From: the human T2T-CHM13v2.0 reference genome, Homo sapiens
Reading direction: 5' to 3' (one strand)
DNA: 64,000 nucleotides
Assembly (NCBI RefSeq): GCF_009914755.1
Contig: NC_060932.1
Shown here: positions 1-64,000 of the stretch, in pieces
Layout: the number at the start of each line of letters is the position of its first letter
How positions within the stretch are numbered: position 1 is the stretch's first letter
The notes under the pieces: model-generated
Database searches by the model: none
What the model was told of the DNA's origin: nothing
What the model saw: the letters and a program-made list of their open reading frames with translations, nothing else
Position numbers and translations under genes: made by a program

Positions 1-649
1 GTGGACTCTATTCTTGACTTTCTATATCCATACCCATATCCAAAATGGCATAGGATAGCATAATTTATCTTTGTAAATTACTTTCAAAAATCATGATCAT
101 CTTACTAATTATATTGTCTGAAAAATTTGCATTGACTCTAGTCACATTTACACAGTAACATTTACCACAGATATAATAACTCCATTTCCTGTATCCCTGG
201 CCAAACACCAGTTTCAGCCAAAGTCGTCTGCATCTGCCCATATAAATCATTTCATAAATTAGAGTCAGCATTCCTCGCAGAACATGAATTTATTTTTGAA
301 TCCAGACAAAATAAATCATAAGGAGCCATGAGGTTGGGACTGCAGCCTAATTTTTACTAAGTCCCTTCAATAATGCAGTTTAAAGTTTCACATTCATAAT
401 AAAAATACTGTAAAATTATGCCCATCTTAATTGTTTTTTTCTCTTCTCATATTATGCAAATATACTACTTATCTAGAAGGTCTCCCCCTTTTCTTCTCAA
501 GATCTTTGTGCTTTTATGTGCTGCTTAATTTTATTTATGACTTTCAGGTTTCTTTAGAAGGCCTTGTGGCACGTTAACAAGTGTTTTCGATATTTTGGTG
601 TTAAAGAAGATGGACTTTGGATTTAGTAACAACATGTCACCCATCACAT

Positions 650-830
650 ATATTCATTCTTTTAATATTTATTAATCCATTAAATATTCATTGAGTGCCT
701 ACCATGAGTCAAGTATTTGATAGCGACAAATGTTATGTTTTCTGCTCTTAATTGCACAGTCAAATGAGTGAGACAAATACTGATATATTTGAGATAAGTG
801 CTGAAAACGGGGTATGTGCATGGAAATTAC
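650..830 (-). mobile_element. L2 LINE 3' fragment (ancient)
   Basis: ATTCATT-rich start followed by AATATTCATTGAGTGCCTACCATG, typical of an antisense L2 3' end; boundaries approximate. Confidence 0.55.
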
Positions 831-3800
831 ATCTTCACTGGCTATTGCTAGCTAATAGTCTAGTGGAAACCTATATCAGATGAAAGGCTGTCAGCAATCC
901 CTGTTCACGTTACTAAAGTTATCACTTTTGTAGCTGCTCAAATTCTTTTTTTTTATTGGCTAGAAATTATGTAAATTGTTTCCTCCATATGTCTGAAATG
1001 TAAGGATGATTGTTTTTAACATAAATTTTTAAACTTGTCCAAGCAGTGTAAACAGCATAAAAGGTGAAAAGTGGGAATGTCACATGTCACACTGTATCAG
1101 GGTAATGAGATGTCTAACGTAGACCCATAGGCACACAACCTGGAAAGCACTTATTCATATTCATGTTCTTGATAATTTCCCATTTATAATATAGTATAAG
1201 CAAGGAAAACTATTTCTTTCAATAGAATCATGGGTCAACTCAAGGTAAGCCATTATTCTATAAAAACATGGTTCAGAAATAACCTAATTAGGGCTTATAA
1301 CCACATTTCTAAGGGCTACTGTTCTGTTATTATGTGTAAAATATAGGAACACTTTCCAATAATGTGAAAATAAGGAAAACTGATATGAAATCTACAGGAG
1401 TAAGCTAACAATTTTCCAGACAATGGAATTATATATTTTGCATTATTTTTCTGAAGAACTATAGGCTTTGGTTACTTGGGACAGCTTTTTTTTTTTTTTC
1501 TTGCCTTTCCTAGCAGAGCTGCAGATTTAATTTTATCGGTATGAGAAATATGAAGCTAGGGAATTTAATAATTGTTTCACTAGGTAAGAGATGAAGTAAA
1601 TTCCATTGCCTTTCATTTGATTACAATCTTCCCTGCTGGTTTAATTAAAAACATCCATGTGAGGAAGAAGAAACATGGTACAGGATCTAATTGTTTTATT
1701 GTATTGAATGTAGAGTAGGAACAATGAAACCAAAAGGTTTATAGTTGTAAAACTTAAATGTTTCATGTAAATCTAAATTGCAGACACAGGTCAGCTATAG
1801 ACAAATGTCAGTAGACTAGATTCAAAATGCACTGCAGGCAGAAAAGATGACATTTATCAGTCATCCATACATCAGTAACTAAAACAATTTTAGGGTTGTC
1901 TAGACAGGCATTTATTATTTCTTAAATTTAAATCTTTAGTAGAAGGACAACAGGAGGCATGGTATCTATATTTAGTTTCACAAGAAATGAGGAAAAGGCC
2001 TAGAAAAAAATCCAAATACATTTGCAGGAATATAAGTGTAGAAAAAGAGTCTCATTGCTGTTAGTCTATACTGGAAGCAACTATATGACTAAATCAGCTT
2101 TCTCAGTTACTGTGACACAGGCCTGAAAAATTACAATAAATACTGTTAAACATATTTAATTTTATGCGTTTTGGATAATTTGCCAATAACAATATTTTTA
2201 AAATCTTTGCTAGTGTTTTTACAAGTTTTTATTCTTTTAAAAAATTGCTGTAAAATTAGAAAATTGGGTTTAAATGTAAATTTTGAAAATCGTAGACTTA
2301 GGCAGCAGAATATTAAATATGCCAACATTATGAAAATGTCATTCAACATCTTTTCCAAATTCAAGGACAGCAAAAGATTGTGATAAATAATAAAAAATAT
2401 ACAAGAAGATTATAAATTAACTTTCAGTCTTCCAAGAGAAAACAAAATTGGGTAGAAAATTTTATTTCCTTTACATTTGAAATTATCAATATAAGTTGTT
2501 GAGACAAGCTTATCTATAAAACAACAATATATCACAAAATTTCGAAATGAAAAGAATGGCAAAATATCATATTTTAGAAGTCTGAGGAATTAAAAAAAAA
2601 GAAATAAAAACAAACCATAAAAGTACAAGCAAAATAAATCTCAGCATATCAGTTCCTGGACCATTTTAAAATTGTATTTCTTTTATTTTTCGGCTGCCAT
2701 TTTATTTTATTGTTTAAATGCAACTACAGTCTTTAGTAGAACGATTTTCTTATTGCTGAATATTTTTTGCTAGAATTAATATACCTTTTTGATATGTAGA
2801 TATCTAGTTAATAAATTATAAATTTTCATTCCTGTTTGTCATAGGGAATCTATCAATTCTATTACTTTTTACTATACTCATTTAAAAATTTCTTTCTTTT
2901 CTTTTTTCTTTGTTTTTAATTTATGATTTTAAAGTTATCCTTAGTTTTGGGCTCAATAATTTTTAAAAACTTAGACATGGCTTAAGTTTTCATGCAATAA
3001 TTCAAAGTACTTTTTTGTGTTGAGAAATCATGGTATTTTCATGCAGTCTGTTCTTTGGCTCTCCAGGAAGTGCATTTTTCACCCTTGCCCAACACACACC
3101 CCATATATACATCTTTGTGATGAACGTTATTGTGCTACACATATTACATAGTGCAGATTACTTCAGTCCACTGCTTCCAGATCTTATAGCTGTAAATCAC
3201 AGCTGTTAAATATTTATAACATTCCCTTGAACACTTAAGGGAGAAAGCCAAAATAAAATTTTTCATTTGCTCCTAATGTTAAAATGTTTGTAGTGGATAA
3301 AAAATACTACAGTTTTCTTCAAGTTATTAAATTATAACCAATAATCGGTACCTAACTATTGGTATTGAATGAGTTTGCTTAAGTGTCCAGATTTTCCCTC
3401 CGACGCATCCAAATAATTAAGAGACGGTCCTTAATGCAACCCAAGGATCTCTTTTTCTCTTCTTTCTATTTCTATTTTATCTGGAATTCTCTTTGGCCCT
3501 GGTGATAATTGCGAAGCTCCCTAATTTTGTTTAAAATTCATATTTTTCCATCAAAGATCAACTGCATCGCACAATCCAAATGTGTAGGTATAAAGTTAGC
3601 ATTTACTACTACTCAGTGAAAACGTCTTGCCGACAAAAGGGGCAAGGATCATGTTTGTAGCAAAGAATAAGCTGGTGTTAGATAAACAATTGGAACTAGG
3701 GGTACCTTAGCATTTCTTAGAATCCCTTCAGACATCATAAACCAATTTGGGGTTCATTTCCGAGATTTTTATGTCAAGCCTGATTTGTTGCTTTTTATTA

Positions 3801-6800
3801 CCTGGTGGGAATGTGTTAGCTTTTACTTCTTAATGCCTGCTTTGTCATCAGTATCCACTAGGTGGAGATATAATTTTATTTTTTCTTTGGTTTAGGACAA
3901 CTTGAACATTTATGATGCTATGAAAGGAATACTCATCTTCACAGTTTGAACATATACCTTTTAATTGGTGTTTAATAAATATTTTGATGTCAAGCTATAT
4001 TTTTTCTGAATATTACTCATATCTATCTACATTTCCTTTATTGTTTGTTTGTTTTTGTGTTTTAGTATAGATTCTAAAATACAGACCACTGATTTAGTTT
4101 CATTTTTATAATTTCCTTCCGAGTGTTGGAATATACAAATGAGTGAGTATTCTCAATTCCAGAGTATAGTGAAATGCAATCCCCAGCATTATGTAAAGAT
4201 GCTTTGAGACTAAGTACAGGTTGTTGGCAGGGATTTAATTGGAGAGGTTAGAAAAGAGGTAAGAGATTTTCCTTTTTTCTCTAAGCCAGGTGAGAATGCT
4301 CCTCTTAGCCCTATAGCTGCTAGGAAAAAAAGGATATGAAAGCAAATGAAGTGGTTTCCAGATTCTGAAAGATACTCTCTTCACAAAATCTCTCTCTTCT
4401 CTCTTCTTTTCTTCTCTTTTTTCTCTGTCTCCTTCCCTTCTCTTCTCTTTTAGAAATATGCCTTGTTCTCCATCTGTGTCTCTTGCTCATTTCTCTCTAT
4501 AACTACCTATTTATCTGAGATGTACATATATACATACATTTACATTAGATTTTTAAATGTAATGCAATATATACATATACATGTTATATAAACATGCACA
4601 GTTTAGGACTCTGTAAAAAAGCAAGAAATGAAGTCTCCACTTTTAAGAGGACTCTTTATTTTTTCTGTCTTTCATGTGGGTACTTGTTTTATAAAAAAGT
4701 ATTTTCTAATTACATATTTCTAGAAATCTAAGCATCATATTTCTCCTTTCCTGCTTTTTTAAAGAGGACAAAATGTTTCCTGTGACTCTTGTTTCAAGTG
4801 TCATCCTGGAAACCAGTGACTTTAAACTCTGCAGACAATTGTAAGGCAGAGATGCTCTTCCCTACTTAAGTACAGACTGAATTTAAAACAAAGGACTTGG
4901 AGGAACTGTCTTAAACCCAAGGGTGGCAAAATTTCAAGAGAAAGTTTAGTGTGCAGTTTTGAGTTAACAAGCACAGAATCTAACACTTGGTAGACAACAT
5001 CTCTCACTCTCTTCCGAAGAAACACAATCCTAATGTTCGAGGCTAAATAAAATGGTGATATCTCTGATAATACCACTTATCATCTACTGATACATGTACA
5101 AACAAGGTGTATTTGTAAATTACAGTGCCTATACCAAAGACATTTCATAAAACAAGCAAATAAAGCAAAGGAAAGTCTGGATCTCTTGGCTTTGGCAAAC
5201 TGTTTAGGCCTCTTAATTACATTTGATCATATGTAAATGAACTCAGGGTCTTTGAGTTTTAAGAAAACTATTCTCTTTCCATTCTCTGTGGTTGTCCGTG
5301 CCTGTGGTCCTTTATTTCTATATAAACATGCTCACAGTGACTTTTGCCATATTTCAAGCAGCCTGCCTTTATTAAAAATAAAATAACATTTTGTATATGA
5401 AGAGTAAATGCTTTACGCTCAATGAAACACCCTCTTTTCTAATGTAGGTATTTAACCAATTCCTGTTGCTAAAATCCTCGATATCATCGCCTTTAGATTC
5501 TAAGACTTCTTAAACCTAAAGATTCAAGGCAAGTTAAAGTTTCTCAAAATTTCCAGTTGCTTCCCACTGATATCATTATTGCAATGATAATGCTTGATAG
5601 TTTTAGGTTTTTCATTTATTTCCTCATTGGAATAGAGATAAATGTCACTAATTATGGAAATGTTACATTCTATAAACAAACAGAATAAATTATATAAAAG
5701 ACAAATAATGCCAACCTTCATGAAGAAATACATGACAAGATAACATTGTACTACTGCTGTTTTCAAGGGCAGGTGCATGTGCTTAATTATAAGCATTTCT
5801 TTACCTATTTTTTTCATCAATTTTGGTGCAATGTTTTTAAGACATAAAAATAATCAAAGAAAAAAGTAAACTAACTGGGCAATGCACTTTTCCTTATAAT
5901 TTGGATGCTCAGTAACATCTTTTATGTACCAATGCTAACTAATGTCCTGATACTGATTCCACTACTGGTATTATTGTTACTGGCTGCAACATTTCCATTG
6001 CCATCAGTGTTCATCTGTCTCAGAAATGATAAGCTCAAAGGAATAGCCCTTTCATTTACCTTATGGGGACAAAACTCATAATGAACTTTCACATATCTTT
6101 TTCTCAACTCTTCCTTCTGCTACACGCTGACTTCCCATCTCACAGTATCTCTCTCTCTCTCTCCATATTTAAAAAGATGAGATTAATAAAAAGTTTCAGT
6201 ATTAAATTTTCTCTTTGTAACTGTTGCAGATATCATAGCCTGGAGTAACTATTATAATTACATTATGTTTTTTGTTATTCAACACCTATTGTAAGCTAGG
6301 TAGTTTATATTTGTCATCTCTGATTATGAACTGAAAATGTGAATTGAAATGATGGCTAAATTACTAACTAATGTGACTTTGAACAAATTATTTAACCTTT
6401 TTCTCAATTCACCTCATCTCTAAAATTCAAAAGATATATACCTGATTTCAGTATTAATTGAGTCAATGTATGTAGTCCTTACAAAAATATCCGAAAGTCA
6501 AATGTAAAATGTTACATATTGCTATTATAGTTATTAGAAATACATGAAGTTTAGTAATGTTTAAGCATTTCTTTTTATTATTTCTTGGTATTTATTTAAA
6601 AATATTTCTGAATAGTATTTGGCACTTTTATATTGGCATTTATTCCTTTCTCTAAGAAACAAAGATTTTTTTGTTTGTTTCCTAGAGATAGTGAAAGCTA
6701 TGGCTAAAAGAGATAATGTCAGTCACCTTCCCAAAGTTTTAATGCTATGCATAAAATAGAGCTTAGATTATGGAAACCAATGTGTCACACACCAGGGCTC

Positions 6801-6929
6801 TTCACCACATATTCTACCTAAAAATCGCTGTACAATGAGAATGAGAATTGTCTCTATTAATAATTTTTTAAAAAATAAGAATACTATTATAATCATTACT
6901 ATCTGTGTGGAGTGACTCTAAATTTACAA

Positions 6930-7290
6930 ATTTTTTTACTTAACTTTGTTTCATTTGAACCCACAATAACTGTGTAAAGAAGGCATCATTAGTCTCAAAA
7001 AAAAATAAGGCAATGGAGGCTCAGAGACTTAAATAACTTGCCAAGACTCACTTAGCACGAAATAGTGGAACTATATCTAGGAGGCAGGTTTTCTATCTCC
7101 AGAGCTCTCTCTCCTAAATAGATCATTAGAACTCAAATGGACCTTCAAATTTTCTAGTCTAAATCGTTATTTATTCAATGAGAAGATGGAGGACAGGGAA
7201 GAAAAGGACCTGGACAATGTGACATAGAGACAGATTTAAGACTAAGGCTCTTTTTTTGTGATTTCTAATTCATTGATCTTTTTCCTATAC
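6930..7290 (-). mobile_element. Two adjacent MIR SINE fragments
   Basis: MIR core-like motifs GAGGCTCAGAGACTTAAATAACTTGCCAAGACTCAC (~7017) and ATGAGAAGATGGAGGACAGGGAAG...ACCTGGACAATGTGACATAG (~7178). Confidence 0.55.
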
Positions 7291-8029
7291 CACAATATCC
7301 TGTAATCAGCATTTTAAATAGTTTTTTTCCTACAGTTTGAGAATGTCTGAAATTTTTTAAAAATTCCAATATTTATAGTAATTATTTCACAGTTTACCCA
7401 ACCCTGGGATTCAGAGACAAAAAAATGGTTTTTATAGGCTGCCCTATTGAGAAGACAGAGCTTTATCACACAAGATCGTCAATTCTATTATCTGTACAGT
7501 GGGGGCAGTAAACATGGTTAATATCACCTATGATAGCAGTTCTCTCAATTGTGTATCTCTCCCAGAACCAGTCAGAGGTCATGCATTCCGCTTTACATGA
7601 AGACTAGCTTTCTGTTTGTTTGCTTGTTTGTTTTTCCAAACTCCAGGGGAATCTGGGCTCTAAAAGAAAACAGTAGAGGGAATACAAAAGAAGTCAAAAC
7701 TTCCTTAAGCTGTGATGAAGATAAGGCATTCCATGGCAATGCCTGCGTTCCCAATTACTACTACCTAGGAATTAATTTCTAGGCCCTCTATATATGAGCA
7801 GAGTAGAATAACATTGTCTTAGCAGCATCTTCATTTGTGTGCCAAATTTATATGGGCAGCACTGAATTTGAAAGTACTACAATTTATCTCTACTTTCTGA
7901 AGTACCATAAGATTTTATTTAAAAAAAGATTTTAAAGACAAAAAATGTCAAGTAGATACAAAGAGAAAAGTCCCAGAGAATGAACACAGTCCTCTATGAC
8001 TGAATTCAGGTGGTCTTCTGCAAAACTTA

Positions 8030-8540
8030 GATTTCATTCATTCACTCATTCATTTGTATTCATTTATCTAACAATACACTACTGCAACAAATACTTATTA
8101 AGAGTCTAATAAATGTCCAGTCTGTGCTAAGTGCAATTATGGAGCAATCAAACAAACCAAGCAAAAAGATATAGTCTGTCCTCAAAGCGCCTAGGAGGAA
8201 ATTAAGTTTTAATACAAATAATGACATTACCAAGTTGAGACCAGTAAGGGTCATAAGTGTTTATTATAGACATGATGCATTAGAGATGTTAAGAAACAGG
8301 TATGTCCTCATGGAATGAATAATTAGAGAATGATTCATGAAGGAGAAAGATTTTAGTTAACTGAAAAGAGGGAAACTTGAGTTTGTGGAGGTGGTGGTGG
8401 CAGCAAGGGCATTTGAAAAGAAGGGCACAAAATGAATGTTAGCAGAAAGGGAAATAGAGGGTAGTGCGGATTAGTGAGTCAGTTATTTGGCTGGAGCATA
8501 GAGTCATTCAGTAACACACTGAAAGAAAAGATTAGAAAGA
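8030..8540 (-). mobile_element. L2 LINE fragment
   Basis: (ATTC)n tail at ~8033-8065, then AACAAATACTTATTAAGAGTCTAATAAATGTCCAGTCTGTGCTAAGTGC and a purine-rich body typical of antisense L2. Confidence 0.55.
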
Positions 8541-8559
8541 AGCTTTGTGTGTTCTGTTT

Positions 8560-9060
8560 TCAAACAAGCAGTTTTATGCCTAGAAATTTATCTCACATAT
8601 ATATGCTCAGGTGAGCAATGACATGTATACAGAACAACCATTAGGGTATTATTATAATATCAAATATTTGAGACACCTGAGTCTTCAAGAGGTAAATAAA
8701 TTATGGCATCCCCATGCCGTGCCTACTGGGCAAGTATGAAAACAAACAAGCAAACCAACAAATGAAAGAAACAACAAAAGTAGAGCTGGGATGTCTCATA
8801 TGTACTGATATTCTCCAGCCTCCAAGATATACTGTCAGGTGGAAAAATTAACACATGGAACAGTGTGCATCGTATATAATCAATTGTATAAGCAGGATAT
8901 AAACATATATGCTTAAACATGCTTAGGCTGTCTGGAAGAACATACAGTAATAAAAACGATTGCATCTGGGAAAGGGGAGCTGGGCTTCTGATGGAAGCCA
9001 GGAAGGAAGAGGCATTTTTCACTGAGTACCATTTAATGCACTTCAAATTTTATATATAAT
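8560..9060 (+). mobile_element. Old L1M (L1ME-like) 3' fragment
   Basis: CCTAGAAATTTATCTCACA...GTAAATAAATTATGGCATCCCCATG resembles a degenerate L1 ORF2 end/3' UTR. Confidence 0.45.
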
Positions 9061-10515
9061 CAAGTACTTAGAGCATACATTACTTAAAGTTTATCTAAAG
9101 ACAGATTGTGAAAAATTCAAATTTAAAAAATGTAATGGGAGGAAAAATAAAATACATACTACTTGGAAGCTGCAGTGTTGAATTTTTGATATTTTTTTCT
9201 TTTAATAGTAAATGTCCTGGCTATGCTCGAAGGCAGGAATGAGGAGATGGATGAATGGAGGGGAAATGAAATAGAAGGTAAGTGAAAATTATAGGATTTA
9301 GGGCAGAAGTGGAAAGGCTGGTATCTCAGAAGACAAATGTTCGTTCTATGAGGTGTCTAAACAAAGCCACTGAATCACATATTTTGGGCAAAAGCTGATG
9401 GGTTATTCTTTTGTTTGTGTTTGTATCAATAAGAACTATTGGGAGACATGTAATATGAGCTGAGTAATTTAACAGTTACACAGGTCAGAGCAGAGTCTCA
9501 CCACAGGGGTCCTGAGCAATGCAGGTTGCTTTAGGGTAATGGTTGGATGGTTGAGATTTATAATTTAACAACTGTTTCCCTAGCTACTACTTCCTTACTG
9601 TAAGACTGGTCTGTGGCCAACTAGGAGATGGGACATGTAACCAAGGTGGGAGAGACTGAGATGAAGATTTAGAAATAAGCATGTTTGTCATTCTTAAGGG
9701 CTGCAAGCTTCTTCTCATAACTCATTGATAAATTGGGTGCAAAGACAAAATCTACCCAGTTGATCTGTTTGTTGTGAAGATAAAGTTAGGTAACATATAG
9801 ATAATATTTTGGAAAAAATAGTATAAAATGTTATTCAAAGACAAAAAGAAACATAGATGAAATTTGCTTAGCTATTTTAATCTCTTCTTTGAAATAAATT
9901 ATACCGATGGCAAAGTTTGAAGTTGGGCTGTGGTCTATTGAGTCAATGCAAGATAAATATTTATATATTTAGTATAAATGCTAATGTCTTACTGCATTCA
10001 CTCCAAAGAGAGACAAATAAAAAACAATATTCAATTTTGTTCTACACCAAGATTCATTTTGTTTTTATCTATGTGAATCATAGCAGAATGTTTGATGCAT
10101 ATTCATTGAATAAATGAATCACTCTGCTAATGTTCAGAGGCATTCAGAAGGGTTGTTTGAACCTTCACCCTGTCCTTTCCTAAATTTTGGAACCAGCTGA
10201 AGCACAACTGACAAACTATCCAAAAACCATTAAATAATAAAATTCCAGTATAGTGTCATGAAAAGTCAGTTTTAGTCATGATTTCTGCAATTTGGGGGCC
10301 AGGAAATAAGAATCTTGGATTAAAAAACTAAGGAAAAGTAAAAAGAATGTCTCTTTGAGGAAGTGCTTAGCCTAAGATTTGTTATGCTCTTAATTTCAAA
10401 TTTACAGTAGTCAACAGAAGCTGACTTACTGTAGAAGAGCATAGAAGATGCATTTTGAAAGTGGGAATATTGAAGACAATGCATCAAAACAGTACTGAAG
10501 TTGAAGGTGTCACTC

Positions 10516-10537
10516 TCTCTCTATCTAGCCCTATACC

Positions 10538-10610
<73 letters not shown>

Positions 10611-10735
10611 ATCTATGTCAGTCAGTCTGTCTTCTGTCTGTCTGCCTGCCTATATATCTGTCTGCCTGTTTATCTACCTACCTACCTACTTATCTATCTA
10701 CTTACCTGCCTACCTACCTACTTACCAATCTATGT
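10516..10735. repeat. Compound tetranucleotide STR: (TATC)16 core followed by TCTG/CCTA-type degenerate repeats
   Basis: Perfect TATC run 10547-10610, then GTCT/GCCT/ACCT variants. Explains ORFs 10455..10856 and 10501..10761. Confidence 0.95.
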
Positions 10736-11114
10736 GTGTGCACATATACATGAAGTATTAAATAAGAAAAAAATAACTAGGGCAATAGAACTTTCCCCAA
10801 TAGAGTCAGTATTAAACTTTGAACAGTTAGTGAAATGGAGAGCCACAATTAACTGAAATTAGTATATCAGCTCTGATAAAAGAAACTTAACAGTCCAACT
10901 GGCAGTAGCATATATTTTCAAGAAATTTATAAAAGTTTGAGATAAATAAAACAGGCCCTGGATTATAATAAATGTTCTCTGAGACATTTTTTAAATTAAA
11001 TACTTCACCCTTACCCTAGGGAAATATTTCAAAAGTTTCATTCAATCCATCAAATACCATCTTCATAATTCCTGCCATTTCCGTTGGCCATCTGTATTAC
11101 TGACTTCTTAATGT

Positions 11115-11158
11115 GTATATATATAAAAATATATATATTATAATTTGTATATAATTTG

Positions 11159-11210
<52 letters not shown>
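11115..11210. repeat. (TA)n/(CA)n compound microsatellite at the tail side of an antisense Alu
   Basis: Directly visible TA and CA runs. Confidence 0.9.
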
Positions 11211-11211
<1 letters not shown>

Positions 11212-11489
11212 TTGACTTTGACACAGGGTCTTGCTCCATCACCCAGGCTGGAGTAGAGTGGTGCGATCTTGACTCACTACAGCCTTCACCTCCCAGGCTT
11301 AAGTGATCCTCCCACCTCAGCCTCCTGAGTAGCTAGGACTACAGGTGCACACTACCACATCTGGCTATTTTGCTGTATGTTTATTAGAGATGGGGTTTCA
11401 GCAAGTTGCCGACACTCCTGAACTCAAGTGATGCTCCTGCTTTGGCTTCCCAAAGTGCTGGGATTACAGGAGTGAGCCACCACACCTGC
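11211..11489 (-). mobile_element. Alu (AluJ-like), antisense
   Basis: CAGGGTCTTGCTCCATCACCCAGGCTGGAGT...CCCAAAGTGCTGGGATTACAGGAGTGAGCCACCAC; heavy CpG decay. Confidence 0.93.
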
Positions 11490-11656
11490 ACATTCTTTAT
11501 ACTATTTCTATTTATATCCACTTTAATTTCAATCAGAATTCCTTAGTCTCTTTTTACACAACTTCTTTAAAACTTTGAATTTAATGTTATAGTTATGTTG
11601 CTTCTCCTACAGATAAACTAAGTTTATAACCAATTAAATAATATTCACCTTCCAGT

Positions 11657-11951
11657 CATCATTCTCAGCAAACTATCGCAAGGACAAAAAACCAAACACT
11701 GCATGTTCTCACTCATAGGTGGGAATTGAACAATGAGAACACATGGACACAGGAAGGGGAACATCACACTCTGGGGACTGTTGTGGCATGAGGGGAGGGG
11801 GGAGGGATAGCATTAGGAGATATACCTAATGCTAAATGATGAGTTAATGGGTGCAGTACACCAACATGGCACATGTATACATATGTAACAAACCTGCACA
11901 TTGTGCACATGTACCCTAAAACTTAAAGTATAATAATAATAAAATAAAAAA
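11657..11951 (+). mobile_element. Young L1PA (about L1PA2-4) 3' end, 5'-truncated
   Basis: CATCATTCTCAGCAAACTATCGCAAGGACAAAAAACCAAACAC...G-rich tract...GTACCCTAAAACTTAAAGTATAATAATAATAAAATAAAAA closely matches the L1PA 3' UTR and tail. Confidence 0.95.
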
Positions 11952-12955
11952 GTTAACCTATCTCATAATTTTGTGTTGAATGCCATAAAGCAACCACATC
12001 TATTTACTCTGGCATGGTGAGAATAACTAATTGCAAATAAAATTAATATGGTAGTTACTAATCTATTTAGATAAATAAACAGTACACAGTATATGCAAGG
12101 TAAATGGTATATGTCTATGTAACAAAATGGCAACAGAATTTTTCTTAACCTGAGAAGAAAATACCTTGCATTCCCTTTAGGGGAGATAATGAAACTCTGA
12201 GGGTCCAAGCAACAAGTAATTTGTTTTTCAAAGAGGGGGAGTAAAGAGAGGAGAGATAAAGATGGATTGGAGCATGAGAAACAGCTTACTTCAGGGGATG
12301 GATTTAAGGTAAGGCCAGGGTAGAATCTACTATAGTGGAGAGAATGTTTTATAATGCATAGAATATAGTGGCCAGATAATATTTTGACAATTGATTGGCT
12401 AATGCTTTATCGCAGAAGAATGGCTCTCCTTTCTGTTACTATACAAACTACTTCTGGCTTTCCAACCTCCCCAGTTTTCAGTAAAGTCAGTTACACTTAC
12501 TGCTAATTAGTGTGAGTGGGAATTGTGTTTAAGTTAAAGAGGCATGCCTAGTAGCATGGTCCTGGAAGCAAAGGTGACGATGAGAATTCACATTCTTCCC
12601 TGAAAATTTCAGGACATTTGATAAGGACTTTGAACTGTTTCAGCGTGGAATCCAGAGACATAAGATGACTTGAAACTCAAGTGTCAGTCATATTATTAGT
12701 GTCTCTTTTATATATAGTGTGGATTCAGTTTTCATCTAGTTCATTTTTTTAATATTTTCATAATGTTGCCAAAAAAGAAATCTTTAAGATTTTTAGGAAA
12801 GGGTGATGAAGGCAAGTGGAACTCATACAACTGCAGTTCAAAACCTGGACTTTAAAAGTAGCTTGATCAAGACAATAGCATCCCTGAGGAAACTCCATGT
12901 GTGTGCATGACAATCTACACAGGCTTTCTCCTGCCCACTCTAATGAGTTGCAAGT

Positions 12956-13358
12956 GTCTTAGGCTGGTTTCTCCCAGAAGCAGACTTTGAGAAAAAGCTT
13001 CAAGCTCAAGTAGTTTGTTTGGAAAGTACAGGGACACCACAAGGAAAGTAAGGAAGGGAGCTTAATCCCTCAAGGAAATTCTGAGAAATGTCCTTATCTC
13101 AGAATTATCCTACCTAAGGGCAAGTGAACTGGGGGATTTATACCCAACTCTCAAGGGTAATTTCTTGAAGGATCCTGGGGGTGATATAGATTCCACCAGC
13201 ACTTCCAGCCTGCTGCACATGGACCAAGTGGCTAGATAAAAAGCCCCTCAGGCATACTTAGCCCACACACAGCTGGCTGGCAACTGCAAGTTGGCAGGAG
13301 TACACTGAATCAGTAAGGTCTGCAGGATGCGAGCAGGGAAACTGACAGTATCTGCCAC
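12956..13358 (-). mobile_element. Old ERVL/MaLR LTR (MLT1I/J-like)
   Basis: TGTCTTAGGCTGGTTTCTCCCAGAAGCAGACTTTGAGA at the left end and ACTGACAGTATCTGCCACA at the right end. Confidence 0.6.
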
Positions 13359-16300
13359 AGTAACTAAATGGGCAAGGTTTTATTTCTCAATCTGCCATAA
13401 GGCTAAACACGAAAGGGATCAGAAACCCAGTGGACTTGTTTACTGAGGCTGCTTTCTATGCTAAAGTGCTTCAAAGTTGTTGTGGTATTATTATAGCATG
13501 CAAATGAATATTGATAACGGTCTAATTAGTTGGTCTGGTTTTTAGGTTTCCTTTAATGATGATCATAATAATTTCCTGCCACACACACTAAAAGGCTACC
13601 ATCTAGAGGTACTGTTCTAAACTTTTTATGTAAGATAACTTATTTCATTTTTGCATCACTTCAGCAACGTAATGTCACTATTCTCAACTTTAGATGAGAA
13701 GGCTAATGCTCAGGAAAGTATAAAAATTACTCCAGGAAGCACAGTAGCAGAACCTGGATGTGATGACAGATAGCAAGGCCACAGTTCTTTCCACTTTTAA
13801 AAGGCCTCTAACTTTAAAAGACTGAAATCCATGTCCCTATGTGGTCTAAAGACAGAAGAAACTTTAGTGACCTAAGGATGTAGTATACATAAAATGTAAG
13901 TTAAGAATAAGTAAAGCAATGTAAGAAGCAATTTGCAAAAATATATTCTGCAGAATGTTAGTAGATATTATCTGCAGTGGGGATCAACTTTGGAAGCCAA
14001 ATAAGTTAGGAATATTTGAGATTAAACAGTTATTTTGGTTAATACATATATTTTAACCTTTCAATTTGCTTTACTTCAGGACATTTTAGAATTTTTAATA
14101 TGTTAAATTATATGGTGACTACCCAAGAATTATATTTCACCATATAATTTAGTCACCAAGAATAGAGATAAAGTATATATGTTTTCCCAAATTATTTGAT
14201 GTGGACTTGTACTTTTCATGCGACAGATGCTGGGTAGAGAGAATGGATTCTGTGATGTTTTATACTAGACATCTTCCTCACAATTAAATACCATTCAAGT
14301 TAATATATTAATAAATTTGACATTTTAAAGTTCCTAAACTAAGTAGTGCTAGGTTAAGCATTCGAAATATTTATGTTTTCTTTTGTAGAAATTATGTCAG
14401 GGGAACACACTGTGAAAGATAACTGTAAATGTCAGAGATGGGCTCATCTGAGGATCTAGTTAGTGATCAAGGCCCCAAACTGCCCCCTATCATTTTTCAC
14501 ACTTAAAATTACTCAAAATTTTAGACTTGTCTTAACAAGATCAATTAAATCTCCTTTGAAAAATGGAGGAGGAAACCTGCCTCACTCAGTTACAGTTCAG
14601 AAGAAAATCCCTGTTTTTAAAACTCACATGACTATTTCCTTTTAGGTCCACACCTTATTACACCTTATTTATTTTTTTGGTAGATCAACTTCTACTGTCC
14701 CTTATTTTTATTTCAAATTAATAAAGTTCTGGAGTGAATTCTTTTTCAGTTCCTTCAGAATTCCCTTGAATGGGAATTTTTCAAAATCACAATAAAATAT
14801 TTTTAAGGCCTTTATTCTCTCTCTAAGACTTCAGTGACACTCTGAAGTTTCACATAATTTCTAGTCTGCATCTCATCAAATACTGGCAAAATTTATTCAA
14901 TTCAAATTAAGTAGATGTAGCACAGCGTAATCTTTCTCTATTAAATATGTCACTTTTTGCAATTGTTTCTTAATATCCCTCACAGCTTCCATCTAAGATT
15001 AGCACTTTCTTTGCTGCCAGAGTTTCACTAACCTACTGAATTATTCACTGAAGCATAACCTTCAGATATCAGGTTAGAAAGACCTTGATTATGGCAGGAA
15101 GTGAACTGTATAAACCATTTTTCTTTAAAAGAAAATTTCTCAGTATAGCAAAGTCTGAAATGAGATAAGCATTAAATGTGTATAAAAATTAAGTTCATAA
15201 TTGATAGGAATTTAGCCAACTGTGACATTCCTGCATTTTGTTTATTATAATGTATAATACCTTCCTAAGTATTACAAAGCAGCATAAAAACATGTGCATT
15301 GCTATAGCACTTATTTAACCTAAGAAGACAGCTGCCTGGCTGCATATTTAACAAACAAAATTGTTGAATGCTAAATTATACAATGTTTTACACAAGCTTC
15401 TGAATATTCAGATTTTTAACATAATTGTACTTTCTCTTTATTTTCTATTCACATTTGCTTCCTTTACTATAGCTTTGTTTCAGTGTCACATAGCACTGGA
15501 GTTCATGGTAAAGTCAGCAATTCACCATGGGCCTCCCTGCAGCAAATTCTATTAGTAGCATCCATTGCTTTATCTCAATTCAGTGTTGAAAGGTCATTAG
15601 AATACCAACTGAGGAGACAACACTCTTGAAACACCTTTGCTAGTGTTGAAATCAGAAAACTCACCACTCACAAATCAGTCCCTTCATGACCAACCCACTG
15701 GATACCCAATAGCTAAAGTGCAGCCCTAATACACAGCAGGATGTATGTCTTATTCTTCTACCAGATGAGAAGAGAATGCACAGAGACAAATACCATCCAT
15801 ACTGATCCACATTCATTCCATAAACTGTTGGCAGATATTTTTTTTAACATATATTTGACCTCAGACACCATTCAAATGACTTTCCACATACTCAAGTGGA
15901 AAATATATATTTTAAATATCAGTCCACTTACGAATGTTAGCCTTCTCCTACCTTACAATCAGTGTTGTAAAAGTCAACACAACTTAAAAATGTCAATAAT
16001 GAGAGATGATGCATTATTAAAGAGTGTTCTTTGATCAGATTTTCTACATAGATTTGCTGTTCAGATGAAGGCAATAAACTGAGAAATATTTTTCACCATG
16101 AGTCACTGTAAGTGATATAGCTAATATTAATAATTTTCTTTAAATATTGCCCACCCTACCCCCAGCAAAAGTACAAATTGTATTCTCTTCTAAAATTTTC
16201 ATCTGGTTGAATAATTATTTGAAAGGCTTTTTATAAGCACTTAGGGAAGTGCCAAATAAGCATGTGAAATGACAAGGTGCTCAGAACAAACAGGGCACTG

Positions 16301-16437
16301 GGGAGGAAGACCCAGAAAATGTGCTAGTAAAGAGAAAACTGAAAAAATGCCTTTTCCTTAAGAAACAAAGAAAAATCTTATTAGAATAAACATCGCAACA
16401 ATTTGTTCAGGTGAAAAATTCAATGATCGTATGCTCA

Positions 16438-16860
<423 letters not shown>

Positions 16861-17986
16861 TTATTCCATGAATTTTTATCATACAAGTACTTGGATTGTT
16901 GAGACCATGTCACCAAAAAAGTAGAAGAAAAAATGTCCCCCTTTTATTACATGTTTGTCATATCTTGCCAATTTGGTCTACTTTAATTTTCTTGTATTTA
17001 GCACTGCCATCTTTCCTGGGTGGAGTATAAATTTAGACGATAATAGTATCAAAATACCAATGCAACTAAAGACATCATATAAACTAGAAAGGCACAATTT
17101 GATCATGTGGTAATGAAGAGTGGGGTGATATATCTCATTTTCTAAGAAAATTCCCAACAATTCCTTTTTCATTTATTCAAAAAATGTGGGATAGATTTTA
17201 ATCACAAAGATTTTTCCTAGTGACAATTCTCAGTGGAGGGAGTCCATATAAAATTTTTCTCTCATGTACAATTATTAGCCTCTAAATAAGTGCCAGAAAT
17301 GAATAGGACAACGTTTAGCTCTCAGGAAACTCACAGCCTTGTAGTGGAGTTCTCAGTCTCGCCACAGAGGATGTGCTCCAGCTGGCACAGGAATGACAAA
17401 TAGGAATGAGTCCTCCCCTTCTTATTTTCAGGTCAGATATTGTCATGGGTCCTTTTTCTTCCTGATCTCAGATGTGACTTCAGAATCTTTCTCAACAAAG
17501 TGTAGTTTGGCATTTGTGTTGAAACTACTACATCCCTGATTTAGTGGACAGTTCTAGGCTATGGTTTTTTGGTTTTTTTGTTTGTTTGTTTTTACTGTGG
17601 CTGGGTTACGCTTTGAGGATTTACATGAATGGGAACAAAGAGTGCAAGTGTTGGGCACAACAGGGAAATGCCTAAGCAGATTGTCTTGAAGAAAAAGATT
17701 AATCATACTAATTTATCTGAAAGTCAGGAAATAAGGTGAATCAGAATTCAAGAGATGATCTGGGATTAGTTTTCCCAGAGGTCTTCTACACATTAAAATA
17801 GACCATGACTTGTTTGATATTTCTGAGGGTAGCTATAATAAGCTCCAGAATCATTCTGTGCACTGTAACTGCCATCAAATTGCATTGCAATTTTTTAGTA
17901 TAATGCCTGCTTCCACATTAGACTATGCATTGTCTGCGGGAATAGAACATGTCTGTCTTCCTGACTACTCCAAATCTAGTATATCA

Positions 17987-18284
<298 letters not shown>

Positions 18285-18298
<14 letters not shown>

Positions 18299-18528
18299 GA
18301 AGGAAGAAAAAGCAAAGCAAGAAAGGAAGGAAGGAGGGAAGGGAGAGAGGGAGGGAGGAAGGGAAGGAAGGAGAAAGAAAGAGGAAAGAGAAAGAAAGAA
18401 AGAGAGAGAGAGAAAGAAAAAGAAAGAAAGAAAGAGAAAGAAAGGAAAAGAAAAAGGAAAGAAAGAAGGAAGGAAAGAGAAAGGAAGGAAGAGAGAAAGA
18501 AAAGAAAGAGAAAGAAAGAAAGAAAGAG
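18285..18528. repeat. ~240-nt polypurine tract (GAAA/GGAA/GA) grown from the Alu tail
   Basis: Almost pure A/G on the + strand (only two C). Explains the K/E/R-rich and F/S/L-rich ORFs here. Confidence 0.95.
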
Positions 18529-19891
18529 TACAGGCAAAATTTAGTAAAAGGCCAAATATATATGTGAGATAAGAGAGTGGATGTACTATATTTCTCAGGA
18601 TAAGCCTGGGTATTACCTTGCCTTTTCAAATATCCCACATCTAATAATACACACTCGGCTGTACTTAAAATCATCCAATGTTTCACTTTACTTCATGCTA
18701 GAAAAACAAAAAGGAATAGAGATTGCCAAGGGTAGATGTCTAACTGGAAAATAAAAAAGGATATGATAGAGCTCATGGAGAGTTAATAATTAAGTAAATT
18801 AGATATGTATTTCTTCAAGTTTGGGATGGGAGAAGCTTTGAAGAAGCAGCAATGAATACCACGATTGTAAATTTCTTGTGGGCCTGAGCACTGCTGAAGT
18901 ACTGGAGCTAAGGCTTCACCTAAGATAGAGATTCATTGTTTCTTTGTACTCTTTCACCTTCTGCCTCTCTTAAATTCCTCCTCAAACTTATAATAGCAAC
19001 ATTATTTCTCACAACAGTCCAATGGTAGTGGCACTCATTCTGTGGCACTAAGATAGCTCATGATGAATTAAACAATGCATGTCCAGCCTATTAGCTGACT
19101 TTTGCTAACTATATCTACAAGAGTTACTAGTGATGTGTAGGACATTACCAACACAAATTGAGTGAATAATTTTTCTCCTCTTCAGACAATTGCTTCTTAT
19201 TAACATCCTTCCGGAGGTTGCTAATTAAGACTGTTACAGGCATTTTATTTCACATTTTTCTCTAATTTCTCTGAATATAGTGTTTTCTGTGCTGTAGAAA
19301 GAAGCTGTGGCTGACATTCTGGAATTCATTACGAGTTTTTCAACAGCTGAACATCATTATTTCATTGAGATATCTTCTGCCCCTGTCCTTGATGTCTATA
19401 AAAACTATACCTATGTTACCTGGTGAGCAATGGGTGCAGTTTGCCTGTGAGTATAGGCCACAAAGATGTCAACTGGAACTTCTGCTACTGGTCATTTCAA
19501 AGCACTTGCTTCGAAACACACACAGAAAATTTAAGTGATGTCCCCAAGCCATATAACAAACTAGGTCAGATCACTCTTAGTACATTACTCATTTCTGTGG
19601 CCCTCTTATTACTTCTTTGACTAACTAAGTGACTATTTTGCTAGTGGGCTATTCATAGAAACCCAGTGAAGATTTGTGGGAGGGTGATATGGTTAGGCTT
19701 TGTGTCCCTACCCAAATCTCATCTTCAATTGTAATCCCCAGGTGGTGAGAGAGCAACCCAGTGGGAAGTGACCGAATCATAGGGGTGGTTTTCTCCATGC
19801 TGTTTTCACGATAGTGAGTGAGTTCTCCCAAGATCCGATGGTTTTATAAGCTCCTGGCATTTCCCCTGCTTGCACTTCTCTCTCCTGCCAC

Positions 19892-21541
19892 TGTGTCCGG
19901 AATTCGTGGGTTCTTGGTCTCACTGACTTCAAGAATAAAGCCGTGGACCCTCGCGGTGAGTGTTACAGCTCTTAAGGTGGCGCGTCTGGAGTTTGTTCCT
20001 TCTGATGTTCGGATGTGTTTGGAGTTTCTTCCTTCTGGTGGGTTCGTGGTCTCGCTGGCTCAGGAGTGAAGCTGCAGATCTTCGAGGTAAGTGTTACAGC
20101 TCATAAAAGCAGTGTGGACCCAAAGAGTGAGCAGTAGCAAGATTTATTGCAAAGAGCGAAAGAGCAAAGCTTCCCCAGTGTGGAAGGGGACCCGAGCAGG
20201 TTGCCACTGCTGGCTCGGGCAGCCTGCTTTTATTCTCTTATCTGGCCCCACCCACGTCCTGCTGACTGGTAGAGCCGAGTGGTCTGTTTTGACAGGGTGC
20301 TGATTGGTGCCTTTACAATCCCTGAGCTAGACATAAAGGTTCTCCACATCCCCATCAGATTAGTTAGATACAGAGTATGGACACAAAGGTTCTCCAAGGC
20401 CCCACCAGAGCAGCTAGATACAGAATGTCGACTGGTGCATTCACAAACCCTGAGCTAGACACAGGGTGCTGATTGGTGTGTTTACACACCTTGAGCTAGA
20501 TACAGAGTGCCAACTGGTGTATTTACAATCCCTGAGCTAGACACAAAGGTTCTCCAAGGCCCCACCAGATTAGCTAGATACAGAGTGTCCACTGGTGCAC
20601 TCACAAACCCTGAGCTAGACACAGGGTGCTGATTGGTGTGTTTACAAACCTTGAGCTAGATACAGAGTGCCGATTGGAGCATTTACAATCCCTGAGCTAG
20701 ACATAAAGGTTCTCCAAGGCCCCACCAGAGTAGCTAGATACAGAGTGTCGATTGGTGCATTCACAAACCCTGAGCTAGACGCAGGGTGCTGATTGGTGTG
20801 TTTACAAACCTTGAGCTAGATACAGAGGGCTGATTGGTGTATTTACAATCCCAGGGCTAGACATAAAGGTTCTCCACGTCCCCACCAGACTCAAGAGCCC
20901 AGCTGGCTTCACCCAGTGGATCCCGCACCACCGGGGCCGCAGGTGGAGCTGCCTGCCAGTCCCACGCCCTGCACCCGCAGTCCTCAGCCCTTGGGTGGTC
21001 GATGGGACTGGGCGCCGTGGAGCAGGGAGCGGCGTCATCGGGTAGGCTTGGGCCGCAGGGTAGCCCATAGAGGGCGTGGGAGGCCCAGGCATGGCGGGCT
21101 GCAGGTCCCGAGCCCTGCCCCGCGGGAAGGCAGCTAAGGCCCGGTAAGAAATCGAGCACAGCGCCGGTGGGCTGGCACTGCTGGGGGACCCAGTACACCC
21201 TCCGCAGCCGCTGGCCTGGGTGCTAAGCCCCTCATTGCCCAGGGCCGGCAGGGCCGGCCGGCTGCTCCGAGTGCGGGGCCCGCCAAGTCCATGCCCACCT
21301 GGAACTCCAGCTGGCCCGCAAGCGCCGCGCGCAGCCCCGGTTCCCTCTCGCGCCTCTCCCTCCACACCTCCCTGCAAGTTGAGGGAGCCGGCTCTGGCCT
21401 TGGCCAGCCCAGAAAGGGACTCCCACAGTGCAGCGGTGGGCTGAAGGGTTCCTCAAGTGCCGCCAAAGTGGGAGCCCAAGCAGAGACGGCGCCGAGAGCG
21501 AGCGAGGGCTGTGAGGACTGCCAGCACGCTGTCACCTCTCA
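19892..21541 (-). mobile_element. Full-length LTR12C-type (ERV9) solo LTR, 1650 bp
   Basis: Minus strand starts TGAGAGGTGACAGCGTGCTGGCAGTCC and ends ...ATTCCGGACACA; 4-bp TSD CCAC at 19888-19891 and 21542-21545. Confidence 0.96.
20215..20890 (-). promoter_or_regulatory. LTR12 U3 enhancer repeats and promoter (NF-Y CCAAT boxes, TATA-like AATAAAAG)
   Basis: GATTGG (CCAATC on minus) at 20302, 20471, 20631, 20672, 20750, 20791, 20832; ~40-bp subrepeats in a 160-bp higher-order unit; CTTTTATT at ~20227-20234. Activity is inferred from the family, not shown. Confidence 0.7.
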
Positions 21542-22089
21542 CCACCATGTGAAGAAGGTACCTTGCTTCCCCTTTGCCTTCCGCCATGATTGTATGTTTT
21601 CCGAGGACTCCCAGCCATGTGGAACTGTGAGTCAATTAAACCTCTTTCCTTTATAAATTACTCATTCTTGGGTATTTATAGCAGTGAGAAAATGGACACA
21701 GGGTAAAAATTTATTTCAAATTTATAGTTGTATTCTCAGTACTATGCCTGTGCCAAGCCATTTGATGAGGATTATCTGTGTTTGGTGACTGGTGCATAAT
21801 TAGGTTAAGACTGCAGATATACAGAGTAATCAACCACCTAAGCAGTGTGGTTTATGGATTTTCCAAAAGTATTCTCTTACTGATTTCGTCTCTCCCAACA
21901 GCTTACCATCATACCTCAAATTTTCACTAGAATCATTCCTTATAGGTCCCCTCAAGACAAAGTTTTTGGCTGCTTAGAGCAATCTGCTTTGAGGGGGAGT
22001 GAGAGATTGAATAATTAAGACTGAATTGCCAGATGCTGGATGATCTCAGAAGTGTATTCTCAGACCACTCCTCTTATCTGTTTAAGCTC

Positions 22090-22940
22090 TCTAAGTAACC
22101 TTACTCAATTCAATGCCATTAAATAACATTTTTATAAATAGATTTCCAAATTTTATTGTTACTATAACTTTTACACTGTGATCGGGTATTTTTTTTCTAA
22201 TTTCCTATTAAATGATGCCACTTGGATGTCCAATCAACATCACAAACCCCATCGAAAAGCAATTCTTCTCCCAGCCTTCTCCATTTTAGCAAAAAGTACA
22301 CCACACACTCAATGGTGCAGGCCTGAATAAAGGAGTTATTTTTGGTTTCTTTGTTCACCTTGCACATCTAATTTATTAGTGAATCTGGTCAGTTCTGCAT
22401 TAAAAATATATCCATTCTCTGCACCATGCCCAGAATGAGCTTATGAAAATGTAAATGGGATTAAGACATTTTCCTATTTAAATTTCTCTAATATTTCCTC
22501 ATAGAATTTAGAATAAAATTGCAAATCCTTATCATGGACTCAAGATGCTGCATATTGCTCTCTGGACTCATCTAGTACCAGTCTTCCCAGGTTCACCATG
22601 CTTTGATGTTCAATCACCTTGGACTTCTTTCTATTCCTTAAAGCAGTAAAATATTTATAATCAAAGACCTCTCTCTGTAAAACTTAGGGTAGCTCCTTTG
22701 TTTCATTCCTGTCCTAACTCCAAGGCAAGGAAGCCTTTCTTAACTAAATAGTCTCCTCAGTCACCCCTCTCATGTAATAATGGCATTGCTGTTACAGCAC
22801 TTACCAACTCTGAATTACCTAACTTATTTATTTGTTTACTTCTTTTTCTCTGACCCCTTCCTGGGGGATCTTATCTGGCTTGTTCATCATTCCCAGTGCA
22901 TATCTGAAACAATTATTAAAATACTGTAGCCACTCCATAC
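22090..22940 (+). mobile_element. L2 LINE fragments
   Basis: CCACTTGGATGTCCAATCAACATCACAAAC and AGAATAAAATTGCAAATCCTTATCATGG are degenerate L2 3' region motifs. Confidence 0.55.
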
Positions 22941-23074
22941 ATATTATTAGAAGAAATGTAGAAGGGATAGCAGCAAAATCCTGGTCTCCTAATGTATAGC
23001 CTGTGTTTTCTTTCCACTTAATTGGTACATTTGTAGTAAGTACCATTGTATACATTAGTGTAAAATATATCTTA

Positions 23075-23410
23075 ATGTATAAAATAGATTATGCTATAGG
23101 AACAAATTAACCTCAGAATCTCAGTAGGTTAATACATAACTTTTGGTAATTATTCATGGGAAGTCTGGTGTCAGTTGATGAAGCTGTTATTCCACCTGGT
23201 GACTCAGGGATCCAGATTCCCTACATGATATAATGTTGCCTTCTCCCCAGGGAGGTAGCACACCAGCTGTTAAGCATTTAGCCTAGACGTGAAACAAGTA
23301 ATTTCTGGTAAATTAGTATTGACTGGAACTAGTCTCACAGCCTAATGTAATCACAAGGGAGGATGGATTATTTAGGAGAACACCTGGTATATTTGGTAAG
23401 CAGTGCTACA
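23075..23410 (-). mobile_element. Old MaLR LTR (MLT1K/L-like)
   Basis: GATTATGCTATAGGAACAAATTAACCTCAGAATCTCAGT, GTGACTCAGGGATCCAG, TTGACTGGAACTAGTCTCACAGCC. Confidence 0.5.
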
Positions 23411-24824
23411 TCTAACCTACATTAATGGTATGGAATAGAAATAAGATGGGGAAGGGAATAGGAGAAAAGAGGTTGGGAGATTAAAACAATTTTTAAAAAT
23501 AGCAAAGAGAAAGGGGGAAAAACTAAACTGAAATATACTGACATTGCTCTCTGGGCTATATGCACTGCTAATGGAAGCTAATGGAGGGCTAGTTATAATC
23601 TCCACATTGGTGAATATATACACGTGTATAAATGTATATGTGTGTGTATGTGTGTGTGTGTATGTATATAGGCTCCCATTTGGTTTGCAGCTGTAGCTAA
23701 CATTACTTCCAGCTCCTAGTACTGTTGGAAAGTTTGTCTCTTAAAGCTTAAAGTCATGTTCTTCTTGATCCCATTGCTCTAAAGTATCTTCCCATTCTCA
23801 GATGACTCCACCTCAGGCTTGCCTTTATGTTCCACTTCACAGCTAATCATCTTAGATTAATACCAGGGGCACTTTTGCCTAATGGAGTTTCAGCAAGAAA
23901 GAGAGAGAGAGCCGGGAAGAAAGCCCCTGCTAAGTGAATATGTCTACTCATTTTCTCCTGTGTTTTACATGCTCTCTGGTATAAAAGAAATCACGGAAGT
24001 CAATGGATTAAATATAAATGTGAAGTAAGGAAATATGTGATAAAAGAGAGACGGATAAAAATGTACTTGAGCCCAATGGGCGGACCATGTGGTGAGCTGA
24101 TATAATACTTTAATTCTGGCATCCCTGTGGCTAGCCCAGGTTGACAACATTTCAAAGATGACAATTATTTGGAATAAATCCAAGATTATACTTTAAATAA
24201 AAATGTTCATAAATCATAGCTCTTCCACTATGAATAGGACAACCACATAAGCAATTACTTATAGAAGCAGTATTATCTTGCAATTCAAGCTGTTTCTTAA
24301 GTTGATTTTACTAAAAGCTTATTTTTTCCACCAAAGTGAAAAATGAAAACATTCAACTTATCTTGCTTTGTCCTGTATATGAAGTCCAAATAAATTAATC
24401 ATTTATTCTCTCCAAAAGTGATATGAATAAAAATATGAATTCAAAATCAAAGAGAAAAAGCCATTATGCCTAGAGTGAAGAGAGCTGGGGCAACTGCTGC
24501 AAAATGAGGCTGTCAGGGTGGGAAAGAGTCAGGATCCACTTCACCCAATGAGAACATTGAGCACCATAAGGGACTCTGGACTCAAAATAAAGCAGCACCT
24601 CTTTTCTGCCCATTGGGCAGCATGTATAGTGCTTAGAATCAGCATCCCCAACATCCAGTATTGGATGTGTTAGTACCAGCTTTGTGTCCTTGGGTGAGTT
24701 TTTTTACTCACATGTGTCAGTTACATCCTTTGTGCAATGAAGATTTAAACCTCTTGGAATGGATTTAAATAAGATAATGCATGTAGAGCTCATAGCACAG
24801 TCCTGGTCACATCTTAAATGCTGC

Positions 24825-25153
24825 TGATATGGTTTGGCTGTGTCCCGACCCAAATCTCATCTTAAATTATATCTCCCACAATTTCCAGGTGTTGTAGAAG
24901 AACATAGTGGGAGGTAATTGAATCATGGGGGTGGGTCTTTCCCGTGGTGTCCTGGTGATAGTGAATAAGTCTCATGATATCTGATGGTTTTAAAAGTGGG
25001 AGTTTCCCTGCACAAGCTCTCTCTCTTTGCCTGCTGCCATCCACATAAGATGTGACTTGCTTCTCCTTGCCTTCCACCATGATTGTGAGGCTTCCCCAGC
25101 CATGTGGAACTGTAAGTCCAGTAAATCTCTTTCTTTTGTAAATTGCCCAGTCT
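24825..25153 (+). mobile_element. THE1A/B-like LTR lacking its last ~40 bp (5' part of a chimeric LTR)
   Basis: TGATATGGTTTGGCTGTGTCCC start ... GGAACTGTAAGTCCAGTAAATCTCTTTCTTTTGTAAATTGCCCAGTCT; sits at the end of a MIR-like fragment (~24620-24820). Confidence 0.93.
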
Positions 25154-25361
25154 CCCAGTCTACATCTTTATCCTGAGGGCTTCCTGCCCTTGAACTTCAG
25201 ACTCCAAGTTCTTCAGTTTTGTGACTCAGACTGGCTTCCTTGCTCCTCAGCTTGCAGATGGCCTATGATGGGTGTGAGTTAATACTACTTAATAAATTCC
25301 CCTTTATATATATACATCTATCCTATTAGTTCTGTCCCTCTAGAGAACCCTGGCTAATACA
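25154..25361 (+). mobile_element. MLT2A (HERV-L LTR) 3' half (3' part of a chimeric LTR)
   Basis: CCCAGTCTACATCTTT...ACTCCAAGTTCTTCAGTTTTG...CCTCAGCTTGCAGATGGCCTAT...TCCTATTAGTTCTGTCCCTCTAGAGAACCCTGGCTAATACA. Confidence 0.9.
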
Positions 25362-25406
25362 GCTGCTCTGAAGCTTTGATGTTGGCAGGAGTAGTATCAA
25401 GAATGA

Positions 25407-25416
25407 TATACTATAT

Positions 25417-25447
<31 letters not shown>

Positions 25448-25508
25448 AAACACACACAGACACACACATATATATATACACACACATACATACATACATA
25501 TATATATT
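25407..25508. repeat. (TA)/(CA)/(TACA) compound microsatellite
   Basis: Directly visible. Confidence 0.9.
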
Positions 25509-27129
25509 TAACTCAGACAATTTATAAATGCTATTTTACTTTATAATATATTTTAATATCATTGCTGTTTTCCTATCACAAATTTCTATAAAAGCCAGGC
25601 AACATATAAAAACCATACTCCTTCAATTTCTTAGTGTGGACAAAATATTTTTCAGTATTTCTGTGTTTAGTTCAGTTCGGTGATATTCCAGTTGCTTTTT
25701 AAACTCTAGGAGAAAAAAATGTATCAGGGTAGATTATGGTACCCATTTGACATGGGAAATGGCTGTCACCCACATGCCAATGTGAAAGGTGTTTCTTGAT
25801 ACAAAAGGAAGCTGTAAATTCAATTTCAGTAAATGTTACTTTACCAAATACTGAATAAAATTCAGAGAGATGCAGAGAAAAAAATTACAGAAGACAAATT
25901 CATATTAGTTCCAAATTAGATTTCTTTAACACATTGAAAAATACTAAAATGTCACAGGAATGGATTCAGTCTGCAGACTACTTTGGACAAAATTGCCTTT
26001 TAAAATGGAAAGTCAAGATGGTGATGCTTAGTATCATGCCAGTGAAAATCCTAGTAGAAAAATCTTGGTAAGGGGACTGATTGAAACTTAAAAAAATTAT
26101 TTTAGTATTATTGGGAAGCATTTATATTATAGCAGTGGCTTTAAATTTTTTTGGATTGTGACCTATAGTATGAGGCATATTTAGAATTGTGATCCAGTTT
26201 ATACAAACATATAATACACATATACAAACAAAAGAAAATGAATTTTCATAAATAATATTTACCTGGAATGCATCCAATAAAGTCTACTATTTTTATTTTA
26301 TTATCTTTAAAATATTTGTTAAATTTTAAGAAATTGATTCCCAGAACCTTAAAAGGGTTATGGCCTACCTACATTTAAATTATGCTGTTTTACAAAATAG
26401 TTAATTACGTTGTTAAAAATAAGAGTTAAAAGGAATTTTTACCTTATTATATATTCATATATATTAGAAAGCTACAGGCATATGGTTGCAACAATAGGAA
26501 GTCCTAAGTTATACCTATATTTACATAAACAATTTCATATACAATAGAAACGCTATTTTAGTCAGCAATATGATCATATATTATACAAAATGTATCTTAG
26601 TGTAGGCCTTTGTTATTTTGGGGAAATGATATTTAGATTGTTTACTTCACAACTTACATCTAAACAAACTGCAGAAGTATTAAAAATATAGGTGCCAAAA
26701 ATGAAATGATCTAAGTACTAGAAGATTATGAAGATTATTTGTGTAATTTTGGGTTGCGGAAGGTCAAGAATGATGACAAAGTCAGAAATCATTTAAAAAT
26801 GATAGAATCAACAGCCCATAGTGTGAAAATGTTTATATGTTAAAATCATTACAAACACAATTAAAATCCAAATGATAACCTGAGAATAATTTTTAAAATA
26901 TATAATACACAAAGTATTTCTAATGTGGAGATGTCTTCCTTGATAATTAAAATAAATGCCACTAAAATATAAATAGTATGTACAAAGCATAAACCTAAAT
27001 AATTAGTAAGAAAATTTAAAAAATCAAGTTGATTATTTTAAAAAGTTCAAGTTAAAACAATGATAAACTTTTGTACTTATGAAATTGAAAAATTTGTATT
27101 TTTAAGGTTATAAAACCCACTGTTATTTA

Positions 27130-27345
27130 GCTGACATTTATTGAGTGCTTTCTCTATGCTAGACACTATTTTAAACATTCAGTATCCTGCTTAATATTTC
27201 TAGAAAACCTATAAGTAGATACCATAACTACCATCTCTATTTACAGGACATTGAGGCTAAGACAGGTTAAGTCATATGTCTAATAAGTAGTGGAGTCACG
27301 TTTTGATTCCAGGAAATCTGAAATCCGAGCCCACACTTTTAATCA
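27130..27345 (-). mobile_element. MIR SINE within old L1M sequence
   Basis: CATTTTATTGAGTGCTTTCTCTATGCTAGACACT...TTTACAGGACATTGAGGCTAAGACAGGTTAAGTCAT. Confidence 0.65.
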
Positions 27346-27789
27346 AGATTTACTTGTGCTTCCAATACTGGCTAGAGTGTAAAAAAAGTATTGTTAGAAG
27401 TAGTGTAGGTAGTACCCTCTTTCTAGAGAGGACTTTATAAAATATCCCCCAAGCACTAAAAATGTGCATGCTGTTTGGAATATCAACTGTATTTTTACAA
27501 ACCTATTCAACACATAGCTACAAACTCATGCAAATAATTCGTTGTGCAGATTTCCACACAAATTTTTCAACAGCAGAAAACTAACAGGAAATAAAGAGAT
27601 TAAATATTTACTAATTGAATACATTGTGGCATATTCATGTCATGGAATACCTTTTAGCAATTGAAATATCGCCTTTGATGAATAGTTATTGACAAATATA
27701 TAAGTATAAAAAACAGATTATAAAACAATATGTATAACATGACTTTAACCAGATACTTTTAGTTTTATATTTAGATCAATTCTGCATTT

Positions 27790-29310
27790 TTTCCCTACTC
27801 TACTTTCTGACCTGGAGGCTGATCCGTCTGGATTTTATCAACAGAGTTCCTATCCCTATGAACTTGGAATTGATAGGTTTGGAAATCCCAGTACCCAATG
27901 GAAGAAAGTTTCTTCTAGAGAAAATAATAATAATTTTAGTGAAATATCTCCTTCATTTGAACCCTTAAAAATAAAAAGAAATAACAGAAGCCTGAGAAAG
28001 ATGTCAGTCACTGTACTGAGCATGGTAATTGATTTCAATTACAATGAAAAGGAATTGACCTACAGCTATGAAATGGGAGCTAAGAAGAATCCTTTTGGGA
28101 TCTGGTGATTCTGTTGAGACATCTCTGAGTACTCATTTCCTCAATATTGTTGTCCAATAGAAGGCCATTCAACCAAATAAATACAGAAACAAGAACTCAA
28201 TAATTGTAGGAAAGAAGTTTGAATTTATCCTACAAGGTAAAGTACCCCATTCAGACAAAGTACTGGCATAGGGTAAAGGAGAAAAAAAGTGTTATAGAAA
28301 GAAGCATTTCTGAGATATGTCTGTATGGTAGGTTGTATGTCCAAACTGTTATGACTCCATGGTATAACATGTGATGGGATTTTGTGCATCCTCTGTGTTG
28401 GAGATGTAAACTTTTCACATGGTAGAAGGATGATATATGGTTTGGCTGTATCCCCACCCAAATTTCATCTTGAACTGTAGTTCCCATAGTCTTCATATGT
28501 CGTGAGAGGGACCCGGTGGGAGGAAACTGAATCAAGGGGGAAGTTTTCCCCATGCTATTCTTGTGGTAGTTAGTAAGTTCTCATGAGATATTATGGTTTT
28601 ATAAGGGGCTTCCCCCTTCACTTGGCTCTCATTCTTCTCCTTCCTTCCGCCATGTGAAGAAGGATGTGTTAGCTTCTCCGTCCACCATGATTGGAAATTT
28701 CCTGAGGCCTCTCCAACCATGCTGAACTGAGTCAATTAAACCTCCTTCCTTTATAAATTACCCAGTCTCAGGTATGTCTTTATTAGCAGTGTGAGAACAG
28801 ACTAATACAAAGGACACAGGCAAATTCTGAGGATCAAATAGAGTTGATAGTACAAATATCTTCCATTTGTATGTATAGATTTGCCCTCTCTTTCTTCTGT
28901 AGACTACATCAGCAGGGTTCCTACTCCATCTGATTTTATTTGAATTTATCCAGTGCAAAGCCCTAAAAAGAGATCAGAAGGAGGGATGAGAGTAAGATCA
29001 GAGTAAGTACTAATTTCCCTGGCTCACTCTCTGCAGCTTTCCCATAGACTGGCTGGGTCCCTTGACCATGCTCATGTTTCCTGACAAGGTGACTGACTCT
29101 ATACAACTCTTTATCCTTCTAGGTTCCAGTGACTGTGTCTCCATTCTCATTTATTTGTCCTTAGGGTTGAAAATAGCTCACAAGGAACAAGCTCTGTGTT
29201 ACTGTACTAACTTTTGTGGTTCCTCTATATCCAAACTTTTGTAACTTCTCCCCTTTTAATATAAACCTTCTTAAATATCCATTAGAGTGTCTTATGTATT
29301 CAGTCTGGAG
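27790..29310 (+). mobile_element. Degraded ERVL-class remnant: LTR33-like pieces (~27790-27860, ~28880-29310) and internal dUTPase/3' region (~27870-28300), interrupted by THE1
   Basis: CTGTAGACTACATCAGCAGGGTTCC...GAGATCAGAAGGAGGGATGAGAGTAAGATCAGAGTA resembles LTR33; GTCACTGTACTGAGCATGGTAATTGATTTCAATTAC resembles the ERVL dUTPase region. Confidence 0.5.
28431..28809 (+). mobile_element. Full-length THE1C-like solo LTR
   Basis: TGATATATGGTTTGGCTG...GAACAGACTAATACA; perfect TSD AAGGA at 28426-28430 and 28810-28814. Confidence 0.95.
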
Positions 29311-29424
29311 AAAACATATAAGAGAGGTTAAGCAAATGCCCTACAGTCCTGACTCAAAATTTAAGTACAACCTCAAAAATATTTTTAAAATGTTTATCTA
29401 TTTATTAGTTTTGTTCACTGAAAA

Positions 29425-30077
29425 GCCTTGGAGACAATGACTAACCCAGTAGCAATGAGCATCCCTAGCATCCAGATTGTGCTTCTGCAGTAATAGCTGA
29501 TACCATGTGTGATGGTTAATTTTACGTGTCAACTTGACTGGGTCAAGAGATACCTAGATAGCTAGTAAAGAATTATTTCTCAGTGTGTCTGTGATGGTGT
29601 TTCTGCAGGAAACTGGCGTGTGTGAGTAAGTGGACTGAGTGGCAAACATCACCCTCAAGGTGGATGGGAACATTCAATGAACTGGGGGCCCACATAGAAC
29701 AAAAAGGCAGGGGAAGGATGAATTCTTGCTCTTTTTCCAGAGCCAGGGTCCCCTTCTTTTCCCGGCATTTTGGAGGTAAGAACTCCAAGTTCCCTGGCTT
29801 TTGAACTCCAGGACTAACACTGGACATTGGGCTTTTGGGCCTTTGGCCTCAAACTGAGAACTACACCATTAGCTTTCTTGGTTCTGAGGCTTCTGGACTT
29901 GAACTGGGCCACACTTCCAGCTTCAGTGGTTCTCCAGCTTGCAGTTGGCCTATCATGGGACTTCTTAGCCTTTATAATTGTGTAAGCCAATTCCCCTAAT
30001 AAATTCCCTCTCATATATCCATTTCTACATATCTACATCTGTCTATCTATCTATAGATAGACAGATGTAGATACTAA

Positions 30078-30128
<51 letters not shown>

Positions 30129-31600
30129 ATTATATTTTGTTTCTCTGGAGAACCCTTACAAATACACCAAGTCAGCGGCAGGAAATGCAAAAGATGACTC
30201 TGGCATCTTGGCATACCAGAGAGCATAGAATCTCTCTAAGACTGCGGGGATAAATGGGACAATTTGAGATTTAATAAAAGTAAACATTGAAATTGATCTA
30301 CACTTGTTTAATATGTTTAAACCAATAAGTTTAATATATATGTGTGTGTGTGTGTTTGTGTGCGCGTGTATATATATATAGATTATAATTGGTTATCTAC
30401 TGAGGGAACGAATTCATTATCTTGAAAACTGGCTAAATCAGAGAAAATAAATATTTGACATGCCTTTCTATATGAACACTGCATCATAGAATAAAAAACT
30501 AATAGGTTTGTGTGGGGTATCTCTGGAAATATTTCTTAATTTTGGCTACTTGAAAAGACTCATAAGATTCCATGGAGTACACTCATTTAAGACTATTATT
30601 TAAAGTCAAAGGGGATGGTACATCAAAAGAAAGAGTTCAGACAGGCATTTGGGGATCCATGAGACTTTCAGATGCAACCTCTATGTGGTTCTTATTCAAA
30701 CACAGATATACATCTCTTATTCAAGCATCAAGATCTGTGCAAATAATTTTGGCTTTAGAAGAGCTCGAGGCAGAAGTTTCTAGAACATCTTTTATGGCCC
30801 TCTGGTCACACAATCATCCAGGCTGTGTAACCCATTGTGTTAGTTGAAAATCGTCAGTAAACAAACCAGCCCTGGTGCTTTGGGGTCACCCACGGGAGTT
30901 TTGGAGTTTAAATCGGACATCGTAACTGCCACTGTACTTGTCTTGGTCAGGAGTTAAAGGCAGACATCCAGGCTTCCCTAGAGAAAAAAAGACAGTTTTC
31001 TGAGGCTAGCTGTAGGTAAACTCCACTCTATAAAACCTATTTATAAAATTATTTCAGCTAATTAATGAAAAGAAAATGATAGAATTAGGAAATCACTATT
31101 TCACAATCAGCAATGAATGAATGGATTTAAGCATTTTTCATTCCAGCTGCGAATATCAATAAAAAAGACATTTTATGCCTATTAATAAAGAAGACATTTT
31201 GTAAGGGATCATTTCTGAGACTGATGAAGTCTCTGGATACAAATTCTAATTTTTAGGAAATATAGGAGACAGAAGAACACATTAAATTGCACCATGGGTA
31301 TGCTATCAGTAAATCTAGACTGACAAACTCAAGTCAAATGTTTGTAGTTTCTTTAAAAGACTGTGAGTTGTATATTCTTTACCTGAAAAATTGTATGGAA
31401 AAGAAATGGAGCAGGGGAATCTAAATTTTTGTTTTTTAAGATTTAAACGATGCATCAAGTTAAAACTGTGATAAGTCTATATCATGGTGACTAGGGCTGC
31501 ATGCACAGTTAGATGATCAAAGCATAAGCAAAATGCGAGGAGAGTGGGCATCCATTGGGATGGAGCACATGGAGGGGCTTCTGACATGGTTTTACAAATC
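29425..31600 (+). mobile_element. Old L1MC/MD-like 3' fragments hosting MLT2 and another probable LTR (~30495-31030)
   Basis: GACAATGACTAACCCAGTAGCAATGAGCATCCCTAGCATCCAGATTGTG; continues after MLT2 with GGAAATGCAAAAGATGACTCTGG and at ~31050 with AAAGAAAATGATAGAATTAG. Confidence 0.5.
29508..30166 (+). mobile_element. Full-length MLT2B/C/D-type (ERVL) solo LTR
   Basis: TGTGATGGTTAATTTTACGTGTCAACTTGACTGGG start, TTTCTCTGGAGAACCCTTACAAATACA end; TSD CCATG/CCAAG (4 of 5). Confidence 0.9.
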
Positions 31601-34600
31601 TGTGTTTTATTTTATAATAAAAAGTTTTAAGAGATTAGAGAGAGTGGAATGTTGAGTGGTAAGATGAGGAGTTGGAATTACATTTGATAATATGCAATTA
31701 TGTATTGATTATCTTTAGTAGAATCAGGTTTTGGAAATTTAAGCTTAAGACTGAATCCCACAGGGTAATTTGAGAATAGCTGAATGAATAGAAACACCAT
31801 TATTATGGACATCTAGCAGTACTACTTGGCTATTCTTAAGGGCTCTAGATCATATTTAAATAATAAGCTTTTTTAGGCATCATAAACACTGTGGTGTAAC
31901 ATCTGTGATGGCTTCACAAAAAGAGCCAACTGGCTTAGGAAAGAGGGAGAATCTATGCATACCAGGTCTGTTGTAATTTAATGCCAGTGTATCTTTTGGG
32001 TTCTTGTATTTGCATAATGCAACGGCAGATAGTAGATAACGAAATCTTTACCCCAACAGTATGTTTAATTCTTAAAAGAATTTCTGATCTTATTTCTGTT
32101 TACTGCTACTCTCATCTAATAGGTAAAGACCTTGATTTCAAGTGGGAGGTTTGCTGTCATTAAAATGGTTGAATTAGCAGGAAAGCAAAATTACTATAGC
32201 CTTCAATGAATTTTTTGAGAAAGAAACTTAGACTTGAATACTAAAGTATAAAGTTTATAATAGGTTATCAAAGGTTTTTCTGTGGTTTTAAATGGAAAGA
32301 GTAAGCTGAGGGTAAGGAGCAACAGAGTTGAGAAGCAACCATTATTATAGAGATAAAAATAGATTTTCTTTGAATACTGGAGGGAGGGTAGATATTTGAG
32401 ATAATATGATATATGAATATCTTAACTTTTTACCCAGGAAAAGAAGAAAAATGTGGTGTGATGGTAATATTTATTCATGTGAGAATATTGGGGAGAAAGT
32501 ATGAAGGGAAGGAAGGAGGGGGAAAAGGTAGATTTTGTGTGAAGATAAAGTGTCCTTAACTTTCCAATTCTGAGTTTTTGATAATGACAGTTCTTCTACT
32601 CAAAATAATCTACAGATAATTTAAGCACTAGCATTCTTAAAATGGGGAGTGCTGTGTACACTTAGTAACTCTCATTCTGTATTTTTGATATAGCAGAACA
32701 TATTGTTTCTTTTTCTTGAAATGATGTCTAATTTCTAAAGTAATAAGAGAAGCAAATAAACCGTAGTAAGCCATATGTTGCAAAGGTCTACAATATTTCT
32801 GCACCATAACAGGAAGACACACACACACAGAGTTCTGTGTGAGTGGTAAAATTTTAGTAACTTGCATTATTACATTTTGGTAATATCTCAGGCTGGAGTA
32901 AAGATGGTGATACCCAGCACAGATGAAAATGAAAAAAAACCCCTAAATACCAGCCAAGATATGCTTGTGATATGCTAAAAATGAATTTCAACTACTGAAA
33001 GCACCACATAAGAGGAAACTATCAAAAAACTGCCAGGTTTGAGATTTAGAAATGTCACTCACTGGTGCTGTTTCCAAACAAAAAGCTTTTATTCTTGTGG
33101 CAGGTTTTCACAGCTTAACAGATAAGCTTGTGTTAGGTGTTTGCATGTTGCTTTTTAGAGAGGTATTTTATAAAACAAGGACGACAGCGTGTCTGAGAAA
33201 AGAAGGAGTTAATGGGTTAAAAACTGTGTAAATTTTACTCCAGTAAAATTACAGCTTGTTGTTCAGATGAATACTCTCCACTTCTCATATAGCTTTAAAT
33301 TATGGACAAATGCTTGCAATTGTGAACTCCCTACATTGTGGCTGCCTGTTCCCAGGCTTCATCAACCAGGGTTGTCCAATGGGATTACTGTAAGCCTTCA
33401 CGGCAGTCTGCCAGCCACTGATGAGAAACTCATATCCCTGGATGTTAGATTGCTCTCTTTATTCTATCCTTGTGATGGCTGTGATTGCTGTCATGGTGTT
33501 AGGTTAGAAATTAGCATTTTGTGGCCCTAATTTTGCCATCCAGAACATACTCAGAAAAGGAAAGACTCAAAGAATAGTAATTTCTTCTGTCAAAAAAGGA
33601 ACACAGAGCCACCATGATACAGATGTCTACAAAACTTAGGTCAGGAAATAGCGTATGATCCTGGTTGGCGAAGTGCATGCGGTGGGAGTTTTACTCTGAT
33701 CACAGACCTCTGCTTAGAAAATAATGGTTTTCATTTTATAAAACTAAGACTGAATGAAGAAACTAGGAATGAGTCCCTAAAAATGTTCCATTTTTTTTTT
33801 TTTTGCTAGGCCAAAAGCCCAATTTTTAGCATCATTTCAGTTCTTATATCTAGAAACAATGACAATATATATGTATTTTCTTGTAATAGTCTCTTTCCGA
33901 TAGATAGGTCTAAGAATACTATGAAAAAATGCAAGATAAAGATGTTGTGAAAAATAAAGTGGTAAATATCATTGGGTTTTTTGTGTGTGTGTTTTCCCTA
34001 AATCATTATGGAGAAAAGGTTACAGCAGTACTATTACGACAATCAATGTTTTGTGACATCAATGATTCTGTAAATGTCCTTGCATTACTTTTTTCTCTCT
34101 ATCCTATATTCGCTGATGCCTGTGTACTTACTATACAATTATTAAATAACTACTGACTTTTAAAATTTTATATGACCTACACTGTGGTTAGAACTTACAT
34201 AAATTTAATTTCTACTCTCTATGCTGGAGATTAATTACAGTAAAAAAATGAAAGCGATTTAAATTTTGGTAAAAAGAATGATATAGTTTCCTTATCTTCT
34301 GATTCTTCCTAGGCTATCCACAGACATGCTAATTTTTCCTGTCATTAACAGTGAGCAAGCTAGAAGGATTCTGACATGTGAGGTGCACAGATTCTGTTTA
34401 GGAGCCTTGATTTTTATCCACCCAAGCTTATCCGTCATCTTTAATCATGCAAAAGGCAGAATTACTTAATCATTTCATTTTATTGAAAAGAAAAAGAAAG
34501 ATCTACATTAAAATGATGACACGCAAGAAAAAAATAAATTGAAAATGATTATGAGGAGAGGGTAATGTGGAGACGAAAGCTCCATTGGTTTCGTGATGCT

Positions 34601-37600
34601 CATTTAAAGCAATGATCTAGTGAAGCCGAGACATTAAAGCACTGATGATGTTGGCTGTTGGGGTATATCTTATCTTTGCATTTTAACTTGCATTCCTAGA
34701 CTGCATTCTTAGCAAATTTTGTGGGGGATGCGATGTCAGGCCAAATAATTAAATATTAGACCTAATTGTGCACCTCTCTCTACCTTTACTCCAGGTTGGA
34801 TTATACTCTTATGATAATCTTATATAGATGACCATGACTCCAAAATTTAAATTTTCAAGTCCTTGAAGATCTTTACAAAAAATACTTGTTTTTAAATTCC
34901 ACAGTGCAAAATAAGCCAAATTACTCAGACTCTAATAATTATCAAGTTCAGCTATATAGACTAATGTTGCTTGAGAAAAATAGCTTTTCTCAAGCAAACG
35001 AGTTATTTTTCTTTTGATATATATTATTAGTGTTCTTTACTTTTATTGACAATAATACATGTTTCATATAAGCAGTGGCTTTTATGCACTGCTTCATATT
35101 AGAGAGTTGGATTAGGGTATTATAAATAGTTGTCTGGAACATTTTCAAGGCTCTTTGCCCATACTTTCTATTTATTTTATTTGTTTCTATTTTTAGTTGA
35201 AATATAATGTTACTTTCCAAAAATGAGGCATTTTTAAAAGTTTGTGAAGATATCAATTGACAATAATTTTTAATTTTTTTTGTGTTATGTAAAACAAGGA
35301 TTTTTGAAACTATAGTCAGGTCTTTTACGATTTTTTTTTCTTTACCTCAAAATACATATTGTCTTCTAAGAGTCAACATATTTCTGAAAATTGTGTTTAA
35401 AATAATCAGTTGCACCAAATGAGTAATTATACATGAGGAAAATTAAGAAAAAATGTTTTTGATCTTTCTAAGGCCAACTTTTAATCATATTTATTCTTTT
35501 CCTCTTATAAATAATAGTTTAACATGTATTATGTGCCAAGAACTGTGCTAAATAGTGTGGATATAGCTGTGAACAAAATTCCTGGTCTCTAAGATACTTT
35601 GTTACATTTTTCCCACAGCACAAATAATTTAAAGATCCAGGAATAAAAAAACAATGTATTTTCTGCTCTCCTAAATATGTAATTGGCCATATTTTCACTG
35701 AACTTGAATATCTTCATATGCACAACTATACAAGCATTTAGTCACTCAGTGATATTAAACTACTTCAATATTGGTCAACATACTTAGACTTTACATGGCA
35801 CTCATAATGCTTATTTTGAATTTAAATAGCACAATTTGAGATGATCTTAAGATATTACTATTTCTAATATAAACAAATGCAATCAACAAAACAGTTCAGT
35901 GTGATTTAACATAAAAATTAAAAGATATAATTGAAAGGTTGAAATGACTTTTGTGTTTAAGTTACAATGATTTTATATAACCTACAGTAATTGTAATTTG
36001 AAAAACCATATAATCTATATAATTAGGTTTTAGAAATTCATGATTTTTGATATCATCCCTAAGGACAGAGAGGCATATGTTAAAAATCAACTCTTCTTTT
36101 GCTAACCTAAAGTATCTTTAAATTCCAGACTCTACAATTGTTAATTTATATCACAATCCTTTTAAGGAGATAAAGAAAATTCTGCTTTTCTTGTACTTCG
36201 TTGGAGACTTTGCTGCTGGATAATTCAAGAACTTTCCTTTACATTTTTAGACAGCCTCATCACTTACAAAGCCATATGCAGTTATTTTTACATACAATAA
36301 AGAATCGAAAATATCACAATATAAAATTAATATAAAATTAAGAACTGTAATCTTATATAACTAAATTATCCAGTAGTCTTTCAAAATTAGTTAAGTAAAT
36401 TAACATATTTTATACATATTAGAAACTTGGTTACATTAAAAATTCATATATAATATTTTATTGAAAACAGATGTTTGATATTAATTTATATGAATATTTG
36501 CTTATAGCGAATTTTGAACTCTATTATTACAAAATGGAAATGAAATATGCAACTATTGCAATTTAAAGACAGCACTGTTATGTAAAACCAAGTTAATATT
36601 ATAATCAATTTTTTAAAAGAAATTCACAATTTTCATCACAGAAAAAAATTGGATTTTCTTTTTCTAATAATCTATTTTAAAATATTTTAGTATAATTTTT
36701 CAAAGGTGAAATAAAACATTCTTTATGCTAGATAATAATATGAAATTTAATTAAAACTATAAATTTCCGGCATGCTTTACTGTAATGCTGGTTTTCAAAA
36801 ACAAACGAAAAAGCAGATCTAAATTATTTTATATTTATATTGCTTCTTCAAACATAGTATGTTTAAACTTTTCAATAAAATTTCTTTTTAAATGTAGTTT
36901 TTATTAATGCATTCATATATTTAAAGCACTTGAAATTATCTATTTCTTTGCAATTAAAATGAAAACTTAGAAACAGAAGGAGTCAGAAAAATAAGAATTA
37001 TAGGATCAAACAAGAGGGGAATGATAACATATTGGGCTACTTTAATTTTATAGCAATAGGTGGCACTGTTACCTAAATACTCTTTGATTTGAATTGAAGA
37101 ACTGGAAAAGAGTTGTCTCTGTGTATAATTTCATATATGTAAACAAATGAGAACCCAGACAAAAACTTGAAGAATTCCAGGGATATTTTGTTATCATTAT
37201 CATTTACTTAGTATTATATTTATTTATACAGCCAGCAGTATGTCAAATAGTGGAAATGCAGATTAAAATTTATGGCAGTAAATGTGATTAAATGTGAACA
37301 CATTTAGTATAATTCATGAAAGTGTTTACTTTTTAATATGAATAGAAATAATATTAATGTTTTCCTGCAAAATTTTACTTTATGAATTCTTAATTTTATG
37401 GATTTCAGTATTGGAAATTTTAAGGTGTTCTAAAAACCAAACAATAATTCAGAGTGCTTAAGTTGATTAATATATTTATTTTCACTATCATATTTCTTCT
37501 AGTTTGTTTTGTGTAGTGGCACAAATAAGTCCATTATGTGATTCATATATATATATGTTAAATATAGTGATTCTTTACAATATGCAACCCATTAGGCTGA

Positions 37601-38526
37601 TAGCACAGAAATGGAATTCTTTCACCACTGCCAACATGATCATTGTTAGCATCTGAAAGAGAAAAGAAGAGGAATTAAATGGGGTATACATGTGTTCAGT
37701 GTTCAGATGAAAGTGAAAATAAGCAATAAGGACCAAGCCCTTGCTAGAATACACAGCACCTTTGTACAAGCTAGAAAATGCTGCCTCTGTAGCAGCCAGA
37801 TTGCAGTAAGACAACCCCTTCTGCTGTGCAGACACAGATTGTCACCAGGACAAGTCTTGCTAAGTTGAACATAGGCTCAAATTTGGTCCTTACTCCTCCC
37901 TGCCCCTTTGTAATGTGGCCTGATGCAAGCCACAGTTTGCACTAAGACTAGCAAATTGATTGTTACACTATTTAATGGCTGATGTTACTTTTTTCTCAGA
38001 ATTCTCAGAAATTATGGCTGAAAATATGATTTGATGGTCTTTTGACTATGCTGTCTTGTGCTTAGACAATCCCTAAGAGAGAACAACAGCAATGATAGAG
38101 TGATCTCGGTTAAGAGATTGGCTATCAAAGTGCCAGCCACTGTCCTAATAAGCTTGAGGTCACTACAAAGTGAGATCTAGCTCTGCATATTGACTCACTA
38201 TGGTAGATGCTGTGATGCATGCCCCTAGCTCCTTCACGTTTTTCCTTTCCTGCTGCAAATGCTGCCTGGGACAGGCTTCAGTGCCAGCTCACGAAGGAGA
38301 TTGCTTGTGCTAAAAAGAGGCTCCTGGCCCAAGGCCACATTTCCTTTCTGGGGAGATAGAGGTCTAATAAGTAACATGGGGGAAACTTGGCCCCCATCTA
38401 AGACAACTCAAGTTTTATCTCTGCTCCGGAACTTCTCATACAACTAGTTGAGACCTCCACTGAGACTGCATCACAGTTCATATTCTCCCTCTCCCAGAGC
38501 TGCTTCCTTCCTTCCTTTCTTTCTAA

Positions 38527-39278
38527 TTTTTTAATTTTTTAAATTTCAATAGCTTTAAGGCTACAAGTGGTTTTTGGTTACATGGATGAATTGTATAGTG
38601 GTGAAGTCTGGGCTTTCACTATGCCCATCACTCAAATATAGCGTATATTGCATCCAATAGGTAATTTTTTATCTCTCTCCCTCTCCAAACCTCCCCGCTT
38701 CTGACTCTCCAATACTTTTTCTGCATCTCTAATACTTTTTGAAGGTCTACAAAGAAGCTAATTTATTTATATAATCCCACAGTAGTAAAAACAGGACATG
38801 TGGGCCATTACTGCTTCCACTTTCTTGCATGGCATCCGTCTCCCTAGAGCCAGATGGAGAGGGAGTCTAATAACAAGTCTTAGAGCAGGGCTCCAGGAAG
38901 CTACCATTAATTGCTTAGGGCTGGCATTGGGCCTGATGTGGTTTGGCTCTGTGTCCCCAACCAAATCTCATGTCGAATTGTAATCCCCAGGAGTCAAGGG
39001 AGAGGTCTGGTGGGAGGTGATTGGATCATGGGGGAGGATGTCCCTTCTTGCTGTTCTCATGACAGTGAGTGAGTTCTCATGAAATCTGATCGTTCATTAT
39101 TCCACTCTATATGTATTTGCATACCCATAGCTTAGCTCCCACTTATAAGTGAGAATGTGCAGTATTTAGTTTTTCATTCTTGAATTACTTCACTTAGGAT
39201 AATGGCTTCCAGTTCCATCCAAGTTGCTGCAAAAGATATTATTTTGTTCCTTTTTATGGCTGAGTAGTATTCCATGGT

Positions 39279-39310
<32 letters not shown>

Positions 39311-39508
39311 TTGTGTGTGTCTGTGTGTGTGTATGTATGTATGTATATATGTATACCACATTTTCTTTATCCATTCATCAGGTGATGGGCACTTAGGTTG
39401 ATTCCAAATCTTTGCAATTGTAAATCGTGCTGCAATAAACATGCACATGCAGGTATCTTTTTGATATAAAGACTTCCTTTGGGCAGAGACCCAGGAGTGG
39501 GATTGCTG
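38527..39508 (-). mobile_element. L1PB-like 3' end (pieces 38527-38713 and 39095-39508), interrupted by a templated insertion; internal (TG)n at ~39277-39350
   Basis: TTTCAATAGCTTTAAGGCTACAAGTGGTTTTTGGTTACATGGATGAATTG; TTAGCTCCCACTTATAAGTGAGAA; ORF2 C-terminal remnants in ORFs 39174..39374 (MEYYSAIKRNKIISFAATWMELE) and 39254..39568. Confidence 0.9.
38731..39090 (+). repeat. Direct, ungapped 360-bp copy of 40321-40680 (offset 1590)
   Basis: Manual alignment gives 29 mismatches in 360 nt (~92%); paired ORFs 38767..38964/40357..40554 and 38798..38983/40388..40573 reflect it. Confidence 0.97.
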
Positions 39509-40523
39509 TTTGCTTTCTCTTTCACAGAGATGAACACTAGGGCATTTGCTGATAAACCTCTCGCACACTAATCTCCATCTTCAAGCCTGCATCTTGGGGA
39601 ATCCAGTCTGTACTCTCCACTAAAATAGGGTGCAAATTGAGCTACAGGCCAGATGGCCTTGTAACGTAAGATTCACTCCATTGTGTCCTACAGCCAACAA
39701 CTAGATCACAACATGGGCAAGATATTTTATAAATAAATTTTTAACTATAAGAATGACTTTAAGAGGTAAATAACTGAATGAAGAAAACCAAATCAAAACT
39801 TTTATGTGAGCATCCAACACTGCTGAATAAATGAGTATTCAATGAATGTTTGAACTGAATAACGTACTGAATGGATACAGTAAGACAGGATAATTTTGTC
39901 CATGTTTATTAAATACCATGTATGTGTCAGGCTCCAGGAAGGGACCCAAAGTTAAGACATGGCCTCTCTTCTCAAGAAGCTACTAAGACAGCAGCATTTC
40001 TAGTCTATCCATAACCCACATTAATTTATGCTCTGTTATTTATGGAGAAACAGATGTCAATTTGTGAAGCAAACAATTTTCTAAGCATAAAACATTTATT
40101 TCTTATGTGATATAAACCAAGTCATATTGGATAATATGGATTTTTTATGTGTAAAAAGAGATTGTGTTTTAAAAAACTGAATTATATTGTACTTATTCCT
40201 TTATCAGGTCAAATACATTTCAGGTGAATGCCAAATTTATTTATTAAAAAAATGAGTTTCAGAAAAAGATATACCAGAAAGTATTGTTATAAGTTACTTT
40301 AATGGGAACCATAAGAGATTAATACTTTTTTAAGATGTACAAAGAAGCTTATTTATTTATGTAATTCCACAGTAGTAAAAACAAGACATGTGGGCTACTA
40401 CTGCTTCCACTTTCTTCTCTGGCATCCTCCTCCCTAGAGCCAGATGGAGAGGAAGTCTAATAACAAGTCTTAGAGCAGGGCTCCAGGAAGTTACCATTAA
40501 TTGCTTAGGGTTGGCACTGGGCC

Positions 40524-40888
40524 TGATATGGTTTGGCTCTGTGTCCCCAACCAAATCTCATGTCGAATTTTAATCCCCAGGAGTCAAGGGAGAGACCTGG
40601 TGGGAGGCGATTGGATCGTTGGGGAGGATTTCCCTTCTCTCTGTTCTCATGATAGTGAGTGAGTTCTCATGAAATCTGATTATTTAAAAGTGTATGGCAC
40701 CTCCCCCTTCTCTCACCTGCGTCACCATGGGAAGATGTGCCTTGCTTCCCATTCGCCCTCTGCCACGATTGTAAGTTTCCTGAGGCCTCCCCAGCCATGC
40801 AGAACTGTGAGTCAATTAAATCTCTTTTCTTCATAAATTACCCAGTCTCAGATAGTTCTTTACAGCAGTGTGAAAACGGACTAATACA
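40524..40888 (+). mobile_element. Full-length MSTA-like MaLR solo LTR
   Basis: TGATATGGTTTGGCTCTGTGTCCCC...AAAACGGACTAATACA; perfect TSD GGGCC at 40519-40523 and 40889-40893. Confidence 0.95.
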
Positions 40889-41759
40889 GGGCCCTATTTG
40901 CTATCCAAGCCTAGCCAAATCACCTTGTTTTATGATAGAAAGCGCTAAGTTGAGATTTAGAAAAATGAATTTCTTGCCAAGAAAAATAAGATATGACTGG
41001 TTATACTATTCTAATCTTCCAGTATAGTTCCCTCTTTATACCACTTTTTGGGAAAATATATGTGCTCCTGTGCTATAAACCATGGCATTTCCAATTTTTT
41101 TTAATGAAAATTAAAGCTAGTTTATAGATTGGTTTTTATTGCACCATGTTCCTAGTTTATTCTTTGAGCCAAATTGTTTGGCACTAGAATAATTGTATTC
41201 CATATTGTGCTAATCAATCATATGAAATCTACAACAAAATTCAAGGCAGCATTTTTTTGAAGTTTTTATAATAGTAAGTCAATTACCAAAAGCCAGTAGC
41301 CAATTTCAAGCTATCATCAAATGATTGCATAAGGCATTATTAACATTTCTAATGACTTAAATTCAAGAATCAGTTAAAGAAAACTTAAACATCACAGTTT
41401 TCTGGCTGAGAGTGTCTTTCTTGTTTTGATATAAAGCATATATCTATTTTTTGGGGAAAACGTAGGCATATGACCTGCAATTCATCTTGCCACATTTTGT
41501 AGTTGAATATTGTCTTATAGTAATGCTAATTATTAGTATCATTATATCAAGTTCATGTTCCCTTCATGGTGGCATAATACTTGGCAAAACAAACAAATCC
41601 CTGTTCACTCCACTCACTACAAGTGGAAATTTTAATAATCTATAAATTAAAGCAATAATATGCAATAAAATACAAAAAAGGAAATCCAGAAGATGAACAG
41701 AAAGAAGACACAGAGCAGCAGTTATATCAATACCTTAAAACACAGACACTGCAAATAGT

Positions 41760-41990
41760 AATAGCATCTCATCATTGATGTTTGTAAGTTCCAGGCTTGG
41801 TTTTAAGTGTTTTATGAGTATTTCTTTATGCTTAACATGCTTATGATTGGTATTATTCATGGCTGGAAGACACGATACTGAGGCACTGACAAGTGAAGTG
41901 ACTTACCAATTAACCTAGTAACTGGGAGAGATGAGATCCAAATCCAGGTAGTCTAACTTCTAAGTTGGGGCTCTGTGTCATTGTACCATA
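41760..41990 (-). mobile_element. MIR SINE
   Basis: GATACTGAGGCACTGACAAGTGAAGTGACTTACC...GAGATCCAAATCCAGGTAGTCTAACTTC. Confidence 0.6.
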
Positions 41991-42761
41991 GCTGTCTCTT
42001 TATAGTTTCAAATAAATATTAATGATGAGTACTTTATTTATTTACATAGGGCAATTCTACATTTTCTTTTAAAAAGTAACAATGGCATCTAAAACAAATC
42101 TACAAAGACAATAAGGTCACTGAATCACAGCATTGTTGCCCTTAGTACCTAAAACTGTGTCCTGTGTGTGACTGATACTGATAATAAGGTATGCCTGGAA
42201 TCAAAAGCAGTGAATTTTGAGATATATTATTTAACTTAGCCTTCAAAAATGGAAAACTTCAATTCTAAAAATTAGATTATAGTTAAAAAATTGGAAGGGG
42301 TATTGGATTTAATATTTTGAAGGCAGCAGCTGCAGAGTTTTGTGATTAGACTCCAGAGCCATATTGAGTCCCTGCAATGACATGCAAAATCCTGCATGTG
42401 TGTGCAGATGGGCTTACTTGTGGGGAGTGAATTTGAAGAATTCATGACATTCTCAAAGAGTTCAGACTGTGATACAAAACTTTCACAATGACTTTCTTAG
42501 AACATTATTTCACTTTAGTCACAAACATATACATGTATATATAATAGCCGAGTCTGCATATCAATATGCACAAACACACATACAGATCTCTAATAAATGT
42601 TACTTTGCACATTTAGTAGGAGTCAACAATGTTTTATGCTTTGAGTAGCTCTTTAACTTACCTTTCATCCAAAGTACTTTTATCACAAGGGAGAACAGGC
42701 TTACCTCAAAAGGTTGTGTCAGTACACATCATTTTACAAGAAATGTTTTATGTTTTTATTT

Positions 42762-43112
<351 letters not shown>

Positions 43113-44439
43113 TAAAAGGGGTTGGAAAATTGTGATCACCTGTTGATTATGTAAAAGTCTACTGAGGCAAAGGCTAAGAGGCATTTGTGTGTATGTGTGG
43201 TGTGGTTAATACTTACTGTATACGTAAGTAATAAGGACAAGCTTTGAAAAATTTGGATCTAAATGTCAAAAACCAAAAAGAACTCTATCTTATGTGTTAT
43301 TAATATGTTTCACTATCTAAAAGAATATTCCATCATGTAGTAGGAATGTCACATTACCATAATTTTCTTATATTGAATGCATGCATTTAGCAAGTACATT
43401 ATGATAGTGTCTGCCCTGAAAGAAGAAAATCCGTTTTGTACTGAGCTTCATGATGGTGAGCTGTCTAATTTACTTTAAAAATAGATCAATATTTTAGAAG
43501 CAGTTTTTGTGTTCTTTGTTTAGCATTTTAATACATTTAAATAAACTGGCCTTGTTTCCACAAAGTGTAAAGTAAAAGAGAGTTTGGTAATTATCTTATT
43601 AATAGGATCAATGTAGACACAATGTTAAGTGGACAAAGTTGTATTTCTTTGTTTTTCTACTTGTTAAATTGTGTAGTTTGACAAAATTGTCAGATAATTA
43701 TCACATTTTCATCTTATTTTGTTCTATAATACAATAACTATTGTATGACTTTTTCACATGCTTATAAATAAATATAATTTATTTTGCAGAAAATTCTATT
43801 TTCTTCAGATTTAAGTACCAGTTGCAAAAAGAGTATCTGTAAATCAAATCAAATAAAACCAGGAAGTTTCCACTGGCTTATTTTAATATTTTAATTTGAA
43901 TTTTAAAATGTAGAAATCTGTAAGGATATATATTTAAATTATAGGGGGAGCCATGTAAAATTGCCAATATTTGACTATTTCGGGTCTTCAAATTTTCACC
44001 TGATTCAACCTAACATTTCAGGAGATAATGGTGCCATTGCTATCACATGACATACTTATAAAAGTAAAGAATTTTTGGAAATCAATATAGTATTTATTTC
44101 AGTTACATATTTTACAATGATGGTTACAATATTAGGTTATCTGCCTCATGTAGAAAACCATATATTATACATTTGAATTTGATAATTTCTCATGTTTTCA
44201 TTAGAAGCTCCAAGTTCCATAGCTAGAATGCAATATACCACACTAACTTTGCAAAATCATGTATACTACAGTAAATAATCTGTTATCTTCCTAGGTAGGC
44301 ATCTCTGTGCTAGCAGAGACCAGGAGCTTGTCAGAGTTTCTACTGTAAACTATTTGTTCAGAGGTTTGTTTGTTCAGCATGTGGCATCATGATCATCACA
44401 AAACACATATTGAGTATTGCCTTGCACTGATTGTGACAC

Positions 44440-45330
44440 ATCTTCTCATTTCTCTATACGTCCTCTCCCTTAGAGTTTCCAACTTGTCATCTTGTAGTTT
44501 CAAATAGCACCCTGTGCTGTCACTCCAAAACACGTACCTACAGACCCTGCATGTCTCCTAAACTCTGGACCTGCATTTCTAAACTTTTCACATATTACAT
44601 TTCACACTGAATATCTATATTTACTTAAGACTCTATTCATGTTTTTCCTCCAAATGGCTTTGCAAAACCAGCCCCAAAGACCCTATCATTCTCCCAACTC
44701 AAAAGTCTTAGGATCATTTTTGACTCCCATATTTCCTCTTCTTTCGGGATGAATAAATTAAATTGTAATTGATTATTACTTGAAAATAGCTCATTTTTCT
44801 CTTCCCACTGCTGCTATGTTGGTCCTAGAAGTTATCATTGCACCCTAGAATTCAATGCATGCAGTAGCCTCCCAGCTTGCCTCCCTGCTAGTTTTACGCT
44901 GTTCTTTATACCATCACTAGATTAATAATCATAGTACTATCTATTTCTAAGAGGTTCCATGGCTTTTAATTGCCTGTAAGATGAAGGTAAGATGGCTTGT
45001 TATTTAAGGTCCTGAATAATTTGAACCTTGTATTCATTCCAGCCTCACTCCAGCTTTTTTCTTCACCAAGTGATTTTTTTTCAGTAAAGATGTGACTCAC
45101 ATGGTGGTCCCTCTGCTCATCTCTCTCATGACTTGCACTTGTAATATTACATGTACCAGAATATTCTTTTCCCTGCCTACCTACCATCTATGCTTATCTA
45201 AACAATCAAAACAGTTATTCTCTAATTCATTGAAGAGATTACTTTGTAGAGCCTTTTGATAATTTCTAGTATTATCTTAAATACAAATGAAAAATTTATT
45301 GTTATTTATTTTCGTGTTTTCTTTCCTCAA
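44440..45330 (+). mobile_element. L2 LINE fragments
   Basis: AGTCTTAGGATCATTTTTGACTCCC, GCAGTAGCCTCCCAGCTTGCCTCCCTGC; appears to continue after the Alu to ~45760. Confidence 0.55.
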
Positions 45331-45334
45331 TTAG

Positions 45335-45643
<309 letters not shown>

Positions 45644-46119
45644 AGATTATGAGCTTCTTGAAGACAGATTATGACCTAATGTTTTTCACCTTTCCATTGC
45701 AACTCAGTGGTTAGCATAATTTCTAGTGCTTAATGTGTGTTCCAAAAACATTTTTTAAATTTTACAGAGTATGAAATATTAAAAAAACAGTTGCCAATTC
45801 TTATTTGTGGAAAAAATAAAAAATATTTCTGGAAATAGTAAGAACTCCCTGCACGGAGCAGAGGGTAGATGTGAACAAAGGCTCCATAATTCAGTGGGGT
45901 CAAGGGAAGGGAGATGCAGAGAGCAGAGCACAGATCGTGCATTAGATGCCAGTGGAGGTGAATGGGAGGGAGGTGATTTATGATAACAAGCATTAAAACA
46001 GCTTAAAAGAGAACCCATATGAAAGTTCCTGAATGTCTGGTTTTACAATCATATTCTCAATTCATTTAAAGACTGTTCCTATATCAGTTATGGTATCTGA
46101 TTTTTCAAACGTTTTTTCC

Positions 46120-47625
46120 CTCCAAGTTTTATTTTAGGTTCAGGGAGTGATGTGTGGGTTTGTTTCATTGATAAACTGCATGTTGCTGCAGTTTGGTGTA
46201 CAAATGACTTCGTCACCCAAGCAGGGAGCATAGTACCTGATAAGTAGTTTTTTGGTCCTTACCCTCCTCCATCTCTGTACTCTCAAATTGGCTCCGTGTC
46301 TATTGTTCCCTTCTCAGTGTCCATGTGTACTCTTTGTTTAGTTCCCACTTGTAAGTGAGAAATGTAATGTTTGTTTTTCTGTTTTTGCATTAATTTGCTT
46401 AGGACAATGGCCTCCAGCTCCATCCATGTTGTTGCAAAGGACATGATTTCATTCTTTTTTATAACTGCATAGTATTCCTGGGTGTATATGCACTTCATTT
46501 TGTTTATCCATTCCACCTTTGAAGGGCATTTAGGTTGATTCCATGTCTTTGCTATTATGAAAAGTGCTGTGATGAACATACACAAGCATGTGTCTTTATG
46601 ATAAAATGATTTATACTCCTTCAGGTATATACCTAGTAATGGGATTGCTAGGTCAAATGGTAATTCTGTTTTAAGTTCTTTGAGAAATCACCAAACCGCT
46701 TTCCACAGTGGCTGAACTAATTTACATTCCCACCAGCAGTGTATTAAGTGTTCCCTTTTCTCTGCAACATCACCAGCATCTGCTATTTTTTGACTTTTTA
46801 GTAATAGCAATTCTGACTGGTATGAGATGATATCACATTGTGGTTTTGATTTGTATCTCTCTAATAATTAGTGACGAGCATTTTTTCGTATGCTTGTTGG
46901 CCGCATGTATGTCTTCTTTTGAGAAATGTCTTCTCATGGCTTTTGCTCATTTTTTAATGGGGATATTTGTTTTTTTTTCTTTTTGATTTAAGTTTCTTAT
47001 AGATTCTGGATAATAAGACCTTTGTCAGATGCATAGTTTGTGAATATTTTCTCTCATTCTATAGGTTGTCTGTTTCCTCTGTTGAGCTTCTCTTGCTGTG
47101 CAGAAGAGTTTTTGTTCAATTAGGTCCCATTTGTCAATTTTTGTTTTTGTTGCAATTGTTTTTGTAGTCTTCATCATGAAATCTTTATCAGGGCCTATGT
47201 CCAGAATGGTATTTCCTAGATTTTCTCCTGGGGTTTTTATAGTTTTAGGTTTTATATTTAAGTGTTTAATCAATCTTAAGTTGATTTTTGTATATTGTAA
47301 AAGGAAGGAGTCCAGTTTTAATGTTCCACATATGGCTGGCCAGTTATCCCACCACCATTTATTCAGTAAGTCCTCTCTCCATTTCTTGTTATTGTTGATT
47401 CTGTCAAAGGTCAGATGATTATAGGTGCATGGCTTTATTTCTGGGTTCGCTAACCTGTTCCATTGATCTGTGTGTCTGTTTCTGTACCAGCAGCTTGCTG
47501 TTTTGATTACTGTGGCCTTGTAGTATAGTCTGAAATCAGGTAGTGTGATATCTCCAGCTTTGTTCTTTTTGCTTAAGATTGCCTTGGTTATTTGAGTTCT
47601 TTTTTGATTCCACATAAATATAGAT
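46120..47625 (-). mobile_element. Older L1PA (about PA13-16) 3' 1.5 kb: degenerate ORF2 C-terminus plus 3' UTR
   Basis: ORF 47025..47648 ([39 protein letters not shown]...DQWNR) and ORF 46283..46585 (MFITALFIIAKTWNQPKCPS) are L1 ORF2p remnants broken by frameshifts/stops. Confidence 0.95.
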
Positions 47626-48202
47626 TTTTTTTCCCACTTTTTTTGCATTTATAAACACTATCAAGTCTGATATAGTGCTTAATGTTTTCATAATTTGAAC
47701 AAGACAAGTTGGGAACTATGATGCAGAGGGAAGCCAAAATCACGCAGAAAATGGTACTGGGGAAATGGCCCTAATCACTGAGTCTTCATCAACCAGCAGT
47801 TAAATGCGCTCAGCCCATTTTTTTTTTTTTTTTTTTTTTTTGTCAAATTTCTACAGAATAGAGGGCATAACACCCTCAGGAGGCAGTCCTGAGCAAGGCA
47901 TGAAAGAGGGATATCTAAGCTGAAATTTGGTACTAGTGATGGCAATAATGACTAAAATATGGAAAATAGCATGAGAGTAGTGTTGACAAGAATGTTGGTG
48001 TTGTAGCTCCAGATGATGTTACCTTGTCAAATGTTATACATATAAGGAATTCAAGGTAGAATGCCAGTTTTTCAAGACTGGACTGAACAGTAGGGGGCAA
48101 GAACTGCTGCACTGTGGGCGCTGTTGGCTCAGCCTTCATGGGAATAATAAATCTCGCAGCCCCAAATCATCTCAAAAATAATGTGTATTATAAATAAATT
48201 AC

Positions 48203-48493
48203 TGGTGTGATGGCTCACACCTGTAATCTCAGCAATTTGGGAGGCCAACGTGGGCAGATTGCTTGAGTCCAAGAGTTTGAGACCAGCCAGGACAACATGG
48301 AAACACGCTATCTCTACAAAAAACACAAAAATTAGCCATGCTTGGTGGCATGTGCCTGTAGTCTCAGCTACTAGGGAGGCTGAGGTGGGAGAATCACTTG
48401 AGCCTGGGAAGGTCAAGGCCTCGGTAAGCAGAGATCGCATCTCTGCACTCTAGCCTGGGCAACAGAGCAAGACTCTGTCTCAAAATAAATAAA
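48203..48493 (+). mobile_element. AluJ-like
   Basis: TGGCTCACACCTGTAATCTCAGC...GCACTCTAGCCTGGGCAACAGAGCAAGACTCTGTCTCAAAATAAATAAA. Confidence 0.93.
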
Positions 48494-48825
48494 CATATTA
48501 ATTAATTAAAATGAATATACTATACAGTTTCTGATCTGTGCTAGTCAATGCTGCTTCTAGACTAAAGTGTTACATACTCCAAGGTCATTATTTTGTTCAG
48601 TATAGTGCCCCTTTATTGAAGTTATGTAATATTATATCCCTTGCTGGGCCTTGTTTATCCATACATGTAGGTATTGGTCCAGCAGAGATTTTGATTATCA
48701 GTTTACTATCTCATTTGATCAAGATCAAATTGCTCAGATGAATTTTGTTTGCTTTTTTAGGTTCCAGGAATTCAAACTTTTGAAAATTAAAATTTATGAA
48801 AATATTTATTATTAAAAATGTGTCA

Positions 48826-49137
<312 letters not shown>

Positions 49138-50450
49138 TCAAAGAGCACACGTCTGTATTTTCCCAACTAAGCAAATTGAGACAAACGATAACATGAAATG
49201 AAACCAACAAACACAGGAAATGCAGTGCTTGTCAAAAGATCAATGATTTATTTAGAGTTTTATTATATTGGCAACTTAATAATCCCAGTTGATCATACAT
49301 ATAAATTTGATTTGTATATGTCAGATGGCAACTCTTTAAAATCATCATAATGAGGAAAAAGTTATGATGCTTTCTAGGAAATGCTATTTCTAATGAAAGA
49401 AAATATATTTCCATCTGAGAGCTCATTTTAATGCTAGGCTAAAATAATCTAGATTGTTTGAAATATTTTCTCTCTCTTTTTTTTTTTAAGTAATGAGACT
49501 TCCATGTGATCTTTTGGGTTTTCTAAAAGTTATGAAAAAAGTATCCTAGAAGCTGCAATAAACTGGACCATTATGTCAATAAGAGAACCTACAGAATAAA
49601 AAGCCTCTTGTTGCTTATATACCCATACATTCTGTGAGTTTGATAGCTTACAGAAAAAAATTCCAAGGAGGTAGAAAAAACAAACAAAGCGTGTTTAAAT
49701 GTGGATAACAGAACCAGAATTTTATGTTAACATTTACTTGACACTGTTGAAAGATAATTTATTGACAAATGCAGACATCTTTCTCTTGCAACTATAAGTT
49801 AGTCTCTACCTGTAAGAGGTCCTCAAGTGACAAATAATGTCTTTTTTCATTGACGTGTCATAGAAAAATAGCACAGGGTCTAGTTCAAACTGAATGTTGA
49901 TGACATGGCTAGTGAATAGATGAGTGAATGATATTACAAATGAAAACTGAAAGAGAAAATATGAATAATATAAACCATGTAAACAATATGAGTATAGTAT
50001 GTAAAACCTTTGCCCTGCATCTGGTACATAATACACCCTCAGTAGGCATAACTTTTGCTGTCTTCCAGGAGTTACATCAGTGTGTTTGAGTGTAAATGAT
50101 GGACTCATTGATGACCTGTTGTCTGTCAAGTGGTGACAAAGTTGTGCTTCCTTCTACTAATTCCATCTATAGATCATTTTTCATCTTCCTCGTTATTTTG
50201 TTTTCAACACCGGATGTTCAGTATTTACTTTCATTTTTATATTCACCCCTCAAAGTTAAAATTAGGAAAATTTTAAAATTCTTTGCTCAACAATGCAACA
50301 ATTTTGCATATATCTTTATGAAAGAAAACTGGATGTCAGAAAAGAAAGTGGATTGGCCTAATCTCCAAAACTACTAAGTGGCAGAGTCAGCATTTGCTAC
50401 CATCTGCTCTATTGTATATTAGAACTCACATTCATCAAGAAGTGGTATTG

Positions 50451-50750
50451 GGCCAGGCACTGTGGCTCACACCTGTAATCCTAGCACTTTGGAAGACCGA
50501 GGTGGGTAGATTGCCTGAGCTCAGGAGTTCAAGACAAGTCTGGACAACATGGTGAAACCCTGTCTCTAAAATTATCTGGGTGTAATGGCATGTGCCTGTA
50601 ATCCCAGCTACTCGGGGGCTGAGGCACAAGAATCACCAAGAATCACTTGATCCCGGGAAGTGGAGGCTGCAGTGAGCTGAGATGGTGCCACTGCACTCCA
50701 GCCCAAGTGGCAGAGCTAGACTTAGTCTCAAACAAACAAGCAAAAAAAAA
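50451..50750 (+). mobile_element. Alu with shortened central A-linker and a 10-bp duplication (CAAGAATCAC)2
   Basis: GGCCAGGCACTGTGGCTCAC start; TSD AGAAGTGGTATTG (50438-50450) / AGAAGTGATATTG (50752-50764). Confidence 0.95.
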
Positions 50751-50769
50751 CAGAAGTGATATTGTGCTG

Positions 50770-51240
50770 GTGATTCTGTCTCCCCTTCTTGGACCTCTAA
50801 GTTCTGTCTTCACTCTTCCCTAGTGTGTGTTGTTCCCTGGGAGTATGACACCTTTTTTACATCACCAGTTTTTATTACCTCCTGGATTGTGGTTATTTTC
50901 AGCTAACAGGAGGTACCAGCAAGAGATGAGAGCGGGAGAGGGTCTAGGGAGAGGCCGAGTACTTTTCCTCTGCCCCCTCCTGCCTGGGCTGCAGATTCTG
51001 GTATTGACTCTCCCTCCGTGACTGCAGGGCTGCAGCGCCTCCTAAGTAGCCTGTCCTCCATGCCTCCCATTCCCATGGGGCTCCAGTAACTCTTTCCTCC
51101 CCTTGCTTTTTCAGGTCTAGGCTGGCTTAACAGCTCTTCTTTGTTCTCCTACACTCAACCACATCTCTGTTAATAGGTCCTTCTTTAAAGTCTCTTTGAT
51201 TGTCTGATTTGGATTCTCTTTTCTACCAGGATGCTGGTAA
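50770..51240 (+). mobile_element. LTR33-like ERVL LTR
   Basis: CAGCTAACAGGAGGTACCAGCAAGAGATGAGAGCGGGAGAG...GAGGCCGAGTACTTTTCCTCTGCCCCCTCCTGCC. Confidence 0.55.
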
Positions 51241-52849
51241 TCCCTGTGCACCGAGACCATAAATGGACCAAGAAATGAACAATAGATAAAACAATCATTT
51301 TAAAAATAAGTAGTCATTTTGATTCAGGTTGAAAATTTATATTCCATTGTTTAAGTCTATTTTTCATTCATGTTTGTTAATTTTATTGTGTATTTTCCTA
51401 AATATAAATTAAACTGAAATGCACACTTCTACTTACTCTTTTAAGATGGAAGGAAGGGGTGTGTTTTTTAAAAATTATTTTCCATGAATTAAACAAAAAA
51501 CATTCCTGGAATTATTATTTCTTTTGAAACATTGAAGTACTTCTGGTACATAGTAACTTTTGCCCTATTTATTTAAATATCAGTGAGGTTGTTGAAAAGT
51601 CTTGGGGCAATGATAAGATATTTGAATTAAATATAGATTTGGGGTTCTGAATCTGCCGAGTTGTGTGCTAAAAACACGAACGGACCGATCTCAACAAACT
51701 GGAATGATGGTCATTTCATTGAGTTGGTTGCCACTTGTTTATTTTGTAGACAAATGATTTGACTTTTTTTAAACCCAAGTCTAAATAAGTGACTTTAATC
51801 TTATCAGGATTGGATGACTTAGTCAGTATTTGCTTCAAATGCAATAAAAAATTTTTGCCGTTGCTACTTGCTTTTCTTCTGGGTTTTGTAGCACAACAAA
51901 CCAAGCTGTATTCTAAGTGTATTTTTAGTGCTGTCTTCGCCAAGTCCCAAACAAATGTTGTCAGTCCATACAACTACTTCCAGTCTTTAAAGTTGCCCAT
52001 CAAAACTTTATGGTTTGCCTGGACTGTGTGTTTAGAGACTCTGGTCTTATATATCTCGAGGACACATTGAGTTTTGTCACATCTAAACAGCTATAAATTT
52101 TTGGCAGAATAATCTAGCCCATGTGTGTCAACACTCTCAAATTTAAAGCACTTTTTTTCTTATAGCTCTTCTTTGTCAATCATTGATACCTCACAAAGCC
52201 ATACTTTTATCTAGCACTTCATAAAATTTAAATAGGTAAATAGTTAAAAAAGAGATATAGTCTTGTCTATGATTCATTTATTTTACAATAGGAAGTTAAG
52301 AAGTATGCCACAAAAAAACTATGACACAAGGCATGAATTTAGATAGGAAAGTACAAATAAAGTGTACGTATATGCAGTATGTGTAGTATATGTTCCTTTA
52401 CATTCTAAAATATTTTTTATCTCTGTTTCTTTTTATTTTTCTACATTATGGGAATTTCTTCGACTTTATCTTGAAAATTAGTAACTTGGTTCTTAGTCAG
52501 ATAGCATTGTATTATTAAGCCCATATATTTGGGTTTTTTATTTTCATAATTTTGACAGTCTTATTTTTCTTTTTCAAAGCCTAAGTTTTGTCCTCTATTT
52601 GGTCCTTTTACATAGCAGTTCATCATTATTGTTTTATAAAAAAAATTTTATTGAATTTCTCTGAGGACATGGATTACAATTCATCTTTGTTTCCTGAGTA
52701 ATCTCTTTTTTTCTGGAATCAAGTATTTTGTGTGTTTATTCAGTACTACTATTTTATAAGACATATTTTCCTCAATTGTCTATACATATATGTGTGTGTC
52801 ATTCTTATCTATGGGCGTTGTATGTAGTTAGCAGGATTTCAGCATGCTG

Positions 52850-52970
52850 AGATGCTGAACAGAGAACCTAGCTAAACAGTACTCACAGAAACTATGAGAT
52901 AATACATTTGTGTTGTGTTAAGCTACTCAATTTGTAGTAATTTGTTACGCAGAAGTTAAAAACTAATACA
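52850..52970 (+). mobile_element. MLT1 LTR 3' end
   Basis: CACAGAAACTATGAGATAATACATTTGTGTTGTGTTAAGCTACTCAATTTGTAGTAATTTGTTACGCAG...AACTAATACA. Confidence 0.7.
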
Positions 52971-53664
52971 ATGGCTTTCGCCTTACTGTGCCTTACAAAT
53001 AGGTATGTATGCATGTATTTGGTAGAATCATAGTTTAAGGAAGTCTTGATACAGTCCTTGGCTCTCTAGTCCTTGTGGTATTAGAAAATATATAAAAAGA
53101 AGAGAGAATAGAGTCCAAGTAACAATAGACAATTATCCACAGATAATATCTGATTATTTCAAAGGAAATATTGGTTTTTAGAGAAGAAATGTGTGGTTAT
53201 ATTCTACTGACTCAAAAGCATATAATAATCCAAAATCAGTATACTCTGTATATCTAGCTTTGTAGTTAAAATAATGTAATTTATAAGACAGCAATAGTGC
53301 TGAGTGCAGTGTTATCCAACCTAGTACAGGCCTTTTTATACTCCCTCCTCCAAAGTGAAGATAATAACAGGTGTGTATACCCCTGTTGAATTATTTGAGG
53401 TCTAAAGGTTTGATTAAAACACACCCACGCATGTATAGGATAAATATTGGTTTGTATCCACGTGTAGTCAGAATTCGTATTTAGAAAGTAAATTAATCTA
53501 TATGTTTTACATAATCAAGTTTTGTATTTTCCAAAGAAGAGTATTTTCAGCTCCTTAGAGTTGTGGGTCCTCAACTTATTTTGTTATTGTTTTTGATTGT
53601 GGTCTCTGGTTTTCCTTTGCAAAACTAGGATTCATTTTGTGGAATCTCTGGAAAATTTGAAAAT

Positions 53665-54107
53665 GTTATCTCAATATGTGAGAGTTAGGAATGTGGGTGC
53701 AGCTTAGCTAGTGGCTCTGGCTCAGAGTGTCTCATGAGGTTGCAGTCTCTGGAGACTTGGCTGGGGCTGGGGAATCTGTTTCTAAGCTTACTCATACAGC
53801 TGTTGGCAGGAGGCATCAGTTACTCACCATGAAGCCTCTCCATTGGTGCTGTTCATGGCGGGGATTTCTAAGAATGAATGATGAGAGACCTAGAGAGCGA
53901 GCAAAAGAACAACCAAACCAGAAGCTTCTGTGCTTTTGTTCTTACCTAATCTTAGAAGTGATATAGCATCACTTCTGCCATTCTTTATTGGCCATAAATG
54001 AGTCGTGATTCCACGTCCAGCCTTCACTCAATGGGAGGAGAATACACAAGAGTGTAAATATCACAAGGTAGGGACCACTGAGGCTCATTTTGGAGGCTGC
54101 TTACCAA
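53665..54107 (-). mobile_element. MLT1 (E-H-like) LTR
   Basis: CAGCTTAGCTAGTGGCTCTGGCTCAGAGTGTCTCATGAGGTTGCAGTC...CATTTTGGAGGCTGCTTACCA. Confidence 0.7.
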
Positions 54108-54447
54108 TATATGATATTCTTCATAAAAATTTATCAGGAGATTAAAAGAGAAGAGGAAGCCTAGACTTGTATTTCAAGGCTGATGAAGCCGGTTGCATTA
54201 TAGTGAAATCTGATGTGTATTAGGTCCTTCTTTCAAGTTTATTAAATATGTGCCAGGACTGCAATTTGTCCACACCTTTCATTCTCTCCTTCTTAGATAG
54301 TAATTGAACCTTAGGTTTTTAGCCTTGTATAATGGCTATTCAGAAAGCAGATAATATTTTTCAATCTCTCCTGGAACTAAGTACATAGCATTTGACATGG
54401 GCAAAGAGCTATGGACAATTTCTGAGTCACGCCCTTTTATTTGCAGC

Positions 54448-54670
54448 TTTTTACTTGAGAAAGTGTCTTGTTCTGTTGCCCAGGCTGGAGTCCAGTGGCG
54501 TCATCATGATTAACTGCAGCCTCGAACTTCCAGGCTCAAGTGATCCTCCTACCTCACCTGCCTGAGTAGTTGGGACCACAGGTGTGTGCCGACACACCTG
54601 GCAAATTAAATTTATTTATTTATTTATTTATTTTTAGAGATAGGGTTTCACTATGCTGCCGAGGCTGGCT
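54448..54670 (-). mobile_element. 5'-truncated AluJ-like, antisense
   Basis: GTCTTGTTCTGTTGCCCAGGCTGGAGT...(ATTT)n linker...GAGATAGGGTTTCACTATGCTGCCGAGGCTGG. Confidence 0.88.
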
Positions 54671-54967
54671 TTTTCTTCTCTTTCAATTATTAAAATGTGG
54701 GACATGGAAGTAAGCCTTCTTGGATCACATGGATGAGGGGACTCTTCTAGGACAACAAGGCAGGAGGAGCACAGGCACTGATCCCATGGAGATGCCAGCC
54801 TAGTCGATTTATATCAGGATCTCTAGATGAGAGAGAAATCATCTAAATGATAAATTTTGTCTAAACCAAAATTAGTTTTAGAGTCTGGTGGAGTAGCCAG
54901 ACTCATATTCCAACTGTGTTTTTTCAAGGTTTTTTGACCAATACTCTCAGTTAAAAATACAATTTAA

Positions 54968-55263
<296 letters not shown>

Positions 55264-55962
55264 GCATTTTAAATTGCAACACAGTATATACACAAATATA
55301 TAGGTAATTACAAGTTTTTTATAAAATAATTATTTTGACTACATATACTCTTAATTATTATTCTATTCATTTCTATCCTGTTTTATTCCATTTCAATCCA
55401 TTTTATTAAGACAAATAATGCTCTTCAGTGCTGACTTAATCATTTTCATGACCTACTAATTGCTCACAAACCGTAGGTTGAGAAACATTGTCCAAACTAT
55501 TACAATATGGTAGAAGTGATTTGCCTGTATTATGTATTCTATGACAGAGCTTTCTTTTCCCCTTCTTACATAGAATCCTGTGAATCTTAGAAGTGGCAAA
55601 CTTAAAATTGTTATTACCTCTCATATGTTAAGTTTGCCAGAAGTTTGTCATGCCTTCAATTTAAATTCAAATTTCCTTTTTTTCATTTTATTCATTCTAG
55701 AGAGTATACTGAGTACCTTGTATTGAATAAGGTCTGTACTAGATGAATAAGAAATTAGTTCCCTCAAAAAGCTATAGTCTATCAGAACAGATAGGGATGT
55801 AAACAGATAGATTAAAATAGAATGTGATTGCTACTACTGTAACTCAAACATAGTGGTCTTGAGATGATCAAGCAGCAAAACCTTAGGTGTTTGCAGCCAG
55901 GATGTTGAGAGTAAAACACATGAGGTACCATAAAAACAAAAGTGAAAGGATATTCACCACTA

Positions 55963-56199
55963 CAGGTCAAGTATAACTTATCAGAAAGTTTGGGGCCAGA
56001 AGTGATTGAGAATTCAAATTTTTTAGGATTTTGGATATTTTGATTATATACTTACCAGTTGAATGCCCCTAACCTTAAAATCAGAAATCTGAAATGCTCC
56101 CATGGTCATGTTCTTTTAAGTGTCATTTAAGCACTCAAAAAGTTTTGGAGTTTGGAGTATTTTGGATTTCAGGTTTCCAAATTTGGGATACTCAACCTG
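55963..56199. mobile_element. Tigger4a/MER46-type TcMar non-autonomous DNA transposon
   Basis: Terminal inverted repeats CAGGTCAAGTAT.../...GATACTCAACCTG, flanked by TA on both sides (55961-62, 56200-01); 237 bp. Confidence 0.85.
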
Positions 56200-59100
56200 T
56201 ATCTGGAATTTGTTTCTTTTCCACTGCATAGACTGGAATAGTACTCTTCTGGATTTTGGGACTGAAAAAAGGTCATTTCAAATTCTCACCCTTCTTCAAG
56301 TACATGGAATGTGGGTTTTATATGAAACAACAGTGTGTACATGGAGGACTAGGTGACATACCTTCTAAAACCTGTTTCAGTAGCAATTTTGCCCATGTTT
56401 ATTGACACTTATTACAATGAGAAAACATTTATAGCTTTAATATTCAAAATCCTTTTGTCACTTTCAGTTCCTTTGACATTTTAAAGTGACTGATTTATCA
56501 TGTTTTCAAACTAAAATCTTAGAAACGTATTTAGTTGTCTACTTTGAGTTAACCTGACTGTAGCTGGGGAGAATTTCCTTATCTCAAAAGTGGCAGGAAT
56601 GTGCCCTTGCTACAAATATTCTAGAGGTAGGACAGTTCAGAGAGTATGAAACTATTTCTTATTTGGGTGGAGAGTGTTTGATGATTTGTGAGTGATTTGA
56701 TGCCAGTGTAAGATCCAGAGTTGTGAATTACAGCAATTATTCGATGAGTTTAAGCTAAAGAAATAAAGAGACATCAGTATGTTGTAAAGAGAAAAGGGAA
56801 AGGGGAAAGTATAAAACTTGGAATTCCTTTGTGTTCTATATTAATTACAGTTCCTTTTAGTATGTATCTCCTTGGAAATGGAACCACAACACATTTGGAA
56901 TATCTTATACAGGATGGCAGCGAACAAGCTACTTAAGTAGTGGCCAAGAACAACCTGATGTTCTGAGCTACAAATTGAAAGTGAAGGTTACTTTCTTGTA
57001 GACTTTATCTTAAAGCAGTAAAACGGGTAACTGCAGCTACAACTGAAAGTATTGATTTTGTAATTTCAGCAAATTAAGAACAAGACAGAAAACCTATTAA
57101 ACCTTTCCACTGATTGCCAGGGTACTTTTTGGTGATTCTGAGGGTGACATTAAAGTTACATACACCTGTCCCTTTAAAGTAAAACATATACATTATATAG
57201 AATATGCTAAATGTAATTTTGGTAATTATGTGTGTTTTCACATTTTAAATGTGAAACTTGTAAAACCAGATACTATGAATGTCAAGCAGCATATCTAGTT
57301 TTCATAAAGTGGGGTTTAAGTTGGGTGTACATTTATTACATTTTAAAAAGTTAAATTTTTCACAGACCCAGAAGATTTTGTAATAAAAATGGAGAAACTC
57401 CAACAATATAGTATGTCAGAACATTTTGAGTAATGATTACCTAAAAATTTATTGCAAAGATAGCTGAAAAAATCATCAAATGATGTTCTTTGTGCACAAG
57501 AGTAAGACAAACCAATTTTATAGTTTTATGGAACACCTCAAACTTTTAAAAATGTAATTTTAAAAATTTTAAGTGAATATATTAAAATTTACATTCATCA
57601 CAATGTCAAAGAGGAAACTGGTGATAAAAAATGATAGTAAGACTGATAGTCTACAGTCAAAATAAATTTAGGAAATTTATCTTTTCTTTTCATACTAAAC
57701 CCAACCCCCAGGTATCATATTTTTAGTAGATAAAAAAAATTAGAGAAAATAAAATTTGAAAAAAAATTGGGATGGCAATTTTTGCAATTGAAGAAAAACT
57801 GCAACAAAAATCTCATAAATTATAAGAAAAATTGGAGTAATTTCAGGGTTAATTGACTCATTGATTCAACCATACATGGCTTTATTTACTTATTATTTAT
57901 TTATTTATTTATTTATTTTTATCTTTTAACTTTGCCTATTCACTGTATCAGTTTTGTCTTAATGCTTGTGATACAGTGCTAATATTTACATATAGACACA
58001 AAGATCTTCATCAGAAGAAAAGAATGATTTCTGCCTGTGCACCTCTTTTTAAGAACAAGAAAACCTTTCCCAGAATCACTCTAGAGTGATTTTCTTCCTG
58101 ACTCATTGAGCAAGATTCATCAAATTCTTACAACATCACTATTCTCTGGTAAGGTGAATGGAATAATCACAATTAACTTAGAATCCAATCATGATTAACA
58201 CAGGTTTAGGATGAGGACATTCCCTAGGGATACATGATTCTAGGAATGGAGTGTCTTCCTAAACCAAATCCAGGCTCTTCAGACTCCAGAGAGAAAAACA
58301 TTGATTTGGCATAGTCAACCCCAGAGTCTGCCAAAATGTTCATCATACATTAAGCCTGACTCATTTACAATAATATGCAATACTTTGGGAAGTTATCTAT
58401 AGTTGCGGTAGTGTAATCTAGACTTTACATTCATACACTAAAAGCTATATGAAAATTATCTAAAGTATCTGAAGAAACAGATAAAATTCTACCCATCTTT
58501 CAAAGAATAAATGTAAATAATATAGTATACCAATAGTTTATATAATTATTTGAATACTTTTGAAGCATAATAAAAATGGTATTCTAAAAATTTTACATAA
58601 CTTATAAGAAGATCTAAATAAATCGCTTGGGCATGTGTTTTGCAGTTTTTAAAAAACTCAAACACTTGACTTTTATTTACTCTTCTTATTTTTAGTCTAC
58701 TATATTGACACTTTCTCAAAAGTTTGTGAACCTACTGCTAGCTGCAGAATATGAGAATGTGCAGTTTTACTGATACACTGAAAAATATAATAAAGTTTCT
58801 GTAAATGGCAAGAGAGATTCTTTAGCGTTGAACTATTTTTGAAAAGGGAATGGTATAATCAATGATGTTTTCCTCCCAATTAAGAAGGTCAAATAGCACT
58901 AGACAGTATATTTGCAAATAAACTCATGCATGATACTGAAACATAATGTTTTTAAAACTTCCCTAACACCCATAAATCTAGTAGTTTTTTTTTTTTTTTT
59001 TATTTTCCAGAAGGGGAGTGAATTGGGAGGACTTAGAATTTTAGCCAGTACGTTACTTTGATCTATGACAGTCATGATTGGGATCCATTAGAATCAGCAT

Positions 59101-61399
59101 TTTTGATAAGGCATGAGCTTTATCTCACTTTGATTCATTTATTTGTTACTTCATGAGTAAATATTTATCTACTGGTTATTATGTGTCCAGTACTGAAATA
59201 AGCATTTCAAAAGACACAAAGATGAATAAAATAACTTTTCCTGCCTTTATAGATATTAGTGTCTACTAAACAAGATGAGATATAAATAAAGTAAATAGTA
59301 TGTAGTTCCCAGGAAGAGGAATGGTTAAGAAGAGTTATGGAAAGAGAGGTTTGTATCACAGTGGAGGATGAGAAATTGCCTTGTGGAAATAGGCCTGTTA
59401 CTTCCATAACTGACTTACAATCAGTGTTTCTCTGCTCCCTCATTCCCTTTAAACAATTGTCTACAATATGAGGCAATAAAACATATAATTTAAGAACATG
59501 ATGTGAAGTAAAGTTTTTTTTCATCATGTGGGGGAATTTTATAAATTTAAGTAAAATACAAATTTTACTTAAATATATAAAAGAGTATCAAAGAATACGT
59601 GTGCAAAAAGACAGACAAATGTCCATTCCTCAAAAATATAAAGAGTGGCCGTAGAATAGTAAAAATAGTTTCCAAAAATTGTTTTACTATATCTCAAGGA
59701 ATTATTTGTAAATGTTAGATTCGACAGTTAGGTGATTTTTATCTGAGAGATCATTTCCTTATCAAATAACGGTCCCAGAATTTCCTTGTTATAAATGATA
59801 TGCTAAACGTTATTAAATCATCAAAACAAAAAAAGGAGGTTTTGGTGTCAAAATATTATCTAAATAGAATTGTTTTTAGTTATGGATTTTTGTGAAATAG
59901 TAGTGTGAACCTTTCTGGTGGGTCTTATGTAATTATCATTTGATAAATTCTACCTGAAAATAACCCTTAGCTATCTGATGGGAGAAAACATTTTGTTAAG
60001 TGCCCTTGATAAGATTGTGATAAAAGGCAGGTTGTTAATTCTTGTAGATTCTTATACTGAATAATATCACCTCTGATCTACTCAAGTTAAATATTAATTG
60101 GTACAAAGATACACAATATATTCTAAATAAATGATGTAAAATATCATGTACAGACATAGAAAATAGAAAAAAAATTAAAATATGATCTCAATAAACTATT
60201 TCTGAAACATTCATATCAAAAGACTTCTAATCTGTAGACACAAATACAACCCAGATGGCACCTGATGTCAATATATTTAGCAAGTTATTTAATTTAAAGA
60301 CACATGTTTGAGACAGTCAGATAGGACTAAATTCATTTTGGGATTTGTAAATGCAAAATAAGTCTCCATTTTTCATGAGACAATAGGAGAAACTAGATCA
60401 TTGGCTAGTAGAAAAGGTTTTGACAGCCTAACTAACTAGCATTTCATTTATATTACTAAACATAACATTTTCAAGGCACCACAGAATGTAAATTGTGATC
60501 ATTGACCCAAAAGGGAAAAAGTGCTCAATTCAAGCCCTCTGCATTGGTCTATGTCAGATCATTGCTAGTATGACAAGAAACTTGTGTCATATTTTTCTAA
60601 ACTTTCAGCATTGCATGGATGCTACTTAAACTGCATACAGTCAAGGAAGACAAGAGAAAAAAGAAGAAAGAAAAAATCAAACTCTGATTTTTATGTCTTC
60701 AGATTATTTGATGTATTCTGGTGCATTTTAGTATAAAAATATTTCTAATTAACAGCAACAACAACAACAAAATCCTCTTCTAGTTCTAGACAGAACAGCA
60801 TGTACAATAATTATTTAAGGTTTTATCACAAAATGGAAAGTTCTCCCAGTAGACTCATTAAGATCAAGTTGTCAAATATGTGAATATCGGAAATAGCACT
60901 GTTACCAATGTTCTTGATAGATATCATTTAAAAAAAAATCAGAGACGAGGTCCAACTAAGTAATCAGAGGAGTGTTTCTAGTTGAAGCCCAATATGTCTC
61001 CAGAATTGTTTTCAACACAATACTTCAAACATTCATTACAATTCTATTACATTATTTAAAATTTATCATCCTAAAATTATGGCAAATATTAGTCCTGCAA
61101 GTGTTTAAAATATTGTTTTAGTGAATCTGTTGCTGTTTGTTATGTTTTGAATATTTAAAAACTTCCCATGTACATTTGCAAGTTAATTTTAGTAGGCTGT
61201 TGCGAAGAGTAAGAAGAATTAAAACTTGCAAAAAAATTAAAAAGCCTATTTGGAAGACAGACTATTAAAATAACTGTTAATTATATCATTATATAAATTG
61301 TACTTAAAAGTAATGTTTATTGGAAAACATTTAAAAATAAGAATGAACCAACAAAATATTAATTATTTGGTATAGTATGAGAACAGGTTAATCATTCCT

Positions 61400-63660
61400 T
61401 TTGGGTGTGAGGGTTGTAATGTTAAATCATGGGTCTGAATTAACAAAGCTGTCTGATTGACTTAAAAAAGCCACTGTGATTTGCTAGACAGCATGAAGTC
61501 TGGCAATTTAGAACCTTGGCAATTTTTTTTCTTACTAGAGTTTAGTAGGTCTGTAGAGCCATCTTTTGATTAATTCCCTAGTTCCTGAACGTACAAATGG
61601 AATAGACGTAATTGGCAACTGGTAACATCTCCACAATGGTCCCCTGACTCAGGGAATGAGGGTGGTTATGGGATAAAGGACTAACCTGGAAGCTCCTTTA
61701 AATCCTACCCTTTTTCTCCTACTACCTGTTTGCTTTCCTCTCCTTCTACGCTATATAATAGTAAACCAAAAGTAATTTCTTGAGAAAATCATTGAGAATA
61801 ATACCACCATTAAAAACCAAAGATGCCAAACATGATGATACCTATCACATGTCCACTTAATTCTCCTTTTGGTCAGTGCAAAATCCAGATGAATATTGGC
61901 AATGATTGCAGATTACCATTAACTTTAATAAGGACAATCAGAAGAACATGGTTGGTGGGATACTATTGTATTATCCTATTTTAAATTATTTATATCAACT
62001 CTTCTTTTTGTCATAATATAATTGGTAGGAACCTTGAACCTCTTGATATTCCACAAAACTTCATAGTGGTCCCTTTCTTTTATGACAATATGCTAATTGG
62101 ACTTGAGAAGCAAGAACTAATAAGTATACTAGTTACTTAGAAATGTATCAGCATGCTGGAGAGTGGGATAGTAAGCCAGCTGAATGTGCAAGATCCTGCC
62201 ATGTCCCTAAAACGGGATTCACTTTTCTGGGGCTTGTTGGAATAGACTTTCCAAAGGTAAAGGCAGTTAATGCAGTTTATGCTGCTCACCACAAAGAGTA
62301 AGACACAATGCTTGGTGAGAATTTTAACTTTGGAAGCAATATGTACTACACTTAGGTATACTGTTCTGACCCTTGTTTCGAGTAACTTACGAAGCTTCCA
62401 TTTTGAAGTGAGACACAGAAAAAAGAGAGAGCTCTTTAAATCCAGGCTGTTGTGTAGGCTCTAGGCTGTGTGAGACTTGGGGCTTAGGACCGATGATACT
62501 TCAAGTGTCTTTTGCATAGAGGGATGCTTCATAGAGACTCTGATAACTCCAATAGGAGAAACATTGGGAAGATCCATATTTTGGAGCAAAGCCTTGTCAT
62601 CCTCTGTCAGTAACAATTTTCTGTTTGTACAATGGTTATTTAAGGTTTTATCACAAAATGGATAAGCAGCTCCTGGCTAATGGTCCCTGTTAAAGACTGA
62701 ACGTATGACCATAGGGCAAATGAATATAAAATCTAAGATGCCTATCAAAATCTTGATGTTTTCTATTCCAATGAATTATTAAGTTGGCATGCAGCACTAC
62801 TAAATTGGAATGGCATGTGAGGGACGGGGTCCACATCTCTCCAGAAGACACATGTAAGTTACACAAGCAGTTGACTCAGACATTCATGATACTTTCCCTT
62901 ATTGCTTCATTACTTCATTGTCTGACTTCTTTTTTGACATTTGGACAATTTTTATGACAAGGTAGCAAAAAAGGAACATTTGAAGGCCTGGTTTACAGAT
63001 GTGTCTGCATGGAACATTGGCACTAGTCAGAATCTGATGTCTATTCTCCATGTTGCCCAATAGCTCCACCCCAGGGTAACCCTGAAAGATAGTTATGAAG
63101 GTAAATCTTCCTGGGGGCAGAGTTTTAAATAGTACATGTGAAGTGGGGTTTTCCCACAGGATGTGGTATATGCTTCATACCAGAAACCAATGGTGGTGCC
63201 ATTTCCACCATAGCCATACTCCACAAGGCTGGAAATTAAGGAATGGAGGTGGGAGTGGAATTGGAACTGGTAGCAACAGAGGCCTTTGTTTCCAAAGGAG
63301 GAAGTTTCCATGAAGGAACACAGCCATAGTGCCACTAAACTGGTGTTTGAGGCTGTTTTCTGTCCATTTGTGGTTCCTCATGCCTATAAATCAGTAGAGA
63401 ACAGGGTTACTAAGTTGGCCAGTATAATGAAACATGATTATTTTCTTATTAACATTAACATAAAATGTGCCACCTCAATAATGAATGAATGACTGAAGAT
63501 CTAGATTCTTTGGAAATAAATATTTGAGTCTCTCTACCAGGTAAAAAAACACATATGAATCAAGGTGTTGGCAGAGGTTAAGGGAAACGTAAGATATAAG
63601 GAAGCTGTAATTATCACCTCCACCCTTGACACCAGCTATTGAAGGAAATACTAGTAGTTA
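61400..63660 (+). mobile_element. Highly degraded ERVL-class internal region (pro-RT-RNaseH-deleted IN-dUTPase)
   Basis: Conceptual fragments match recalled HERV-L Pol: LDIPQNFIVVPFFYDNMLIGLEKQE at 62042 (YIDD region), SKALSSSVSNNFLF/DKQLL at 62585, AWFTDVSA at 62986 (RNase H), dUTPase-like 63280-63440. No intact ORF. Confidence 0.8.
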
Positions 63661-64000
63661 TGTCAAAATGTATGTTAAGAGTATTTTTTATGTTAAAAGA
63701 TACATTATTTTTAAACTCAGAGGAATTTTAACACATTAATTTAAAAATACAGGAACTGAAGCTAAGTAATATAAAGTAACCAATTTGTGGTCATACAACC
63801 AGTTTATGCCAGAACCAACATTTGCTGCCCTTTTGGCCCCTTTGTACCACATTATGCTGCTGCACTGAGAGTGATTGTTGAAGGAAGGTGAAAGAGGGGC
63901 CCTTTATGGCATGGGGCCACCAGCAAGGACACTGGTTGCCTGGTCTAGAGACAATAATGCATTCAGAATCTTTCTCCAGTGTGAGCTGCCAAGGTTAGTT

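What the first reader, a model, noticed from the sequence alone, without database searches (positions are those of the whole stretch)
24820..25366. Chimeric THE1/MLT2A LTR inside a single perfect target-site duplication: possible fossil of MaLR x HERV-L recombination
Seen: a TG...CA element (24825-25361) is flanked by identical GCTGC (24820-24824, 25362-25366). Its first ~330 bp read as THE1A/B and its last ~210 bp as MLT2A, joined at CCCAGTCT-CCCAGTCT (25146-25161) with no internal TSD. Established: MaLRs such as THE1 are non-autonomous, are thought to use ERVL machinery, and both classes make 5-bp TSDs; THE1 and MLT2A were both active in anthropoid ancestors. Inference: the two halves integrated as one unit after template switching between co-packaged THE1 and HERV-L RNAs, which would be direct evidence of the helper relationship. 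Alternative: because both LTRs end in CTAATACA, a later conversion or repair event could have replaced the THE1 3' end. A standard annotation would just list two adjacent fragments.
Basis: partly seen in the sequence, partly recalled or inferred. Interest (0 to 1): 0.8.

Follow-up and report, generated by a model that had tools for sequence, protein, structure and literature searches.

The report
Hybrid THE1/HERV-L LTR, single insertion
A 537-base retroviral fossil on human chromosome 8 is half THE1 and half HERV-L LTR yet was inserted as one piece, which suggests that RNAs of the protein-less THE1 parasite and of its presumed helper virus HERV-L were once copied together by one reverse transcriptase.

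Summary
Window 24825-25361 is a TG...CA element flanked by GCTGC on both sides. Bases 24825 to about 25154 match a roughly 371-bp MaLR LTR family (THE1-type) at 86-89% and lack its last ~40 bp. Bases from about 25149 to 25361 match the last ~228 bp of a ~447-bp LTR family that flanks RT- and integrase-coding DNA (MLT2A1/HERV-L-type).

New here: the HERV-L part begins 5-15 nt after the published MLT2A transcription start. The THE1 part ends 24-29 nt after its poly(A) hexamer. So the element reads U3-R(THE1) + R-U5(HERV-L).

The upstream flank is single-copy. Neither missing half was found within about 5 kb. Both halves are equally diverged (0.059 and 0.060). No second copy of the junction turned up in the T2T genome.

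Best reading (about 0.65): nascent HERV-L minus-strand strong-stop DNA switched onto a THE1 RNA at 3-6 nt of microhomology, and the hybrid LTR was then integrated once.

Rivals:
- templated DNA repair that replaced the THE1 end
- two insertions plus a deletion, with a chance duplication

The decisive test, orthologous sites in other primates, could not be run. It is one locus, of moderate interest.

The parts
24820..24824 (+). Left copy of the 5-bp target-site duplication GCTGC
   Evidence: 5-bp duplications are the rule in both families: 4/5 or better in 13 of 29 A copies and 15 of 29 B copies, against 1 of 58 in the shifted control.
24825..25154 (+). THE1-type MaLR LTR part: positions 1 to about 331 of a ~371-bp LTR. 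It begins TGATATGG and reads as U3 plus R, and lacks the last ~40 bp (U5) of the family.
   Evidence: All 29 A copies align here at 85.6-89.4%. The copies continue ...CCCAGTCTC + about 40 nt ending GACTAATACA, which the window lacks. The family name is recalled, not tested against a consensus.
24988..24996 (+). TATA-like run TTTTAAAAG in the THE1 part (presumed U3/R region)
   Evidence: Sequence only. Its role as a promoter box is inferred and was not tested.
25120..25125 (+). Decayed poly(A) hexamer of the THE1 part: AGTAAA here, ATTAAA in most copies
   Evidence: A polyadenylated retrocopy (L075) ends 13-16 nt after this hexamer.
25146..25161 (+). Perfect tandem CCCAGTCT x2 spanning the joint. 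The first unit is THE1 sequence and the second is HERV-L LTR sequence (CCCAGCCT in most copies).
25149..25154 (+). Crossover zone AGTCTC: 3-6 nt of microhomology between A (AGTCTC) and B (AGCCTC). The last A-only bases are 25147-25148 and the first B-only base is 25155.
   Evidence: Comparison of window, A copies and B copies.
25155..25361 (+). HERV-L-type (MLT2A1-like) LTR part. Together with the crossover zone it corresponds to positions 220-447 of a 447-bp copy, i.e. R from 5-15 nt after the transcription start, plus U5, ending CTAATACA. It carries an internal deletion of about 15 bp.
   Evidence: Transcription start at 205-215 of the 444-bp MLT2A1 consensus, from PMC8559712 (passages).
25291..25296 (+). 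AATAAA poly(A) signal of the HERV-L LTR part
   Evidence: The same position in copy L032 reads AATAAG.
25362..25366 (+). Right copy of the target-site duplication GCTGC

Best explanation
The element is a solo hybrid LTR with the layout U3-R of a THE1-type MaLR followed by R-U5 of a HERV-L (MLT2A1-type) LTR. It was made during one round of reverse transcription and integrated once.

Proposed steps:
1. A HERV-L RNA and a THE1 RNA lay in the same particle.
2. DNA synthesis started at the HERV-L primer-binding site and copied U5 and R towards the 5' end of that RNA. This product is the minus-strand strong-stop DNA.
3. Five to fifteen nt before the end, the nascent strand switched at a 3-6-nt microhomology (AGYCTC) onto a THE1 RNA at its R/U5 border. 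The landing place was either the 3' end of the THE1 RNA or its 5' copy, followed by the normal R-guided transfer.
4. Synthesis went on through THE1 R and U3.
5. The resulting LTR (THE1 U3-R + HERV-L R-U5) was formed at both ends of the cDNA.
6. The cDNA was integrated, giving the 5-bp duplication GCTGC, and later collapsed to a solo LTR.

Shown:
- the anatomy of the element and the duplication
- the position of both breakpoints relative to RNA landmarks
- the equal divergence of the two halves
- that this is the only locus found with the joint

Inferred: co-packaging, the order of the switches, and a former provirus. The element has no known present function; it is a fossil of how it was made.
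For: (1) Single unit.
- Perfect GCTGC/GCTGC sits exactly outside TG...CA. Both families make 5-bp duplications, and the shifted control gave 0 of 58 perfect matches.
- The 405 bp upstream are single-copy in the genome: 1 candidate, the locus itself.
- No 5' half of the B LTR and no 3' end of the A LTR adjoins the element in window 20001-30000. The only strong hit of the 45-nt A 3' end belongs to a separate full-length MaLR LTR at 28435-28809.

(2) HERV-L breakpoint at the RNA 5' end.
- PMC8559712 (passages) maps MLT2A1/2 transcription starts to positions 205-215 of the 444-bp consensus, in an AG-rich stretch downstream of a TATA box.
- In the 447-bp copy L032 the TATA-like box starts at 178, and the window's B part begins at 220.
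- Thirty of 38 B copies carry TATAAA or AATAAAA here. Its first base lies 44-48 nt before the CCCAGCCTA motif (21 copies measured).

(3) THE1 breakpoint at the R/U5 border.
- It lies 24-29 nt after the ATTAAA hexamer.
- One L1-type retrocopy, with a 17-bp duplication and about 23 A, shows a real poly(A) site 13-16 nt after that hexamer.

(4) The joint is not the best shared word.
- The two LTRs share three exact 10-mers elsewhere (A117/B242, A233/B315, and the common 3' end), but only CCCAG / AG-CTC at the joint.
- RNA ends therefore explain the place better than homology does.

(5) Equal age.
- Star-tree terminal branches from pairwise Jukes-Cantor distances are 0.059 for the A half (29 copies, median 0.066) and 0.060 for the B half (25 copies, median 0.050).
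- Four of 29 B copies were dropped for under 90% coverage.

(6) Compatible machinery.
- Both families end GACTAATACA and begin TGATATGG / TGTGATGG.
- The primer-binding sites after their 5' LTRs begin identically, TGGTACCAG.
- Family B flanks RVT_1 (3e-24) and rve (3e-15) coding DNA.

(7) Opportunity and precedent.
- Reviews state that HERV-L and THE1 both amplified in simian primates and are co-expressed in cleavage embryos, and that MaLRs lack pol (PMC11359688, passages).
- First-strand transfer can go to the co-packaged RNA, and non-homologous switches occur at low rate (PMC3187697, passages).
Against: - The THE1 part runs 7-15 nt (TTGCCC and beyond) past the only poly(A) site I could document (L075). 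Two searches for retrocopies polyadenylated at or after CCCA found none. So 'acceptor = extreme 3' end of the THE1 RNA' needs an unshown second cleavage site, or the switch landed on the 5' R/U5 copy, where the nearness to the border would be partly coincidence.
- The first 5-15 nt of HERV-L R are missing, so the transfer was premature or a tail was trimmed.
- The mapping of published consensus coordinates onto copy L032 is uncertain by a few nt.
- Only one locus exists. No same-type chimera and no reciprocal chimera was found, though exact-anchor patterns are insensitive for copies this old.
- The copies used for the age estimate were chosen as best matches to the window, which biases both branch lengths downward.
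- No ortholog or empty site was examined.
- The family names are not verified against Dfam or Repbase.
Confidence: 0.65

Rival explanations
1. Templated DNA repair or gene conversion. An ordinary THE1 solo LTR, with its own duplication GCTGC, suffered a break near its 3' end. Repair copied about 213 bp from an ectopic MLT2A LTR, entering at the AGYCTC microhomology and leaving at the shared terminal GACTAATACA. This replaced the last ~40 bp of THE1.
For: It keeps the duplication without any special assumption. Both LTR families end in the same 10-mer GACTAATACA, and there are a few bases of microhomology at the left joint.
Against: - The left joint falls 5-15 nt after the MLT2A transcription start, which this model leaves to chance: about 15/447 by my arithmetic.
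- Longer shared words (two internal 10-mers) were not used.
- No donor was seen. The best genomic match to the B part is 87% identical, on another chromosome, and is simply a little-diverged copy. There is no MLT2A1-like copy elsewhere in the 64-kb window. Only 40 of 3,062 candidates were scored.
- The equal divergence of the halves would be coincidence.
Confidence: 0.12
2. Two independent insertions, a THE1 LTR next to or nested with an MLT2A LTR. A later deletion removed the THE1 3' end and the MLT2A 5' half. The matching GCTGC pair is chance.
For: MaLR and ERVL LTRs do lie side by side by chance. In locus L058 a full B LTR is followed 21 bp later by a MaLR LTR. Microhomology at a deletion joint is common.
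Against: - A perfect 5-bp match at fixed positions has a chance of about 0.001. The control gave 0 of 58.
- The outer ends are the exact TG and CA termini.
- Both breakpoints fall at RNA landmarks.
- The upstream flank is unique sequence, not the MLT2A 5' half.
- In L058 each element keeps complete ends and its own duplication.
Confidence: 0.05
3. The whole element is a copy of an already catalogued composite LTR family, or an assembly artefact.
For: None found. The hub's note says NCBI masks it as two stretches (24951-25156 and 25177-25362).
Against: - The 547-bp query found only itself at full length. All other listed matches stop at or before query position 353 (40 of 10,142 candidates scored).
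- The 101-bp joint query found only itself spanning both sides. Of the 39 other matches, 36 were B-side and 3 were A-side (40 of 474 candidates scored).
- Two gapped patterns found only this locus.
Confidence: 0.01

Closest known systems
Intermolecular and non-homologous minus-strand (first) strand transfer and template-switch recombination in retroviruses (review PMC3187697, passages read; specific vector experiments on non-homologous minus-strand transfer are recalled, not seen)
   Same: The strong-stop DNA can jump to the co-packaged RNA. Non-homologous switches occur at low rate (stated as at least 1000-fold below homologous ones). The product is an LTR whose U3 and U5 come from different parents.
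   Different: Here the parents are two different endogenous families, one of them without pol. The R regions are unrelated, so both R regions are kept in tandem (R-R). The event is a germline fossil tens of millions of years old, not a laboratory product.
Mosaic or recombinant HERVs (Vargiu et al. 2016, PMC4724089, passages; HARLEQUIN and HERV-S/HERVL32/HERVL66 in Kojima 2018, PMC5753468, passages)
   Same: Recombination after cross-packaging is the favoured explanation there, and some recombinants reintegrated.
   Different: Those are mosaics of internal regions or env capture, mostly within one class, and many form families. This is a breakpoint inside an LTR between a MaLR and HERV-L, and only one locus was found with it. 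Vargiu et al. left MaLR largely aside and judged most MaLR-containing chains artefacts.
Complex LTR retrotransposons made by abnormal template switching in Triticeae (Sabot and Schulman 2007, PMC1950507, abstract read); Dasheng/RIRE2 chimeras in rice (recalled, not seen)
   Same: A fused daughter element is formed during reverse transcription and inserted as one unit. In the recalled rice case, chimeras between a non-autonomous element and its autonomous partner are used as evidence of shared machinery.
   Different: Those are plant Gypsy/Copia elements, and large complex elements that share an LTR rather than a hybrid LTR. I found no mammalian MaLR/ERV-L case in print.
Ordinary THE1 solo LTR and ordinary MLT2A1 solo LTR
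   Same: TG...CA termini, a 5-bp duplication, and 81-89% identity to genomic copies over the parts present.
   Different: The THE1 part lacks its last ~40 bp and the MLT2A part lacks its first ~219 bp. Neither half has a duplication of its own.

Membership tests
THE1-type MaLR LTR | Full-length similarity to the ~371-bp LTR family that begins TGATATGG and ends GACTAATACA | tested here: not met
   Only positions 1 to about 331 are present, at 85.6-89.4% to all 29 copies. The last ~40 bp are absent.
THE1-type MaLR LTR | The family's LTRs flank a short internal region with a primer-binding site and polypurine tract | tested here: met
   Six of 29 A copies are followed by ...TGGTACCAGTAGAGTGGGG..., and several are preceded by a purine-rich tract. 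Whether that internal region lacks pol was not tested here; it is taken from PMC11359688. This holds for the family; the window copy is solo.
THE1-type MaLR LTR | Match to the Dfam/Repbase THE1A-D consensus and assignment to a subfamily | not testable with these tools
No repeat library is on hand.
MLT2A1 / HERV-L LTR | LTR of about 444 bp that flanks retroviral pol | tested here: met
   Family B is 447 bp in L032 and aligns over about 440-470 nt to all 28 other B loci at 83.6-91.4%. Downstream of a 5' LTR, L071 has RVT_1 at 3.3e-24 and rve at 2.8e-15. The 444-bp length is from PMC8559712. The window holds only positions 220-447.
MLT2A1 / HERV-L LTR | TATA box and AG-rich transcription start near position 205-215 | tested here: met
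   Seen in the family: 30 of 38 copies carry TATAAA or AATAAAA 44-48 nt before CCCAGCCTA. The window copy lacks this part by construction.
MLT2A1 / HERV-L LTR | dUTPase domain after integrase (ERV-L lineage mark, PMC5753468) | tested here: inconclusive
   PF00692 scores E=0.056 and 13.7 bits, below the cut-off of 22, in the piece right after integrase of L071.
Recombinant LTR made by template switching and integrated as one unit | One target-site duplication around the whole, none inside | tested here: met
Recombinant LTR made by template switching and integrated as one unit | Breakpoints at landmarks of the RNA templates (5' end of the donor RNA; R/U5 border of the acceptor) | tested here: met
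   Donor side: 5-15 nt after the published start. Acceptor side: 24-29 nt after the hexamer, but 7-15 nt past the one documented poly(A) site. The acceptor side is met only approximately.
Recombinant LTR made by template switching and integrated as one unit | Same age of both parts | tested here: met
   Terminal branches of 0.059 and 0.060, from samples of copies biased towards the window.
Recombinant LTR made by template switching and integrated as one unit | Orthologous empty site with a single GCTGC, and the same joint in every species that has the insert | not testable with these tools
   No primate genomes are held; the tool states that G000 has no relatives here.
Propagated recombinant LTR family | Further copies with the same joint and different flanks | tested here: not met
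   Only the window locus was found.

The most novel reading that the evidence does not exclude
This locus is a physical record that a THE1 (MaLR) RNA and a HERV-L RNA were packaged in one particle and copied by one reverse transcriptase. HERV-L minus-strand strong-stop DNA jumped onto THE1 RNA, giving a U3-R(THE1)/R-U5(HERV-L) LTR that HERV-L-type integrase then inserted. That would be the first direct sequence evidence that HERV-L was the helper that mobilised the roughly 50,000 THE1 copies of anthropoid genomes. It would also be a natural example of a non-homologous first-strand transfer between different retroelement families.
Probability: 0.55. Interest if true: 0.6.

Novelty: new variant of a known kind. 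Interest (0 to 1): 0.5.

Why it matters
MaLR elements such as THE1 have no pol. They are assumed, without direct evidence, to have been mobilised by ERV-L. A hybrid LTR inserted as one unit bears on that assumption. One breakpoint lies at the 5' end of the HERV-L transcript and the other at the R/U5 border of THE1. That is what co-packaging followed by a heterologous strand transfer would leave behind.

It makes the helper question testable by a census of such chimeras across primate genomes. It also shows what standard repeat annotation hides when it lists two adjacent fragments.

It remains a single, non-propagated, apparently functionless locus. The result interests retroelement specialists more than it overturns anything.

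Tried and rejected
- THE1 homology to 25172. Four of 29 A copies align that far. B copies fit 25155-25173 far better (17 of 19 by eye against about 11 of 19 with gaps), so the crossover was placed at 25149-25154.
- The 8-bp tandem as a post-insertion duplication. This is not needed, because B copies already carry AGCCT-CCCAGCCT.
- Nested insertion. BLAST of a full A and a full B copy against the window found neither missing half beside the element.
- A paralogous empty site. The upstream flank is single-copy, so none can exist.
- Other chimeras. Two gapped patterns for A-to-B joints found only this locus. One pattern for the reciprocal B-to-A joint found nothing. Exact anchors would miss most old copies.
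- Mapping the THE1 poly(A) site through retrocopies. Four patterns were run. Two found nothing. One found L075, a true retrocopy. One found an unrelated A-run.
- dUTPase in the HERV-L-type provirus L071. Only a sub-threshold hit.
- Earlier notes of this scan.
- A search for a donor MLT2A copy within 100 kb either side of the window. The window itself covers about 25 kb upstream and 39 kb downstream and holds no MLT2A1-like copy.
- Print search. (full-text searches) returned no paper describing a THE1/MLT2A or MaLR/ERV-L chimeric LTR. Subscription journals are not covered.
Full report
**Observation.**
- One search shows GCTGC (24820-24824), then an element that starts TGATATGG at 24825 and ends CTAATACA at 25361, then GCTGC again (25362-25366).
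- Tandem Repeats Finder reports CCCAGTCT x2 at 25146-25161.

**What the two halves are.** The window's own genome (T2T human, handle G000) could be searched.

The whole 547-bp stretch found itself and a large family. Of 10,142 first-look candidates, 40 were scored. The other matches cover only query 1-8 to 331-353 at 85-89%.
- In a local BLAST all 29 fetched copies ('family A') align from 24817-24827.
- Twenty-five end at 25152-25154. Four end at 25172, through a gapped, poorer extension.
- These copies are about 371 bp long. They begin TGATATGG and continue after ...CCCAGTCTC for about 40 more bases to GACTAATACA. The window lacks that tail.
- Several are 5' LTRs followed by ...TGGTACCAGTAGAGTGGGG, or 3' LTRs preceded by a purine-rich tract.
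- This is what I recall as THE1, a MaLR. The name was not tested against a repeat library.

The 3' 205 bp found a second family. Of 3,062 candidates, 40 were scored, at 81-87%.
- Its members are about 447 bp long. L032 1247-1693 aligns to all 28 other loci at 83.6-91.4%.
- The window corresponds to positions 220-447.
- Behind a 5' LTR of this family lie reverse transcriptase (RVT_1, 3.3e-24) and integrase (rve, 2.8e-15). A sub-threshold dUTPase hit follows just after integrase (E 0.056).
- Length (444 bp), a TATA box and an AG-rich start region agree with MLT2A1 of HERV-L as described in PMC8559712 (passages).
- Repbase pairs HERVL with MLT2A1/2 and THE1_I with THE1A-D (PMC5753468).

**The joint.**
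- A copies read ...AAATTGCCCAGTCTC|GGGTATG....
- B copies read ...CTTAGCCTCCCAGCCTACATC....
- The window reads ...AAATTGCCCAGTCTCCCAGTCTACATC...
- The last bases that only A explains are 25147-25148. The first that only B explains is 25155. The crossover lies in AGTCTC (25149-25154), which is 3-6 nt of microhomology.
- The perfect 8-bp tandem follows from B's own AGCCT-CCCAGCCT. It is not a duplication made at the joint.
- There is no filler and no internal target duplication.

**RNA landmarks.** This is the new point.
- PMC8559712 maps the transcription starts of 361 active MLT2A copies to consensus positions 205-215, downstream of a TATA box.
- In L032 the TATA-like box starts at 178, and the window's B part starts at 220.
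- Thirty of 38 B copies have TATAAA or AATAAAA at that place, 44-48 nt before CCCAGCCTA (21 measured).
- The HERV-L part is therefore R-U5 minus the first 5-15 nt. That is the stretch copied into minus-strand strong-stop DNA.
- The THE1 part ends 24-29 nt after its poly(A) hexamer (ATTAAA in copies, AGTAAA at 25120-25125 here).
- One L1-type retrocopy (L075) shows a real poly(A) site 13-16 nt after that hexamer. It has a 17-bp duplication and about 23 A.
- The THE1 part is therefore U3-R plus 7-15 nt.
- The two LTRs share three exact 10-mers elsewhere but only 5-6 nt at the joint. The place of the joint is better explained by RNA ends than by a search for homology.

**One insertion or two?**
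- Both families make 5-bp duplications. Matches of 4/5 or better occur in 13 of 29 A copies (6 perfect) and 15 of 29 B copies (8 perfect). The remainder include LTRs of full-length elements and copies whose ends were extrapolated.
- The control with the downstream 5-mer shifted by 7 gave 1 of 58 at 4/5 or better and 0 of 58 perfect.
- The 405 bp upstream are single-copy.
- Neither the 5' half of B nor the 3' end of A lies beside the element.
- Terminal branches estimated from pairwise Jukes-Cantor distances, without building a consensus, are 0.059 for the A half and 0.060 for the B half. These used 29 A copies and 25 of 29 B copies. The copies were chosen as best matches to the window, so both values are biased low.
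- At an assumed neutral rate of about 2e-9 per site per year (recalled), this is about 30 million years as a lower bound. That agrees with the statement that HERV-L and THE1 amplified in simian primates (PMC11359688).

**Uniqueness.**
- The 101-bp joint query found only itself across both sides. The 39 other matches were 36 B-side and 3 A-side; 40 of 474 candidates were scored.
- Two gapped patterns for A-to-B joints found only this locus.
- A pattern for the reciprocal joint found nothing.
- There is no propagated recombinant family. The pattern searches would miss most diverged copies.

**Mechanism.** Best reading, about 0.65:
1. In a particle holding a HERV-L RNA and a THE1 RNA, DNA synthesis began at the HERV-L primer site and copied U5 and R.
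2. Near the 5' end of that RNA the nascent strand switched onto THE1 RNA at its R/U5 border.
3. Synthesis continued through THE1 R and U3.
4. The finished cDNA carried the hybrid LTR at both ends and was integrated once, giving GCTGC.
5. It later collapsed to a solo LTR.

Two things make the second strand transfer and the integration of such a hybrid feasible. The primer-binding sites begin identically (TGGTACCAG). The LTR termini are nearly identical: TGATATGG against TGTGATGG, and both end GACTAATACA.

Transfer to the co-packaged RNA and rare non-homologous switches are textbook properties of retroviral reverse transcription (PMC3187697).

One point stays open: whether the landing site was the 3' end of the THE1 RNA or the 5' R/U5 copy.
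- A landing at the 3' end needs a cleavage site at the CA of 25148-25149, which I could not document.
- A landing on the 5' copy would have been followed by the normal R-guided transfer.

**Rivals.**
- Templated repair that replaced the THE1 end (0.12). It keeps the duplication, but leaves the coincidence with the transcription start to chance, and no donor was seen.
- Two insertions plus a deletion with a chance duplication (0.05).
- A catalogued family or an artefact (0.01).
- The remainder is left for variants I have not thought of.

**Comparison and novelty.**
- Recombinant ERVs and template-switch products are a known kind (PMC4724089, PMC5753468, PMC1950507).
- In three full-text searches I found no description of a MaLR x ERV-L hybrid LTR with both R regions in tandem and breakpoints at RNA landmarks.
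- I file it as a new variant of a known kind.

**Limits.**
- This is one locus.
- No orthologs were examined.
- The names were not checked against Dfam.
- Published consensus coordinates were mapped onto a real copy with a few nt of uncertainty.

Noticed in passing
L075 1417-1560 (G000:C9, about 93.924 Mb): A 5'-truncated, polyadenylated retrocopy ending inside a THE1-type LTR (about 23 A after ...CTTTTGT), flanked by the 17-bp direct repeat AGACTAGAGGCAAATTA. It is an L1-type processed copy that marks a real poly(A) site of a THE1-LTR-terminated RNA.
   Followed up: partly
window 28435-28809; also 40524-40888, 38934-39094, 19685-19849, 21545-21697: Further MaLR-type LTRs or fragments, 72-75% identical to the THE1-type copy of L002. 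The one at 28435-28809 is full length, on the + strand, and keeps the 45-nt 3' end (91%).
   Followed up: no
window 29567-30166: Three short, weak matches (75-83%) to the HERV-L-type LTR, in order and on the + strand. This is probably an older ERVL-type LTR 4 kb downstream of the chimera. It is too diverged to be a donor of the B half.
   Followed up: no
window 25406-25507: A compound (TA)n/(CA)n/(ATAC)n microsatellite 40 bp 3' of the element.
   Followed up: no
L058 1266-2058: A complete HERV-L-type LTR with its own duplication (CCACT/CCATT), followed 21 bp later by an older MaLR LTR (78%). This shows that the two LTR kinds can lie side by side through independent insertion, each with complete ends.
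   Followed up: partly
L032 700-2000 against L045, L043, L058, L054: The flanks of the HERV-L-type LTR in L032 are themselves a repeat that runs uninterrupted in L045 (587-1402). That LTR therefore sits inside another, older repeat, with a recognisable empty site in paralogous copies.
   Followed up: no
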